64,000 bases of DNA, from assembly GCA_963797975.1 (NCBI GenBank), contig CAWCRH010000003.1:71099-135098 (forward strand). Direction: 5' to 3'. Positions 1 to 64,000 of this stretch are shown here, one piece after another. The first letter of the stretch is position 1; every line of letters begins with the position of its first letter. The notes beneath the pieces were generated by a model, which saw only the letters and a program-made list of their open reading frames with translations, made no database searches and had not been told where the DNA came from. This DNA is from an uncultured Thermoplasmata archaeon (GTDB lineage Archaea; Thermoplasmatota; Thermoplasmata; Lutacidiplasmatales; UBA184). The translations under genes were made by a program, and so were the position numbers.

Positions 1-89
1 TCCGGATCTCCTACTCAAGCCCGGTGCCGATGCTGGACGAGGGCGTCGATCGCCTGACTCGTTTCATACGCCGCTCCCGCGCCCACTGA
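1..89 (+). CDS. 3' end of a probable PLP-dependent class I/II aminotransferase (partial)
   Basis: Frame from nt 3 reads RISYSSPVPMLDEGVDRLTRFIRRSRAH*, resembling the RISY...L.EG+.RL..F C-terminus of aspartate aminotransferase-like enzymes. Confidence 0.5.
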   Translation, partial: RISYSSPVPMLDEGVDRLTRFIRRSRAH

Positions 90-134
90 CCGTGGGAAAG
101 CCGGGGTATTGTAGCTCCGGGGCATCCAGGAACC

Positions 135-809
135 ATGACCTTCGCTACGGTGCATGATCTGACCGCGTTGCTCGAGACGAACATGCCGGTCTGGCCTACA
201 TCGCCCCCTCCCGTGTTCATGCCGGTGGGAACCGTGGCGCGCGACGGCTACCTCATTGAGCACGTCGATTGCCTCACGCACACGGGGACCCACATGGACG
301 CTCCCTCCCACTTTCTCGAGGGCACTATGTCCGTCGACCGCATCGCGCCGACCTCTCTGGTGGGCTCGGCATGCGTATTGGACCTTCGCAAGGAACTAGA
401 CGGGACGACGATCCCCTCCGAAGCGCTGGGGCGCCACTGGCCGAACGCCCTCCATCCGGAGATCGTCCTCCTTGAGACGGGGTGGAGCACCATTCGTTCC
501 CACCGCCGTGACTACCTCTACGACTTTCCGGGGATCGACCCAGCCGGCGCGCGGTGGCTAGCCGATCACCATCTGAAGGGCGTGGGCACCGATACGCTGA
601 GCATCGACCCCTTCTCGAACACTGCGTTCGAAGCGCACAAGGTGCTGTTGGGGCGCGAGATGTGGATCCTCGAGGCGTTGGACCATTTGGACGAGCTAAA
701 GGAGGGAGTGGAGTACACGCTCGTCGCGGCTCCGCTGAAGATCGCGAACGGGAGCGGGGCGATGGCTCGCGTCTTCGCTATTGAGACGGAGGGGGGAGCT
801 CTTCCGTGA
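135..809 (+). CDS. Cyclase / kynurenine formamidase family metal-dependent hydrolase
   Basis: [11 protein letters not shown] motif, [13 protein letters not shown]....ILE.L, PLKI..GSGA..R. Confidence 0.9.
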
Positions 810-1600
810 CGCTCCAATCCGGCCTAAAAGGGGCACGGACCTTGGTCACGGCGTCGAGCCAGGGGATCGGGTTCGCCGCCGCCCGAGCGTTCCTAGCGGA
901 GGGCGCTCGCGTGGTGGTCAACTCGTCGAACGCACAACGGTTGGCCCACGCCGAGCTCGCTTTGAAGGGCCTCGGTGAGGTGCACGGCATCGTCGCGGAC
1001 CTGCGCGAGCAGTCGGCGCTCGACCACCTCGTAGAGACGTCACTCTCCGTCCTGGGTGGGATCGACACCCTCGTCTACGTAACAGGCTCTCCGAAACCGG
1101 GAGTATTCCTCGAGCAGGACTACGCAGCCTGGCACTCCGCGGCCGAGCTCCTGGTCGTGAGCCCGGCCTACCTCGCGCGCAGGGTCGCCGACGCGATGAT
1201 CGCCGGGCGCACCCGTGGCCGAATGGTCTTCCTAGCTTCGATCGCGATCCGTGAGCCGATCCCGACGATCGCCACATCGAGCGTCTGCCGGATCGCGATC
1301 GCGGGCCTCGTACGTACCCTCGCGCGCGAGGTCGGTCCGGCCGGGATACGGGTCAACGGCATCCTTCCCGGGTACATCCGCACGGGCCGCGTGGACGAGG
1401 TCTTCGAGGACGCGGCACGGCGCAAGAACATTCCCACGACTCAGGTCCTTGCCGAGCTCGAACACGACATTCCTCTCGGAAGGATCGGGACCCCGGAGGA
1501 GCTCGCGCAGGCGGTGGTGTTCTTGGGGAGCGAGATGTCGAGCTACGTCACCGGCGCACTCTTGCCGGTGGACGGCGGTCTGCTGCGCTCGGTGGGCTGA
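806..1600 (+). CDS. Short-chain dehydrogenase/reductase
   Basis: TASSQGIG Rossmann motif, [33 protein letters not shown]; GTGA overlap with upstream gene. Confidence 0.9.
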
Positions 1601-1615
1601 GCTCCCGTTGCCGCC

Positions 1616-1969
1616 TCAGCGGTCCGGTGCGGTGACCTCGGAAGCGAAATCCTCGCGGCCCGGCACGAAGACATCCATCACGACGCTCACCCCGCTCGCG
1701 TCGGTCAGTAGCTCGTGGGGAACGTTCGAGGGGATGAGGTAGGAGGAACCCGGCCGCATCGTCCAGGTCTCAGCACCCACTTCGAATCGACCGCCCCCTT
1801 GGAGGAAGGTCCCCGATTGCACGTGCGGGTGAGCGTGCTTCGGGAATCGGGTGTTGGGGGCGATCTCGTACAGCACGAACGTCATCTCCTTCCCGTGGGC
1901 AAGGATGCGGCGCCTAACTCCGGGCAAGACCTCGTGCCACGCGTCCGGCCGGTCGTTCCACAGCGGCAT
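1616..1969 (-). CDS. Cupin domain protein
   Basis: FPKHAHPHVQ and IPSNVPHEL cupin motifs; DVFVPGREDF C-terminus. Confidence 0.85.
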   Translation of the reverse strand: MPLWNDRPDAWHEVLPGVRRRILAHGKEMTFVLYEIAPNTRFPKHAHPHVQSGTFLQGGGRFEVGAETWTMRPGSSYLIPSNVPHELLTDASGVSVVMDVFVPGREDFASEVTAPDR

Positions 1970-2064
1970 GGATAGGGGATGGCCGACCGGTATATGTCGG
2001 CCGCCGCGAAGGGAGGTCCGTCAGCCGGTGGGCGGCGGGCGCCCTGGTCCGGTGGCGGTCGACG

Positions 2065-2628
2065 CTACGCCTGCCCTTCGGCCCGCCGGAGCTTCTCGCC
2101 GAGCTTACGGAGGGCGCGACCCCGGTGCGAGAGCTCGTTCTTCACGTTGGGTGACAGTTGCGCGAAGGTCTGGGTCCAGCCCGAAGGGACAAAGATCGGG
2201 TCGTAGCCGAACCCCGCGCTTCCGCGGGGGCGCGATGCGATCGACCCGCGGACCTCGCCTACGAACATCCAGGTCCGGGACCCTGACCGCAAGCCGGCGA
2301 CCGTGCGGAACGAGGCGCGGCGGTTGCGCTTCCTGAGGAGTTCGAGGATGGGTCCGAATCCCCAGGTGTGCAGGAAGTGCGCGCTGTAGACCCCGGGGAA
2401 TCCGTTCAGGGAGTCGATGAAGAGTCCCGAATCTTCGACGAGGACCGGACCGGGGACGTCGCGAACGGCCGCGAGCTTGGAGCGCACGACCTCCTCGAGC
2501 GTCTCGGCCTGAGGCTCCGGGAGCGTTCGGCTCCGCCACTTGACGCGGACCCCGTACGGCCGGAGCAGCTCGCGGACCTCGGCCAGTTTTCCACGGTTCG
2601 TGCTGACGAAGGTGAGGGTCGTCGCCAC
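2065..2628 (-). CDS. rdgB: Non-canonical purine NTP pyrophosphatase (ITPase/Ham1)
   Basis: STNRGK, EDSGLFIDSLNGFPGVYS, GFGYDPIF, KNELSHRGRA. Confidence 0.95.
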   Translation of the reverse strand: MATTLTFVSTNRGKLAEVRELLRPYGVRVKWRSRTLPEPQAETLEEVVRSKLAAVRDVPGPVLVEDSGLFIDSLNGFPGVYSAHFLHTWGFGPILELLRKRNRRASFRTVAGLRSGSRTWMFVGEVRGSIASRPRGSAGFGYDPIFVPSGWTQTFAQLSPNVKNELSHRGRALRKLGEKLRRAEGQA

Positions 2629-2631
2629 CGA

Positions 2632-3174
2632 TCACCAGGAGTACTGGTCGTAAGCGATGATCTCTCCCGGGCTCTTGCGGCCATCGTCGCCCGGCCCAGG
2701 AGCGGGGTGCCCATTCGATTCCTGGGGAAAGCCGACGGGTATCACGGCGATCGGGTGAACTCCCTCGGGGACGCCGAGGATGTTACGGACCTTCGCTTCG
2801 TTGAAGTCGATCATCCAGTTCGTTCCAAGGCCCTCGGCCGTGGCCGCGAGCTGGAGCGAGTGGATTGCGACCGCCACGTCGAGCGGGTAGGCGGAGATGT
2901 AGCCCCCGATCGTGATCGGGATGTCCTCCTCGACCGCGAACGCGACAATGACCGCGGGGGCCTCCGCGACCATCCGGCCGCGTGAGCAAGCCTGGGCGAG
3001 GAGGCGCTTACGCTCATCGTCTTGGACGACCACGAAGCGCCATGGCTGGAGGTTCCGCTGAGAAGGGGCGAGTCGGGCCGCTGAGAGGACCGCCTTCAGC
3101 TTCTCCGGGGGGAGCGGCCGGGACTGGAATTGCGCGCAGCTACGGAAGGAGCGTATCGCCTCTTCGACGTCCAT
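2632..3174 (-). CDS. Nitroreductase family protein
   Basis: AARLAPS..NLQPWRFVVV, LAATAEGLGT.W. Confidence 0.9.
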   Translation of the reverse strand: MDVEEAIRSFRSCAQFQSRPLPPEKLKAVLSAARLAPSQRNLQPWRFVVVQDDERKRLLAQACSRGRMVAEAPAVIVAFAVEEDIPITIGGYISAYPLDVAVAIHSLQLAATAEGLGTNWMIDFNEAKVRNILGVPEGVHPIAVIPVGFPQESNGHPAPGPGDDGRKSPGEIIAYDQYSW

Positions 3175-3475
3175 GACGACCCACTTCGAAAGGACTCGGC
3201 GTTGGGGACCAGGGGATTACCCCTCGAGGGCAAGGCGATGCATTCTGTTCGTTGGAGCATCAAGGCGTCTTAAATCCTTTCCTTTGGGACGGGAGATGCC
3301 CTCGACGGCCCCCGGCCCCCCATCACGGTACCAGTGGAGACACCGTCGCATGGTGGGCTGGCCAAACTCCCGACGGGAACCGCAGTGCGGAGGGTGGAGA
3401 GGATTCCCCACCGTTCCGCTGGACCCATTTCGAAGCTCCGTGAATCTCATCTTCACCCTCGGCGGTAAGCTCTCT

Positions 3476-4237
3476 ATGGGTCAGGAGGGGCAGCGCTGGC
3501 AGCCCCAGGGCTACGCGACGCACGCACCGTTCGTGCCGGAACTCGGCCGGCCCCTGCTCGACCTGCTCAACCCTCAGCCCGGGGAGCGGGTGCTCGACAT
3601 CGGGTGTGGGACGGGCGTGCTCACTTCCGACCTCGTCACCCGGGGGGCGTTGGTGGTCGGTATCGACGCCTCCCCGGAGATGGTGGCGGCGGCCCTGAGC
3701 CGGGGCCTGGACGCACGAGTCGTGGATGCCTACCGGCTTTCCTTCTCGCACGAGTTCGACGCCGCGTTCTCGAACGCGGCTCTTCACTGGATGTCACGGG
3801 ACCCCGACGCGGTGCTTCGCGGAGTGCATCGTGCACTGGTCCCGGAAGGGCGGTTCGTGGGAGAAATGGGCGGACCGGGAAACATCGCATCGATCCGCAC
3901 CGCATTACACGACGTGCTCCGGGAGCGCGGGGTCGACCCAGCCGCCGTCGATCCGTGGTTTTTCCCGACGGCCGAGGATTATGGCCGCCGTCTTGGCGAG
4001 GCAGGATTCCGGATCGAATGCCTCGAGACGTTCCCTCGCCCGACGCCCCTTCCCACCGGAATGGAGGGCTGGCTCGAAACGTTCGGAGGAGCTTTCCTCC
4101 AGGCCCTTACGGACAGGGAGCGACGGTCGGCCCGCGAGGAGATCATCCGTCGGCTGCGCCCGGAGCTCTGCGACAACACCGGTCTTTGGACAGCGCCGTA
4201 CGTTCGCCTAAGATTCGTCGTTCGCGCTCGCGGTTGA
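3476..4237 (+). CDS. Class I SAM-dependent methyltransferase (Tam-like)
   Basis: VLDIGCGTG, FDAAFSNAALHW; ATG 3476 preferred over the long upstream extension in the ORF track. Confidence 0.9.
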   Translation: MGQEGQRWQPQGYATHAPFVPELGRPLLDLLNPQPGERVLDIGCGTGVLTSDLVTRGALVVGIDASPEMVAAALSRGLDARVVDAYRLSFSHEFDAAFSNAALHWMSRDPDAVLRGVHRALVPEGRFVGEMGGPGNIASIRTALHDVLRERGVDPAAVDPWFFPTAEDYGRRLGEAGFRIECLETFPRPTPLPTGMEGWLETFGGAFLQALTDRERRSAREEIIRRLRPELCDNTGLWTAPYVRLRFVVRARG

Positions 4238-4385
4238 ATCGTCGTGCGGCAACACGCCCAGGGCGGACCGGAGCTCAGAGAGCGGCGGCGCGCAGTTCAG
4301 TGCCCGACCTCGACTACAGGCATGTCGGCCTGGAGGGATGGCCGGACGGCGGCTCCGCTCGCCCGGGCCGCTCGCGCGCACTTGT

Positions 4386-5201
4386 CTATCGCCGAGCTCC
4401 GTGAGTGAGGGCGCCGGTCGCGCTCGCCCTATTCCGGGGCGTGGCGCGAAGTAACCAGCCTCGGGTGGTGGTCAGGGGGACAAAACCCAGCCGCTCCAAA
4501 ATAGGGAGACTGGATTCTCGGGCGTCTACCGTCAGGAAACGGTAACCGTGCCCTCGGGCGAGAGCAGCACGGACAGCCACGAGGCCGCGATAGAGCCCCC
4601 GACGCCGGTACCGGGGCACAGTGCCGCCTCCCCATAGACTGGCAAACGACCGACCCAACGGCATCTCGAGACGTCCCGTCGCCACCGGGTTTCCATCGAC
4701 GTACGCGACGAACAGCCCGAGCTCGGGGTCAGCGAGGTGATCGCGGAACCGGGAGGCGAGAGGTTGGGCGTCCCGTCCGAATGCCGCATCATTAGCGAGC
4801 TGCGCGTCGTGGAGCCGGGCCTCATCGGTAACGCGCAGGATTTCAGCCCCTTGCGGGGCGGCCCCACCGAAGGCGTTCGTGCGAAGGTCGCAGACAACGA
4901 GCGTCTCGGGCGCGTCGGGAATGAACCCCGCCGCCTCGAGGAGCGCGGGGAGCTCCTTCGGCTGGTCATGGCCGAACGTCTTCCACTCGGCATCGGTCCC
5001 TGCGCGACGAAAGAACTCGGCCTGCTCGGCGATGATGGAGCGTGCGTTCGCCTCCGTCAGATCTGAGAAGAGGATCGTGTTCTCCTCTCCGACGACTCGA
5101 ACGATGGAAGCGATGTGCTCGACGCGGGTGCCGGGATACGGAACCGGGTTCCGTCGCATCTCGGCGTCGTAGAGGGCGAGGACCTCGTCGGGATGGAGCA
5201 T
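4386..5201 (-). CDS. GNAT family N-acetyltransferase
   Basis: GGTVPRYRRRGLY acetyl-CoA-binding motif, S.PILERLGF. Confidence 0.85.
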   Translation of the reverse strand: MLHPDEVLALYDAEMRRNPVPYPGTRVEHIASIVRVVGEENTILFSDLTEANARSIIAEQAEFFRRAGTDAEWKTFGHDQPKELPALLEAAGFIPDAPETLVVCDLRTNAFGGAAPQGAEILRVTDEARLHDAQLANDAAFGRDAQPLASRFRDHLADPELGLFVAYVDGNPVATGRLEMPLGRSFASLWGGGTVPRYRRRGLYRGLVAVRAALARGHGYRFLTVDARESSLPILERLGFVPLTTTRGWLLRATPRNRASATGALTHGARR

Positions 5202-5511
5202 ACTGCGTCCGAACCGCGCTGTGCAGATGAAGAGGTGGGGGTTTCGATCACCCTGTGAGGCAGTGGCGATGCTGTCCCCTCAATGGTCATAGCCCGGCAT
5301 CCGACTCGGAACACCCTCGGATCGACCGCCCATATCACGCGATGGTGGGACGGTTCCGCTCGGTCAGGCTCTCTAACTTCTCGCGCCCTTTCAGTCGCAT
5401 TTCCGGGGGCGTAGCGGATTGAGCTTCTCCGCGCTTCGCGGGAAGGGGTGGTTGATTGTTGACATGAGCTCGCCCAGCCCCGACTTCGACCCGTAATGGT
5501 CATACTCTAGC

Positions 5512-6309
5512 TTGACCACATTCTACTCTGGTTGTGAGCGGGAAGCCGAAAGGCCGATTCCGTATGGGCCAACGGGAAGAGAGGGGTTGACAGAGCGACA
5601 CGTTACATCCGCCAGCATCGTCGGGCAATCCGGGCGAATCGGTTGGGGAGTAGACTCCGTCTTACTGGACCCCACGGTCTTCACGTCGCGTAGGGCCTTC
5701 GACTGGGCGAAACGGTGGATCGGCGCGGCGAGTCGACCGACCCACGTGTTCGTCCCTTCAGCGTTCGTCGCCTTCCTCCGAGGTCGACGACCATCGCGTG
5801 CACGACCTCCCTCCTGGGAGTCCTGGAGTCACCGTCGACCCGGCCCATCGATCGAAATGGTGGCAGACTTCCTCGAGGCTTGGCTGGATACGAAGTTGCT
5901 GACACCTTTCCAGGTTCCGCGAGGCGCGGACCGGGCCAAGGCCTTCAAGGATTTCCGCGGACGGTTGCCGCACGGTCTCCACGGCCGGGCTCAGGAAGAG
6001 GTAACGGCACGGGTTCTCTTCGAGGAGTTCAACTACTTGCGCGCTCGATGCATCGTTCTGACCGATTACTGGTGGCCCTTTGATGCGCTGGTCGATGCGG
6101 GGTCTATTGCGATGTGGGTGCCTCAACGAGACCTGCCAACGCAGGTTGTGGCGGCCCTGCGAAAGTGGGGCGTCAAGGGATTTGTGAGGTACGCGGCAAT
6201 CGGGGTTGGACGCGCGGGCCAGGAGACCGCCATCCCACCCGTGCAGACCTTCTTCCCATCAGTATCGGGCGGCATCTTTCTGGGCATGTACACATCACGA
6301 GCGCTGTAG
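5512..6309 (+). CDS. Hypothetical protein with possible PIN-like fold; true start uncertain (maybe near 5650)
   Basis: VLLDPTVF...VFVPSAF...IVLTD pattern resembles PIN strands; region visibly less GC-rich than its flanks. Confidence 0.4.
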   Translation: MTTFYSGCEREAERPIPYGPTGREGLTERHVTSASIVGQSGRIGWGVDSVLLDPTVFTSRRAFDWAKRWIGAASRPTHVFVPSAFVAFLRGRRPSRARPPSWESWSHRRPGPSIEMVADFLEAWLDTKLLTPFQVPRGADRAKAFKDFRGRLPHGLHGRAQEEVTARVLFEEFNYLRARCIVLTDYWWPFDALVDAGSIAMWVPQRDLPTQVVAALRKWGVKGFVRYAAIGVGRAGQETAIPPVQTFFPSVSGGIFLGMYTSRAL

Positions 6310-6450
6310 CCCGTTAGACCGAGATTCCTCCCGGATGTTGGACTGGCCCGTCCGCAGAGAAGCCTGCTCTTCCCCGACCCGAAATGTAACGCCCCTTGCG
6401 AGAACGACTCAAAGACCCGCTAGCGCAACAGTTCCCCTCGGACAATATAG

Positions 6451-6458
6451 TTAAATAT
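6451..6458 (+). promoter_or_regulatory. Candidate TATA box for the smc operon
   Basis: TTAAATAT in an AT-rich patch ~100 bp upstream of the smc ATG. Confidence 0.4.
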
Positions 6459-6554
6459 GGCGGACAGGGGTGATGAACTCCCGCCGACGATTGTCTGACA
6501 AACAGGCTTCGGCTCGGCGAGCACAGGGAAAGACCGCGTCGGGGAAAGGGTTCA

Positions 6555-9500
6555 ATGTACCTCAAACGGCTCAAACTCAGGAACTTCAAGTCGTTCGCGG
6601 GCGCGGTAGAGATCCCGTTTGAGCCTGGGTTCACTGGTGTCGCGGGTCCGAACGGGATGGGTAAGTCGAACATCTCCGACGCGATCCTGTTCGTTCTCGG
6701 CCCTACCAGCTCGAAGGCCCTGCGCGCGGAGCGCCTTACTCACCTCTTCTTCAACGGCGGCTCTTCCAAGAAGCCGGCAACGGAATGCGAGGTCTCCCTC
6801 GTCTTCGACAACAAGGACAAGATGCTGCCGGTCGACTCGGCCGAGGTCGAGGTCACGCGGTACGTCAAGCTGGCACCGAGCGATCCCGACGGCTACTACT
6901 CCTACTTCTACATCAACGGAAAGCGAACGACCCAAGCCGAGATCGACTCAGCGCTCGCTCACGGCCGCCTCTCCGGAGATGGCTACAACCTCGTCCAGCA
7001 GGGGGACGTCAACAAGGTCGTTGCTATGGGCCCGGTGCCCCGACGCGAGCTCGTGGAGCGCCTCGCGGGGATCTCTCAGTTCGACGAGGAGCTCCAGCGT
7101 GCGGAGAGTAAGCGCGCGGATCTCGACACGAACCTCGACCGGATCAAGACGATCCTGGGAGAGGTCAAGAGCCACCTTTCCGGATTAGAGTCACAGCGAC
7201 TCCAAGCGATTCGTTACAAGGAACTCCAGGAGTCCAAGCGCCGGAACGAGGCGCGCTTGGCCCGGGCCGACCACATGATGGCCGCCCAGGAGGTCGAGAC
7301 ATGCCGTCAGCAGCTCGAAGCCTCTCGGGCCGAGATTGCGCACTTGACGGAGGAGCACTCCGCTCTGACGCAGGCCCGGGACGCGCTCCTCGAGAAGATT
7401 GCCAGCCTGGACGCGGAGATCGCGAAGGCCGGTGGTGAAGAGGCGCGCAAGTTCCGAGCCGAGCTCGATGCTAAGACCCTCGCCCACGCCCGGCTCGTGA
7501 CGAACCTAGAGCACCAGCAAGAGGCCCTCACCACGATCCAGGCCACCCTGACGGAACTGACGGCGCACATTTCCGCCGACGAAAAGGAGCTCGAGCACAA
7601 CCAGGCGGATGAGAGCGAGCACGCGAAGGCCCTCACCCAGGTCTCTTCCAAGGCCGAGGAGGCCGCGAAGGGACTCGCGGCGATCACGGGCGACGCCGAG
7701 CACTCCCAGAAGAAGCTCGCCGGCGTACGAAAGCGGCAGCTCGAGCTCGAGCGAGTCCAGGCCGAGAAGAGGACCGCGTGGCAACAGGCCGTAGAGAAGC
7801 GAGAGGCTACCCGCGCCGCCGTGGAAGCGGCCGAGCGGGCTCAAGCGTTGGCCGAGGACGACCAACGGCACCGGATCGTCGAGGTCAAGGACCTCGAGCT
7901 CCGCTTGAAGGAATCCGGCCCCGGCGGCCCGGGTGGCAAGGGCGGCTCGACCTCCGACCTTCAGAAGGAGCTCTTCCAGCTCAAGTCGAAGGAAAAGGCG
8001 CTCACCTCCGAGGCGCAGCGCATCGGCCTCGAGCTCCAAGAACTCAACCGCCAGTACATGGCGCTGGACGCCCGCCTCAAGGTCCGAGCGGAAGCCTCGG
8101 GTCGACCGGGAACCCAATCCGCGGTCGATTTCATTCTCGCCCAGCGTAACCTCGGCAAGCTCTCCGGGATCCGGGGCACGGTCGAGGAGCTCTCTCACTA
8201 CGATGCGAAGAACCGGGTCGCGCTCGAGGTCGCCGGTGGGGCGCGCTTCCAGGGGATCGTTGTTGACAGCGACGCGACCGCGGAAGAGTGCATCCGCCTC
8301 CTTCGCACCGAGAACCGTGGCCGCGCCACCTTCCTTCCGCTCAACAAGATGCTGTCCGGGCGCCCCAAGGGAAAATCCCTGATCGCGGCTCAGGCGGCGG
8401 GAGCCGTCGGGTTCGCGGTCGACCTCGTGAAGTTCGATGAGGAGCTGCGTCCGGCGTTCTGGTACGTCTTCGGCGAGACCGTCGTCTTCGACGACCTCGG
8501 GCACGCTCGCACCCAGATGGGAGGTGTCCGCCTGGTCACGATGGCCGGGGACCTGATCGAGGCCGCCGGTGCGATCACCGGTGGCTCCTTCGACAAGTCC
8601 CGGGGCACGAAGGCGGCCGAGAGCGTCGTCGAGCTCAAACGCATCGGCGAAGAGCTCAAGGAAAAGAGCGAGGCGGAGTCCGCTGCGCGCACCGAGCTCG
8701 GGAAGATCACCGAACGCATCCGTGAGATCAGCAACGAGCTCGCGAAGCGATCGATCGAAGCGAGCGCCCACGATTCCACGCGCCAAGTGCTGGAGAAGGA
8801 ACTCGCCCAGGCCCGGCTACGTCTGAAGGAGGTCTCCGACAGGATCGCGGCCGCAGTGGCCGCCCACACTGGCGCGGAGAAATCCCTCGGTCAGGCGGAA
8901 GAGGCCGTCACGGGTCTTTCCTCGGAGCTCGAGGAGCTCACCGCCGAGATCACGACCAGCCGGGAAGAGTTCTTGAGCCACCTTCCGAGCCAGGCTTCCC
9001 AACGAATCCGGGAGCTCCAAGCCAATGTCCAGTCCGCGAACGACGAGCGCGTGCGCATCAACGGGGAGCTCGAAGGGATCCGGGCCTCGATGAACGCGCT
9101 CGCGGCGCGCCTCGAGGAGCAACGGCAACGGCTCAAGGCCGTCCAGGGCGAGCTGGCCGCCAAGAAGAGCGAGATCGCTCAAACCCAGAAGGCCGTCACT
9201 CACGCGAAGGCTGCGGTCGAGGCGCTCAAGCGGGTCGAGACCCAACAGGGTTCGACGGCGCTGGATCTCCAGGAGCAGAAGCGCGCCTTCGACGCGGAAC
9301 GCCTCACTCTCGCCGAGAAGGTGGCGACCGCTGCCACCAAGCTGGAGACCCGCACGACGCTTCTCGGCCAAGAAGAGAGCCGCCTCGCGGTCGCCGAACA
9401 GAAGCTCAACGAGATCGCCGAGGCCCTCAAGGAGTTCCCCGCGACCGAGGCGGATGAGAAGCCGGTGCCGCTGGATGAGCTCAAGCGGGCCATCGCCTCC

Positions 9501-10181
9501 CTCGCCGCCCAGCTCGAGGAGATGGGCTCGGTCAACCTGCGGGCCCTCGAGGAGTTCGACCAAGAGAAGGCCCGCGTCGAGGAGTTCGACGCGGAGGTCG
9601 TGCACCTCACGGCCGAGAAGAGCGAGCTGGTCACATTGGTCGGCTCGATCGAGCAGCGCAAACGCGAGAAGCTTACCGAGGTCGTCGGCCAGGTGAACGG
9701 CTTCTTCCACGAGCTCTACGGGGAGCTTTCCGGCGGAGGGGAGGGGGAGATCGTGCTCGAGAACCCGAAGGACCCCCTTGCCGGCGGCCTCTTGATCCGC
9801 GCCCAGCCGATCGGCAAGGTCATCAAGCGCCTCGAGCAGCTTTCCGGTGGCGAGAAGTCGCTCGCGAGCCTCGCGTTCATCTTCTCGCTCCAGCGCTACG
9901 ACCCCAGCCCGCTCTACGTCTTCGACGAGGTCGACATGAGCTTGGACGGGCTCAACGCGGAGTACGTCGGGCGACTGCTGCGCCGCAACGCCGAGCGCGC
10001 GCAGTTCATCGTCATCTCGCTCCGCAAGGTGACGCTCAAGTTCGCTCACCGCATCTTCGGTGTCACGATGCGCGGCGATGGCTGCTCGCACGTGGTCGGC
10101 CTCAAGCTCGACGAGATTCGGGATGTCGAGGAGCGCGAGCAGAACCGCGAGCTCGGTCTCCCGCAGGTGGTCGCGCAATGA
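6555..10181 (+). CDS. smc: Chromosome segregation protein SMC
   Basis: Walker A GPNGMGKSN, long coiled coils, hinge GRATFLPLNK, LSGGEKS signature, Walker B FDEVD. Confidence 0.98.
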   Translation: MYLKRLKLRNFKSFAGAVEIPFEPGFTGVAGPNGMGKSNISDAILFVLGPTSSKALRAERLTHLFFNGGSSKKPATECEVSLVFDNKDKMLPVDSAEVEVTRYVKLAPSDPDGYYSYFYINGKRTTQAEIDSALAHGRLSGDGYNLVQQGDVNKVVAMGPVPRRELVERLAGISQFDEELQRAESKRADLDTNLDRIKTILGEVKSHLSGLESQRLQAIRYKELQESKRRNEARLARADHMMAAQEVETCRQQLEASRAEIAHLTEEHSALTQARDALLEKIASLDAEIAKAGGEEARKFRAELDAKTLAHARLVTNLEHQQEALTTIQATLTELTAHISADEKELEHNQADESEHAKALTQVSSKAEEAAKGLAAITGDAEHSQKKLAGVRKRQLELERVQAEKRTAWQQAVEKREATRAAVEAAERAQALAEDDQRHRIVEVKDLELRLKESGPGGPGGKGGSTSDLQKELFQLKSKEKALTSEAQRIGLELQELNRQYMALDARLKVRAEASGRPGTQSAVDFILAQRNLGKLSGIRGTVEELSHYDAKNRVALEVAGGARFQGIVVDSDATAEECIRLLRTENRGRATFLPLNKMLSGRPKGKSLIAAQAAGAVGFAVDLVKFDEELRPAFWYVFGETVVFDDLGHARTQMGGVRLVTMAGDLIEAAGAITGGSFDKSRGTKAAESVVELKRIGEELKEKSEAESAARTELGKITERIREISNELAKRSIEASAHDSTRQVLEKELAQARLRLKEVSDRIAAAVAAHTGAEKSLGQAEEAVTGLSSELEELTAEITTSREEFLSHLPSQASQRIRELQANVQSANDERVRINGELEGIRASMNALAARLEEQRQRLKAVQGELAAKKSEIAQTQKAVTHAKAAVEALKRVETQQGSTALDLQEQKRAFDAERLTLAEKVATAATKLETRTTLLGQEESRLAVAEQKLNEIAEALKEFPATEADEKPVPLDELKRAIASLAAQLEEMGSVNLRALEEFDQEKARVEEFDAEVVHLTAEKSELVTLVGSIEQRKREKLTEVVGQVNGFFHELYGELSGGGEGEIVLENPKDPLAGGLLIRAQPIGKVIKRLEQLSGGEKSLASLAFIFSLQRYDPSPLYVFDEVDMSLDGLNAEYVGRLLRRNAERAQFIVISLRKVTLKFAHRIFGVTMRGDGCSHVVGLKLDEIRDVEEREQNRELGLPQVVAQ

Positions 10182-11182
10182 CGATCTCCCTTGGCGAGGC
10201 CCAGGAGCTCGCCCGAGAGCCCGCCCTCCCCTCCCCTTCCGTCGAGGTCGTCGCCCCGCCCCCGGTATCGCGGGAAGCCGCGGAGAACGTCCTACGCTAC
10301 CTCGTCTTCCACCATTCCCTCATTGGCGAGGGAGAGGGTCAATCGGCGCTCTTGGAGCGCTACATGAGTCTGGTAGAGAACCTCGAAGAGGGCCTGCACG
10401 TCGTGGTCGAAGACCCCTTCCAGAAGGCCACCGCGATGCTCTTCGAGCTCGTCATGAAGGAGGCGTTCGACCCGTGGGAGATCGACCTGGTACAGTTCAC
10501 CCGGGTCTACCTCGAGCGCTTCCGGTCCGAGGACGGGGTCGACTTCGGCGTCGCCGGCCGGCTCCTCTTCATGGCCTGGAACATCCTCTACCTCCAATCG
10601 GAGGAGATCCTGCACCACCGCGACCTCCCCCCCGAGGGGATGGATCCGGCAGATGACGGGGCCCTGATCGATCCTTCTCAGGAGACCTACCTCGACCTCA
10701 TGGTGACCCCGGAGGCGGTGGACGTCACGTCCACGATCCTGGATGGCGCGACACCGTCCCCGCTTCTCGAGATGGTGCGCCACCCCGAGACGAGACCGGT
10801 CTCGCTGCTCGAGCTCGTCCGCGCCCTGGATGAGGCGGAGGAAGACGCTCGCAGGGCCGCCCGCGTCCAAGAGCTGCGCGACCGGCTCCGGGAGGAGCAG
10901 CGAGCCCCGCCGGAACTCCTCGTCCATGGCGACATCCCCGACCGCGACGTGGAGGACGCCTGGAAGGGGGTCAGCCAGCATGCGGTCGGAGAGGCGTTCC
11001 CGTTCCTCGAGCTTTGGAAGGCAGCCCAGGGCCGAGGCCGGCTCGTCTCGACCCTCCTCGCCGCGCTCTACCTGGCCCGGGAGGGTGCTGTCGCCTTCCA
11101 GCAGGAGAAATTGATGGAGACCCCGGTGCTTCTGGTCCGTCAGGTCGAGACGCGAACGCCCCACATGGAGGTGGCCTCGTAG
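10178..11182 (+). CDS. scpA: Segregation and condensation protein A (kleisin)
   Basis: DPWEIDLV.FT..YL, R.VSL.ELV.AL, LAALYLA.EG motifs; ATGA overlap with smc. Confidence 0.9.
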   Translation: MTISLGEAQELAREPALPSPSVEVVAPPPVSREAAENVLRYLVFHHSLIGEGEGQSALLERYMSLVENLEEGLHVVVEDPFQKATAMLFELVMKEAFDPWEIDLVQFTRVYLERFRSEDGVDFGVAGRLLFMAWNILYLQSEEILHHRDLPPEGMDPADDGALIDPSQETYLDLMVTPEAVDVTSTILDGATPSPLLEMVRHPETRPVSLLELVRALDEAEEDARRAARVQELRDRLREEQRAPPELLVHGDIPDRDVEDAWKGVSQHAVGEAFPFLELWKAAQGRGRLVSTLLAALYLAREGAVAFQQEKLMETPVLLVRQVETRTPHMEVAS

Positions 11183-11184
11183 CC

Positions 11185-11825
11185 ATGGCGTCCAAGCTGG
11201 ACTCGGTGGTGCTGCACGTGGAGTCGGTCCTCTTCGCGAGCGGCCGACCGATGAGCGTAAAGGAACTCACGGAGGCCCTCGACCTTTCCGACTACCGCGT
11301 CGTGCAGCGCGCGCTGAGGACCCTGGAGCAGACCTACGGGAACCGGGCAGACGGCGCTCGAGGTCCGGCGCGTGGGCGATCGCTACGCCCTCCAGCTCCA
11401 AGAGGAGTTCGTCAGCAGCGTGCAGGCGGTCACCCCGGTCGAGATGTCCTCCCGGACGTTGAAGACGCTCACGTTGATCGCCTACCACCAGCCTCTCCTC
11501 CAGAGCAACCTGGTCCGGATGGTCGGGGACTCCGCCTACGAAGAGGTCCAGCGTCTCCGAGGGATGAACCTCATCCACACGGAGCCGAAGGGGTCGACGC
11601 TCGACTCGAGTACGACCCGCCGTTTCGCCGAGGTACTTCGGGATCGCCTCCACGAAGCCCGAAGAGATCCGTCGATTCCTCGAGGCGAAGCTCGGGATCG
11701 CCCCCCCGGCGCCGCCCTCCACCGGGCCGGAGTCCGATGCCGAGGAGCCCGCCGAGAGCGGGCCCGCCCCCGAGGTGGCCGCGCCGGCACTGTCCGTGGA
11801 AGCACCCGCGCCCCCCGCGGCGTGA
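11185..11825 (+). CDS. scpB: Segregation and condensation protein B, split by two single-base frameshifts (~11346, ~11631; likely sequencing errors)
   Basis: VESVLFASGRP, LKTLTLIAYHQP, TT.RFAEYFG are recovered across three frames by removing one G at each site; Pro/Glu-rich tail. Confidence 0.85.
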
Positions 11826-11876
11826 GAGCGGCGCCTTTACGCATCCTAATACGGCGGCCGGCCGTCGCCGCGTCAA

Positions 11877-12302
11877 ATGAGCTCTGCGCCCACGGACCTC
11901 GACCCCGCCTGCGTCTTCTGCCAGATCGTCACCAAGAAGGCGCCCTCCCACCTCGTCTACGAGGACGAGGAGGCGATCGCGTTCCTCGACCTCTTTCCGT
12001 TCACGCGCGGCCACCTCCTCGTCGTCCCGAAGCGACATGTGCCTCGGCTCACCGACCTTCCTGTCTCGGAGCACGCCGCCTATCTCGGCGCTCTCGCGAA
12101 AGTGTGCCGGCGCGTGGAGCGGTTGAGCCCCGATTACAACATCGCGCTCAACCAGGGGGCCCGAGCCGGCCAGGTCGTCTTCCACCTGCACTTCCACATC
12201 ATCCCTCGCTACGGGGAGGGGAACCCGTTCCACTCTCGACCGCGGGAGCGGCTCAGCGATGCCGCAGCCCGCGAGCTCCGCGCGACGCTGAGCGCCCCGT
12301 AA
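11877..12302 (+). CDS. HIT family nucleotide hydrolase
   Basis: CVFCQI, GHLLVVPKRH, HLHFHIIPR histidine triad. Confidence 0.95.
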   Translation: MSSAPTDLDPACVFCQIVTKKAPSHLVYEDEEAIAFLDLFPFTRGHLLVVPKRHVPRLTDLPVSEHAAYLGALAKVCRRVERLSPDYNIALNQGARAGQVVFHLHFHIIPRYGEGNPFHSRPRERLSDAAARELRATLSAP

Positions 12303-13154
12303 ATGCCCGCGGCTCTCGTCCGTCAGCCCGCCGTCCAGGGCCAGTTCTATGCCGGCGACGCGGCGGCGCTCCGGCGCGAGGTCGACGCCTGCTTTACCGA
12401 CCCGAGGGGGCCCGGCTCCCTCCCAAAGGAGCCCCGCCACGGACCCCGGTCGATCGTCGCGGCGATCGTCCCCCACGCGGGGTTCCCCTACTCCGGGCCG
12501 ATCGCGGCTCATGCCTACGCTGCGATCGCTCGCCAACCCGCTCCCTCATCGGTCGTGATCCTCGGGGTCGACCACCACGGTGTGGGGGGCCTCGCGTCCC
12601 TCTCGGCGCGCCCCTGGCGAACGCCGCTCGGGGACGTCCCGATCGACCGAGAGCTCCTCCGAGCGCTCGACCGCCCTCCGCTCGCGGTCGACGAGGCCGC
12701 GCACGTCCTCGAGCACTCTATCGAGGTCCAGCTCCCCTTCCTCCAACGCGTCCTCCCCGGCGTAGCGTTCGTCCCGATCCAGGTCCATTACGCGAGCTTC
12801 GAGGCCCTGAGCCGGGTCGCCGACGTGGTCCGGGAGGCGATCGAAGGACGTGACACCCTACTCCTCGCCTCGACCGACTTCACGCACTATGAACCCGCCG
12901 CCGTCGCCGAGGCGCTCGACCGAAAGGCGCTCGCGCCGATCCTTCGAATGGACGCGCGGGGCCTGTATGACGTCGTGGCGCGCGAGGGGCTGTCGATGTG
13001 CGGGATCGCACCGACCACGGTCCTGCTCGCCGCCCTTCGGGACAGAAACCTTTCCGTGCGTCTCTTGCGCTGGGGCCACTCGGGCGAGGCCGCGCCCATG
13101 GACGAGGTCGTGGGCTACGCCGCGCTCACGGTAGAACGTCCCGCCTCCCGTTAA
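12303..13154 (+). CDS. MEMO1 family / AmmeMemoRadiSam system protein B
   Basis: R.PAV.GQFY, PHAG..YSG, EHSIEVQLPFLQ, STDFTHY, MCG, VVGYA. Confidence 0.93.
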   Translation: MPAALVRQPAVQGQFYAGDAAALRREVDACFTDPRGPGSLPKEPRHGPRSIVAAIVPHAGFPYSGPIAAHAYAAIARQPAPSSVVILGVDHHGVGGLASLSARPWRTPLGDVPIDRELLRALDRPPLAVDEAAHVLEHSIEVQLPFLQRVLPGVAFVPIQVHYASFEALSRVADVVREAIEGRDTLLLASTDFTHYEPAAVAEALDRKALAPILRMDARGLYDVVAREGLSMCGIAPTTVLLAALRDRNLSVRLLRWGHSGEAAPMDEVVGYAALTVERPASR

Positions 13155-13191
13155 ATAAGGTGCCCGGCTCCTACGCCCTGGTCCCGTTTCG

Positions 13192-13782
13192 ATGATCCTT
13201 TCGGACGCGAAGATCCGCGAAGAGATGCGCCGGGGCCGGATCGTGATCCGTCCGTATCGGCCCGACTGCCTGGGAACGAACTCCTACGATGTCCACCTCG
13301 GCCCATACCTCGCCGTCTATCGGAACGGAGCGCTGGACGCTCGCCGGCCAAACCCGGTCCGCGAGTTCCGCATCCCGCGCGAGGGCTTCGTGCTCATCCC
13401 CAATCAGCTCTATCTCGCGGTCACGCAGGAGTACACGGAGACCCACGGGTTCGTCCCCTTCCTCGAAGGGAAGTCGAGCCTCGGCCGGCTCGGCATCGAC
13501 ATCCACGCCACCGCGGGCAAGGGCGACGAGGGGTTCTGTAACTACTGGACGCTCGAGATGAGCGTGAAGCTCCCCGTCCGCATCTACGCGGGCATGCCCG
13601 TGGGCCAGCTGATCTATTTCGAGATCTCAGGAAAGGTCGGCCGCAGCTATTCGGCGAAAGCCTCCGCGAAGTACCGCCGGGTGAGCCCCCACCCGGCGCC
13701 GTCGAGGATGTACCTCAATTTCCCGTTGCGGCGTCCGCGCCGACGCCCCGCGCGTCAGCGCGTCGGCGCCGGCGCGAGGTAG
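13192..13782 (+). CDS. dcd: dCTP deaminase
   Basis: MILSD..I, SYDVHLG, EGKSSLGRLG, TLEM, GQLIYF. Confidence 0.92.
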   Translation: MILSDAKIREEMRRGRIVIRPYRPDCLGTNSYDVHLGPYLAVYRNGALDARRPNPVREFRIPREGFVLIPNQLYLAVTQEYTETHGFVPFLEGKSSLGRLGIDIHATAGKGDEGFCNYWTLEMSVKLPVRIYAGMPVGQLIYFEISGKVGRSYSAKASAKYRRVSPHPAPSRMYLNFPLRRPRRRPARQRVGAGAR

Positions 13783-16647
13783 AACGCGGGCCGCCCTGGC
13801 CGCGCTCGCTCGCGGCGTTTCATCGGGTCGATGGCCACGGCCTCGGACTCCGGGTGAACGCTCACCTCACGAAAACCGAAGCGGCGGGTGAGATAGCCCT
13901 CGGCCGCGCGCAGCGTGCCGACCTCGTCCAGCACCGGAGCGAGAGGGGCGCCCTCGCTCCTCAGAAGAGGAAGGACCTTCTGAACGTAGCCCGCGATCTC
14001 ACCCCGATGCGACGCAAGCTCGGGGTGACCCTAGTACCCGTTGCATGACGCTCGCCACGGACGGTGCTTCTCCCTCGTCGAGCCCCTCGCGCACCCACAC
14101 CTCCACCTCGCGCTTCCAGGGCGCCGCGACGTAGAAGAGAACGGTCTCGGGCACCGGCTCACCATGCTCCTGGATCGGTCGAAGGACGTTGCGCAGGTCC
14201 TCCTCGACCTGTGCGAGGAAGCGCTCGGCCGCCTCGGACCCTTCCGAGCGCGGGAACTCCTCCGGGGTCGGCCAGGCCTGGCGTGCGACGAGCGTGTCGA
14301 AGCGGCCCTCCCCCAGTTCTTCGGCCAGGTGCGGTGTGATCGGTGCGAGAAGGCGGATCCACGCCCGGCCGACCCGGTCGGTCGCCTGCCCGGCGACTCC
14401 GCCTCGCGCATAGTAGCGGCGCAGAAGGGTCGGGATGCGAACGTAGACGAGCTCGGCGGCCTCGCGGAGGCGGACGGCGTGGTAGGCGTCCCCGCTCGCC
14501 CGAACGATCGCGTGCATCTCACTGAGGAGCCACGCGTCCAGTTCGGGTTCGCCCGCGGAATCTCCCCGGGTCTCACGCACCATCCGTTCGATGTCGGCAA
14601 GTCGTTGGGTCGCCGCATCGGCCAGCGTCGGGTCCCATTCGACGTCGAACTCCGGGAGCACGGCCGAGACGTACTGCAGCCGTAGCGCGTCCGCGCCCCA
14701 CCGCTCGAGCGCGTCCAGGATCGGCGGGATCGGTCCTCCCTTCGCGCTCACGTCCTTCTTCGAGACCTTCTCCCCGCTCTCGGTGGTGATCCAGCCGTGC
14801 GCGAGGAGAGCTCGAGGCCCGAGCTCGGGAGGGAGCAGGCGGGCGTGGGTCATGACGAACGGGGGGAAGTGCACCCGGCGGTGCTCCTTGCCCCCGATGT
14901 TCAGGTCGAGCGGGTACCAGTACAGGAACTCGGCCCGGATCGTCTCGAGGAGCGCGCGGTCTACCAGGGGTTCTCCGGGGCCTTCCCCCAGGAAGACGTA
15001 GTCGAAGAACGCGGTGGTCAGGTGCTCGGGGGGGATCGCGTGGCGCGAGACCATCCGGCGGACGATGTAGTAGGCGGGGTAGAACGTCGAGTCGGCGATC
15101 GGCTCGATGATCCATTCCGGGTCGAATGGGAACGGGGTCCCGAGCCAGCGGCCGCGTCGTGTGCACGGTCGGTCGTCGATCCAGTCGATGATGGCAGGGA
15201 AATCGCGGGCGTAGCCCTCGGGAAGGATCGTCATGCGAGCCACCTGCTCGCGTGCGAGGTCCTTCCACTCGGGGTCGCTGTAGCGCAGAAACCACTGGTG
15301 AGGGATCCGACGGATGACGACCGGGTGCCCGTTACGGCAGATCACTGGCTCGGAGAACTCCTGGAGCTCGACACCGATGTTCTCTCGGCGAAGGCGCTCC
15401 TCGACCTTGGTCCGGGCCTCGGCGACGGGGACGCCGAGCAGGTCGGGGACGGTCATCGTACCGCGAGCATATTCCAGTCGGTAGAGCCGCTCCGTCGCCT
15501 CGTGGAGGGGCTCGGTATCCGCGAGGCTCTTCGCACCGGTCGCGCGGTTCGCTCGCTCGGCCGGGGTCCCCCGGCCTTCCCCTAGGGGGCGGTCGGAGAC
15601 GGAGAGCTCGCCGGCCGGCGGGACCGCGAGGATGATCAGGGGTGGTCGGAGGAGGTCGCGGACCTTGGGGCTCAAGTGGGCGATCGCGAGCGCATCGGCC
15701 GGGGCGTGCGCCGGCACGGACATCACTACGCCGGTGGCCACATGAGGGTCGACGAGCGGGCTTGCGAGGACCGGGACCCGGCTCCCTACCAGCGGTACCG
15801 TCGCATTCTTCCCCTGGAGCTCCCCGGGGAGCACCGGATGGCCCACGCGTCCTCCGTGCTGCTCGACCAGGTGCTCGGCGGCCGCGCGGCTGACGAGGTA
15901 GGTGCGGTTCTCGTGGTGCCACACCACGAGCGGTTCATGCTCCGGGATCCAGACGTTCGTCACGCCATAGATCGTCTCGGGCCTCAGCGTCGCCGCGAGC
16001 AGGAGGCGGCCGTCGTCCAGGCGGAAGGGAAGGGTCATGTAGCGCACGATCTCCGCGCTCCCGCCGCGGGAGAGGTCGGTCTCAGACGGGTCGACCGCGA
16101 CGGGGCCGCACGTCGGGCAGACCGGAGCAAAGTGGGTCTTCTGGACGAGGGCGCCGCGGTGCTTGAGCTGATGGAACTGCCAGCGGATGAACGCCCGGTA
16201 GTCCTCGTCGGTCGTGACGAGGAAGGCGCTCTCGTCGATGAGCAGACCCATTCGACGGAAGACGGCGAGGTAGTTCTTGCCCAGGAAGCGCGCCGCGAAG
16301 TCGGGGTCCTCGAGCTGGGGCCATACGGAGGGGTCGACGCCGTTCAGTTCCAACTCGCGGACGGTGTTCGGCTGGCGTTCGCGTACCTTCTGAGCGAACG
16401 TCACCGCCGGCAGGCCCGAGGCGTGAATGCCCGTCGGGAAGAAGACCTCGGCGCCGCGCATGCGATGGTAGCGATGGAGCGCGTCCGCGTACACGAGTCC
16501 GCGGAAGTGCCCGACGTGGAGGAACCCGCTCGGCCCTGGGTAGGCCACGATCGCGTAGAACTTCTCGTGGTCGGCGTGCCGGACGGCCCGCGAAAGCTCC
16601 GCGGTGCTCCACGCCTCCTGCCAGCGAGACTCTTTAGCGGCGTCCAT
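13755..16647 (-). CDS. leuS: Leucine--tRNA ligase (archaeal type), single-base frameshift near 14030
   Basis: YPGPSGFLHVGH (HIGH), ATLRPETIYGVTN CP1 editing motif, IIEPIADSTFYPAYY; the C-terminal PGRPAFYL is recovered by removing one G. Confidence 0.93.
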
Positions 16648-16763
16648 CGGAAGGGCTCGGAATCGGGCGCTGTATTTGAGGGTCCCCCGGACGCACGGGG
16701 GCGCGCTCCGCCGCCAGGTCGAAGCCCTCAAGAGCGCCGAGGGGGGATAGACGGTGGACGCCC

Positions 16764-17597
16764 GTGAGCGAATCTCCTCAGCCCAACGCCGCTAGATCCG
16801 TGGCCGCGCCCCCGTTCTCGGTCACGATGACGGTGCGTAACGAGGCGGCCACCATCCTGACAGCGCTGGATTCGATCCTCTCCCAGCTATCGCCCGACGT
16901 GGAGCTCGTCATTGTGGACGCCCAATCCGACGACGGTACCTGGGCGCTCATCGAGGAACGCGCGCGACAAGACCCCCGCCTACACCCTCACCGAGCCCAG
17001 TGCAACCGGGGGGAGGGACGCAACCTCGCGGTCGGCCAGGCGCGTTCCGACATCCTGGTGACACATGTGGACGGGGACGTGCGCTACGCCCCAGGGGTCT
17101 TCTCTTCGGCCGCCCACGAGCTCCGGGGACAGTCGACGGTGCCCATGCTCTGGGCGCTCGGAAAGTCCGACCCGAACCCCAGCTCAACGAAGTTCATGGT
17201 CTGGCGACGGGAAGCCCTCGCCTCGCTCGGGGGTTATCCCACCACCCAGCGGAACGAAGACATCGGGCTCATCCTCCGGGCGTTCCGACAGGGGGTAACC
17301 GTCCGCCGCTTCGTCGTTCCTCGAGTGGGCGATAGCCTCGACGCCTACGAGCAGGGGACCGCGCCGAACTACGCGCCGTGGCTGCGCTTTCGCCATTACT
17401 TCACGGGCGTGGACCGGCTCATCAAAGCGGGGTTTACCTACCCCGAGTACCTTCGATTGCTGTACGTGACTCGGGTCAACCTCTCTCGTTTCATGGCCGC
17501 GGCCGCGCTGGGCGCGGGGCGTTATTTGGTAGGCGCTCATCCTTCTGCGAATGGAGGCGCCGGTCGTACGACCGATACGCCGAACGGAGGGGCCTAA
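16764..17597 (+). CDS. Glycosyltransferase family 2
   Basis: RNEA..I...LDSIL, IVDAQSDDGT, GRN, DGD (DxD), ED. Confidence 0.88.
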   Translation: MSESPQPNAARSVAAPPFSVTMTVRNEAATILTALDSILSQLSPDVELVIVDAQSDDGTWALIEERARQDPRLHPHRAQCNRGEGRNLAVGQARSDILVTHVDGDVRYAPGVFSSAAHELRGQSTVPMLWALGKSDPNPSSTKFMVWRREALASLGGYPTTQRNEDIGLILRAFRQGVTVRRFVVPRVGDSLDAYEQGTAPNYAPWLRFRHYFTGVDRLIKAGFTYPEYLRLLYVTRVNLSRFMAAAALGAGRYLVGAHPSANGGAGRTTDTPNGGA

Positions 17598-17604
17598 CTC
17601 ATCC

Positions 17605-18234
17605 ATGCGCATCATCGAGGTCTTCCACTCCATCCAGGGGGAAGGTCCCCTTACGGGGGTCCGGACCACCTTCATCCGCACCGCTCGATGTAACCTGCGG
17701 TGCGCGTGGTGCGACACCACCTACTCCTTCGGGCCGGGCCGGGAGCGGTCGATCGCCTCCCTCGTCAAGGAGGTCGATCGGAACCGAACCCGGTTCGTCT
17801 GCCTGACCGGCGGCGAGCCGCTCCTGCAATCCGACTCCGTCCGCTTGGTCCGAGAGCTCAGCGGGCGGGGACGCGAAGTGGTCATCGAGACCGGCGGCTC
17901 CCTCGACGTCGCGCCATACCTCGGCATCCCTCACGTGGTTCTCAGCGTCGACGTGAAGTGCCCTTCCTCACGAATGGAGTCGCACAACCGCTGGGGGAAC
18001 CTCCCTCGTCTGCGCGCAGCGGACGTCGTGAAGTTCGTCATCCAGGACCGAGTGGACTACCTCTACGCGCGCAGAGTCCTCCGCGAAAAGCGGACCCGGG
18101 CGCAGGTCGTCTTCCAGCCGGCGTGGGGGAGCCCGGGGGCGGCGCTCGCCGACTGGGTGCTCGCCGACCGGCTTGACGCTCGCGTCATGCTGCAAGAGCA
18201 CAAGGTCCTCTGGGGTGACGTCCCAGGCCGGTAG
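17605..18234 (+). CDS. queE: 7-carboxy-7-deazaguanine synthase (radical SAM)
   Basis: EVFHSIQGEG, CNLRCAWCDT, LTGGEPLLQ, QEHK.LWG. Confidence 0.9.
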   Translation: MRIIEVFHSIQGEGPLTGVRTTFIRTARCNLRCAWCDTTYSFGPGRERSIASLVKEVDRNRTRFVCLTGGEPLLQSDSVRLVRELSGRGREVVIETGGSLDVAPYLGIPHVVLSVDVKCPSSRMESHNRWGNLPRLRAADVVKFVIQDRVDYLYARRVLREKRTRAQVVFQPAWGSPGAALADWVLADRLDARVMLQEHKVLWGDVPGR

Positions 18235-18293
18235 ACGCCCTCCGCCGCTGACGATACGCTAATGAGTCCCGGCCCCTCCGGCGGCGGGACACT

Positions 18294-19403
18294 ATGAGCC
18301 CGGAACCGTTGTCGTCCCCCGAGCGCGTCGCCGGGCTCACTCCCGAGTTCGGAAAGGCCCGCTCGATGATCTTCCCCCGAATCGTCCTCGCCGGGCACAA
18401 CGTGCTGCCGGAGCTCGCAGAGACCTGCCACGAATTTGGGTTTGCCTCGCGCGGGGCGGTGATCACCGGCCCCACCACGAAGACCCTCGCGGGGGACCGA
18501 TGCGCGGAGATCCTGCAGACCGCGGGGTTCACGATATCCGTGACGGTCGCGCACGAGGCGACCGAGGCCGAGGTCGAACGGGTCGGGGTCGAGGTCACCC
18601 AGGCGAACGCCGGATTCCTGGTCGCCGTCGGGGGTGGCTCCAAGATCGATATCGCCAAGGTCGTCGCGAAGCGCCACCACCTCCCCTTCATCAGCGTCCC
18701 GACCTCCGCCGCGCACGACGGGATCTCCTCCCCGCGGGCGTCGCTGCACGGCCGCACGACGTCGACCAGCATCGAGGGTGCGATGCCGGTCGGGATCCTC
18801 GCGGACACCTCCTTGATCGTCCAGGCTCCCTTTCGGCTCCTCGCCTCGGGGTGCGCGGACGTCATCAGCAACGTGACCGCGGTCCTCGATTGGAAGCTCG
18901 CGGTCCGCCTGCGGAACGAGGAGTACTCGAGCACGGCCGCGATGTTTGCCGAGTACGCGGCTCAGGAGATCATGGACCACGCGGGCCTCATCAAGCCCGG
19001 CCTGGAGGAATCGGCGTGGATCGCGATCCGCCCGATGCTCATCGCGGGCATCGCGATGAGCGTCGCCGGTTCCTCCCGACCGTGCTCGGGGAGCGAGCAC
19101 CTCTTCAGCCACGCGCTCGATACGGTCGCGAAGCACCCCGCGTTGCACGGGGAGCAATGCGGCGTCGGCGCGATCATGATGATGCACTTACACGGGGGTG
19201 ACTGGCGTCGCGTCAAGCACGCGCTAGCGACGATCGGAGCTCCGACGACCGCGCCCGAGCTCGGCGTCACGACCGAGGAGGTCATTCGCGCCCTCGTGAA
19301 GGCCCACTCCATACGGCCGGAGCGCTACACCATCCTGGGGGGGAGCGGGCTCACCTGGGACGCCGCTGAGCGCCTCGCCAAGGTCACGGGGGTCGTCGAC
19401 TGA
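18294..19403 (+). CDS. egsA: sn-glycerol-1-phosphate dehydrogenase
   Basis: GGGSKIDIAK, PTSAAHDGISS, SSRPCSGSEHLFSHALD, LHGEQCG, RPERYTILG. Confidence 0.96.
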   Translation: MSPEPLSSPERVAGLTPEFGKARSMIFPRIVLAGHNVLPELAETCHEFGFASRGAVITGPTTKTLAGDRCAEILQTAGFTISVTVAHEATEAEVERVGVEVTQANAGFLVAVGGGSKIDIAKVVAKRHHLPFISVPTSAAHDGISSPRASLHGRTTSTSIEGAMPVGILADTSLIVQAPFRLLASGCADVISNVTAVLDWKLAVRLRNEEYSSTAAMFAEYAAQEIMDHAGLIKPGLEESAWIAIRPMLIAGIAMSVAGSSRPCSGSEHLFSHALDTVAKHPALHGEQCGVGAIMMMHLHGGDWRRVKHALATIGAPTTAPELGVTTEEVIRALVKAHSIRPERYTILGGSGLTWDAAERLAKVTGVVD

Positions 19404-19404
19404 G

Positions 19405-19833
19405 ATGGCGGAGATCACGCTGCTCGCGAGCGCGGAAGCGAACGTCGGTTTCGAGTTCGTCTACCAGGGGGGCGCACCGGTCTGCCGGACGTGCCCCTAC
19501 CGTCAGGCGTGCCTCACGCTCGACCCCGGCCGCCGCTACACGGTAACGCGCGTGAGGCCGGTCCAACACCCCTGCGCGCTCCAGGAGAGCTCGGCGAACG
19601 TCGTGGAAGTTAGGCCCGTTCCGCGCGTGCTGCTCGTCGAGGCACGGAGCGCGACCATCGGAGCGAGTGTGGAGGTCGGACGATACCCCTGTCATCGCCT
19701 CGACTGCCCACATTGGTCCGACTGTGCCGGCCCCAGCCTGCCGGCGAAACAACGATACCAGATCGAACGCGTACGGCCCGAGCCAGCGGACTGCCGCATC
19801 GGCAGAACGCTCAAACAGGTCGAGGCCGTCTAG
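19405..19833 (+). CDS. UPF0179 family archaeal protein
   Basis: ITL....A.VG.EFVY.G....C..C....C..L..GRRY; usual neighbour of egsA. Confidence 0.85.
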   Translation: MAEITLLASAEANVGFEFVYQGGAPVCRTCPYRQACLTLDPGRRYTVTRVRPVQHPCALQESSANVVEVRPVPRVLLVEARSATIGASVEVGRYPCHRLDCPHWSDCAGPSLPAKQRYQIERVRPEPADCRIGRTLKQVEAV

Positions 19834-19844
19834 GACGGCCGTGC

Positions 19845-19953
19845 GGGGCTGTGGGGTAGCTACGGACAGGAGACCGCTTTCTCGGTCCGCTCTACTGGTC
19901 CATCCTTCGAGCTTTGGGAGCTCGGGACCCCGATTCAAATTCGGGCAGCCCCA
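19845..19953 (+). tRNA. tRNA-Pro(UGG) with a 34-nt D-loop intron (19862-19895)
   Basis: Acceptor GGGGCTG/CAGCCCC+A, anticodon arm CGAGC-TTTGGGA-GCTCG, T arm CCCGA-TTCAAAT-TCGGG; removing 19862-19895 gives a normal D arm GTAGCTTGGTCCATCC. Confidence 0.9.
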
Positions 19954-20001
19954 TACGGGCCTCGGCGCAGGGATGAGACCCAACCCCGGGTGAGGTCGAT
20001 C

Positions 20002-20805
20002 ATGGAGTCTACGGAGACTGAGCCCGACCAAGGGCCCCCGCCCGCGCCGGCGCTCCATTCCTCCGCTCTGGCCTGCGAGGTATGCGGACGTGTCACTCCT
20101 CACCGGATCCTGCACCTCCAACGCGAAACCGGCCGAAGCGGAGCGCGCCCTCCCCGTTCCGTCCACGGGGTGGCCCGCTGCCGTGTCTGCGACACTGTTC
20201 ACCCCTTTTCGACCCGGCCCCGGGGCCGGTCGGTGGAAGTGCTCGAGGTCCTCTCCGAGGGAGCGCGATCGACCCGGCGACGGATCGTCGTTCCGTTCGG
20301 TCGAAAGATCCAGGTGGGCTCCGGTGTCCCGGACTCCGACATCCCGGTGATGGTGCGGGCCATCGACCGGAGGGACGGACGCCGCGTCGCGGAGGCCCGG
20401 GCCGAGGAGGTCGGCACGCTCTGGGTCGAACGAGAGAAACCTCCCCTCCTCCGCGTCTCCATCATCGAGGGACGACGCACGACCACCACCACGATCCCCG
20501 TGAAGGGCGATCCCGTCTTCGAGGTCGGGCAGAGCTTCCATCTGAACGGCGTCGAGCTCACGATCGGAATGCTTCGTGGGCGAGGGCTGAGCTGGCGGCG
20601 GCCGGGCGATCGCCTCCGCGTGTCGGAGATCCAGCGGCTCTACGCCCGACGGGCGTTCACGCCCCCGGCGGGGAGGAGGGACTGGAGGAGCGTACGGGAG
20701 AGCCCGGTCTCGCGCGCGAGCTCGACCTCGCGCTCGGCCCTCTCCCGCTCGTCCCCGGGGGTCAGGAGAAAGCGCACGGTCCCACGGGCTCGCACGGCGG
20801 ACTGA
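20002..20805 (+). CDS. HVO_0476-like archaeal zinc-ribbon protein
   Basis: CEVCG..T.H.IL, RC.VC..VH, A.EV.TLW, RLYAR. Confidence 0.75.
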   Translation: MESTETEPDQGPPPAPALHSSALACEVCGRVTPHRILHLQRETGRSGARPPRSVHGVARCRVCDTVHPFSTRPRGRSVEVLEVLSEGARSTRRRIVVPFGRKIQVGSGVPDSDIPVMVRAIDRRDGRRVAEARAEEVGTLWVEREKPPLLRVSIIEGRRTTTTTIPVKGDPVFEVGQSFHLNGVELTIGMLRGRGLSWRRPGDRLRVSEIQRLYARRAFTPPAGRRDWRSVRESPVSRASSTSRSALSRSSPGVRRKRTVPRARTAD

Positions 20806-22535
20806 GGGGCGACCAGCCAGGTTTCCTCCTCGTCGAACCGGATTGTTCCCAGCGCAAGCTCGAGCGGTAGGTCCTTCAGATAGTACTTGGTCCCGTGGAT
20901 GACCCACGCCCCTCGCGCGACGAATTCACCGGAGGCTGGCGTCTTCGAGACCTGGTCGGCCGTGACCCAGAAGGCGTCCGCCGAGGCGAGCCCGGCGCGC
21001 CAGGCCTTCGAATAGGCCACCGCCCATCGTCCCGCCTCTTCGATGGTTCCCTCGGGAAACGCCTCGATCGCGCGCTCGGGGGCCTTGATGATGACGCTCG
21101 CCGCCCCGTGGATGTCGGCGTGGAGGTAGAGGTCTCGGTCGCGGAGGTGGCGACGGACGACGCCGTCGTTCGACGCGGCATCGCGTCCCGCGACCACGAT
21201 GAGGCCGTCGGAAGAGACAAACCACCGGAACTTCGTGTACCATCGGACCGCGCGCGGGCGCCGGCTCTCTGCCGAACCCGCGCGGGGGGCTTCCGTCACG
21301 CTCGGCGACGGTCGCTCGAGGCGGGCCTCGGTCTCCGCCAGCGCGGCCCGGGCTCCCGCCGCCTTTGACTGAAGCCGTTTCGCCTCGTCGAAGAGCGCTT
21401 GGGCGGAGGCGCGGGTGGGCCGATGGACGATCAACGGCACCTTCGTTCCCTCGAGATCGACCTCGATCTGCTCGGGGGCTTCCGTGCTCTCGCGCGCCTC
21501 GGCGATCCTCCGCTCTGCCTCCGCAAAGTGCAAGAGGACCGCCTGACCCCCTTCGATGAGCGCCTGGGCCGCCGTCTCCAGGGCCTCCACGGCCTTTCGT
21601 TGGCGCTCGCGCTGGCGTTCCAGCAGCGCGCGCTCGGGGTCGGGAGGGGGAGCGTTCGCGGCCTCGGCCTCGGAGCTCAACGTGGAAAAATAGCGGAGGG
21701 CCGCGTCCGAGAATCGAGGGAGTTCCCGCTCGCTAACCGACGGGTCCGCGCTCCACCGCTTGGACGGATATGGGGTCGCGTCGACGGCCACGCTCTCCCT
21801 CTCATACAGGAATCCTTTCGGAGGGTCGCCCACGCCGTTCAGGAGACCGGCGATCGCCCGGTGGATGGTCGCGGCCGCACCGGGGGCGAACGGACCGGGC
21901 CCCCCGGCGAGCCCGGCCCGACTGAGGATCTCCTCGGCGACCGGACCTCCGAGAGCGAGCCGGGCTGCGAGCGTGCTCGTGAGGTCGGTATGCGACCTAC
22001 GGAGCTCGGCATCCAGGTCCTCCACCGAGAGGCCCCAGGGGTCGGTGCGCTCGGGGGGGCGTTGGTACTCCGCGCCGACCCGGACGAGCCGATGGGCCCA
22101 GGCCCGAGGTCGAGAGACCGCCACGATCTTCCCGTCGCGCGCGACCACCAGGTTACCGGCTCCGAAGAACTCGAGCGCCAGGACGAGGCTCTCTGCGTCC
22201 GGGCGGCGGAAGGTGATCTCGAGATAGCGCTCGCTTCGGGGCTCGTTCGCACCCGTGAGCGTAGCCCCACCGAGAAGGCGGCGGAGCTCTTTCGCGATCG
22301 GAGAGAGCCCCTCCTCATGCGTCGGACGCTCATCGACGAGCGCCGCGAAGCGACCGGGAACGAGGCAGAGCTCGCAACGGCCTCGTCCGGGCGCCCGGAA
22401 GACGATCGTCCAGCCTCCCCCGGAGAGGTCGAACGCCTTGTCGACGTGGGCCATGTCGAGCGCACGAAGCTCTCGGACAAGCGCGAGCGTGTCGAGGGCG
22501 GTGAACCGGTCCTTAGGCGATGGGCCCTCGGACAA
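20640..22535 (-). CDS. rqcH: Ribosome quality-control factor RqcH/Rqc2 (NFACT family)
   Basis: LEFFGAGNLVV, WYTKFRWFVSSDG..VVAGRDA..ND, HADIHGA, QVSKTP.SGEF..RGAWVI.G. Confidence 0.9.
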   Translation of the reverse strand: MSEGPSPKDRFTALDTLALVRELRALDMAHVDKAFDLSGGGWTIVFRAPGRGRCELCLVPGRFAALVDERPTHEEGLSPIAKELRRLLGGATLTGANEPRSERYLEITFRRPDAESLVLALEFFGAGNLVVARDGKIVAVSRPRAWAHRLVRVGAEYQRPPERTDPWGLSVEDLDAELRRSHTDLTSTLAARLALGGPVAEEILSRAGLAGGPGPFAPGAAATIHRAIAGLLNGVGDPPKGFLYERESVAVDATPYPSKRWSADPSVSERELPRFSDAALRYFSTLSSEAEAANAPPPDPERALLERQRERQRKAVEALETAAQALIEGGQAVLLHFAEAERRIAEARESTEAPEQIEVDLEGTKVPLIVHRPTRASAQALFDEAKRLQSKAAGARAALAETEARLERPSPSVTEAPRAGSAESRRPRAVRWYTKFRWFVSSDGLIVVAGRDAASNDGVVRRHLRDRDLYLHADIHGAASVIIKAPERAIEAFPEGTIEEAGRWAVAYSKAWRAGLASADAFWVTADQVSKTPASGEFVARGAWVIHGTKYYLKDLPLELALGTIRFDEEETWLVAPQSAVRARGTVRFLLTPGDERERAEREVELARETGLSRTLLQSLLPAGGVNARRA

Positions 22536-22606
22536 CCGACTCCCCTCCCGCTCGTCTCGGACGGACGGGACCCATTAAGCGTTCTTGCCGGTCTCCCCGG
22601 CCCACG

Positions 22607-23743
22607 ATGGACCCTACGAGCGGCGTAGAGCCCGCCGTCTGGAAGGAACGAGCGCGCCGATGGGCCGAAGGGACGCTGCGGCCGCTCGCGGCGGAGATCG
22701 ACCGGAGCGACCGGATCCCCTCCTCGCTCTTTGCTGCGATGAGCCGGGAGGGGTTCACCGGCCTCGGGACCCCGGAGCGGTGGGGGGGCTCGGGAGGCGG
22801 GAGCCGCGCCATCGCCGGCGTGCTCGAAGAGCTCGCCCGGGTCAGCGCCACCATCGCGACCGACGTGTCCGTCCATCTTTGGGTCTGTGCGGCTCCGATC
22901 CGTCGTTGGGGGACCGACGCGCAGAGGGAGCGATGGCTCCCTCGCCTCGCCAACGCGCAGGTGCTGGGCGCCTTTGCGCTCACCGAACCCGGAGCCGGTT
23001 CCGACGCGGCCCAGCTCCGCACCCGCTATGAGCGAACGTCGAGCGGTTTTCGGCTACAAGGGTCGAAGATGTTCATCACCAACGGCGAGACCGCGGGAGT
23101 CATCCTGGCGTTCGCGACGCGCGAACCGGGCTCGGGAACCCACGGGATCTCGGCGTTCCTCGTTCCTCGTGAAACGCCGGGGCTTTCCGTCGCCCAGCAC
23201 CTCGATAAGCTCGGGCTACGCGGAAGTGAGACCAACGAGATCGTGTTCGATGGGGCAACTGTCGGGGCGGATGCCCTGTTGGGAGAGGAAGGGAGCGGGC
23301 TCTCGATCGCGCTCTCCGCCCTGACGGGTGGACGGGTCGGGATCGCGGCGTGCGCCCTCGGGGTCGCGCAGGCCGCTTTCGAACTGCTGGAGGAAAAGGT
23401 CCGCTCCGACCCCAGTGACGGGGCGTTGAGTCGGCTCGCCCGTGCTCACGCCGAGCTCTCCGGCGCACGGGCGTTGGTCGATGAAGCCGCCCGTCTTCAG
23501 GACGCCGGGGCTCCCTACGTGACGGAGGCATCGACCGCGAAACTGGTCGCTTCCCAGGTCGCGGTGTCGATCGCCGGCCAAGCGGTCGATGCGATCGGCG
23601 CGCCCGCGACCGTGACGGGCCATCCGGCGGAGCGTCTGTTCCGTGACGCGCGGGTCTTCCCGATCGTGGAAGGGACGACCGAGATCCAGGAACGCATCCT
23701 CGGGCGCGCCCTCGTGGCCCCCCGCGAACAGCCTAAGGAGTGA
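22607..23743 (+). CDS. Acyl-CoA dehydrogenase
   Basis: FALTEPGAGSDA, GSKMFITNG, KLGLRGS, ERLFRDAR..PI.EGT.EIQ. Confidence 0.93.
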   Translation: MDPTSGVEPAVWKERARRWAEGTLRPLAAEIDRSDRIPSSLFAAMSREGFTGLGTPERWGGSGGGSRAIAGVLEELARVSATIATDVSVHLWVCAAPIRRWGTDAQRERWLPRLANAQVLGAFALTEPGAGSDAAQLRTRYERTSSGFRLQGSKMFITNGETAGVILAFATREPGSGTHGISAFLVPRETPGLSVAQHLDKLGLRGSETNEIVFDGATVGADALLGEEGSGLSIALSALTGGRVGIAACALGVAQAAFELLEEKVRSDPSDGALSRLARAHAELSGARALVDEAARLQDAGAPYVTEASTAKLVASQVAVSIAGQAVDAIGAPATVTGHPAERLFRDARVFPIVEGTTEIQERILGRALVAPREQPKE

Positions 23744-23746
23744 CGG

Positions 23747-26055
23747 ATGCCCCGGACGCCTCCACCCCGCCGTCGGGACGTAGCGTCCGAGCCCTCCGCC
23801 ATGGCGGCGGTCGAACGGCTCGACCTCGAGAGCGCCGGCATTGATCCCGAGGTGCGAGCCATCCTAGAGAAGGACGGGATCCGCTCGCTCTACCCTCCGC
23901 AAAAGGCCGCGCTGGGGCCGACCCTGGCCGGGCACAACGTCCTGCTCGCCTGCCCGACGGCGAGCGGAAAGTCGCTCGTGGCCTATCTGGCCCTCCTCCG
24001 CGCGTTCCGGGCGGGGCGCCGGGGACTGTACATGGTCCCGCTGCGCGCCCTCGCCCGCGAGAAGGCGGAAGAGCTGCGGGCGTTCGAATCGCTCGGCCTC
24101 CGTGTCGGGGTCTCCATCGGAGACTTCGACCTGCGGGCGGACCAGCTCGACCGCATCGACGTGCTGGTCGCGACCAGCGAGAAGGCCGACGCCCTGCTGC
24201 GGCGCGGGAGCCCGTGGCTCGATCGTCTCGGCGTGGTCGTAGCCGACGAGATCCACTTGATGAGGGACCCGGATCGCGGACCGACCCTCGAGATCACCCT
24301 CACGCGACTACGGCGCGCCTACCCTGAACTACAGGTCGTGGCGCTCAGCGCGACCGTAGGGAACGCGGAGGAGGTCGCCCAATGGCTGAACGCCGACCCG
24401 ATCCAAAGCGATTTTCGGCCCGTGCCCCTCAAGGCCGGTGTCTACACGGACGGCCGCATCCTGTTCACGGACCTCTCCACCCGCGAGATCCCCGGACCGG
24501 GCGACCCCCTCTCCCGCCTCGTGCGGACTGCGATCGAGGCCGGGGGCCAAGCGCTCGTCTTCGTCAATACGCGCCGCGCGAGCGAACAGGTCGCCGAGGG
24601 CCTCATCCCGACGGTGCGCCGCCTTCTGAATGACACGGAGCGGGAGGCGGCGCGGGAGACCGCCGAACTATTGCACACGGTCGCCGAGGAGGAGACCGCC
24701 GGGATCCGGCGGCTCGCCGGGCTGATCCCGTACGGGGTCGCCTTCCACAACGCTTCGCTCACCAACTCAGAGCGGGAGGTGGTAGAGCACGCGTTCCGCG
24801 ACGGATTGTTGAAGGCCCTGGTCGCGACGCCCACGCTCGCGGCCGGGATCAACCTGCCCGCACGCCGGGTCATCGTGCGCGACACGTACCGCTACGACGA
24901 TCGGCTCGGGATGCAGGCCCCCATCCCCGCGCTCGAGATCCAGCAGATGTGCGGGCGCGCGGGGCGACCTCGCTTCGACCGGGAGGGCGAGGCGATCCTG
25001 ATCGCGAAGGATGCCGCCCAGGCGGAGCGGTTCTTGGACGTGTACCTCTCGAGCCCTCCGGAGGAGATCGAGAGCCGCCTCGCAGCGGAACCGGCGCTGC
25101 GCATGCACTTGCTCGCTCTGATCGCGAGCGGAGCCGTTGGGACCGAGGAAGAGCTCGAATCGTTCCTCGCCGCCACGTTCTACGGCCGCACCCTTCCGAT
25201 GAGCGACCTCGCCGATAGGACGCGCAGCGTACGAACCTTCCTCGAGGAGAACGGCTTCCTCGGCACCGGGACGCCGCTTCGAGCGACCCCGTTCGGCCAG
25301 TTGACGAGCGAACTCTACCTCGACCCGTTGAGCGCGCTCGTCCTGCGCCAGGTGGTCGAGCGGGCGCCGATCAATGCAGGGCCGTTCGCCCTCCTGGCGG
25401 GGATCGCCTCGACGCCCGACCTCCCCCCCTTCTTCCTCAAGCGAGGGGACGAGGCCGAGCTGCTCGTACGGCTGGACCGAGAATCGGAGGAACTGCTGAT
25501 CAAGCCGGAAGAGCCCCCCTGGACCTCCCCTTGGAGACGTTCCTCGCGACCCTCAAGACCGCGAGCGTGCTCGAGGCGTGGATCTCCGAGCGGCCGATCC
25601 TCGAGATCACCGATGCGTTCGGCATCGGGGCCGGCGACCTGCGCGCCAAGGTGGAGGACGCCGAGTGGCTCCTCTTCGGGGCGAGCCGGATCGCGAGCCA
25701 GATCAGCCGCCGGCTCGTCCGGGCGATGGACGACCTCTCTCTCAGGGTCCGCTACGGGGTGAGCGAGGAGCTGCTCGACCTCGTCCGGCTGCGAGGGATC
25801 GGTCGAGTACGCGCCCGGGCCCTCTACGGCGCTGGCTTCCCCGACCGCGAGTCGTTGAGGAACGCTCCGTCGGACCAGCTCGAGCTCGCCCTGCGCTCCC
25901 CCCGGTTAGTGGAGTCGGTGCTGGCCCAGGTACGCTCCCCGGCTCGCCCTTCCTCGGTCAGCGTGAGTGAAGCGAAGCCATCGCGGGCCCCGTCCTCGCC
26001 CCGCCGGAAGCCGTCACGGACGCTCGAGGAGTTCCCGCCGCTCGAGGAATCGTGA
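23747..26055 (+). CDS. hel308: Hel308/Hjm Ski2-like DNA helicase, single-base frameshift near 25520
   Basis: PTASGKS, DEIH, LSAT, TPTLAAGINLPA, QMCGRAGRP; C-terminal RYGV..ELL.L..L.GIGRVRAR.LY lies in the 25531-26055 frame. Confidence 0.92.
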
Positions 26056-27121
26056 CCCATTCCGCGACGGGAAGCAAAAGGTGGACCCGCGACTGGGTGC
26101 CCCCCGTCCCTCCCGTCCGGACCTCTCGGCGTAGGTAGCCGGCCTGCTCGAGCCGAACGATCCGTCGCCATAAGGTCGTGGGCGGTAGGGAGCCGACCCC
26201 GCTCTCCCGGGCCAGGGTCCTCTCCCACGTTCGAATGCCCGCGAGCGTAGGGGGACCCGGTCGGCTCGCCCGAGCGATGGCCCCGACCAGGTGTTGCTCG
26301 ATCAACAGACGGTGCTCCGCATCGAGCGGGTGATACACCGAGCCCGGACGGGCGGCGGACCAGCCGATGAGCTCCCGGCGTAGGAGGTCCAACGCGCGGG
26401 CCGCGCCACGCCCCTCGTCGTGGGCGAGCTGGGCTATGTGGTCCGCCATCTCGAGCGGAGGCTCGCGTCCGAGCGCTCTGGCCATCCGCTCTCTCACGAT
26501 CGTGCGCAGCTCGGAGAACCCGTAGGAGGCGAGAACGACGCGGGGGATCGCGAGACCGCTCCCACGCCGGACGCGGTCCACCGCGGTCGGTCGTCCGGCG
26601 AGAACGACCGAAAGGGGTGGTGTCCCTTCGTCCCCTTCGGGCAAAAAGCGGAGCGGACACGCAAGACCGCGGACGATTCCCGCGAGCGGTGGGGCCCCGG
26701 GGTCGATGTCATCGATGACGACCATAGCCGGCTTTCCCTCGCGCTTGAGGCGTCGCAGGCACCCCGCGAGGATCTCCATCGCGGGGAAGCCCCGGGGCTC
26801 GAACCCGGGGTCGAAATGGCGGAGAAGCGCTCCGGCGACCGCCGCCGTCCCACGCGCAGAGCGGACGCGCACGGTGAGGATCCGCCAGTCGCTTCCCGGG
26901 ATGCCTCGGCAGGTCCGTTCCATCCAGTCGCGCGCGACCCGTCGAGCGACGGCGGAGGTTCCGGCGCCCTCCGGACCTTCGACCGTCACGAGGCGAGAAC
27001 GTCCGGCTCCGGGGTCGGCCTCGAGAGCGCGCTCCGCTTGGGCGATGGCGCCCCCTCGGGTCGGGAGGGTCGGCGGTAGCCAGTCGATCGACAGGACCTC
27101 GGGGTGAGCCAGCGCGAGCAT
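25958..27121 (-). CDS. Divergent Orc1/Cdc6-like AAA+/winged-helix protein with degenerate Walker motifs
   Basis: EVLS.DWLP..LP.R N-terminus, GPEGAGTS (no Lys), VVIDDID, Y...EL..I+.ER, G.A.RALDLLR, C-terminal wHTH RLEQAGYL...V..GG.GG. Confidence 0.72.
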   Translation of the reverse strand: MLALAHPEVLSIDWLPPTLPTRGGAIAQAERALEADPGAGRSRLVTVEGPEGAGTSAVARRVARDWMERTCRGIPGSDWRILTVRVRSARGTAAVAGALLRHFDPGFEPRGFPAMEILAGCLRRLKREGKPAMVVIDDIDPGAPPLAGIVRGLACPLRFLPEGDEGTPPLSVVLAGRPTAVDRVRRGSGLAIPRVVLASYGFSELRTIVRERMARALGREPPLEMADHIAQLAHDEGRGAARALDLLRRELIGWSAARPGSVYHPLDAEHRLLIEQHLVGAIARASRPGPPTLAGIRTWERTLARESGVGSLPPTTLWRRIVRLEQAGYLRREVRTGGTGGTQSRVHLLLPVAEWVTIPRAAGTPRASVTASGGARTGPAMASLHSR

Positions 27122-27265
27122 CGTAGAACACAATGCTGATGAATATAAGAAATCATATGTAACGCAGTATCACTGTTCATCGGGGGGCGTTCGTCGGTCG
27201 GCCCTGCCCCCGTCGGCGGGCTATCCTCATATGCGCGACCGAGTCTCTTGGACCGGTAGGCAACC

Positions 27266-28399
27266 ATGACCCGTCGCGTGACGTTGATCCCGGGGGACGG
27301 AATCGGGCCCGAAGTGACGGCCGCAGCCCGTCGGGTCGTAGAGGCGACCGGCGTGCCGATCGACTGGGAGGTCGTGGACGCCGGCAGCGCGGCGATCGCC
27401 GCCTCGGGAACCCCCCTCCCCGACTCGGTCCTCGAGTCGATCCGGCGTAACCGGGTCGCGCTCAAGGGTCCCATCACGACCCCGATCGGGAGCGGGTTCC
27501 GTAGCGTGAACGTCGCGCTCCGCCAGCAGCTCGACCTTTTCGCCTCCGTGCGTCCGGCGCGCTCGATCGCGGGGGAAGGCACCCGATTCCCCGAGACGGA
27601 CCTCATCGTCGTCCGCGAGGCGACCGAGGGGCTCTACTCGGGCGTCGAGCACTGGGTGGACCGCGACCATACGGCGGCGGAGACGGTCAACGTGATCACG
27701 CGCCGCGCCTCGGACCGGATCGTCCGGTTCGCCTTCGAGCTCGCGCGACGCGAGCATCGCCGCAAGGTCACCGGTGTGCACAAGGCGAACATCATGAAGA
27801 CGACCGGGGCGCTGTTCCAGACCGCCTTCCAGGAGATCGCGCGACAATACCCCGACATCCCTTCCGAAGAGCGCCTCATCGACAACATGTGCATGCAGCT
27901 CGTCAAGAAGCCGGAGGAGTACGACGTCATCGTCACGACGAACCTCTTCGGCGACATCCTCTCCGACCTGTGCGCGGGCCTCGCGGGCGGCCTCGGCGTG
28001 GCTCCCGGGGCCATCTACGGAGATGAGATCGCGGTCTTCGAGCCGGTGCATGGTTCCGCGCCGAAATATGCGGGGCTCGACAGGGCCGATCCGGTCGCCG
28101 AGATCCTCTCCGCCGAGCTGATGCTCCGCTACCTCGGCGAGCGTGACGCCGCGGATCGGATCTTCCGCGCGGTCTGGGAGACGATCGCGGAGAAGCGCGT
28201 GGTCACCTACGACCTCGCCCTGCCCGGCTACACGAACCACCCGGTACCGGCTTCGACCTGTTCGGCGATGGCGAAGGAGGTCGCGCGGAAGGTCCCTCTC
28301 GTTGACCTTACGCGTCCGCTCTCCCGTCCAGCTCCACCCGGGGCGACGATCGACCCGCACCTGGTCGCGGAGACCGCGCCTACTCCCCCAGCACCTTGA
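27266..28399 (+). CDS. Isocitrate/isopropylmalate dehydrogenase family protein
   Basis: [43 protein letters not shown]. Confidence 0.93.
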
Positions 28400-28789
28400 C
28401 CACGACGCGCTTCGGCCTTTGGCCGTCGAACTCCGCGTAAAAGACCTGCTCCCACGGTCCGAGGTCCCCCTTCGTCACCGGCAGGACGACCTGGTGCCCC
28501 AGGAGGAGGTTCTTGAGATGGGCGTCGCCATTCGACTCCCCGGTCCGGTGGTGGGCGTAGTCGCCGGGGGAGCTAGGCGGTCTGCCCAGCGCTCGATGTC
28601 CCCGATGAGGCCGGGTTCGTTGTCGTTCACGTAGACCGCGGCCGTGATGTGCATCGCCGAGACGAGCACGAGGCCCTCGTGCACCCCGCTCGCCCTAACG
28701 ATCGCGCGGACGCGTTCCGTGAGGTTGACGAATTCGCGCGGCTTCGCCGTGCGCATCGTGAGGTACTCGGTCGCGCTCTTCATCGACAC
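28380..28789 (-). CDS. YjbQ/UPF0047 family protein, frameshift near 28570
   Basis: [15 protein letters not shown], then in the other frame [21 protein letters not shown] and [19 protein letters not shown]. Confidence 0.85.
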
Positions 28790-28829
28790 CTCCTCTCCCT
28801 CGCGCCGATTGACGAGGGAACCCTCTCCA

Positions 28830-29216
28830 TCACTCGAGCAGGTCCTCGAGCTCGCTCGCCACCAGCGTCAGTAACTGGTCGAGAGCGCGGTTCTTGAACT
28901 CGCTGATCTGACCGCCGTTCGTCTCGAGCCGGGCGAGGAACTCTTCCCCATCGCGAACGAACGAGAGCGAGAGGACGTGGCGGCGGGCGGACGAGAGGGT
29001 CGTAGACGGAGGAGGGAGCGGTGCGGCCGGCCGTTGAGACGGGCCGGAAGCCGCCACCGCGGGAACTTTGGCCTTGGGTCGAGGCGCCGTCGAAGCGCTC
29101 TTCTTGGCGACCGTCTTCTTCGTGGGAACACGTCGGGCTACGGCCTTCGCGGGGCCGCGGCCTGCGGGCTTTGGCTTCGCCCGCTTCGCCGATTTTCCCT
29201 TCTTCGACGAGGCCAT
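28830..29216 (-). CDS. Hypothetical protein with a Lys/Ala/Pro-rich N-terminal tail and a small acidic globular C-terminus
   Basis: Clean ORF in the same orientation as yjbQ; SD-like GGGGAGGG upstream. Confidence 0.7.
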   Translation of the reverse strand: MASSKKGKSAKRAKPKPAGRGPAKAVARRVPTKKTVAKKSASTAPRPKAKVPAVAASGPSQRPAAPLPPPSTTLSSARRHVLSLSFVRDGEEFLARLETNGGQISEFKNRALDQLLTLVASELEDLLE

Positions 29217-29402
29217 TCCCTCCCCTTCGATTTCGCCCCCACCAAGCTCCCCTATTTAGTTGCAGCGGCTCTCAGAAGCGAGCCCGGAGGCCGAAATCCG
29301 CCCGCCTGAGCCGCACCCTCCTTCCGAAAGGAAGGTCTATCCTCTCGTCGTTCTTCGCGGCAATCGGCGGGCCGGCCCGGACGCGATGAAGGGAAGGGAC
29401 AC

Positions 29403-31169
29403 GTGAGGCGCGAGACGCTCTTCTGGCTCGGCGCGGCGGGGGCGCTGGTCGTCTTCCTCTCCTTAGAGCCCTACCTCTCCTTCTCGCTCTTCGGCTCGGA
29501 TTCGGGCGAATACTACCGCCTGACCAGCGCCCTCGTGACGACCGGCCACCTCCCGACGGGGGCCGCCTACCTTGGGTGGGGGACCGCGTACCCGGACTTC
29601 CCGGGGATCTTCTTGCTCGCCGGCGCAGGGGCGGAGGGGTTCGGCCTCAGCACCTTCGACGCCCTGACGATCATCATCCCGGTCGTCGCCGCGCTCTCGT
29701 TCTTTCCGCTCTTCCTTCTCTTCCGCCGGCTCTTCCCCCACGAGGAGGTCGCGCTCCTCGGGGCCGCCTTCGCCGCCGTGATGATGCCCCGGGTCTTCTC
29801 GATCGCCCACCCCGCGCCGCTCGCGCTGGGGGATTTCCTGTGCGTAGCCGCGCTCTGGATGTTCGTCGAGGGGCGCCGCGACCAACGATGGTACCTCCCG
29901 CTCGGCCTCACGGCGGCCGCGCTCATCGTGACCCACCACCTGTCTACGTTCTTCTTCGTACTCAGCGCGCTCGGCGGGCTGTTGCTGCTGGAGCTGTGGA
30001 GGCCCGGGCTTTGGAGCCGCCGATTCCCCACCCGCGAGCTCGTCATAATCGCCGGGGTTTCCACCGCCACTCTCGTCTACTGGTTCTACGGCACTCAGTC
30101 GTTCGTCGCCACCGTGCTCGAGCCCGGACTGGGGGGGAGTGCTCTGGCCGGATTCCTTCCGCTCGAAGCGGGCGTCCTCCTCGCGGTCGTGTTGGTCGGG
30201 CTGATCGTCAAGCTTCGCCGAGGCGCCTTCCGCCCTCGCCGCGCGTGGGTTAGGTTACCGACCGACCGTAGCCTCATCCGTGACTTCGCCATCCTCTTCG
30301 CGCTCATCTTCGGAGGTATCGCGGTAGTGGTGTTCGTTCCGCTTCCCGGAACGAGCCAGTTGACCACGCCCGCCGCGATACTGTGGTTCACACCGGTGTT
30401 CCTGGTCGGCATCCTGACCGCAGGGAGCCGGCGGACGCCCACCGTGGCCCGCCTCGGACCGTTCAGTCTCACGTGGACCGCGGCTCTTGGGGTGGGCGCG
30501 GCGGTGACGTTGTTGGTGACCTACCTTGCGGGCTCCTCCTCGATTGTGGAGGCGATCCCCGCCTCGCGGTACGTCGAGTACATCCTCATCCCGGTCGGGC
30601 TCATGGGCGCTATCGGCGCCGCCCGTCTCGTGGCACGCGCGGGCGACCGTGGGGGCCGACGGGCGTTCATCGCCGCCTCGACGGCGGTCATCGTGCTCGT
30701 CGCGGCGAACGCCGCGATCGTCTACCCGCCTCAAACGGACTTCGGTGGGTTCCAGGAGGGTTACACGGTCGCGGACTCCGGGATGTGGATGTGGGCGGGT
30801 ACGGCAGGGTCAGGGATCCCCTTTAACCAAACGGTCGCGACCGACCACCGGCTGAGCTCGGCCTTCTTCGGGTTCGACGGGAACCGAGCCACGTGGGACA
30901 GTACGCCCGCCCTCTTCACGGGGTCCAACTGGACGCAGGCCGAGGCGGAGCTCCGTAGCTCCGCCGCACCGCACGCCGACTACCCGATCTCCTACGTGGT
31001 CATCGACTCGGTCATGTACGCGGGGGTTGCCCTGAACCCCGCGGGCGCTGCCCTCCCCTTGAGCTCCGCCGCGATCGAGTGGTTCTCCGGGCTCCCGTTC
31101 GTCCCCGTGTATGAGAACGGCCCGAACGTCATCTACCTCGTCGACTCGTCGACCCTCTCCGACGGGTAG
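29403..31169 (+). CDS. Multi-pass membrane protein, possibly GT-C-fold glycosyltransferase-like
   Basis: More than 10 hydrophobic segments, D..EYY after TM1, HHLS motif, soluble C-terminal domain ending VYENG...IY. Confidence 0.65.
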   Translation: MRRETLFWLGAAGALVVFLSLEPYLSFSLFGSDSGEYYRLTSALVTTGHLPTGAAYLGWGTAYPDFPGIFLLAGAGAEGFGLSTFDALTIIIPVVAALSFFPLFLLFRRLFPHEEVALLGAAFAAVMMPRVFSIAHPAPLALGDFLCVAALWMFVEGRRDQRWYLPLGLTAAALIVTHHLSTFFFVLSALGGLLLLELWRPGLWSRRFPTRELVIIAGVSTATLVYWFYGTQSFVATVLEPGLGGSALAGFLPLEAGVLLAVVLVGLIVKLRRGAFRPRRAWVRLPTDRSLIRDFAILFALIFGGIAVVVFVPLPGTSQLTTPAAILWFTPVFLVGILTAGSRRTPTVARLGPFSLTWTAALGVGAAVTLLVTYLAGSSSIVEAIPASRYVEYILIPVGLMGAIGAARLVARAGDRGGRRAFIAASTAVIVLVAANAAIVYPPQTDFGGFQEGYTVADSGMWMWAGTAGSGIPFNQTVATDHRLSSAFFGFDGNRATWDSTPALFTGSNWTQAEAELRSSAAPHADYPISYVVIDSVMYAGVALNPAGAALPLSSAAIEWFSGLPFVPVYENGPNVIYLVDSSTLSDG

Positions 31170-31876
31170 GGCGAAACGGTCCCGTCCGGGTCCCAGCGCA
31201 GAAGCGGGCACGTGCCATGGGCGGCGAGGAAGCGCAGCGACCGGTCGGCCCACTCGAGCTTGCGCCTTTTCCGCTCGCGGGACGCCGGGTCGGTGAGGTC
31301 GATCGTTCGGAAGTCGAATCCCCAGAGCAGGATTCGTGTGGCCCCGGTCTCGCCGGCGAGGTAGGCGGCTCGATCCCCATCCGTGAACCCACCGACGTCG
31401 AACAGAATGTCGGTCGGAGGGCCCGCCCAGGAGCCGGCGAGCTCGCCGGAGAACTGGCCCACCCACTCCTCGAGCTGGGGGATGTTGTCCCCGTGGGCGT
31501 GCACGACCGTGAAGCTTCCCTTGCGGTTCGCAGTCACTTCGGAAGGGATCGGCCCGTCCAGGTCGGTCACGATCACGTCCGGGACGAGACCCGCCTCGAG
31601 ACAGATGGCCGACGCGCCGTCGGCGGCCACGAGCGTCGGGGGGCGAGAGGAGGGAGGGAGCCTCCATATCGGAGGGGGGCCGACCCGCGGGGCCCGTCCG
31701 ACCACGATGGCATCGCTCCCGGCGAGCCGACGTCCGATACGACCGAGGGGGTCGACCCTGGCGGCGGGGGGCAATAGCTCGCTCAGCCGACGGGCGGCGG
31801 CCTCCTCTCGAGCGAAGTCGAAGCCGAACGCTCGTCGGATCATCTCGTACTGAGGGGCCCAGAGCGTGTACTCCAC
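31133..31876 (-). CDS. mptE: 6-hydroxymethyl-7,8-dihydropterin pyrophosphokinase (DUF115)
   Basis: W.P.Y..I...[42 protein letters not shown]. Confidence 0.88.
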
Positions 31877-31906
31877 GGCGAAGTCTATCGGAAATCGAAC
31901 AATTCC

Positions 31907-31912
31907 TTATAA
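31907..31912. promoter_or_regulatory. Palindromic TTATAA TATA box between divergent mptE and ftsZ
   Basis: About 27-31 bp from both start codons, which fits leaderless divergent transcription. Confidence 0.5.
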
Positions 31913-31938
31913 GTGGGCCTTGGCTCTCCGCCCCCGTG

Positions 31939-33051
31939 ATGTCCGATAGCATGCGCCCGCTCGCAAGGGAGATCCTGTCGCACCTGCCGCCGGAGGCGCA
32001 GAGCCCCGCCGCCTCGCATGCCCCCGACGAAGACCGCGAGCTCGAGGAGCTTCTCGCTTCGTTGCACACGAACATCAAGATCGTCGGCTGCGGTGGCGGT
32101 GGCTCGAACACCATCAACCGTCTGAGCGAGGACGGTCTCGCCGACGCCGAAACGATCGCGTGCAACACGGACGCGCAGCACCTCCTCACGGTTCACGCGA
32201 ACCGCAAGGTCCTCCTCGGCCGGCGCCTCACCCGAGGACTGGGCGCGGGCGCGATCCCCGACATCGGCGAGCGGGCGGCTATGGAGGCCCACGACGACCT
32301 GAAGGCGCTCCTCAAGGACAGTGACATGATCTTCATCACGCTCGGTCTCGGGGGAGGGACCGGAACCGGCGCCGCGCCGGTCGTCGCGCAAGCGGCCCGG
32401 GAGGCGGGAGGCGACCCGCTGACGATCGCCGTCTGCACGCTCCCGTTCACCTCGGAAGGGTTGGTCCGCGCGGAGAACGCGGTCCAGGGGCTCGAGAAGC
32501 TACGCGCGACCGTCGACACCGTCATCACGATCCCGAACGACCGCCTCCTCGAGCTCGTGCCCAGACTTCCCGTGCAAGCCGCCTTCAAGGTCGCCGACTC
32601 GGTCCTCGCCCGCGCCATCCGCGGCATCACCGAGGTCATCACCCGTCCGGGGCTCGTCAACCTCGACTTCAATGACCTACGCACGATCATGAAGGGGGGC
32701 GGAGTGGCCCTCATCGGCTATGGCGAGTCCGAAAGCGACAACCGCGCCGAGGACGCGGTCAACGAGGCGATCCAATCGCCGCTGCTCCGGGTCGACATCA
32801 CGGGTGCGAGCGGAGCGCTCGTCAATGTCACGGGGGGCCCGGATATGACGGTCGCCGAGGCGGCGAAGGCCGCCGAGGTCGTTCAGAAGGTCGTTTCCCC
32901 GAGCGCCCGGATCATTTGGGGCGCTACGATCGACCCTACCATGCAGCACACGATCCGCGTGATGCTGGTAGTCACCGGCGTTAAATCCCCCCAGATTTTC
33001 GGGGCGCTCTCCCAAGGGTTGATCTCCGCGGAGATCGACCGGGTCCGATAA
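31939..33051 (+). CDS. ftsZ: Cell division protein FtsZ
   Basis: [22 protein letters not shown] tubulin signature, NLDFND. Confidence 0.98.
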
Positions 33052-33063
33052 CCAGGAAGCGAT

Positions 33064-33309
33064 ATGCCGATCATCGACCGCGCCCAGAAGATCCAGGATG
33101 AGTTCGACGGCCGGCTCAAGCACGTTGGCCACGGGCGCTTCGGCCGGATCCTTCGCATGGCGCGTAAGCCGACCCACGATGAGTACGTCCGGGTGCTCCA
33201 GATCACGTTCATCGGTGCGTTCATCATCGGGATCACCGGATTCGCGATGTACATCTTCTTCTCGCAGGTCGCCCCCTGGCTCTGGGCGAACTACCTCGGC
33301 GGACTGTAG
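33064..33309 (+). CDS. secE: Protein translocase SecE/Sec61-gamma
   Basis: RILRMARKPT.DEY followed by one TM segment; lies between ftsZ and spt5. Confidence 0.92.
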   Translation: MPIIDRAQKIQDEFDGRLKHVGHGRFGRILRMARKPTHDEYVRVLQITFIGAFIIGITGFAMYIFFSQVAPWLWANYLGGL

Positions 33310-33336
33310 CGAGCGCTCCGAAGGCGAAGGATCCGA

Positions 33337-34341
33337 ATGGCACACGTCCCACCGTCCGAGGAGGAGGGGATCGGCCTTATTGGGCCGCCGACCCCGGCCG
33401 CACCCACGCCCTCGGTGACCGCCCCGGTGAAGAGAGCCCCGATCGCGCCGACGCCCTCCGCTCCGAGCGCTCCGTCTCGGCCCCCGCCCGCAAGCCAACT
33501 CACGCTCCGGGCGGCCGACGACACGGTGCGGCCCGTCACGGCTGGGACGATCACGACGCTGAGCGCGGTCCTTTCGAGCGCGAAGGGCGAGGGCGGCGCA
33601 TGCGAGTTGACGATCGAGGTCGGCTACACGTCCACCTATCCGGGGGAGGGGGCCGAGTGGCCCGTGCGGTGGGTCCCTCCGGGTAAGCGCACTGCGGTCG
33701 AGCTCTTTGCGCGGCGGCAGACAGCCGAGGTCGCGATCCCTCCGGGGGGCGCGGTAGCACTTTCCTTTGAGATCACCGCCCCCGTCGGCGTCCGCTATGG
33801 GGACCGAGTCGAGGTCCGTCTCGCGGCGAAGGGGGAGGAAGGGGGAGCGCCGGCCCGGCTCATGCTCGCCTGCGTGGCTCGCCAGTCGCTCCTCGCGATC
33901 AAGACCTCTCGCGGTTACGAGCGCGAGGTCGCCGACACGCTCTTGGCGCGGACGGACGAGAAGCCGGACGTCGTCTTCGCGATGCTCGTGCCCTCGTCAC
34001 TACGCGGGTACGTCTTCGCCGAGGGGATGAGCTTCGAAGGCGTCCATGAGATGCTCAAGGGGATCCGCAAGGCCCGCGGGCTCGTGGCCGGTGAGACCAC
34101 CTTGAAGGAGGTCGAACCCCTGCTCGTCCCGAAGATCACGGTCGAAGGGTTCGTCGAGGGCGCAATCGTCGAGCTCATCAGCGGGCCGTTCAAGGGTGAG
34201 AAGGCCCGCGTCAAGAAGATCGACCAAGCGAAGGAGGAGATCACGGTCGAGCTCATCGAGGCCGTCGTGCCGATCCCCGTGACGGTGCGCGGCGATCACG
34301 TGCGTATGTTGGAGAAGGGAGGGAGCCACAGTGGCGGATGA
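33337..34341 (+). CDS. spt5: Transcription elongation factor Spt5 with a ~180-aa N-terminal extension
   Basis: NGN domain AIKT..GYE..VA, LRGYVFAE; KOW domain VELISGPFKGEKARV, EITVEL.EA.VPIPVTV. Confidence 0.92.
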   Translation: MAHVPPSEEEGIGLIGPPTPAAPTPSVTAPVKRAPIAPTPSAPSAPSRPPPASQLTLRAADDTVRPVTAGTITTLSAVLSSAKGEGGACELTIEVGYTSTYPGEGAEWPVRWVPPGKRTAVELFARRQTAEVAIPPGGAVALSFEITAPVGVRYGDRVEVRLAAKGEEGGAPARLMLACVARQSLLAIKTSRGYEREVADTLLARTDEKPDVVFAMLVPSSLRGYVFAEGMSFEGVHEMLKGIRKARGLVAGETTLKEVEPLLVPKITVEGFVEGAIVELISGPFKGEKARVKKIDQAKEEITVELIEAVVPIPVTVRGDHVRMLEKGGSHSGG

Positions 34342-34804
34342 GGTGAGTGTCCTCGTGGAGGGCGGCAAAGCATCGGCCGGGCCGCCGCTAGGCCCGGCGC
34401 TGGGGCCGCTCGGCGTGAACGTGGGCCTGGTCGTCGCCCAGATCAATCAGGAGACCAAGCAATTCGCCGGGATGCGGGTGCCCGTCATCGTCAAGGTCAA
34501 TCCCCAGACGCGGGCGTTCACCCTCGTGGTCGGACGGCCGCCCGTGGCCGCGCTCCTTTTGAAGGAGGCGGGCAAGGAGAAGGGCTCCGGTAAGCCCAAG
34601 ACCGAGACCGCCGGTAACGTGACCATGGATTCCGTGCGGAAGATTGCGGAGGCCAAGGGGGACGACCTTTTCGGCCGTTCCGCGGACCAGAGGATGAACC
34701 AAGTGATCGGAACGTGCGTTTCGCTCGGGCTGACCGTGGACGGAGAGGACCCGCGCGAGGTCCTTCACCGCCGGACCGCGCCGGTGAACGGAGGCGGCGC
34801 ATGA
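34331..34804 (+). CDS. rpl11: 50S ribosomal protein L11
   Basis: GGKASAGPPLGPALGPLG, GTC.SLG.TVDG. Confidence 0.96.
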   Translation: MADEVSVLVEGGKASAGPPLGPALGPLGVNVGLVVAQINQETKQFAGMRVPVIVKVNPQTRAFTLVVGRPPVAALLLKEAGKEKGSGKPKTETAGNVTMDSVRKIAEAKGDDLFGRSADQRMNQVIGTCVSLGLTVDGEDPREVLHRRTAPVNGGGA

Positions 34805-35103
34805 TGGGCGGTCCCGGCGGACCCCCGCCGGACCTCTCGAACGCCGAGATCGTCGACTATGAGACGATGGAGGGAGACGGACGCCTCCGCCTCAAGCTCA
34901 AGGATGGCTCGGTGATCGAAGTGCGGCTCGAGATCATGAACATCCTAAGGGCGGGCAACGACCCGACGACCGGGCTGCCGAGCTACATCGTCCAGTCGGC
35001 ACCGCTGACGCGCCTCGTCGAGTGCCCCAAGGAGCTTCGTAAGCCTCCGCTTCGCCCCGGAGCTCCGAGCAAGGACTCGAAGTCGCTCCCCGGGTTCGGC
35101 TAG
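34801..35103 (+). CDS. Hypothetical protein translationally coupled to rpl11
   Basis: ATGA overlap with the rpl11 stop, SD GGAGG upstream; beta-rich pattern LKLKDGSVIEVRL...DP.TGLP.Y.VQS. Confidence 0.7.
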   Translation: MMGGPGGPPPDLSNAEIVDYETMEGDGRLRLKLKDGSVIEVRLEIMNILRAGNDPTTGLPSYIVQSAPLTRLVECPKELRKPPLRPGAPSKDSKSLPGFG

Positions 35104-35129
35104 GGTTTCCGCGCCCCTTCGGCGGCGGT

Positions 35130-35158
35130 AGGGGCCCCTCAGCTCGCGGAGGGGCCCC
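35130..35158. terminator. GC-rich inverted repeat between convergent genes
   Basis: GGGGCCCCTC-loop-GAGGGGCCCC. Confidence 0.35.
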
Positions 35159-35170
35159 GAATCGGTTCCT

Positions 35171-35638
35171 CTACTGGACCGGGACCTTGACCTCGGTCGG
35201 GTTGGGCTCCGGGTGCTCCTTCGGCAGTTCGAGCGTCAGCACACCGTTGACGACGGTGGCGGTCGCCTTGGACGCGAGGACGGGCTCGGGCAGCTCGAGC
35301 GCCCGGTAGAACCCCGCATACGTCCGCTCACGGTGGACATACTCGGGCTCCTTCGTCTCGCTCTGCGAGGCGAAATCGCCACGGACCTCGACCTCGTTTC
35401 CCCGGACCGTGATCGCGAGATTCTCCTTCGGGATCCCAGGGACCTCCAGGTGCAGGCGGTAGGTGGAGTCGGTCTCCTCGATGTCGGTCCGAGCCGTGCG
35501 CAGGTAGCCCGACCCCGAGCCGAGGGCCGGCGACGGGACCCCAGAGGCCCCAAACACTTGCCGGCGAACCGCCTCGAAAGCGCGGTCGATCTCGTTCCAT
35601 GGGTAGACATTCTCTTCGGTCGTGATTTCGTTCGTCAT
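35171..35638 (-). CDS. Small heat shock protein (Hsp20/alpha-crystallin)
   Basis: DIEET...Y...LEVPGI.KE.L.I, ER.Y..FYR.LELP, A...NGVLTLELPK, C-terminal VPV. Confidence 0.93.
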   Translation of the reverse strand: MTNEITTEENVYPWNEIDRAFEAVRRQVFGASGVPSPALGSGSGYLRTARTDIEETDSTYRLHLEVPGIPKENLAITVRGNEVEVRGDFASQSETKEPEYVHRERTYAGFYRALELPEPVLASKATATVVNGVLTLELPKEHPEPNPTEVKVPVQ

Positions 35639-35901
35639 GCTCCCTCTTGGTATTCCAACAATGGTTTGTTTGCACTTATATATTAATATTGCTTATATCT
35701 GTTCCCGGCCTGGGGTACAGGAATGGGTTCCCCCGCACCCCGACCCAGGGGTTTCGGGGGAACTGATTCCCGTACTCCAGATACAGCTGGTTCCAGCCTG
35801 CGATCGGCGGGTCCCTGCTCCAGTGACGGGTGTGCCACCGTTCCGATTTCTGCCCTAGGACCCGGCAAGACCTTTAGGGGACGCCGCTCATCCAGCGGTT
35901 C

Positions 35902-36237
35902 GTGGTCGACCTTCAGGAGACGCCTGCCACCCCGCCCGAAGATTACGGGGGCGACCTTCGCATCGGCTGGCAGATCACCGGTGCCATCCTCGTCGCCGTC
36001 GGGTGGGGTGGCGGTGTCGTCGCGAACTTGGTCGCGCACATTATGGCGCCCTCGTCGGGCCTGACCCTCCTCTGGGTACATGTTTACCCGACGATGGGGG
36101 CGTACTCGCTCGCGATCCTGGGGATGGGACTCTTTGCTGGCTTGTTCGGCGTGGTGCTCTGGATCCTCGGCCGATCGAGCCCGCGCGGGCCGTTCGTGCT
36201 CCCCGGGTACGACTACTCTACCGAGAATCGCCCTTAG
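35902..36237 (+). CDS. Small two-TM membrane protein
   Basis: Two hydrophobic segments; TTTAGG TATA-like element ~25 bp upstream. Confidence 0.6.
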   Translation: MVDLQETPATPPEDYGGDLRIGWQITGAILVAVGWGGGVVANLVAHIMAPSSGLTLLWVHVYPTMGAYSLAILGMGLFAGLFGVVLWILGRSSPRGPFVLPGYDYSTENRP

Positions 36238-36398
36238 CGTGCCCCTGGGCGGTTTCCCCGGCTCGGGGCGCGGGTCGCCATGCAATCGGTACACACGCGC
36301 TGTCCCGCCGGAAGGCAGCTCGAGCAGAACGGTCGTCCGCACGCGAAGCAGTGGCCGCTCGCGGGTCTCCCGCATCGACTACAGGCTACGACCATCAT
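36234..36398 (-). CDS. 54-aa four-CxxC zinc-finger microprotein (not in the ORF track)
   Basis: Manual translation MMVVACSRCGRPASGHCFACGRPFCSSCLPAGQRVCTDCMATRAPSRGNRPGAR*; starts 10 bp after the phosphatase stop. Confidence 0.75.
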   Translation of the reverse strand: MMVVACSRCGRPASGHCFACGRPFCSSCLPAGQRVCTDCMATRAPSRGNRPGAR

Positions 36399-36408
36399 GG
36401 ACGAGCTC

Positions 36409-37152
36409 CTACGTGGCTCGCGGCAGAATGCCGCTCGCCTTCACTCCTTCGATGAAGCCCCGAACGAAGTTCGCACGGGTGACAAAGCGGGCCGCCTCTC
36501 GGGCGCGACGGCTCGCGGACGGGAAGCTTACGGACCAGCCCGCGCCTCGCAGCATGTCGACGTCGTTGTCTCCATCGCCGAGCACGAGGCATTCGGCGAG
36601 GTCGCGGTCCACCATCCCGAGCGCGCGTTCAACGGCCGCGAGCTTGCCGGCGCCCGGCCCCATGAGATGGATCGCGAAGCCGGTGCTCTCCGCCCGAACC
36701 GGAAGACCGACGAGCGCGCGTTGGATCCGCCGAAGGGAAACGCTCGTGTCCAGGGCGACCTCGCTCTCTCGCCAGCGGTCCGTGAACAGCCGACGTACGG
36801 GGAGCCCCGAGCGGCGCAGGTGCCGGAACGCCCGGAGAGCCAGCGTCGGGTCGGCGAGCCGGAAGACCCGGTCGCCCATATGGCCGGGGTAGTAGAGGAT
36901 CCCGCCGTTCTCCGCCACGATGGGGTCGCGAAGGCCGAGTGACCGGTGAAGGCCGAGGGCGATGGGCAAGACGTTCCCGGTGGCGAGAATGATAGGGATC
37001 CGCCGCCGAGTGAGCGCGTGGATCAGCTCGACCGCCTTGGGGTCGAGCCGCCGTTCCGCATCGGTGAGGGTACCATCCACGTCCGTGACGATGGCGCGGA
37101 GCCGGGGCTTCCCGCTCGCCTCCGGTGCGGAGGCGCGCGGCCGCGGGCTCAT
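36409..37152 (-). CDS. HAD phosphoglycolate phosphatase (TA0175/SPP-like)
   Basis: DVDGTLTD, LATGN, AENGG, K, GDGDNDVDM. Confidence 0.88.
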   Translation of the reverse strand: MSPRPRASAPEASGKPRLRAIVTDVDGTLTDAERRLDPKAVELIHALTRRRIPIILATGNVLPIALGLHRSLGLRDPIVAENGGILYYPGHMGDRVFRLADPTLALRAFRHLRRSGLPVRRLFTDRWRESEVALDTSVSLRRIQRALVGLPVRAESTGFAIHLMGPGAGKLAAVERALGMVDRDLAECLVLGDGDNDVDMLRGAGWSVSFPSASRRAREAARFVTRANFVRGFIEGVKASGILPRAT

Positions 37153-39029
37153 CCGGTCGGCTCCGTTGCAGGATCCCCAGGGACGGCCCGGGCGAGGGCG
37201 GAACGAAGCTCTCGAGCCACCGCTTCTCCGTCGAAACGCCCTCGAGCCTTCTTCATGACGTCCCCCATCAAAGCGGAGAAGGCAGCGCTGCCGCGCGCGC
37301 GGACGAGCTCCGCGTTCTCGCGCAGGATCTCGCGAACGATCGCCTTGAGCTCCTCCGCGCTCATCCCGGCGAGCCCCGACCGCTCGACCGCGACCTCGAT
37401 ATTCGCTGCCCCGTTCAGGAGCTCACGGAGCACCGCGGGGATCCCTTCCTTCGCGAAAGCTCCCGTCTGGTTCGCGGCGAGGAGGCGGTCCAAGGTCGGC
37501 ACGTCGGGTTCGGCCCCGTTCGGTACCTCCTCGAGCGCGAGCGGGAGGTCCTGCGTTAGGAGGCGGGCCACGAGGGTCGCCGGGTAGCCACGACGAGTGA
37601 GCGTTTCGAACCGGGGCGCCTCGCCGGCATTCACGATCTGCCGGACCAGGTCGGTAGGCAGCCCGAACTCCCGTTCGAGCCGTGCTCGGAGCGCCACGGG
37701 GAGCTCCGGGAGCTTGCTCTCGATCTGGCGGAGCTCCTCCGGCGAGACGATGATCGGCGGAACGTCGGTCTCGGGGTACATTCGATGGCGGCCCGATATC
37801 GGCCGCGAATAGCGGCTCCGCCCGTCCGGGAGCGGGTCGCGCGTTTCGCCGGGGATCCCTTCGAGCGCGGCGCCCGCGCGCTCCGCAACCGCGAGGAGCG
37901 CCGCCACGGCCCGGGAACGCGCTGGGTCGGCGACGAGGACGAAGGCATCGTGAGGTCCCAGCGAGAGCGCCTCGCGAACCTGGGTGACATCTTCGGCCGA
38001 GAGGCCGTAGCCCGGGAGCTCGTCCGAATGTAGCAGTCCCTTCAGGCCGACGGCGCGCGCGTAGTCTGCGAGCTCTCGGCCGAGTCGCTCGTCACTTCCT
38101 TCGGGCGATTTGAGCAGGCCGGCAAAGCCGTGCAACGAGAGGCCGAGAACCACGGGGGGCGAGTTCCCCTTAGCGGCGAGGGGGCCACTCCTCACATGAC
38201 GGAGTCGGTCAGAGAGGTCGACCGGGAGCCGGGTCACCGCTCTCGCGTGTCGGGCCTGCAGGGCGTCGCGCACCGCGAGGAGGACCTGCTGCCGCCGGGC
38301 CTCTCCTTCCACGTAGGCCTCGATCAGACGGAGCTCCTGCACTCCTTTGATCTCGATCCGACGACCCCCTTCGATGGAGACGTTGACGTCCTCGCGAATC
38401 GAGCCGATGCCCCGCCGGACCCGGCCGGTGGCTCGCAGCAGGGCGCCGAGCTCTTCCGCGACCTCCCGTGCTTCTCCTCCGCTCTCGATGACCGGCGCGG
38501 TAGCGATCTCGAGGAGCGGGATGCCCAGGCGATCGAGGCGGTAGGTGATCTCACCGGGGGATTCGGCGACCTTGCGCGCTGCGTCCTCTTCGAGGCAGAT
38601 CGACTCGATGGGGTAGCGTCGTCCGCGGATCTCCAGCGCCCCTCCGACGGCAACCAGCGAGGTCCGCTGGAACCCGGATGTGTTCGACCCATCCACGACG
38701 ATCTTGCGCATCACTTCGATCTCATCCACGACGCGAGCACCCAGGAGCCGGGCCACCAGAAGTGCGGTCTCGAGCGCCGCCGGGTCGAGCGGGCGCGGCG
38801 GCTCTTCGTCCATCTCGACCAGGCACGACCCAGATACGACCTCGTAGCGGTAAAGTAGCGCTCGGGCGGCCTGGAAGCTCGCGGCCCGGTCGACCGCGAG
38901 CTCCTCCCCTCCGGCGGCCTCGAGCCGGCGTGCGAACGTAGCGAGCGTTTCCTCGGAGAGCTCGCACGGGCAGCGACAGAACAGTTTGCCGGTGGAGAGC
39001 TGCTGATGCACCTCGAGCCCAGCCTTCAC
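37149..39029 (-). CDS. gatE: Glu-tRNA(Gln) amidotransferase subunit E
   Basis: GLEVHQQL..GKLFC.CP, MRKIVVDGSNTSGFQRT, LEEDAA, RMYPETDVP. Confidence 0.97.
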   Translation of the reverse strand: MKAGLEVHQQLSTGKLFCRCPCELSEETLATFARRLEAAGGEELAVDRAASFQAARALLYRYEVVSGSCLVEMDEEPPRPLDPAALETALLVARLLGARVVDEIEVMRKIVVDGSNTSGFQRTSLVAVGGALEIRGRRYPIESICLEEDAARKVAESPGEITYRLDRLGIPLLEIATAPVIESGGEAREVAEELGALLRATGRVRRGIGSIREDVNVSIEGGRRIEIKGVQELRLIEAYVEGEARRQQVLLAVRDALQARHARAVTRLPVDLSDRLRHVRSGPLAAKGNSPPVVLGLSLHGFAGLLKSPEGSDERLGRELADYARAVGLKGLLHSDELPGYGLSAEDVTQVREALSLGPHDAFVLVADPARSRAVAALLAVAERAGAALEGIPGETRDPLPDGRSRYSRPISGRHRMYPETDVPPIIVSPEELRQIESKLPELPVALRARLEREFGLPTDLVRQIVNAGEAPRFETLTRRGYPATLVARLLTQDLPLALEEVPNGAEPDVPTLDRLLAANQTGAFAKEGIPAVLRELLNGAANIEVAVERSGLAGMSAEELKAIVREILRENAELVRARGSAAFSALMGDVMKKARGRFDGEAVARELRSALARAVPGDPATEPTG

Positions 39030-40348
39030 GCGCCGTTCCTCATCGGTCGCCGCTCACCGGACTCTCCGGCGACGTTCGTCGTCAGTCGCCGTTCGACCTC
39101 CTCTTTCGACGAGGCGCTTGCGAGGGCCCAGAGGAGCTTCACATAGGCGGTCTCAGGGATCATGTCGCCGAGGTAGGTCACACCCGAGCGCACGAGCGTG
39201 CGTCCGGTCGCATAGACGAACGGCTCGACCGCCCCCTCGAGACACTGGGTCGTCATCGCGACGGTGATGCCGGCGGCGGTGGCCCGTCGAATCCAGTCAA
39301 GGTGGGCCACGTTAAGATGCCCGAGCCCGGTACCGGCCAGAACGATGCCGCGCAGCCCCCGTGCGAACATCTCGGCGCGCTCCGGTGATAAGCCAGGGTA
39401 GAACCAGAGCAGACCGCCGCGGTCATCGAAGCCCCCCGTGAGCGCCACCGGTCCGGGGACCGACGGGCGAACCGGAGCGTCCCAGCGGACGTCGTCTCCC
39501 ACGACATATCCGAGCGGGCCAACGTTGCGGCTACGGAAGGCGTCGCGCCGGGTCGAGTGCATCTTGCGTACCCGCGTTCCCCGGTGAATCGCGAAGCGGT
39601 CGTCCGAAACGCCGGCGTGCATCACGACCACGACCTCTCCGACCCCCGGCGTGCGCGCGACCTTGGCGGCTGCGCGAAGGTTCGACCGACCATCGGAGCT
39701 CGGTCGGTCGGGCGATCGTTGGGCACCCACGAGCACCACCGGCCCGGGAAGGGCCGGGAAGAGGAACGAGAGCGCCGCGGCCGTGAAGCCGAGAGTGTCC
39801 GTTCCGTGGGCGATCACGACCCCTCGCGAGCCTTCGTCGAACGCCGTGCGGACGGCCTGCGCCAACAGGACCCAGTCCGCGGGGACGATGTTCTCGCTCA
39901 GGCGGTCGAAGACCGGGACGACACGCACGCGACCGTCGGCCTCGATCTCGGGGAAGAGCGACAGGAGCTCTCGCTCGTTCTGGACGGGGCTCACCCCGCC
40001 GGTCTCGTAGTCGACCCGCGAGGCGATCGTGCCGCCCGTGGTGAGGAGGGCGATGTCCGCACCTACTTTGCTGGCCTCCGTCGGGGGCCTAGCGGCCGAG
40101 GTGTCTCGCGGTTCATGGGCGCGCCGTGGCGGGCCTCCTAAGCGGTAACGGGTCGCGGGGGCGATCGCAACCCCGACATTGTATCCGCTCGCGAGCTTGA
40201 TCTGAAGGATGCGCTCACCGGAGAAGTCATGATGCGGAACGATCGTCCCTGCCCATACGCGGCCCTCCGCGTCGTTGACCTCGATCGCCTGACCCATCGG
40301 TAGGGACCGGAGCTTCTCCCACGCGTCCTTTGAGGAATCCGGGGCCAT
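39026..40348 (-). CDS. gatD: Glu-tRNA(Gln) amidotransferase subunit D
   Basis: IKLASGYNVG, TGGTIASRVDYETG, HGTDT, GAQRSPDRPSSD, RKMHSTRRDAF. Confidence 0.97.
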   Translation of the reverse strand: MAPDSSKDAWEKLRSLPMGQAIEVNDAEGRVWAGTIVPHHDFSGERILQIKLASGYNVGVAIAPATRYRLGGPPRRAHEPRDTSAARPPTEASKVGADIALLTTGGTIASRVDYETGGVSPVQNERELLSLFPEIEADGRVRVVPVFDRLSENIVPADWVLLAQAVRTAFDEGSRGVVIAHGTDTLGFTAAALSFLFPALPGPVVLVGAQRSPDRPSSDGRSNLRAAAKVARTPGVGEVVVVMHAGVSDDRFAIHRGTRVRKMHSTRRDAFRSRNVGPLGYVVGDDVRWDAPVRPSVPGPVALTGGFDDRGGLLWFYPGLSPERAEMFARGLRGIVLAGTGLGHLNVAHLDWIRRATAAGITVAMTTQCLEGAVEPFVYATGRTLVRSGVTYLGDMIPETAYVKLLWALASASSKEEVERRLTTNVAGESGERRPMRNGA

Positions 40349-40486
40349 GGCGCTCCGAACGAGCGACTTACGCAGTTCCGTCGGCTATAAACGCTCCCGC
40401 GGGGGACCGGCGGATGCGCACGCCGGGCCCGGGATGCTTTCCGGAGCGGCGAAGCGTCGGCTAGAATTGCGGTCATCAGTCGGCTC

Positions 40487-40494
40487 TTTTATAG
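40487..40494 (+). promoter_or_regulatory. Candidate TATA box for tRNA-Arg
   Basis: TTTTATAG ~46 bp upstream of the mature 5' end. Confidence 0.45.
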
Positions 40495-40539
40495 ACGACC
40501 TTGCTCGGAGGCGGGGGACAGAAGTCAGCAACACCGGGT

Positions 40540-40646
40540 GCCCGTGTGGGGTAGCTACGGGTTCGGGCCCATTCCCGACCCGCTACACTGGATTATCCTA
40601 GAGGCCTGCGGAGCCTCAGACCTGGGTTCGAATCCCAGCACGGGCG
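40540..40646 (+). tRNA. tRNA-Arg(GCG) with a 32-nt D-loop intron (40557-40588)
   Basis: Acceptor GCCCGTG/CACGGGC+G, anticodon arm GAGGC-CTGCGGA-GCCTC, T arm CTGGG-TTCGAAT-CCCAG; splice motif GTAG-CT^A-CGGGT...ACCCG-CTAC-AC^T. Confidence 0.93.
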
Positions 40647-40700
40647 TCCCTCATTTCGGGGCGAAGGATTCTTTATTAGACTGTGCGCCGTGGACCGGGC

Positions 40701-42008
40701 GTGACCCGGCGGTCTAGGCGTCTCGATCACCGGAGCCTGCTGGACGACACCAGGGTCCGGACGTGGTACGACGAGAACCGTCTGCGGTCAAGCCGTACTG
40801 CCGATGTCAATCTGCGCCAACTGGGGCTATGCCTGCACCAGATTGGACTCACCCCTACGACGCTCCTTGAGGAGGCAAGGGCCAACCCGCCACACCTCCG
40901 TGAACGTCTCATCGCCTATGCGACTGCGCTCCAGCGGAAGGGCCGGCTCAACTCGTACATCGCGAAGACCTTCGTGGGCGTCTCGAGCTTTCTCCGCCAC
41001 CACGAGATTGAATTCCGCGGCTTTCCGCGTGTAACGGTGGTAAGAGGGGCATCGGTGGAGAATGAGCGGGTGCCGACCCAGGGAGAGCTCGGGCGACTTC
41101 TCAGGGCCCTTCCACTCCGAGGCCAAGTCAGCGCGCTACTGATGGCCCATTCGGGACTGCGTCCGGGAGCGTTCTCGGTCTACCGGGCCGGGGACACAGC
41201 CCTCCGCCTTCGCGACCTCCCCGAACTGGAGATCGGCGAGCTCCGGATGCAGAAGGTTCCCTTCTTAGTCCGTGTGCCAGGTTCCCTGAGCAAGAACCGG
41301 AAAGGATACGTGACATTCGGCACACAGGAGCTGGCCGACGCGCTGATTGCCTACCTGAAGGAGCGCCGTTCCCGACCTCGGTACCGTCGGGGAAGGTCGG
41401 TCCGGCCCGAGGAACTCTCCCCCGACTCCCCCGTTGTAGCTGTCCGTGACACTGAGACCGAAACCGGCTTCGTTACGGTCAAAGCAGTGACCGCGGAGGT
41501 GCGCAGTGCCATGGCGAAGGTCGTTCCTGCCGATACGACGTGGCGTCCGTACGTCCTACGAAGCTATGCCTCGACTCAACTCCTCCTAGCAGAGTCGAAG
41601 GGCAAGATCACGAGGGATTTTCGAGAGGCAATCCTCGGGCATGACCTAGGAGTCAGCGGCCGGTACAATCTCTCAAAGAAGTTGCAGCCGTCAATGGTCG
41701 AGGAGATGCGCGCAGCCTACGCACGATGCGAGCAGTTCCTAGCGACTGCCTCCACCGGAGGAAACCGGTCGAACGCGGAGACATTCCGGGTGCTCTTGTC
41801 ACCGTGGTACACCGATGAGCAGATCGAGAAGATTGACCTGGACGACAACGCCGCCGTGATCGAAGCCCTGAGGAAGGGAGCGACAAGGGGCGCCGCGCCA
41901 AAACAGCAGGTCATTCCGGAGGCGGATCTTCCACACTACCTCGGCGAGGGGTGGGTGGCGAGGATGCCCATCAACGGCTCGAAGTTCGTCGTCGAGCGGA
42001 CGGTGTGA
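40701..42008 (+). CDS. Tyrosine recombinase/integrase (Thermoplasmata type)
   Basis: SGLRP (Arg I), SKNRK, RPYVLRSY (HxxR variant), LGH, RY nucleophile; TATA-like TTTATTA ~25 bp before GTG 40701. Confidence 0.92.
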   Translation: MTRRSRRLDHRSLLDDTRVRTWYDENRLRSSRTADVNLRQLGLCLHQIGLTPTTLLEEARANPPHLRERLIAYATALQRKGRLNSYIAKTFVGVSSFLRHHEIEFRGFPRVTVVRGASVENERVPTQGELGRLLRALPLRGQVSALLMAHSGLRPGAFSVYRAGDTALRLRDLPELEIGELRMQKVPFLVRVPGSLSKNRKGYVTFGTQELADALIAYLKERRSRPRYRRGRSVRPEELSPDSPVVAVRDTETETGFVTVKAVTAEVRSAMAKVVPADTTWRPYVLRSYASTQLLLAESKGKITRDFREAILGHDLGVSGRYNLSKKLQPSMVEEMRAAYARCEQFLATASTGGNRSNAETFRVLLSPWYTDEQIEKIDLDDNAAVIEALRKGATRGAAPKQQVIPEADLPHYLGEGWVARMPINGSKFVVERTV

Positions 42009-42098
42009 ATCACTCCCGCGTCGCAAGGCCGGCGGCGCGGGGTCCCGTCCGGGATCGGGGCGATTTCAGGCTTGGGAGGTCATTGTTAACAGGAGGTG

Positions 42099-42170
42099 CT
42101 GTAACCCGTCGCGGCTTTGCCGGTCATCTGTGGACGGCCGTCCGGCCGACAACCCGCGACAACGTTACAG
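42099..42170. repeat. Long imperfect hairpin, copy 1 (CTGTAAC...GTTACAG)
   Basis: CTGTAAC/GTTACAG, GTCGCGG/CCGCGAC and TTGCCGGTC/GGCCGACAA arms; homologous to 42797-42897. Confidence 0.8.
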
Positions 42171-42486
42171 AACCCCGAGCGGTTGACCGCCTGCGTCGAC
42201 CGGATCCCGTTGAAGCGACGGGTCAACGATCGCGCTCCGCGACCGGTGCGCGACCGCCACTCCCCGAGGGTAAGCGGTCAACCTGTCGACCGAGTTCGCG
42301 GTAGCGAACATGGTCGATGGTATCCGGACTGCGAGTGCGGCTCGCGCCGTGTGGCTCTGGTTCGGACGACCGAGTACAGGGTGCCGAAGGCACCCCTCTC
42401 GGAGAGAGGGTTCCCCACCGGGGAACCGCTGGGGAAGGGGGCGGCGTGAAGATGCCGTGCGGATGCGCCTAGTGCCGGATCTGCAC

Positions 42487-42630
42487 GGCTGAGTCCCCGC
42501 CACAATCCCCGGTACAATCCCCGGCACAGTTCCCGGCACAGTTCCCGGCACAGTTCCCGGCACAGTTCCCGGCACAATCCCCGGCACAATCCCCGGCACA
42601 GTCCCCGGCACAGTCCCCGGCTGAACCCCC
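42487..42630. repeat. Tandem array of twelve 12-bp units, consensus GGCACA(A/G)T(C/T)CCC
   Basis: Ten core units (42499-42618) bracketed by two GGCTGA-type variant units. Confidence 0.95.
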
Positions 42631-42796
42631 GCTCGGCCGGGATCCCCACCCGGCGGGGCTATCCGGGCGGGGAGCCACCGCGGGGGGCCACCGTGCGGTG
42701 GTACCACCGGGCGCGCGTGGTGGACATGTGCACACAGCGAACACAGCGCGTGCACACTGTAGCGACCTGCCGAAGGCCCCGCCAACCGCTCGGGTG

Positions 42797-42897
42797 CTGT
42801 AACCCACCGCGGCTTTGTCGGTCATCTGCAGACGGTAGTTCGCTTTGATTACAATGTAATCACACTGACCGGCCGACAAGCCGCGAGAACGTTACAG
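42797..42897. repeat. Long imperfect hairpin, copy 2 (CTGTAAC...GTTACAG)
   Basis: CGCGGCTTTGTCGGTC/GGCCGACAAGCCGCG stem with one extra T; loop contains the inverted repeat TGATTACA-A-TGTAATCA. Confidence 0.8.
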
Positions 42898-43163
42898 AGC
42901 CAGGCAAGCGAGACCCGCATGCGGGTCTTTCCCCAGGCATCACGAAGTTTGGACGTGGAAAGGGTAACCCAAAATTGGCCGAACCGATTGCCGACATCTC
43001 AGCCCGCTCTTCCCCACCGGTTTGGTAAGAGAGGCCGGACTCCTTCTGAGGTGGCAACTTGCCACCTGAGTCGCTCTTCTTCACGCCGCCTCGTTGCCCT
43101 TTGTGACGTGTACCCCGTACTTCTTCTCACCTGAGGGAGGGGTTGGGGGAGGGATTCCTTCGT

Positions 43164-44000
43164 TCATGTGGACACCTCTTCCTGGACCTTCTGCGCGAAC
43201 TCTCGCGGCGTGAGATACCCGAGCGACGAGTGGGGTCGCTCTGTGTTGTAATCGTCAATCGCCTCGGCCAGCCGCTGCCGCGTCGTGTAGAAGCTCTCCG
43301 GCTCCCGCAGCCACAGGTAGTCCTGCTTCAGGTGCCCATGGAACGACTCCTGAAGTCCGTTGTCCTCGGGCCGCTTCTTTCGGGTCCATCGCAGATCGAG
43401 TCCAAGGAGCTTCGTCCCCTCTCGGAAGCGCTTCGCGATGAACTGAGCTCCCTGGTCGGTGACCAGGACGGTGCCCGGAGCCTGGAGCAGCCTCGGGAAC
43501 CGCGTCGCCACCGCTCCCTCGACCACCGAGAGTGCCTCCGCGGCGCCACACGTCGGGAAGAACTCCCAGTGGACCACTTCGCGCGTGCAGGCGTCGAGGA
43601 TCGCCATCAGCGGGCACGGACCGAAGTCGGTGGTGTCCACCTCGGTGAGGTCGGTGTACCACCGTTCGTTCGGCCGCTCGGCGCTGAGGCGTCCGGTGGG
43701 AGGAAGACGAGGCCGAGGGAAGTGGGCGGGGCGCAGCAGTCCCTCGGCCGCCATCAGCCGGTGGACCCGCTTCCGATTGACCCGGAGCCCTTCCCGGCGA
43801 AGGACGGCCCACACCCGTCGCACACCGAAGGTTGGGCGGGCAAGGGCCACCCGACGGACCGCGGAGCGAATCTGCGGCTCATCGGATCGGGTTCGTCGAT
43901 GAGGCGTCTCTCGGGGCTCGAGGTAGAGTGCCCGTCGGGAGAGGCCGACGAACTCGGCGGCGTGGCGCTTCGAGAGCTCGAGGGTGAGCATCGTCCTCAC
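43164..44000 (-). CDS. IS3 transposase OrfB (DDE)
   Basis: FGVRRV, NRKRVHRLM, W.TDLT, TDQGAQF, NG..ESF, YN.ERPHSSLGY.TP. Confidence 0.95.
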   Translation of the reverse strand: MRTMLTLELSKRHAAEFVGLSRRALYLEPRETPHRRTRSDEPQIRSAVRRVALARPTFGVRRVWAVLRREGLRVNRKRVHRLMAAEGLLRPAHFPRPRLPPTGRLSAERPNERWYTDLTEVDTTDFGPCPLMAILDACTREVVHWEFFPTCGAAEALSVVEGAVATRFPRLLQAPGTVLVTDQGAQFIAKRFREGTKLLGLDLRWTRKKRPEDNGLQESFHGHLKQDYLWLREPESFYTTRQRLAEAIDDYNTERPHSSLGYLTPREFAQKVQEEVST

Positions 44001-44311
44001 GATCTCCCTCCGTCGTTTTTTCCCTCGGAGCTACCCGTGAGCTCCTCCTTGAACACCTGCAGCGCGATCGCCTGCTCGGCGATCAGGCGCTTGAGCCGAG
44101 CGATCTCCTGACGTTGTCGTTGGCTGTCGGAGCCTTGCCGGCTCTCGAGACCTGCTTTCATCGAGACAAGGGCCCGTTCCTTCCACTCGTAGAACTGGGC
44201 GGAGTGGATCCCATGGGTCCGACAGACCGCCTCGACGTTCGCGTTCGGGCGCAGACCCTCCAGCACGATGCGGAGCTTCTCCTCGCCACTCCAGTGCTTC
44301 CGGGTAGTCAT
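43997..44311 (-). CDS. IS3 transposase OrfA (HTH)
   Basis: WS.EEKLRIVLE, VCR.HGI...QFY.W, EIARLKRL; A-AAA-AAC slippery site near its 3' end. Confidence 0.92.
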   Translation of the reverse strand: MTTRKHWSGEEKLRIVLEGLRPNANVEAVCRTHGIHSAQFYEWKERALVSMKAGLESRQGSDSQRQRQEIARLKRLIAEQAIALQVFKEELTGSSEGKNDGGRS

Positions 44312-44492
44312 TCGGCCTCCGAGGCGGCGGGCAGGCCGCAGGGGTTCTCGTCGCTTTCGGGTAGGGTCAGCTCGCCCCTATTCCCCAACCAAGGTGAGTG
44401 TGCACTTCTACAGGGGTACGCGCCATTTGGCCTTCCGTTTCTCGGCCGCTATCGGAGGACCCGTTAAGGGCGCGTCCGGTCTCGGCCCCGTT

Positions 44493-44816
44493 ATGGACGA
44501 AGGGGAGCGCGAGCAGCTCAGAGTTGAACTGACCGAAGTGCTCGGCAGACACGGGATTCCGCCCGAGGACGCCATCAAGGTGCTGAACGCCTCTATTTGG
44601 TGGCGTGATCGAGCGCTAGAACCGCCGCGCGAGGGAACGGAGGAAGTAGAGGAGGTGGTGTTCCCGTCGAGCTACTATCGGTGTCTCCGATGCACGGAGG
44701 TGTTGTGGGGGCGGAACCAGTTCAGGTCGCACTACCGAAGGGCCCACCCCGAGATCCGTCCCGCGAGATTCGATTGCAGGAGAGTCGAGATGAAGGTGGC
44801 ACCACCCGCTCCCTAA
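44493..44816 (+). CDS. 107-aa C2H2 zinc-finger protein
   Basis: YRCLRC-x12-HYRRAH (C-x2-C-x12-H-x4-H); TATA-like GTTAAG ~28 bp upstream of ATG 44493. Confidence 0.65.
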   Translation: MDEGEREQLRVELTEVLGRHGIPPEDAIKVLNASIWWRDRALEPPREGTEEVEEVVFPSSYYRCLRCTEVLWGRNQFRSHYRRAHPEIRPARFDCRRVEMKVAPPAP

Positions 44817-45149
44817 ACGGTATTGGAGGTCTGGCGCGTCGCGCGCCTAACACCCAACCCAAACCGCCGCACCGCTTCCAGGGCTTGTTCACGCGTCGGC
44901 CCTTCCTGCCGCGTCCTCCACATCCGGGGCACGGAGAACGTCGCGCTCTCTCCCAGCGGCGCGTTGCAGGTGAGGCGCTCGGTCCGCGAAGCCTTCGCTT
45001 AGTTCGTGGAACGTAACCTTCGATGTGGGTTCGTTCGTCGCCCATCCCGCACGCCCGGCCGACCTAAACACCTCGTGCGGAAAAAGGTCAGCGGGTGCTT
45101 GGAGTCCCTCATAGGAGACATTTCCCGTCTCCCGGCCGAAAAACCGCCC

Positions 45150-46460
45150 GATATGTGGGTTCCGCCGTCGCTGCTGACTGAGGGAGAGTTCTCCCGATCT
45201 CGAAAGCTCACATTGTTCTGCGATAGTCAACTGCTCTCGCCGCACCCAGATATTCGCGCTTCAATGCGCAGGAAGACACTTCGCGGTCGAGGGCCCCAAG
45301 ACCGCTCGCTGCACACGTTTGCCAGCGGTCACCCGAGGGTGCCGCAGGGCGCCTTCCGCAGTCGGCGATCTTGGAGCGTCAGCACGGAAGGGTTCTCGAT
45401 TCTTCAGCATTGCGAAGATGATCTTCAACAGTGCGTGGGCCCCGGCCACCGAGCCCTTGCCCTTCCCGCGACGGCGGCTCACCCGTCGAGCGACCTTCGC
45501 CACTGTCCCACGAGGTACGCGGTGCCGGTGAGCCCAGGCGGCCTCCACCAGGAGCCAGCGGACCAGCGTCACGCTGTCCCGCTTCAAGTGCCCGTGGTAC
45601 TCCGATTCACCCGATTGATGGGTCGTGGGCGCCAGCCCCACGTATGAACTCACCTTGTCGACGCTCGAGAACCGCTCGATCGGGCAGAGAAACGCCGCGA
45701 GCGCCACCGAGATGATCTCCCCGACGCCGGGGATGGTGCTGAGCAGTTGGGCATCCTCGGAGGAGGCCCAGGCCCGATGGATCTTCTGGTCGAGCTGCCC
45801 ACAGGTGGTCTCGAGCGAGGTGAGGGTATCCAGTCCGCGGTCGACCTCCTCGAGATGGAGGTCTCGGAGAACCTCACGCTTCCGGCGGAGATTCAGGATC
45901 CCATCCTCATATTCGACCCCTCGACGGAGTAGGAAGCTGTAGATGTGATTCTTGACCGAGGTGGCTTTGCGTCGATAGAACACGCGTTCGCGGACGAGGT
46001 TCCGAAGGGCTCGAATCTCGGGTGGCGGTGCATACGACTCGGGAACGGCGTTCAGTCGGAGGAGAGTGGCCAGAGCCTCCGAATCGAGTTTGTCGGTCTT
46101 GAGGCTCGCTTCGGCGATGAGGCGGGTCTTGTAGGGATTGGAGAGGGTGACCGAGGCGCCTGTCGCCTCCGCTGCGTCGAAGAAATGCTCCCAGAGAGTG
46201 CACGCCTCGAGAACGACGTGCTTGCGTCCGGGAAGCCGCTCGAGGTAGTTGATCAGCTCAGCGTCGGTGGCTCCGAACTCCGCCTGACTCACTTGCAAGC
46301 CGCCGGCGTCGAACGCGGTCGCGTAGACACTCTTTCGGTGGACGTCAAGCCCGACATAGACCGATTCACTCACATTCTCCATGAGGCGCCTCGAGGTGGA
46401 GGACACGAGGCGCCTGCGATGGGCTTTCCGCCGGACCATCGGCGGAACCCATCATGTCCA
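45150..46460 (-). mobile_element. IS110-family element, IS1111-like subgroup (ends approximate)
   Basis: 12-bp subterminal inverted repeat TGGGTTCCGCCG (45156-45167) / CGGCGGAACCCA (46440-46451) around a DEDD transposase; no target duplication seen. Confidence 0.75.
45261..46382 (-). CDS. IS110 family DEDD recombinase/transposase
   Basis: YVGLDVH, VLEA, KTDKLDS, TIPGVG, YVGLAP..HQSG (catalytic Ser); probable start MENVSES. Confidence 0.93.
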   Translation of the reverse strand: MENVSESVYVGLDVHRKSVYATAFDAGGLQVSQAEFGATDAELINYLERLPGRKHVVLEACTLWEHFFDAAEATGASVTLSNPYKTRLIAEASLKTDKLDSEALATLLRLNAVPESYAPPPEIRALRNLVRERVFYRRKATSVKNHIYSFLLRRGVEYEDGILNLRRKREVLRDLHLEEVDRGLDTLTSLETTCGQLDQKIHRAWASSEDAQLLSTIPGVGEIISVALAAFLCPIERFSSVDKVSSYVGLAPTTHQSGESEYHGHLKRDSVTLVRWLLVEAAWAHRHRVPRGTVAKVARRVSRRRGKGKGSVAGAHALLKIIFAMLKNREPFRADAPRSPTAEGALRHPRVTAGKRVQRAVLGPSTAKCLPAH

Positions 46461-46574
46461 CATTGATGACGGCAGCCCGAGCGCGTTTTGCGCCTAGTTT
46501 GGCGTGCAGAGGGCCATCTGCATCGCGGGATGGCCCGAGCGCTGACAAGCGGAGAATCTGCGTTCCGCAATTCG

Positions 46575-49176
46575 TCATGTCTGTGGGGGTGGCCTCGAAA
46601 TCCGCCTGCGCCAAAGATACGCAGCGACCACAGCCGCCGCAATCACTGCCGCACCCAATCCGACCCCGAGGTAGAGCCAAGGGATTCCGCTGGGTGGATT
46701 GGCCGTGAAGTAGACGGGCATGGCCACCGAAAAACCGTTCACGCGAATCGTTCCAGTGCTATCGTTCGTCGCGTATCCCGCGATACCGGGGATTGAGAAC
46801 GCGTACGAACCATTCGCCAGGGAAGGGAACGTGATGGTCGCGGATGTGGAGGTCTTGATGCTACCGCTCATGTTGACGGACCAGTTCGTTCCCGGTGGCA
46901 ACCCGATCTCTTGGAAGGTTGCGGCATAGGTGAACGGTTCGAAGCGAACGAGCGTGGTGGTGTTCCCCCTGACGTCGACGTTTCCGAGGTACGTCGTGGT
47001 ATAGCCCAGGACCGGAGTCACCGAATAGGAGTACGTTCCGTTTGGCTTGGAAAAGACGATGGGCGAAGGGGCCGCAGCGGACTCTTGAACTCCGCTCAGC
47101 GTTACTGACCACGGGGAACCGGGAAGCTAGTCCCGTTTCCGAGAAATCCACTGAATATGCCGGTGGAGGATACTGCAGGATGCTGAGATTTCCTGATCCG
47201 AGATTCGCCGCGTAGGCGCTTCCGGTGGCCGAATCGTATGCAATGGCAATCGGCGACAACCCCGCGCTAAGCGTCCCAATCACTTGCCTTGCGCTTGCGT
47301 TTACGACCGTCACGTCACTGCCATCGTAATTGGAGACGAGGATCTGGTCCTCGTTCGGAACGTATGCTATCCCGAATGGAGCCCCACCGACCGCTACGGT
47401 AGCGATGACGGATTGGGAAGAGGCAGAGATGACACTCACGTTTCCCGAGTCTCTTCCAGAAACGAATACCTCGTTTGCCTCGCCGTCGTAAGCCAGTTCC
47501 ACTGGAGATGAACCAAAAGGCAGGTTGATCGTCCCTAGGACCGTAAGGTTAGACATAGAGACAATCGAGACGCTGTCATTGTTGAGATTCGTTACGAAGA
47601 GTTCCTGGTCCGTTTCATCGATAGCGATGGCCGACGGTGTCAGTCCAACTCTTGCCGTTCGCACCACACTGAGACTCTCCCCCGAGATGGCATCTACCTC
47701 GTTGGCTCCCCAACAGGCAACGTATACAGTGTTTGTCGAGTTGTCGTAAGTTACTCCGATGGGTGTCGACCCCACGGCAATTGTCGCGACGGAATTCAGG
47801 CTTTCCACCGAGAGGACGGAGACCGTGCTATCGGCCGAGTTCGTGACGAAGACATCCCGGGTCCGCGTGTCGTAGGCGACTCCCTGGGGTTGGAGACCCA
47901 CGGGAACCGAATTGACCACCGTTCGGTTCTGAGCTGATAGCTCGTATAGGTGATCCGCACCAACCGCGAATACGAAACCGTCCGGACCATCGTATGCCAC
48001 AGCCATGGGCGAAGCGGCGAGACTTACATTCTCCAACACGCGCAATGAGGCGGCATCAACGACTGTCAGGGACTGCGAATCAAGGTTGGTGACGTAGACC
48101 GCGCCGTTCGCGGGGTCGTAAACTGTCTCGTGTGGATAGGCCCCCATCGGGATCGTCGTTACGATGGCGAAGGTAGTTGTGCTTATTCCGACGAGGGTGT
48201 TCGAAGAGGGGTCCGTCACGAAGACCAGACGGTCGCTGGAGTCGTAAGTGATTCCCCAGACAGATTGCGTTGCCGAGCTGCCAACGGTAAAACTGGCAAT
48301 CTGTGATCCGTTATAACCATCGAGGACGAGCACGCTCGGAAGCCCAGAGTCTGGAATCCACGTGAGATCAACTGTGTCCGCAGCGACATCGCAGGCGATT
48401 CGGAACGGCCCTAAGTCATCTCTCGCGCTGGGCACCCATGTCCATGCGCTCGTGTGGTTGGATGGGAAGAAACTGGTGACATACCCGAACGGCTCAACTC
48501 CATACAGACCAGACACGACGAGCTGATTGGTGTCCGGGTTGTAGGCGATTGCTCCAGGAAAGGGAAGGTACGAGAAGGATGAGGTGACTTCGTGGGTGGA
48601 TTGGTTGATAACGTCGATTCCGCCGGACTCGAAGTTGGTTACATAAACATCGCCGTCTACTGGGTCGTACGCGATACCTGAGGGGTCGTCTCCGACGGCA
48701 ATCCGCGCATCGATGGTCAGGTTTGCTGCCGATATGACGACGACTTGGTCCGCCCATGTAGAAACATAAGCCTCCTGGGTTACGTTATCGAACGCAATCG
48801 CTAGGGGCGCGCCGCTCGCTCCGAGGTTGATAGTTGCGAGGATCTGATTAGTAGTCGATGAGACCACATCAACGTAGTACGGATCGAGGCCAACGAAAAT
48901 CTCCGACGCTCCATCGTCTACGGCTAAGGCATCCGGGCTCGTACCTGCCGGACCGATGGAGATGTTCCCTTCGACAACGGGAACGGTTGGTGGTAATGCC
49001 TCTGGGGCGGCATTCACTTGTGATGCGGCTACGAGGGCGGGTTCATCGAGGTGGGTTGATACACACAAGACCGCAACAAAGGCGGTCGCCAGCAGCACAC
49101 TGAGAACCAGCGAGGCCCATTGAACCGATTCTCCGGAGCTCGTCATTCTTCCTCTCTGTGACCATGGCCTTCCCAT
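46575..49176 (-). CDS. Membrane-anchored surface protein: YVTN/YncE beta-propellers, thermopsin-like Ig repeats and a C-terminal TM; frameshift near 47120
   Basis: N-terminal hydrophobic segment, ~14 I.VG..P.GIAYD....VYVTN repeats, F.E.GL..G..WSV repeats, terminal TM followed by RRR. Confidence 0.85.
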
Positions 49177-49241
49177 TACCTAACTACTGGACTCGTTCGC
49201 AAAGTTCGACGCTGAACCCTGCACGCACGGTCTGCGCTAAT

Positions 49242-50409
49242 TCAGATATAACCTCTGGTCGGTCCTGCCGTCACCAGGAACTCCGCCCATCCTGAGGATG
49301 GGCCGAGGTATGTTGTGCTCATGAAACCTACTGTTCTGTACAGCTTGGAGGGGGTTTGGAATTGAGGTGTCACTGAGGGTTCGAGATTAAGTGCTATCGA
49401 ATTCCCATTGACTTTGAGTGTCGAGAAGGTTGCCGCAGCAAAGACAGGCACTCCCTGACCGACATATCCAGTTGGGGACTCGCCACCCCACTCGACCGTG
49501 TGGGTATCGGGGGACCATGTTTCGGATCCTTGCAAGGTCTTGTTCGTATTCAGGTTCTCGAATGAATAGGAGCTAACCCCTCCGGAAGTGCTCACGGTCA
49601 CGAGTAGACGGTTCCCAAGATGAACGGTTAGATTCGTCGACTCGTTCCATTGCGCACAGTTATGTGTGGTGTACTGGCAACCGGTGCCCAGGGCCTCGAA
49701 GACGGGGTTTACGATTGTAAAACGACTATTGTTGACGATGTAAACGCCGGCCTGCCAAAAGGGGGTTTGCGTACTCGTGCCGTCCCCTCCTATACCAACC
49801 CAAAAGGCGAGTGAGCCGGCGGATGTAACCGAAGCTGGAAGCTTGATGATGGCAGAAACGCTCGTGAACGAGCTCCCAGTGACCACGTACGCCGCCCAAG
49901 CGCTGCCAGCACCGTACGCACCGTTGGCAACTGGGCAAAGACCGAGCGTTCCCCCTGCCGACCCGACAGTGAGGATCGTATTTTGGGTGGTGAGATTCTC
50001 GACCGACACGCCGGAAGTTGTCCACTGACCGAAGCTGTAGTTCGTCTCTCCGGCCACGTTGGTGGCGTACCCGGTCGCGCTTATCGGATAACTGTACCCG
50101 CGCGCTAGAGTCACTGTTTGACCGTTGGCGAAGTTCCAGCCGGCGACTTGAACGCGAGCCGCGCTGGACCCGGGCGTGAGATCAGCCCCCACCAAAATAC
50201 TGACCTGGGTTGCAGGCCCAACATTGAGCGTTAGGGTCGACCTGTATTGACCATTGGAGGATGGCACTTGCACGGTCAAGGTGGCGTTGAAGGATTGCGC
50301 ATTCGAAAGCGACGACAAGCCGGTTGCGGTCCAGTCACCGAAACCGTAACCTGATTTCGGACTTTCCTGCAGAGTGAAAGTGCACGACGGTGCCGTGTCG
50401 CATAGGTCA
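49242..50409 (-). pseudogene. 3' part of an IS701-disrupted secreted protein with a C-terminal peptidase G1 (glutamic peptidase) domain
   Basis: WAAYV, FWVGIGG, WQAGV, FEAL, VEWGGESP motifs; fuses in frame with 52153-52826 after IS removal. Confidence 0.75.
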
Positions 50410-50413
50410 TAGG

Positions 50414-52152
50414 CACTACTTTGGCGGAATTTGGTCGGTTCTGACGTGATTTTCGATACTCGCTGACGCACCCTTACATCCTCTATTGGACTCGCCTACA
50501 CCACCGACGCGTTTCTCCTGAAAGCGAACATTAAAACCGGCCCTCCGCGCCCGGGGGAGCGTGGGTTCCCATCGCCCCCGACCGAGGGCCGCTTCGCTCT
50601 CTCGGTTGCAAGCCCACATTCAACGGATCGGGATCGGTGGACCCTTCCGTGACACGCCCCGAGAACGGAGCCGCCGTGCGCTCGCCCTCCACTACACGCT
50701 GGGCCTGCTCCTCCCCGGCGAGCGCAAGAGCATGCAGCCCTCGATCGCCCGCGTTCCGGACGCCCGCTACGAGGCGATCCAGAACTTCATCACCAACTCC
50801 CCCTGGGATTGGCGAGAGACCCAAGCTCGCCTGCTGGACCTCATGACCGACGAGCTCGGCTCCCCCCGGGGTATCCTGATCCTCGATGATGTGCCCCTGG
50901 TCAAGAAGGGGCGCAAGAGCCCCGGCGTTTCTCGCCAATATTGTGGCGTCACCGGGACGGTCGACAATTGCCAGGCGGTGGTAGACCTGTTCTACCTTCG
51001 CCCAGGGGGCGGCGCGAACCGGGAGTCCGTTGGGTTCTGCTTCGCCCTGGACCTCTACCTCCCCAAGGCTTGGACCGAGAATCCCGAGCGATGTCGGGAG
51101 GCGGGGATTCCCCTTCCCGTAACCTTTCGAGAGAAGTGGCGCATCGGCCTGGAGCAGCTCGACCGAGCGCGAGCCCAGGGAGTCCCTCACCGCATGGTCC
51201 TGGCGGACTGCGGTTATGGAGATGCCCAGGAGTTCCGCGCCGAACTGCGTCGACGAGGGGAGGCGTACATGATGGAGGTCACGGCCAGCGAGGTACGCGT
51301 GGTCTCCCCGACCGTGCCGGTGTACCACGCCGGGGATTACCTCCCGGGACGACGAGGCCACCGTCGACTGGGCCGCCCCCACATCCCGGATGGAGTGGCC
51401 ACCCTCAGCGCGAAGTCGCTGGCCGGCGAGGCGCGGGACTGGGTTACGATCCGATGGGGCGAAGGTACGAAGGGCCCCTTGGAGGGGCGGTTCACGAGAC
51501 GGAAGGTCCGGGTGTGTCGGCTGGACCGGGTTCCCACGGAAGAGATTGTGTGGCTCCTGATGGAGGACCACCCGGAGGGGCTCCGATCGTGGATCTGTTG
51601 GGGATTGAACAAGGCGAGCCTGGAGGAGCAGGCCGCCATCGCCCACGGTCGATGGGCGATCGAGCGGTTCCACGAGGAGGCGAAGATGGAACTCGGGATG
51701 GACCACTTCGAGGGAAGGAAGTGGTCGGGGCTAAACCACCACCTGACGATGGTGTTGATCGCCCACACGTTTCTGGTGCTGGAGCAACAGCGCGCCGAGC
51801 GGATGGGTCTGATGGAGGGCGAAGCCCTCCCTACGCTGGCCGAGATGCGCCGTCGGACGGTGTTCGAGGTGGCGTGGGCGCTGGCGTCTCGAACCGCCCT
51901 GGAGAGAACCAAACGGGAGCGGCTGAGGTGGGCCTGGGCGATCGCCACCTATTGGGCGGGCGCCGGATAGCGACGGTCAGGGCCCGATGGAGGGCCGGGT
52001 CATGCTCGGTTGACGGGAACCCCATCGCTCAGGGCAACCGGGGCGACCGTTCGCATGTGCGAACGGATGTACGGCATCGTACGCGGAGAAGGGGTGATAG
52101 GGCCAGAGGGAGACTTGGATGAACGCGATGAACTCATTCCGCCAAAGTAGTG
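50414..52152 (+). mobile_element. IS701-family insertion sequence
   Basis: Perfect 17-bp terminal inverted repeat CACTACTTTGGCGGAAT; 4-bp target duplication TAGG at 50410-50413 and 52153-52156. Confidence 0.95.
50561..51970 (+). CDS. IS701 transposase
   Basis: Y..GLL...ERKS, SPWD, LILDD...KKG..S.GV.RQYCG..G.VDNCQ, ADCGYG, RWAIE.F.EE.K.ELG.DHFEGR.W. Confidence 0.95.
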   Translation: MGSHRPRPRAASLSRLQAHIQRIGIGGPFRDTPRERSRRALALHYTLGLLLPGERKSMQPSIARVPDARYEAIQNFITNSPWDWRETQARLLDLMTDELGSPRGILILDDVPLVKKGRKSPGVSRQYCGVTGTVDNCQAVVDLFYLRPGGGANRESVGFCFALDLYLPKAWTENPERCREAGIPLPVTFREKWRIGLEQLDRARAQGVPHRMVLADCGYGDAQEFRAELRRRGEAYMMEVTASEVRVVSPTVPVYHAGDYLPGRRGHRRLGRPHIPDGVATLSAKSLAGEARDWVTIRWGEGTKGPLEGRFTRRKVRVCRLDRVPTEEIVWLLMEDHPEGLRSWICWGLNKASLEEQAAIAHGRWAIERFHEEAKMELGMDHFEGRKWSGLNHHLTMVLIAHTFLVLEQQRAERMGLMEGEALPTLAEMRRRTVFEVAWALASRTALERTKRERLRWAWAIATYWAGAG

Positions 52153-52826
52153 TAGGTGAGTATCTGGTTTGAGCAAGTTGCGAGGTGTACCCCGCCAGCG
52201 CCCAGGACTGTTATCGCTCCGCTTATGCACACCAACGTGACAAAATTACCTGGGATTATGTTAGGCGGTGGTGCGGGGCACTCGGCAGCGTCGCTACCGA
52301 AGCCGGAAGAATCGGAGGTGTCGTTGACGAAGGTGTTGTTCGACCAGGTATTGCCAGCGAATGTGTTGTTCACCAGGGTGTCATTGACGAAGGTGTTGTT
52401 GACGAACGTGTTGTTGGTGAATGTGCCGTTTGAAAAGGTATCGTTGGAGAGGTTGCTGTAAGAGAAAGTGTTGTTAAAGAAGACGTTGTTCGAGAACGTG
52501 TCGTTGAACATTGTGACGTAAGCAAGGGTGTCATTCAGAAAGGTGTTGTTGTAAAATGTAGCGTTGGGATATGCGTTGTAAGAGAACGTGCTGTTGGAGA
52601 ACGTAGTGTTGGAGATCAACTCCCCAGGGGTTTCGTTGGAAGCAGGCGGACCCCCGATACAGTCAGGATGCACGCCAGCCGCCGACGCCAGAGCGAAACC
52701 GGCCGTCTCGCCACTCGCCGAATTTGGGACATGGCCGATGACCGCGGCAGATGGAACGAGCATCGTGATCGAGATGAGCAAGATCACTCCGGTTCGCAGC
52801 GAGACCCGACTTCGCCCGTCTTGCAT
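52153..52826 (-). pseudogene. 5' part of the IS701-disrupted secreted protein: signal peptide and N-x-T-F pentapeptide repeats
   Basis: Hydrophobic N-terminus; ~20 repeats of the (S/V/F)NNTF/NDTF type. Confidence 0.8.
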
Positions 52827-53505
52827 GGTCGCATTTTTATGTTGTCGTTGGGTCTATCTGAACGTTCTGTAAAGATTCGTAAACGCAACATTCAACGTCT
52901 AGGAAATGACTATAATATTCTCCGTTCCACAGCCCCGGTTCCAGAGCGTGTCTGAACTGCAACCGTTCCCGACAACGAAGGCGCAGGGTCAGGCCTGCGC
53001 ATTCGTCCTCGTTCTGTTTGTGCGCTACCTGAGGCTTGCATATGTCCAGGCTCAGATCGCAAATCAGCCGATGAATCAAGGGGCCCCCGGGTCGACCGAT
53101 CAATTCCCGCTCATGCGGATTCTGCTTCGTCGAGCCCAATGACCGACGGGGAGTCACCCTGGCACTTCGATGCTTGCATCGACTCCGCGAGCTCGGCCCC
53201 CGCCGCAACCAGTTACCCGCGTTGTACGACGCCGAAGGAGGATTCGCGGTCGGGAGCTCCAGAGTCGCGCGCCTCACTCAAACCTCCACGGTCACCCGAG
53301 GATGCACCAGGGAAGTTGCCGTGGTCGACGACGGCCCTGGAGCCTGAGAACAGAACCGTTATGGTCAGGGGCGAGGGCGGGCGTGGCCCTGGTCGCCTGG
53401 GATTCCCCCCTCACGGCTCCCGTTTCCGCGCTCTAATCGGACCCGATTCCCACGGATGTGGGCTCGGGCAACGTTGAAGTAGCGGGTACAGCCTCCGCGC
53501 TTACC

Positions 53506-53940
53506 GTGGCGAGGGACGATCCGTCATCTGGCTTGCATGCCGACGAGACGGTTTTGGAGTACGCAGTCCGGAGCCGGCTCGGACGGACTGAGATTAAGGA
53601 ACTGCTCGAACGGCTCGGCGAGCCGACCTCTGGTGGCCGCGACGAGACGGCCGAGCGCCTCCTTGGAACTCCCGGGCTAAAGTTGAAGGATGTCCTCGAC
53701 CGCCTCGAGCTCGACGACCTCAAGGTGGTTCAGCGTCGGTTCGATGTCCCCGCCCCGAAGCCTTCCGGGTTCGGCATCTTTACCAACGAGAAGAAGGACC
53801 TGGTTGAGGCGATATCGAAGGCGGCGGCCAGGGATCGTTATCCCGCGCCGAAGGGGGCATCCCACGCGGCCGCCTCAATTCCCGGTCCGCTCGCGATAGC
53901 CGCCACTTCACCGCCGCTAGTTCGAGAGTCGCGGGCTAGG
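53506..53940 (+). pseudogene. 5' part of an IS481-disrupted gene with SAP/HEH-like helical motifs (start uncertain: 53458 or 53506)
   Basis: LGRTEIKELLERLGEPTSGGRDETAERLL resembles a SAP motif; fuses in frame with 54965-55438. Confidence 0.65.
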
Positions 53941-54958
53941 TGTGGTGTAGCAGGACATCTGACCGGCTGAATTGTCAGGACATATGACCGGCCCCGGGAA
54001 GGGGTCAACTTGGTCAGAGAAGATGTTCGCCTCCGTCTGCAAGTCGTCAAACAACACTTGGAGCAGGGAATCCGGTCCTCGAACGTCTGCAAGGTCTTTG
54101 GAATCTCCGAGAGTACTCTGCGTCGCTGGTGCCGAAACTACCGAGAGGAAGGGGTAGAGGGGCTCCGCAACGAGTCGCGGCGTCCTCACCGAAGCCCCAA
54201 CCGAATCCACGGAAACCTCGCCAACCGCATCCTCCAGGTGAGGCGACAGCACCCGGCCTGGGGCGCGCTACGAATCCACGCCGTGCTGAGGAGGAAGGGC
54301 ACTTCGGTGAGTGCCAGCACAGTCCACCGTCTCCTGAAGAAGCACGGCTTCCTGGTCCGCATCGTCAAGAAACCCAAGCCGTTCAAGCGGTTCCAGCGGC
54401 GCCACGTGGACTCGCTCTGGCAGATGGATGTCTACGAGTTCCGCATCGGTGGGGTGGAAGGGAAAGTGTATGTCCACACCATACTGGACGATCGCTCTCG
54501 CTTCCTCGTCATGGCTCGGGCCTACCGGCGGGAACGTACCCGAGAAGCCACGAACAACCTCTGGTGGGCCATCAAGGGCGGGAGGAAGCCCAAGGCGGTC
54601 TACGTGGACAATGGGAGTTGCTTCATCTCGAGGGAGTTCCGCCGGTTCTGCGAGGAACGGAAGATCCAGGTGATCTACGGAAGGCCGTACAACCCCAGGG
54701 GCCGAGGGAAGCTGGAACGGTTCCACGGAACCCTGACCCAGGAGCTCGTGGGTCGCGTTCACTTCCGTTCTCTCGGGCACTTCCGCCGACAGCTCTACTG
54801 GTGGCGGGGTCAGTGACAATCGTCGTCGGATCCATGGAGGGATTGGATGGCAGACCCCCGCCGAGGCATACAACGACCGGAAGCTGATGAGCCGGAAGAG
54901 GTTGAGGCCGGTCACATCTCTTGACAAGTTAGGCGGTCAAATCTCCTGACACACTACA
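53941..54958 (+). mobile_element. IS481-family insertion sequence
   Basis: TGT...ACA ends with an imperfect ~25-bp inverted repeat plus an internal second copy; 6-bp target duplication GCTAGG at 53935-53940 and 54959-54964. Confidence 0.93.
54010..54949 (+). CDS. IS481 transposase, frameshift near 54814
   Basis: HTH, SRRPH.SP, WQMD, LDD.SRF, VDNG, P...GK.ERFH.TL; YN..R.H.GI...TP continues after removing one G. Confidence 0.88.
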
Positions 54959-54964
54959 GCTAGG

Positions 54965-55438
54965 GAGCCGCCCGCCGGAGTGATGCCACGACCGCCTCCC
55001 GGTGCGAAGAGCCCTACACCATCCGGTTCGCCCCCGTCGTTCGGTGACGTCGAAGGGTTCGTGGAGGCGTACCGCTTCCGTTCCAGGTGGCCCACCGAGG
55101 CTCACTACGAGGCGGAGCTTTATGGGGCACTCACCGCACGCTACGGCGAGGAGTACGTCCAACGACAGGAACGCAGGACGAGCGGAATCCCGGACATCAC
55201 GGTCAAGGCGTCGGTGGAGCCATCTGGTAGCATCCCGACCTACATCGAAATGAAGGTCCCACTCAACCCCGGGCAGGTGCGTGGGATCGAAGAACAGGTC
55301 CGGCGGTACGTCGAGGGAGGCATCACCAACCTGATCGTCGTCCTCATCGGGTATGAGTTGCAATCAGTAGCACCACTCGATGACCTCGTTCCTCGGTTGC
55401 AGTCACTCGGGGCAAGGGTCGCTCGGAAGTCCCGATAG
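54965..55438 (+). pseudogene. 3' part of the IS481-disrupted gene: PD-(D/E)XK nuclease domain
   Basis: E..Y..EL...L, IPDITV, IEMK, EQVRRY motifs. Confidence 0.7.
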
Positions 55439-55581
55439 GCGCTCGCGCCGTCCCCAGCGCCGGCGGTTACGAGACGGTTCGGGCCGGACCGGGCGGGAAG
55501 AGCTGGCCCCTTCCCGACCATCGGCTGGGAGACAACGGATGAGTCAAGGATGCAAGAGTATTCGTTAGCCAAGCCTAACGC

Positions 55582-55597
55582 ATCCCAGCACGGGCGT
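55582..55597 (+). repeat. attR: copy of the tRNA-Arg 3' end
   Basis: Identical to 40632-40647. Confidence 0.9.
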
Positions 55598-55874
55598 TCC
55601 CCCTCCTGGGAGCACGAGGGCGCGATGGATCGGGGTTACCTCACGGTGCCGATACCACCGTGCCGCCGACGTCCGATCGCAGGGTTCGCGAACGACAACC
55701 GCCGAGCTCATTTTCTTCCGAAGGCTCTAAAGAATCGATGCCGGAACTGACCGGGGCCGTGAACGACCGAGAGCCCGGAGACCCTGCGGCGCGGGGGCCC
55801 GCCGGATTCGGTTTAGTCGGCTTGACCTCGGGCTCTTGTCCCCGCGTCCGTTGTCCCTAACCGGGGGCCGTTCG

Positions 55875-58710
55875 ATGACAACGCACAACGTGGACCGGAT
55901 GCTCAACCCTCAGAGCGTCGCGGTCATCGGAGCCAGCGACAAGGAAGGGACGGTCGGGTTCACGCTGGCGCACAACTTGGTCAAGGGAGGATTCCAGGGC
56001 CGCGCGTACCTCGTTGCGCTTCGGGCCCGGCAGATCCTGGGTCAGCGTACCTATCCGTCCGTCCGCGACGTCCCCGAACCGCTGGACCTCGCCTTGGTCG
56101 CCACCCCAGCGCAGTCGGTTCCGGAAGTGATCCAGGAGTGCGGTGAGGCGGGGGTCAAGGGAGCCGTAATTCTGTCCGGCGGTTTCAAGGAGACCGGGGC
56201 CGCGGGTAAGGCACTGGAGGACCGCGTCCTGGAGGTCGCGAGGAATTACGACCTGCGACTCGTCGGCCCGAACTGCCTCGGCGTGGTGCGGCCAGGGCTG
56301 AACCTCAACGGCACGTTCCTGAACACGATGCCGAAGGCGGGTAACATCGCCTTCATCTCGCAGAGCGGCGCGCTCGGCTCCGCTGTCCTCGACGTCGCGG
56401 TCCACGAGAACATCGGCTTCAGTGCCTTCGTGTCGGTAGGTTCGATGATCGACGTCGACTTCGGCGACCTGGTGGACTACTTCGGGAGCGACCCCCAGAC
56501 GCGGAGCATCCTGATGTACATCGAAGGGATCACGAACGCCCGCAACTTCATGAGCGCCGCGCGGCACTTCGCGCGGACCAAGCCCATCATCGTCGTCAAG
56601 GCGGGACGCTACCGCGAAAGCGCTCGCGCGGTCGCCTCGCACACGGGCTCGCTCTCGGGAGAGGACCAGATCTATGAGGCAGCGTTCAAGCGGGCCGGCA
56701 TCGTTCGGGTCGACGAGGTCGCCGACCTGTTCAACGCGGCAACGGTCTTGAGCGCCCAGCCCCCGCTACCGAAAGGACCTCGCCTCGCCATTATCACCAA
56801 CGCCGGCGGCCCCGGGATCATGGCGACGGACTCGCTCATCGGACACGGAGGAACGCTCGCCGAACTCAGTCCCCGAACGCTCGAGGCGTTGAACGCCGCG
56901 ATGCCCGCGTTCTGGAGCCATGGTAATCCCATCGATGTGCTCGGCGACGGCGGGGCGGACCGGTATCGAACGGCGCTCGCCGCCTGCCTTCAGGACGACC
57001 AGGTCGACGGGATCCTCGTCCTTCACACGCAACAAGCGGTCTCTCAGCCCATCGACATCGCGAAGATGGTCGTGGAGGTCGTGGACGGGAAGGAGTACCC
57101 CACCAAGACGATCCTTACTTCGTTCCTCGGCCGGACTGGCGTCGACGCGGCGGACCGTCTCCTAGCGGCGAACCACATCCCAATGTACCCGACCCCGGAG
57201 CAGGCCACGAAAACGTTCACGACGATGAACCAGTATCGGCGAAATCTCGAACTTCTCTACGAGACCCCGCACGAACTACCGATCTACCCGGTGCCGCCCA
57301 AGCGACCGATCAGCGCACTTCTACGCAAAGTGGCGAAATCCGGACGCACCATACTGACGGAGGAGGAGGCGAAGCGGCTCCTCAAGTATTATGACTTCCC
57401 GACCGTCCCGACCGTCATCGCCTACAGCGTAGAGGAGGCCGTCGCCTCCGCCCAAGAGATCGGATACCCGGTCGTGATGAAGATCCTCTCCCCCGACATC
57501 ACTCACAAATCGGACGCGGGCGGAGTCGCCCTGAACCTCGGTTCGGAGGCGGAGGTCCGCAAGGAGTTCGACGGGCTGATCGCGAGGGCTCATGCGTTCC
57601 AGCCGGACGCGGAGATCACCGGCGTCACCGTCCAGCCGATGGTCCGGACGAAGTCCTACGAGCTCATCATCGGGGGAAAGACCGACCCCATCTTCGGACC
57701 GGTCGATCCTGTTCGGAATGGGTGGGGTGGGTGTAGAACTGCTCAAGGACACGGCTCTCGGTCTTCCGCCGCTCTCCACCACGCTCATCCACCGGATGCT
57801 GGAGGAGACGAAGGTCTACCAGCTCTTGAAAGGGCACCGCAACCAGCCGGCGGTGAACCTCGAGTTGCTCGACCGCACGCTCCTTCGGGTCTCCCAGCTC
57901 CTGGTCGATTTCCCGCAGATCAAGGAGATCGACATGAATCCCACTTTGATCTCCGCGAGCGAGGTCAGCATCCTCGACGCGCGGATCGTGGTGGACCCAG
58001 AGATCGCGCTCTCGGAGATCGAACCCCGCGCCCGGCTCGTGATCAGCCCGTACCCGCAAAAGTACGAGACACGCTGGACCCTACGTGACGGCGAAGAGGT
58101 CCTGCTCCGACCCATCCGGCCCGAGGACGAACCGATGTGGCTCGAGATGTTCCGAGGGTTCTCCGAGGACTCGATCCGGTACCGGTTCTTCACGGTGATC
58201 AAGGACACGCCGCACGAGATGCGGGTACGCTACTGTAACATCGACTATGACCGTGAGATCGCCATCGTCGCCGAGGTCACCCGAGAGGGCCGCAAACAGA
58301 TCCTCGGGGTCGGCCGGCTCCCTCTCGAGGCCGGCGGCAAGAAGGGCGAACTCGCCTTCATCATCACGGACACGTGGCAGGGGCTCGGGCTAGGCACGAA
58401 AGTGGTCGACCACGTCCTCGAGGTGGCCCACGACATGGGGGTGGAGGAGGTCTACGCGTTCATGCTCCCCGACAACTTCCGCGCGCAGGCCTTGCTGAGG
58501 AAGATGGGCTTCGAGCTCCACGAGCTCGAGGATGGCACGGTCCGCGCGACCCTCCGGTTCCACGAAGCCCCGCCCGCCGAGGTTCCCGGCCTCCCGAAGC
58601 CGCCGCCTAAGCTCGAGACGCTCGAGCGAGCCGCAAAGACCGTGTCGACCCCTGTTACGGAGACGGCTCCGCCTACCGCGACCGGTGCCGCTTCTGGATC
58701 CCCCAAGTGA
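55875..58710 (+). CDS. Acetate--CoA ligase-like/GNAT fusion (Pat/PatZ-type lysine acetyltransferase), frameshift near 57706
   Basis: P.SVAVIGAS, GPNCLG, SQSGA, SHTGSL, TNAGGPG, HKSD.GGV, DP.FGP; C-terminal GNAT LRPIRPEDE, IDYDRE.A, WQGLGLG. Confidence 0.9.
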
Positions 58711-58875
58711 CCCCGGGCCGATCCGACCGGGAGGACTCGGTCTTCCCTAGCGGGCGCGACCTAAGGAGGCACTTTTCCGGGCGCGGGAGCTTGGGGGAGG
58801 GTCCCAACGGAGCGGGGTCCGCTCCGTGGGTGCGAAGCAGGTCTGCCTCCCGCTCGCCTTGCGAGAGGGGCGTGC

Positions 58876-59496
58876 TCACGGGGTGAGCGAGGCCACGCCG
58901 GGTCGAGCGGGGAGGGTGGAGTATGGTCCGAACGTCGGACGCGGCTCCTCTTGGATGGACAAGGTCACCACCACACGGTCCGGATGGTTCTCGATCGCGT
59001 GGGGGAACCCGCACCCTCGGAACACTTCGAGCATCGGGGCGTTCTTTCGAAGGACCATGGCTCGGAAGGTCCGGATCCCCGCATCGCGCGCGACGCGAGC
59101 GAGGTGCGTCAGCAGGATCGTTGCCACGCCTCTCCCTTGGAAGGCGTCCGTGACGAGGAAGGCGATCTCGGCGGAGGGGGAGCGCGAGCCGTCGCGAACA
59201 TACTCGCCGTGACCGGCCAGGTCGCAGCGATTGCCGACCTCACAGTACAGAAGCAGCGAAAGAGCGAGGGAGGGGTCGGCCGTTCGTACCACCTCGGTCA
59301 AGGCCATGTCCTCGCTCACCGGAGAGAAGAACCGCGTCTCGATCGATTCCTTGGAGGTCCGGCGCAGAAAGTCGATGACCATGTCCCGGTCCCCGGGCCG
59401 CGCCTGGCGCACCACGACCGGGGTCCCGTCCCGCAGGCGGTCCGTGCTATCGGGGACCGCGACGGGTGCCTTCACGTGGGGGGAGAGCTCGCCCAT
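58876..59496 (-). CDS. Stand-alone Pat-type GNAT acetyltransferase
   Basis: LRDG..V.VR...P.D, S.ES...RFF, AEIAF.V.D.FQGRGVAT, N.PML.VF...GF. Confidence 0.88.
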   Translation of the reverse strand: MGELSPHVKAPVAVPDSTDRLRDGTPVVVRQARPGDRDMVIDFLRRTSKESIETRFFSPVSEDMALTEVVRTADPSLALSLLLYCEVGNRCDLAGHGEYVRDGSRSPSAEIAFLVTDAFQGRGVATILLTHLARVARDAGIRTFRAMVLRKNAPMLEVFRGCGFPHAIENHPDRVVVTLSIQEEPRPTFGPYSTLPARPGVASLTP

Positions 59497-59707
59497 GAGT
59501 CAAACCCTGCTCGGTATCGTAGCCCCGAGCGCCATTTGAACCCGGCGTCGGCTCGACTTGAGCGGCCGTAAGCCACCGGGGTGCGTGAACCGGAGGGAAC
59601 CGGAGATCGGCCAGCGTACGTCGCGTGCGGAGAGGCGACCCGCCGAAACCCTAAGCAAGGGGCGCGTGGGCGCGAACGTCATAGTCACTCGCGTGGATGG
59701 AGGACCG

Positions 59708-60490
59708 ATGCGCACGAGCCAAGTCGCTCGAGAATTTGACGCGATATCTCCGGCCTACGACTCGACCCGGGACCCGCTGGACGCCGTGACCCTCACCGCC
59801 CTTGCCTCGGCGCTCCGCGAGGCGGGGGTGCGCCGCCTGCTCGAGGTCGGTGTCGGAACCGGCCGAGTGGCCTCCCCCCTCATCGAACAACGGTTTGACG
59901 TCACGGGGATCGACGCTTCGCGCGGGATGCTCGGTCGGGCCCGGTCGAAAGGCCTCACCCGGCTCGTGCGCGGCAGCGCCTACCAGCTCCCGTTCCGCGA
60001 CGACACCTTTGATGCGACCTTGTTCGTCCATGTCCTGCACGTGCTAGAAGAGCCCGAACTCGCGCTCCGAGAGGCGGGTCGCGTCGGACGCAATGGGCCG
60101 TTTGCCCTGGTGCACCCGGCCGACGCTCATCCGGGCGAACGGACAGCGGCCGACTCGGCGCGACGGATGCTGCTAGAAGAGCTGCAGAACCACGGGGTCT
60201 CCATCCCGGACCGGGGCAGTCCTATGCGACGCGAGCGCGAGATCCTGGCCCGCCACCCTCCCAACCAGCTGACCGTGCTCTCCGAGAGGGACGTGACCGA
60301 GTCGCTCGCCCGACGCCTCGACCGGTTCGCATCCCGCGCCCACCGCTGGTCGCTTAAGATTCCTCCCGAAGTGCTCGAGCGTTCCCTGGCCTCCGTGCGG
60401 GAACGGGTGGGCAACCAACAGGTGACGTACCACCGGACCGAGGCCCTCGCCGTGTGGTCGGAAGAGGCGAAGACCGCCCCTTCCCCGTGA
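59708..60490 (+). CDS. Class I SAM-dependent methyltransferase
   Basis: LLEVGVGTGR, GIDAS..ML, LPF.D.TFD, HVLH. Confidence 0.88.
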   Translation: MRTSQVAREFDAISPAYDSTRDPLDAVTLTALASALREAGVRRLLEVGVGTGRVASPLIEQRFDVTGIDASRGMLGRARSKGLTRLVRGSAYQLPFRDDTFDATLFVHVLHVLEEPELALREAGRVGRNGPFALVHPADAHPGERTAADSARRMLLEELQNHGVSIPDRGSPMRREREILARHPPNQLTVLSERDVTESLARRLDRFASRAHRWSLKIPPEVLERSLASVRERVGNQQVTYHRTEALAVWSEEAKTAPSP

Positions 60491-60559
60491 GCCCTATGGA
60501 CGCCCGAACCGTCACCGCTTAACCGTGCAACGTTCCTTAGGCCTGAGAGGGTCGGCTTC

Positions 60560-63413
60560 GTGAGAGAGCGTCTCGTCGTTGTGCTCGCGCTCTTCGTCGG
60601 TGTAGTGATGGTCGGCTCGGCGGTCGGGCTCGTCGCTGCTTTCCCGGCCTCCGCAGGGGTCCGCTCCCTCAGTGGGGTTGCTGGTTCGGGCGCGCCCACG
60701 CTGCCCCCCGCGTTCTTCTCGACGGGAGAGAACGCTTCGGTGGTCCTGGGGAAATCGAACTTCACGGTGTCACCCGCGCTCACCAACGCCTCGACCCTGT
60801 GCGACTCGAACACGGCCACGTTCGACGCCGCGGGGGATCTGTGGGTCGCGGACTACTGCGACAATCGTGTCCTCGAGTTCCTGCCGCCCTTCTCCAACGC
60901 GATGGGGGCGCGTCTCGTCCTAGGCCAGGCGAACTTCACCGGAAATGCCGCCGGCACGAGCGCCGGGAGCATGGCCCAACCGAGCGCCCTCGCCTTCGAC
61001 GGCTAGCGGAGACTTGTGGGTCGCCGACACCTTCAACAACCGGGTCCTCGAGTTCCAGCCGCCGTTCACCTCCGGCATGGCTGCCCACGTTGTGATTGGC
61101 CAGGCGACCTTCGACACGAAGGGCGGGGGGAGCGCGAGCGGCCAACTGGACGGTCCGGACGCCGTGGCGTTCGTCGCCTCGGGGGATCTCTGGGTCTCCG
61201 AGTTCCTGAACAACCGCCTGACCGAGTACGCACCCCCGTTCGAGGACGGCATGCCCTCTTTGGTCGTGCTCGGACAACCCAGCTTCGGTCCTTCCGCCCC
61301 GGGAATCGGGGCGAACCACCTTCGCGGACCGTTCGGCATCGCCTTCAACGCGACCGGGGCACTATGGGTTGGTGACACCAACAACAACCGCCTGCTCACC
61401 TATCTCCCTCCGTTCTCTTCCGGCGAGAGCGCGAATCTCGTCCTCGGGCAACCGAACTTCACGAGGAACGCACCGGGGCTGGGTCCATCGTCCTTCTACG
61501 GACCGAACTATCTCTCCTTCGACTCGCTTGGAAACCTCTGGGTCGGCGACACGAACAACAATCGCGTGTTGGAGTTCCGGGCGCCCGTGACACCATCGAG
61601 CCGGGCCGCCCTCGTCCTCGGGCAGCCGAACGCAACCGCGCGTCTCGCCCACACTTCGCCGAATGGAATGAGCAACCCAGAGGAGGCGATCGTCGCGCCC
61701 GACGGGTCCGTCTATGTCGTCGAGTTCTCCAACAGCCGCATCCTTCGCTTCGCTCCGCCGCTCGCGAACGGGAGCGCGGCGGACCTCGTGATCGGGCAGG
61801 TCGGCTTCACGACCTCCACCACCGCACCGACCGCCGCCACCCTCGGACGAGCGGTGGTGAGTGCGTTCGATGCCGCTGGCGACCTCTGGGTGGTCGACAC
61901 CTACGACAACCGGGTGCTCGAGTTCCCGTCCCCGGTCGTGACGAACGAGGCGGCGACATTGGTGCTCGGGCAACCGACCCTCAACGACAGCTTGAACGGG
62001 CAATCGGGTTCGAACCTCTTCCTCCCCGAGGGGATTTCCTTCGCGCCGGACGGCGCCCTCTGGGTGTCCGACACGTTCAATAATCGACTGCTTGAGTTCG
62101 TGCCGCCGTTCACGACCGGAATGTCGGCGAGCGTCGTCCTGGGACAGCCGAACTTCACATCTTCCCAACCGGGCACCACCGACCGGTCGCTGGCGCTTCC
62201 CTCAGGCATCACCTTCGACGCGCAGGGGGACCTGTGGGTCGCTGACGCCCTCAACAGCCGGGTCCTCGAGTTCCGGCCGCCGTTCTCGACCGACGAAGTG
62301 GCCACGACGGTCATCGGTCAGGCGGACTTTACGAGCTTCCTTCCCGGGACGTCTCCCACGTCCCTCTTTTTCCCTTCCGGGGTAGCGTTCGACGCGAACG
62401 GCACGCTCTATGTTTCCGACACGGAGAACGACCGCGTCGTTTCGTTCCCCTCCCCGCTCACGATGGGGGAGGCCGCGACCGGTGTCGTCGGACAGACGAA
62501 TCTCTACTCCGGAGGGTCCGGGAGCGGCCCTGGCGCCCTCGATGGACCCGGTGGGATCGCGGTCGATCCCCGTGGCCAGCTCTGGGTGGCGGACACGGGG
62601 AACAACCGGGTCGTCCGCTACCCGCTTCCGATCACCGACGGGAGCCCCGCGAATCTGGCGCTCGGCCAAGGAAGTCTGACGACCCACGAACCGGGAACGA
62701 CTTCAGACGCGCTGCGGGGCCCAGCGGGGGTCACTGTCGACGCGGTCTATGGGGGAGTCTGGGTCGCCGATTACGGCAATAGCCGTCTCCTCTTCTTCCC
62801 GGGCAACGCGCTCGCCGTAGCGACCGGCACGGTAACGTTCGAGCAGGGGAAGGGCGCGGTCAACCAGCGGCCCGAGACCGGGGTCCAACTGAACTTCACG
62901 AGCGTCAGCGGGATCTCCTCGGCCGTGGTCGTGACCCAGCGGCTCGCCGGCGCGCCACGCATCGTCACGCCGACCGGGTTCGCGAACACTTCCTACTTTG
63001 ACGTCACCGTCACGCCGGCCGCGGGGGCCTTCGGCGTGGTGCAGACCTGCCTCACCGTCCCGGGCGTCCAGGTCCTCTCCGCGATTCTCTACTGGACGGG
63101 CTCTTCATGGGTGCTCGCAGGGTCGGTGAGCGCGAACAAGGACACCGCCTGCGCGATGGTACCGCTGTCCGCGCTCGGGGGGACTCCAATCGCCCTTTCC
63201 ATCCCCGGGCCCTCCGTTCTGCCTGCGTTCCCGACGCTGTACTTGTTCGGCTACGCGACGATCGGCTTCATCATAGTCGCCGTCGGCCTGATCCTGTTCA
63301 ACCTTCGCCGGCAGCGTCGTCTCGCCGCCCGCCCCCCGTCGGGGGGTTCACCGGGCCCTCCGCTCTCCTCCTCCGGAGGGCCCAAAGAGCCGTCGAAGCG
63401 CGGCCCCTCTTAG
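60560..63413 (+). CDS. Secreted, membrane-anchored NHL-repeat protein (12 repeats), frameshift near 61000
   Basis: Signal-like N-terminus; repeats FD..GDLWVAD..NNRVLEF.PPF..G..A..VLGQ.NF; C-terminal TM followed by RRQRR. Confidence 0.88.
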
Positions 63414-64000
63414 GCGGTGAACGAGTCCAAGAACTTCCACCAGGCGCCGACCGTCGCCGTGGTGGCCCGCACCGCCTTCCGCATCCCTTCGGGGCGATCC
63501 TTGAGCTCTCGCGCGAGGAGCGCTCGCTCGGCGCGAGAGTGGGCTAGGTCCGCCTCGGTGTGCACGCGGAAGAACTCGAGGCCGCGGGCCGCCGTTACGC
63601 CGTAATAGGCCCGCAGACCGCGCGCTTTCTCGGCGGCGACCTCCGGGAAGATCGACTCGTACGCATAGAGCGCCGACAGCGCTTCCGGGGCCGTCCCGTC
63701 CAGCGTCCACCGCTCGTAGTTTTGGAGGAGCGCGCGCGTCTCAGGACGGAGGTTGGCTCGCGTAACGGCAGTCCGGGAGGTCCCGATGGCCTCGGCGAAG
63801 CGGAGCCACAGTTCCGGATGCGTGGGGTCGCGACCCTCCTCGTCCACCAGGTTCTCGAGCAGCGTCCGCCGCCCCGCGGGATTCTCGATCCGTCCATAGG
63901 CTCCGGCGACGTAGCGCGGAAAGTTCCGCTCGAACTGGTAGTACTGCCCCGCGTACGCCTGCAAGGTCGACCGTTCGACCTCGCCCATCGACCAGGCGGC
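63410..64000 (-). CDS. CADD/PqqC-like heme-oxygenase-fold diiron protein (5' end beyond the window)
   Basis: Y..QYY.FE..FPRY, ENL.DEE....H..LW..FA, LYAYES, FF.VH..AD..H. Confidence 0.82.
   Translation of the reverse strand, partial: AAWSMGEVERSTLQAYAGQYYQFERNFPRYVAGAYGRIENPAGRRTLLENLVDEEGRDPTHPELWLRFAEAIGTSRTAVTRANLRPETRALLQNYERWTLDGTAPEALSALYAYESIFPEVAAEKARGLRAYYGVTAARGLEFFRVHTEADLAHSRAERALLARELKDRPEGMRKAVRATTATVGAWWKFLDSFTA

Follow-up and report, generated by a model that had tools for sequence, protein, structure and literature searches.

Paired copies of a small hairpin repeat in a tRNA-linked island of an uncultured soil Thermoplasmata archaeon, and their relation to MITEs and integron-like cassettes

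The hairpin locus in the tRNA-linked island

The window, a stretch of 64,000 nt from the genome of an uncultured Thermoplasmata archaeon (8 contigs, 1.67 Mb, 74% complete; G000 in the numbering G used here for the genomes of the genus), contains an island in which a tRNA-Arg gene, a recombinase gene, a first hairpin (W1), 618 nt of intervening DNA, a second hairpin (W2), an IS3 element and an IS110 element follow each other. The island edge is a probable tRNA-Arg gene on the plus strand (40537–40646) whose D-arm region contains an intron. It was read directly from the sequence, and so were its anticodon GCG and the position of the intron; the Rfam tRNA model matches it below threshold (21.4 bits), and ARAGORN reported no tRNA at 40537–40646. 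Of 149 genomes of the genus, 135 matched a 2.8-kb query, and almost all of these have the stretch from about 40486 to 40650 with 80–94% identity.

The next gene on the plus strand (40683–42008) encodes a protein of 441 aa that we read as a probable divergent tyrosine recombinase and the integrase of the island. The Pfam Phage_integrase model matches this protein below its cut-off (E 0.09), and a homologue from G171 reaches E 7e-5. Three homologues share invariant SGLRP, YVLRSY, GH and RY motifs, which we take to be the catalytic motifs, and homologues adjoin tRNA genes in G108, G171 and G166. When a weak AlphaFold2 model (pLDDT 62.7, TM 0.26–0.38) was submitted to Foldseek, nearly all hits were tyrosine recombinases, with XerA at the top (E 2.7e-6), followed by IntI, Cre and lambda Int, while PDB sequence searches with the 441-aa protein gave no match. 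Together, the sub-threshold Pfam match, the motifs, the Foldseek result with the weak model and the tRNA-adjacent homologues point to a tyrosine recombinase.

Downstream of this gene, two homologous hairpins lie on the plus strand, and this part of the original prediction, which had been made from the sequence alone, was confirmed: the CTGTAAC/GTTACAG cores are at 42099–42170 and 42797–42897, within the full elements W1 (42095–42174) and W2 (42793–42901). W1 comprises 80 nt with 11-bp inverted ends, a 2 × 3-nt internal loop, a G+C-rich inner stem and an apical loop. W2 comprises 109 nt and is an element of the W1 type whose apical loop is enlarged by a 29-nt A+T-rich insert (42836–42864) containing a mini-palindrome. 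Both hairpins have the layout GGTGCTGTAAC, a 2–3-nt spacer, a G+C-rich stem, the apex, the returning stem, (C)AAC and GTTACAGARCC, and the conserved block exceeds the cores by 4 nt on each side (GGTG...AACC in W1, GGTG...AGCC in W2). The shared parts are 84–91% identical, and the spacing from start to start is 698 nt. Folding of the DNA on the plus strand, as had been proposed for both copies, resulted in z-scores of −2.9 for W1 and −4.4 for W2, with none of 200 shuffles being as good in either case.

The 618 nt between the hairpins (42175–42792) look non-coding and are without a credible ORF. They include a 12-nt tandem repeat of about 10–14 units (42474–42645), and no match to them was found among those listed in the 149 other genomes of the genus. 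On the minus strand, a 206-aa ORF (42165–42785) has its stop codon inside the terminal stem of W1, which is the geometry that had originally been compared with that of cassette ORFs. As had also been seen correctly, its product is of low complexity; it is rich in arginine and proline, and the ORF runs through the 12-nt tandem repeat. Pfam and NCBIfam gave no match below E = 1, and the sole Pfam row at E ≤ 10 was MSP1_C (E 1.9). We do not take this ORF for a gene.

Both hairpins are spanned unchanged by short-read contigs from soil DNA runs, and contigs from four such runs confirmed the assembly across them. An excised circle had been envisaged in the original prediction, and no excision joint at W1/W2 was detected in the contigs of these four runs over positions 40000–45200, contigs being a form of data that drops rare variants. 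No RNA run was among those that contain this stretch.

Two insertion sequences lie on the minus strand beyond W2, and neither is part of the repeats. The first is an IS3-family element (43103–44426) with orfA at 43997–44311 and orfB at 43164–44000 (Pfam HTH_Tnp_1, rve/rve_3), of which the genome contains two further copies with 98% identity. The second is an IS110-family element (45147–46464; Pfam DEDD_Tnp_IS110, Transposase_20) that is present in three copies with 99.9–100% identity, one of them 745 nt beyond a second hairpin pair on contig C2. A targeting of the hairpins by IS110, or a bridge-RNA relation, was considered and rejected, as none of the three IS110 copies is flanked by sequence that resembles the hairpins.

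Anatomy, range and fold of the HP family

W1 and W2 are true copies of a small mobile DNA repeat family, which we here name HP. The elements are non-coding and 64–115 nt long, and they end in 11-bp inverted repeats (GGTKCTGTAAC and GTTACAGMACC). These enclose an internal loop that is small and asymmetric (in most cases NN facing CAAC), a G+C-rich stem of 8–10 bp and a variable apex. Two covariance models were used, R1 from 6 copies and R2 from 25 copies. W1 scored 98.1 bits with R1, and with R2 it scored 69.1 bits on the plus strand versus 38.0 bits on the minus strand; W2 scored 83.8 bits with R1. The genome of the window contains five clear copies, four of which were detected by nhmmer at E < 1e-21 and the fifth (C2:89042) by R2. 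In addition to W1 and W2, there is a second pair on contig C2, again with a spacing of 700 nt, and the fifth copy lies in inverted orientation 4.5 kb past that pair.

R1 had matches in 17 and R2 in 28 of the 149 other genomes of the genus, and a hand count gave 50 distinct places in 29 of the 150 genomes, with one to five copies per genome. These denominators include three unpublished genomes (G156–G158), on which no claim depends. A scan for the exact pattern in the genomes of 185,579 species yielded 83 matches, 80 of which were scored and seven of which passed clearly; six of these seven are titled as Thermoplasmata archaeon MAG and one as "bacterium" only. In a metagenome collection, one of five pattern matches was a true HP copy. 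HP was found only in a single genus of uncultured soil Thermoplasmata archaea, and Rfam scans gave no family match to it, either at the gathering thresholds or at relaxed ones.

These data bear on the simple local duplication that the original prediction had named as its own counter-explanation. Such a duplication would agree with the 698-nt spacing and with W1 and W2 being near relatives within the window, but we consider it extremely improbable, as the second pair and the fifth copy add three more copies on another contig, the family occurs in 28 of the 149 other genomes, and the DNA between W1 and W2 has no similarity to the DNA inside the second pair of the same genome.

The relatives also contain homologous hairpins, and the stems of the family covary. 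We counted covariation over 20 base pairs in 25 HP copies. Standard pairing was found in 88.8% of the cells, compared with 35–42% when the partner column was slid, and there were 21 double-change cells versus 8.8 in shuffles, with none of 500 shuffles reaching 21. The terminal helix is paired in 94.4% of its cells in these 25 copies and is conserved by sequence, except for a compensated CTGTTAC/GTAACAG variant, and it is the inner stem that covaries. No bulge or extrahelical base is conserved across the 25 copies, and the inner stem is mostly uninterrupted; the extrahelical T noted in W2 could not be shown to be a feature of the family. In the stems, G.T cells outnumber A.C cells by 36 to 9, and the RNA fold is more stable on the plus strand in 18 of 26 copies. 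This is suggestive of one strand's fold being favoured, and the strand-bias count is partly circular because the strand calls come from a model that was built on plus-strand seeds. A conserved one-strand fold is not required by a plain double-stranded TIR model.

The neighbours of HP are not constant: 38 flanking ORFs at 19 loci are mutually unrelated and include channels, acetyltransferases, TPR proteins, dehydrogenases and peptidases. The copies tend to be located in variable DNA of island character, close to insertion sequences and tRNA genes. With such a fold, HP could mainly be a structured RNA, either a small RNA or a hairpin that acts in cis on stability or processing, with the terminal stem as a protein-binding site and the spread of the element as a secondary matter. 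The covariation, the wobble ratio and the more stable plus-strand RNA fold would all be explained in this way, and it would also suit the several HP copies that are located 2–90 nt past a co-oriented gene, as well as the copies around an SRPBCC-like gene (see below) that have been kept, with changes, at seemingly orthologous loci. However, the elements have no orientation bias relative to their neighbours, as the upstream gene has the same orientation in nine cases and the opposite orientation in eight (hand count), there is no Rfam family even at relaxed thresholds, HP insertions are polymorphic and have target duplications, and palindromic DNA can hold its arms matched without any RNA function. 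We therefore regard a primary RNA function as quite unlikely.

Insertion sites, HP pairs and their cargo

Four HP insertions, two of solo copies and two of whole pairs, are flanked by recognizable 9-bp target duplications, and precise empty sites exist in relatives. A solo HP of G049 lies between TACCTCGAG and TACCCCGAG, which agree in eight of nine positions; G122 lacks this HP, and its orthologous site, with flanks of 95% and 89% identity, contains the 9-bp sequence only once. A solo HP of G122 has AACGGACGG on both sides, which is a perfect 9/9 duplication. In G080 and G177, the duplication encloses the whole pair, with CGCCTCCGC and CGTCTCCGC (8/9) in G080 and GGTTGGTGG and GGTCGGTGG (8/9) in G177. 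The G177 insertion has a precise empty site: the block of HP, gene and HP is absent in G122 and G049, and its flanks are 3 nt apart in G122. Beyond ...AACGT, the right end of this G177 pair is degenerate. By chance, 8/9 or better was reached in 1.3% of trials with mismatched flanks, and 2 of 33 solo copies tested were at this level, with the other 31 at chance level. No duplication was found at W1, at W2, at the W1–W2 unit (4/9) or at the C2a–C2b unit (6/9), and the case for the window copies being MITEs therefore rests on family membership. Empty sites were searched for without success for the copies G109, G166a, G166c, G108, G122 and G177a, whose flanks are paralogous, variable or rearranged; the HP of G109 lies at a synteny break and adjoins a truncated SnoaL-like gene.

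The 9-bp duplications and empty sites argue for insertion by a transposase with staggered cuts and not for an exchange at the G/TT core. HP has terminal inverted repeats, a fixed 9-bp duplication in four cases, and small, non-coding, dispersed copies that vary in presence and absence, which are the characteristics of a MITE. With a probability of roughly 60%, we conclude that HP is a MITE with 11-bp inverted ends and that HP pairs are composite transposons. A transposase supplied in trans would bind the inverted ends, and HP would be inserted through a 9-bp staggered cut. Where two copies have the same orientation, their outer ends would provide one left and one right end, and the whole unit could then move as a composite transposon together with the enclosed gene. 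We infer the type of transposase, and also that a left and a right outer end are both required, which would fit the direct orientation of all HP pairs. The window pair, inside the tRNA-linked island and just downstream of the tyrosine recombinase gene, is most probably a composite that is old or has been rearranged, as its recognizable target duplication was presumably lost or never present.

No autonomous insertion sequence with HP ends was found in the genome of the window, a MAG that is 74% complete, nor did the extra end-like sites of five HP-bearing MAGs, including G109, G166, G177 and G108, contain IS-like end pairs. A nuclease of the HNH or another type was rejected as the spreading enzyme, as an HNH ORF follows C2b, but none is among the 38 ORFs at the other 19 loci. 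One to five HP copies per genome is a low number for a MITE.

Eighteen of the 50 HP places form nine pairs of the same strand, with the copies 493–1429 nt apart and in direct orientation in 9/9 cases. The cargos of the pairs are mutually unrelated. Nothing coding is enclosed by the window pair, whereas the C2 pair and the pairs of G161, G145 and G170 enclose a gene for an SRPBCC-like protein of about 180 aa (assigned by reading; no Pfam match). The cargo is the membrane protein gene P0003 in G177, a 65-aa ORF plus an NfeD/ClpP-like protease gene in G108, a gene for a PKD-domain protein in G080, and about 430 nt without any assignable family in G140.

The SRPBCC-like gene is present in about 40 genomes of the genus with 72–91% identity, and no HP was found at nine other loci of this gene that were inspected. 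The homology of these genes to the C2 cargo begins and ends precisely at the HP edges. The gene is co-oriented with HP in G145, G161 and G170 and inverted in the genome of the window. The pairs of G145 and G170, and probably that of G161, share their flanks and look orthologous, with changes, which indicates that some HP copies are old and stable.

The P0003 gene occurs alone in G049, 8 kb away from the site that is empty there, and is not accompanied by HP. In G155, P0003 follows a different hairpin of 81 nt, termed HP', of which there are two direct copies 2046 nt apart. The gene joins both upstream hairpins at the identical nucleotide (..CAGTGCC/GTTCAACGC in G177 and ..GAGTACC/GTTCAACGC in G155), and in G155 it retains its own 3' HP with 94% identity. 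HP pairs thus apparently bracket and move single genes. The cassette-boundary behaviour that had been proposed is in part retained, as nine direct pairs surround unrelated cargo and P0003 has a fixed junction, but the exchange of the attC type that had been associated with it did not hold up.

Integron-like capture and known mobile systems

The same arrangement can be viewed as that of an integron-like gene capture. HP would then be a folded-DNA recombination site, the island integrase or the host Xer would exchange strands at the terminal stem, and circular cassettes of cargo and HP would insert at a resident HP, leaving direct HP repeats for each cassette. The geometry of HP is indeed attC-like, as a 7-bp terminal stem containing AAC/GTT is separated by an unpaired spacer from a second stem, which ends in an apex of variable length, and this mode of capture would also account for the direct orientation of all nine pairs, for the fixed start of P0003 after two different hairpins together with its own 3' HP, and for the strand asymmetry of the wobble pairs (36 to 9). 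The right-hand HP of G177 breaks directly after ...AACGT, which is the position that matches the attC crossover. Archaeal integrons as well as attC clusters without an integrase exist, and the nine HP pairs each have at least two sites within 4 kb, which is the CALIN criterion (Ghaly et al., 2022; PMC9668308).

The order tRNA gene, tyrosine recombinase gene, HP, cargo and HP recurs in G108, where the integrase is 48% identical, the cargo is different, and HP begins about 13 nt past the integrase stop codon; in G166, a truncated integrase copy ends within 6 nt of an HP. Because of these two cases, the integrase link that had been part of the original prediction does not appear to be pure coincidence. 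It does not extend to most HP copies, though: an integrase is present in only 5 of 17 HP loci of 20 kb, within 1.5 kb of HP at 0 of 14 newer loci, and nowhere within 10 kb of the C2 and G177 pairs. The distance between integrase and HP is 2.9 kb in G171 and 6.8 kb in G165, and the integrase homologues of G109, G172 and G032 have neither an HP nor another hairpin downstream.

Against an integron-like capture, there are also the 9-bp duplications of solo copies and whole pairs and the precise empty sites that lack any resident HP, and with these findings the originally proposed attC-like folded recombination is not supported. The 74%-complete genome of the window contains no IntI, the best match to TIGR02249 having 83 bits compared with a cut-off of 265 and being split at the IntI-specific part. 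Relative to the RYYYAAC/GTTRRRY consensus, which we quote from the original prediction, CTGTAAC/GTTACAG has the AAC/GTT, but two of the four degenerate positions fail on each side. Both of these caveats, an integrase unlike IntI and ends that deviate from the consensus, had been stated at the outset and proved justified. Furthermore, no extrahelical bases are conserved in HP, the arrays do not exceed two copies, the strand favoured by the wobble pairs is the top one and not the bottom one used by attC sites, and the contigs of the four soil DNA runs contain no excision joint. Overall, we consider integron-like capture at HP unlikely, and the original interpretation is supported in part: HP is structured, mobile and cassette-like, but no attC site. 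A mimicry of XerA/dif was rejected, as the genome of the window lacks a short CTGTAAC..GTTACAG palindrome.

A combination of both principles is conceivable and may be regarded as a long shot: HP could be the capture site of an archaeal cassette platform that is independent of IntI, with the tRNA-island recombinase or XerA acting on the folded top strand and loading single genes between direct HP copies, and with transposition later spreading the resulting units. If true, this platform would amount to a second integron-like system of independent origin, based on a transposon-derived hairpin. An integron-like archaeal system would not be new in principle, as archaeal integrons are already in print (PMC9668308), but a version of the archaeal integron without IntI would be. 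A plain MITE model leaves the direct-only pairs, the strand-biased hairpin and the recurring position after an integrase gene unaccounted for.

In comparison with the attC sites and CALINs described by Ghaly et al. (2022; PMC9668308), HP has in common the imperfect hairpins of 60–140 nt that end in AAC...GTT and have a variable apex as well as a spacer without pairing, the direct repeats around single promoter-less genes, and the occurrence of clusters with or without an adjacent tyrosine recombinase gene. It differs from them by the absence of IntI, off-consensus R boxes, the lack of conserved extrahelical bases, a maximum of two sites per array, 9-bp duplications and empty sites, and by an adjacent recombinase of the tRNA-island integrase type, encoded in the same orientation as the cargo.

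The resemblance to MITEs covers the small, non-coding and hairpin-forming nature of HP, its terminal inverted repeats, the dispersed intergenic positions, the target duplication, the presence/absence variation, and the ability of two copies to bracket and move genes, as described for bacterial and archaeal MITEs, among them Acinetobacter MITEs and Correia elements, in a MITE review (PMC10969869). According to this review, different class 1 integrons of Acinetobacter have identical MITEs around them, by which they were probably mobilized, and it names archaeal MITEs for Sulfolobus, Halobacterium, Haloquadratum, Desulfurococcus and several other archaeal genomes (PMC10969869). In contrast to these MITEs, HP was found in one genus only, with one to five copies per genome, has a 9-bp duplication and no cognate transposase that we could find, always forms direct pairs, usually carries one ordinary gene as cargo, and has a strand-biased, covarying internal stem.

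We read HP as a MITE of archaea whose pairs form composites that carry genes, and a few unexplained features keep the bolder reading as a capture site alive. A literature search by general terms, for which the sequence of the element was not used, returned no description of HP. Few MITEs have been described in archaea, and HP represents a concrete case of single ordinary genes moving between loci in uncultured soil Thermoplasmata, with the SRPBCC-like protein, the membrane protein, the protease and the PKD protein as examples. HP also marks variable, island-rich parts of the genomes.

A relation to IS200/IS605 or RAYT elements had been suggested by the spacing of about 700 bp and by a vaguely HUH-like ORF in the C2 cargo. 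It was rejected, as this ORF is SRPBCC-like and a Y1 transposase is lacking: PF01797 (Y1) has no match in the genome of the window, compared with matches in 6 of 14 control genomes. HP furthermore differs from REPINs in having target duplications, which to our knowledge are not made by single-strand transposition of the Y1 type. With the RAYT-mobilized REPINs, as presented by Bertels and Rainey (2011; PMC3116915), HP shares two inverted halves, persistence in a lineage and compensatory changes, whereas the Y1/RAYT gene is missing from the genome of the window, there is no GTAG/CGTC head, and a handful of HP copies stands against tens to hundreds of REPIN copies. An 85-nt "twin palindrome" in L215 was also set aside, as it proved to lie within a duplicated segment with a length of 650 nt or more.

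Genes bracketed by or adjoining hairpin copies

Hairpin copies of the family HP bracket, in four genomes, a small conserved gene of ~180 aa, which lies at 7899-8518 of locus L013 on contig C2 of the source genome, the contig with the second hairpin pair, and recurs in loci L131-L139. Judged by eye, its product may be an SRPBCC-like protein, a Pfam search with this gene gave no match, and ~40 genomes of the genus carry a homologue at 72-91% nucleotide identity. A tRNA-like stretch adjoins the gene in L131 and L134, the two loci read, and L134 also contains a tandem paralogue. On the same contig, a stand-alone HNH endonuclease ORF of 160 aa (L013 8702-9184, minus strand) sits between the immediately adjoining hairpin copy C2b and an IS110 copy; the best model for its HNH domain was IscB, with 50.7 bits, under the cut-off of 175.

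The hairpin copy of genome G109 (L154/L018, G109:C3) is flanked on one side by a truncated SnoaL-like gene and on the other by a conserved intergenic motif, ...GCGCGGNGG...GGCTTCATGAAGGACGCGCGCGG, which is also present in L162 (G176) and lies downstream of different genes in G109, G173 and G176. In G165, a segment of at least 650 nt that includes a G+C-rich palindrome of 85 nt is duplicated (L215, G165:C5, 7848-8494 and 10264-10918), and this duplication is positioned between the integrase pseudogene and the HP copy of G165.

A second hairpin family

A further hairpin of 81 nt, HP' (GGTGCKGTATCTCTTC...GAGTACC), is present in two direct copies in G155 (L221, G155:C137, 1815-1895 and 3861-3941), which enclose the membrane-protein gene P0003, a SWIM-domain ORF and one HP copy. 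No HP' copies were found elsewhere in the remaining DNA examined, the whole source genome included.

Repeats and a tRNA-like stretch in the window

Within the interval between the two hairpin copies of the window, W1 and W2, a 12-nt unit (CGGCACAGTTCC and variants) is tandemly repeated ~10-14 times (42474-42645); the array carries no coding signature and had no match among the matches listed for 149 related genomes. The 29-nt insert of W2 (42836-42864), which is A+T-rich in contrast to the 66% G+C genome and contains the palindrome TGATTACA-A-TGTAATCA, looks like a small nested insertion within the hairpin apex.

The stretch at 40537-40646 is a probable tRNA-Arg gene with an intron of ~35 nt in the D-arm region; it was missed by ARAGORN and by Rfam at the gathering threshold, and is conserved with 80-94% identity in nearly all genus genomes that match. 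At 60833-62640, a 174-nt unit recurs periodically in nine copies, which most likely encode blades of the NHL/beta-propeller type in a large surface protein; a surface protein gene of comparable kind adjoins the hairpin pair on C2.
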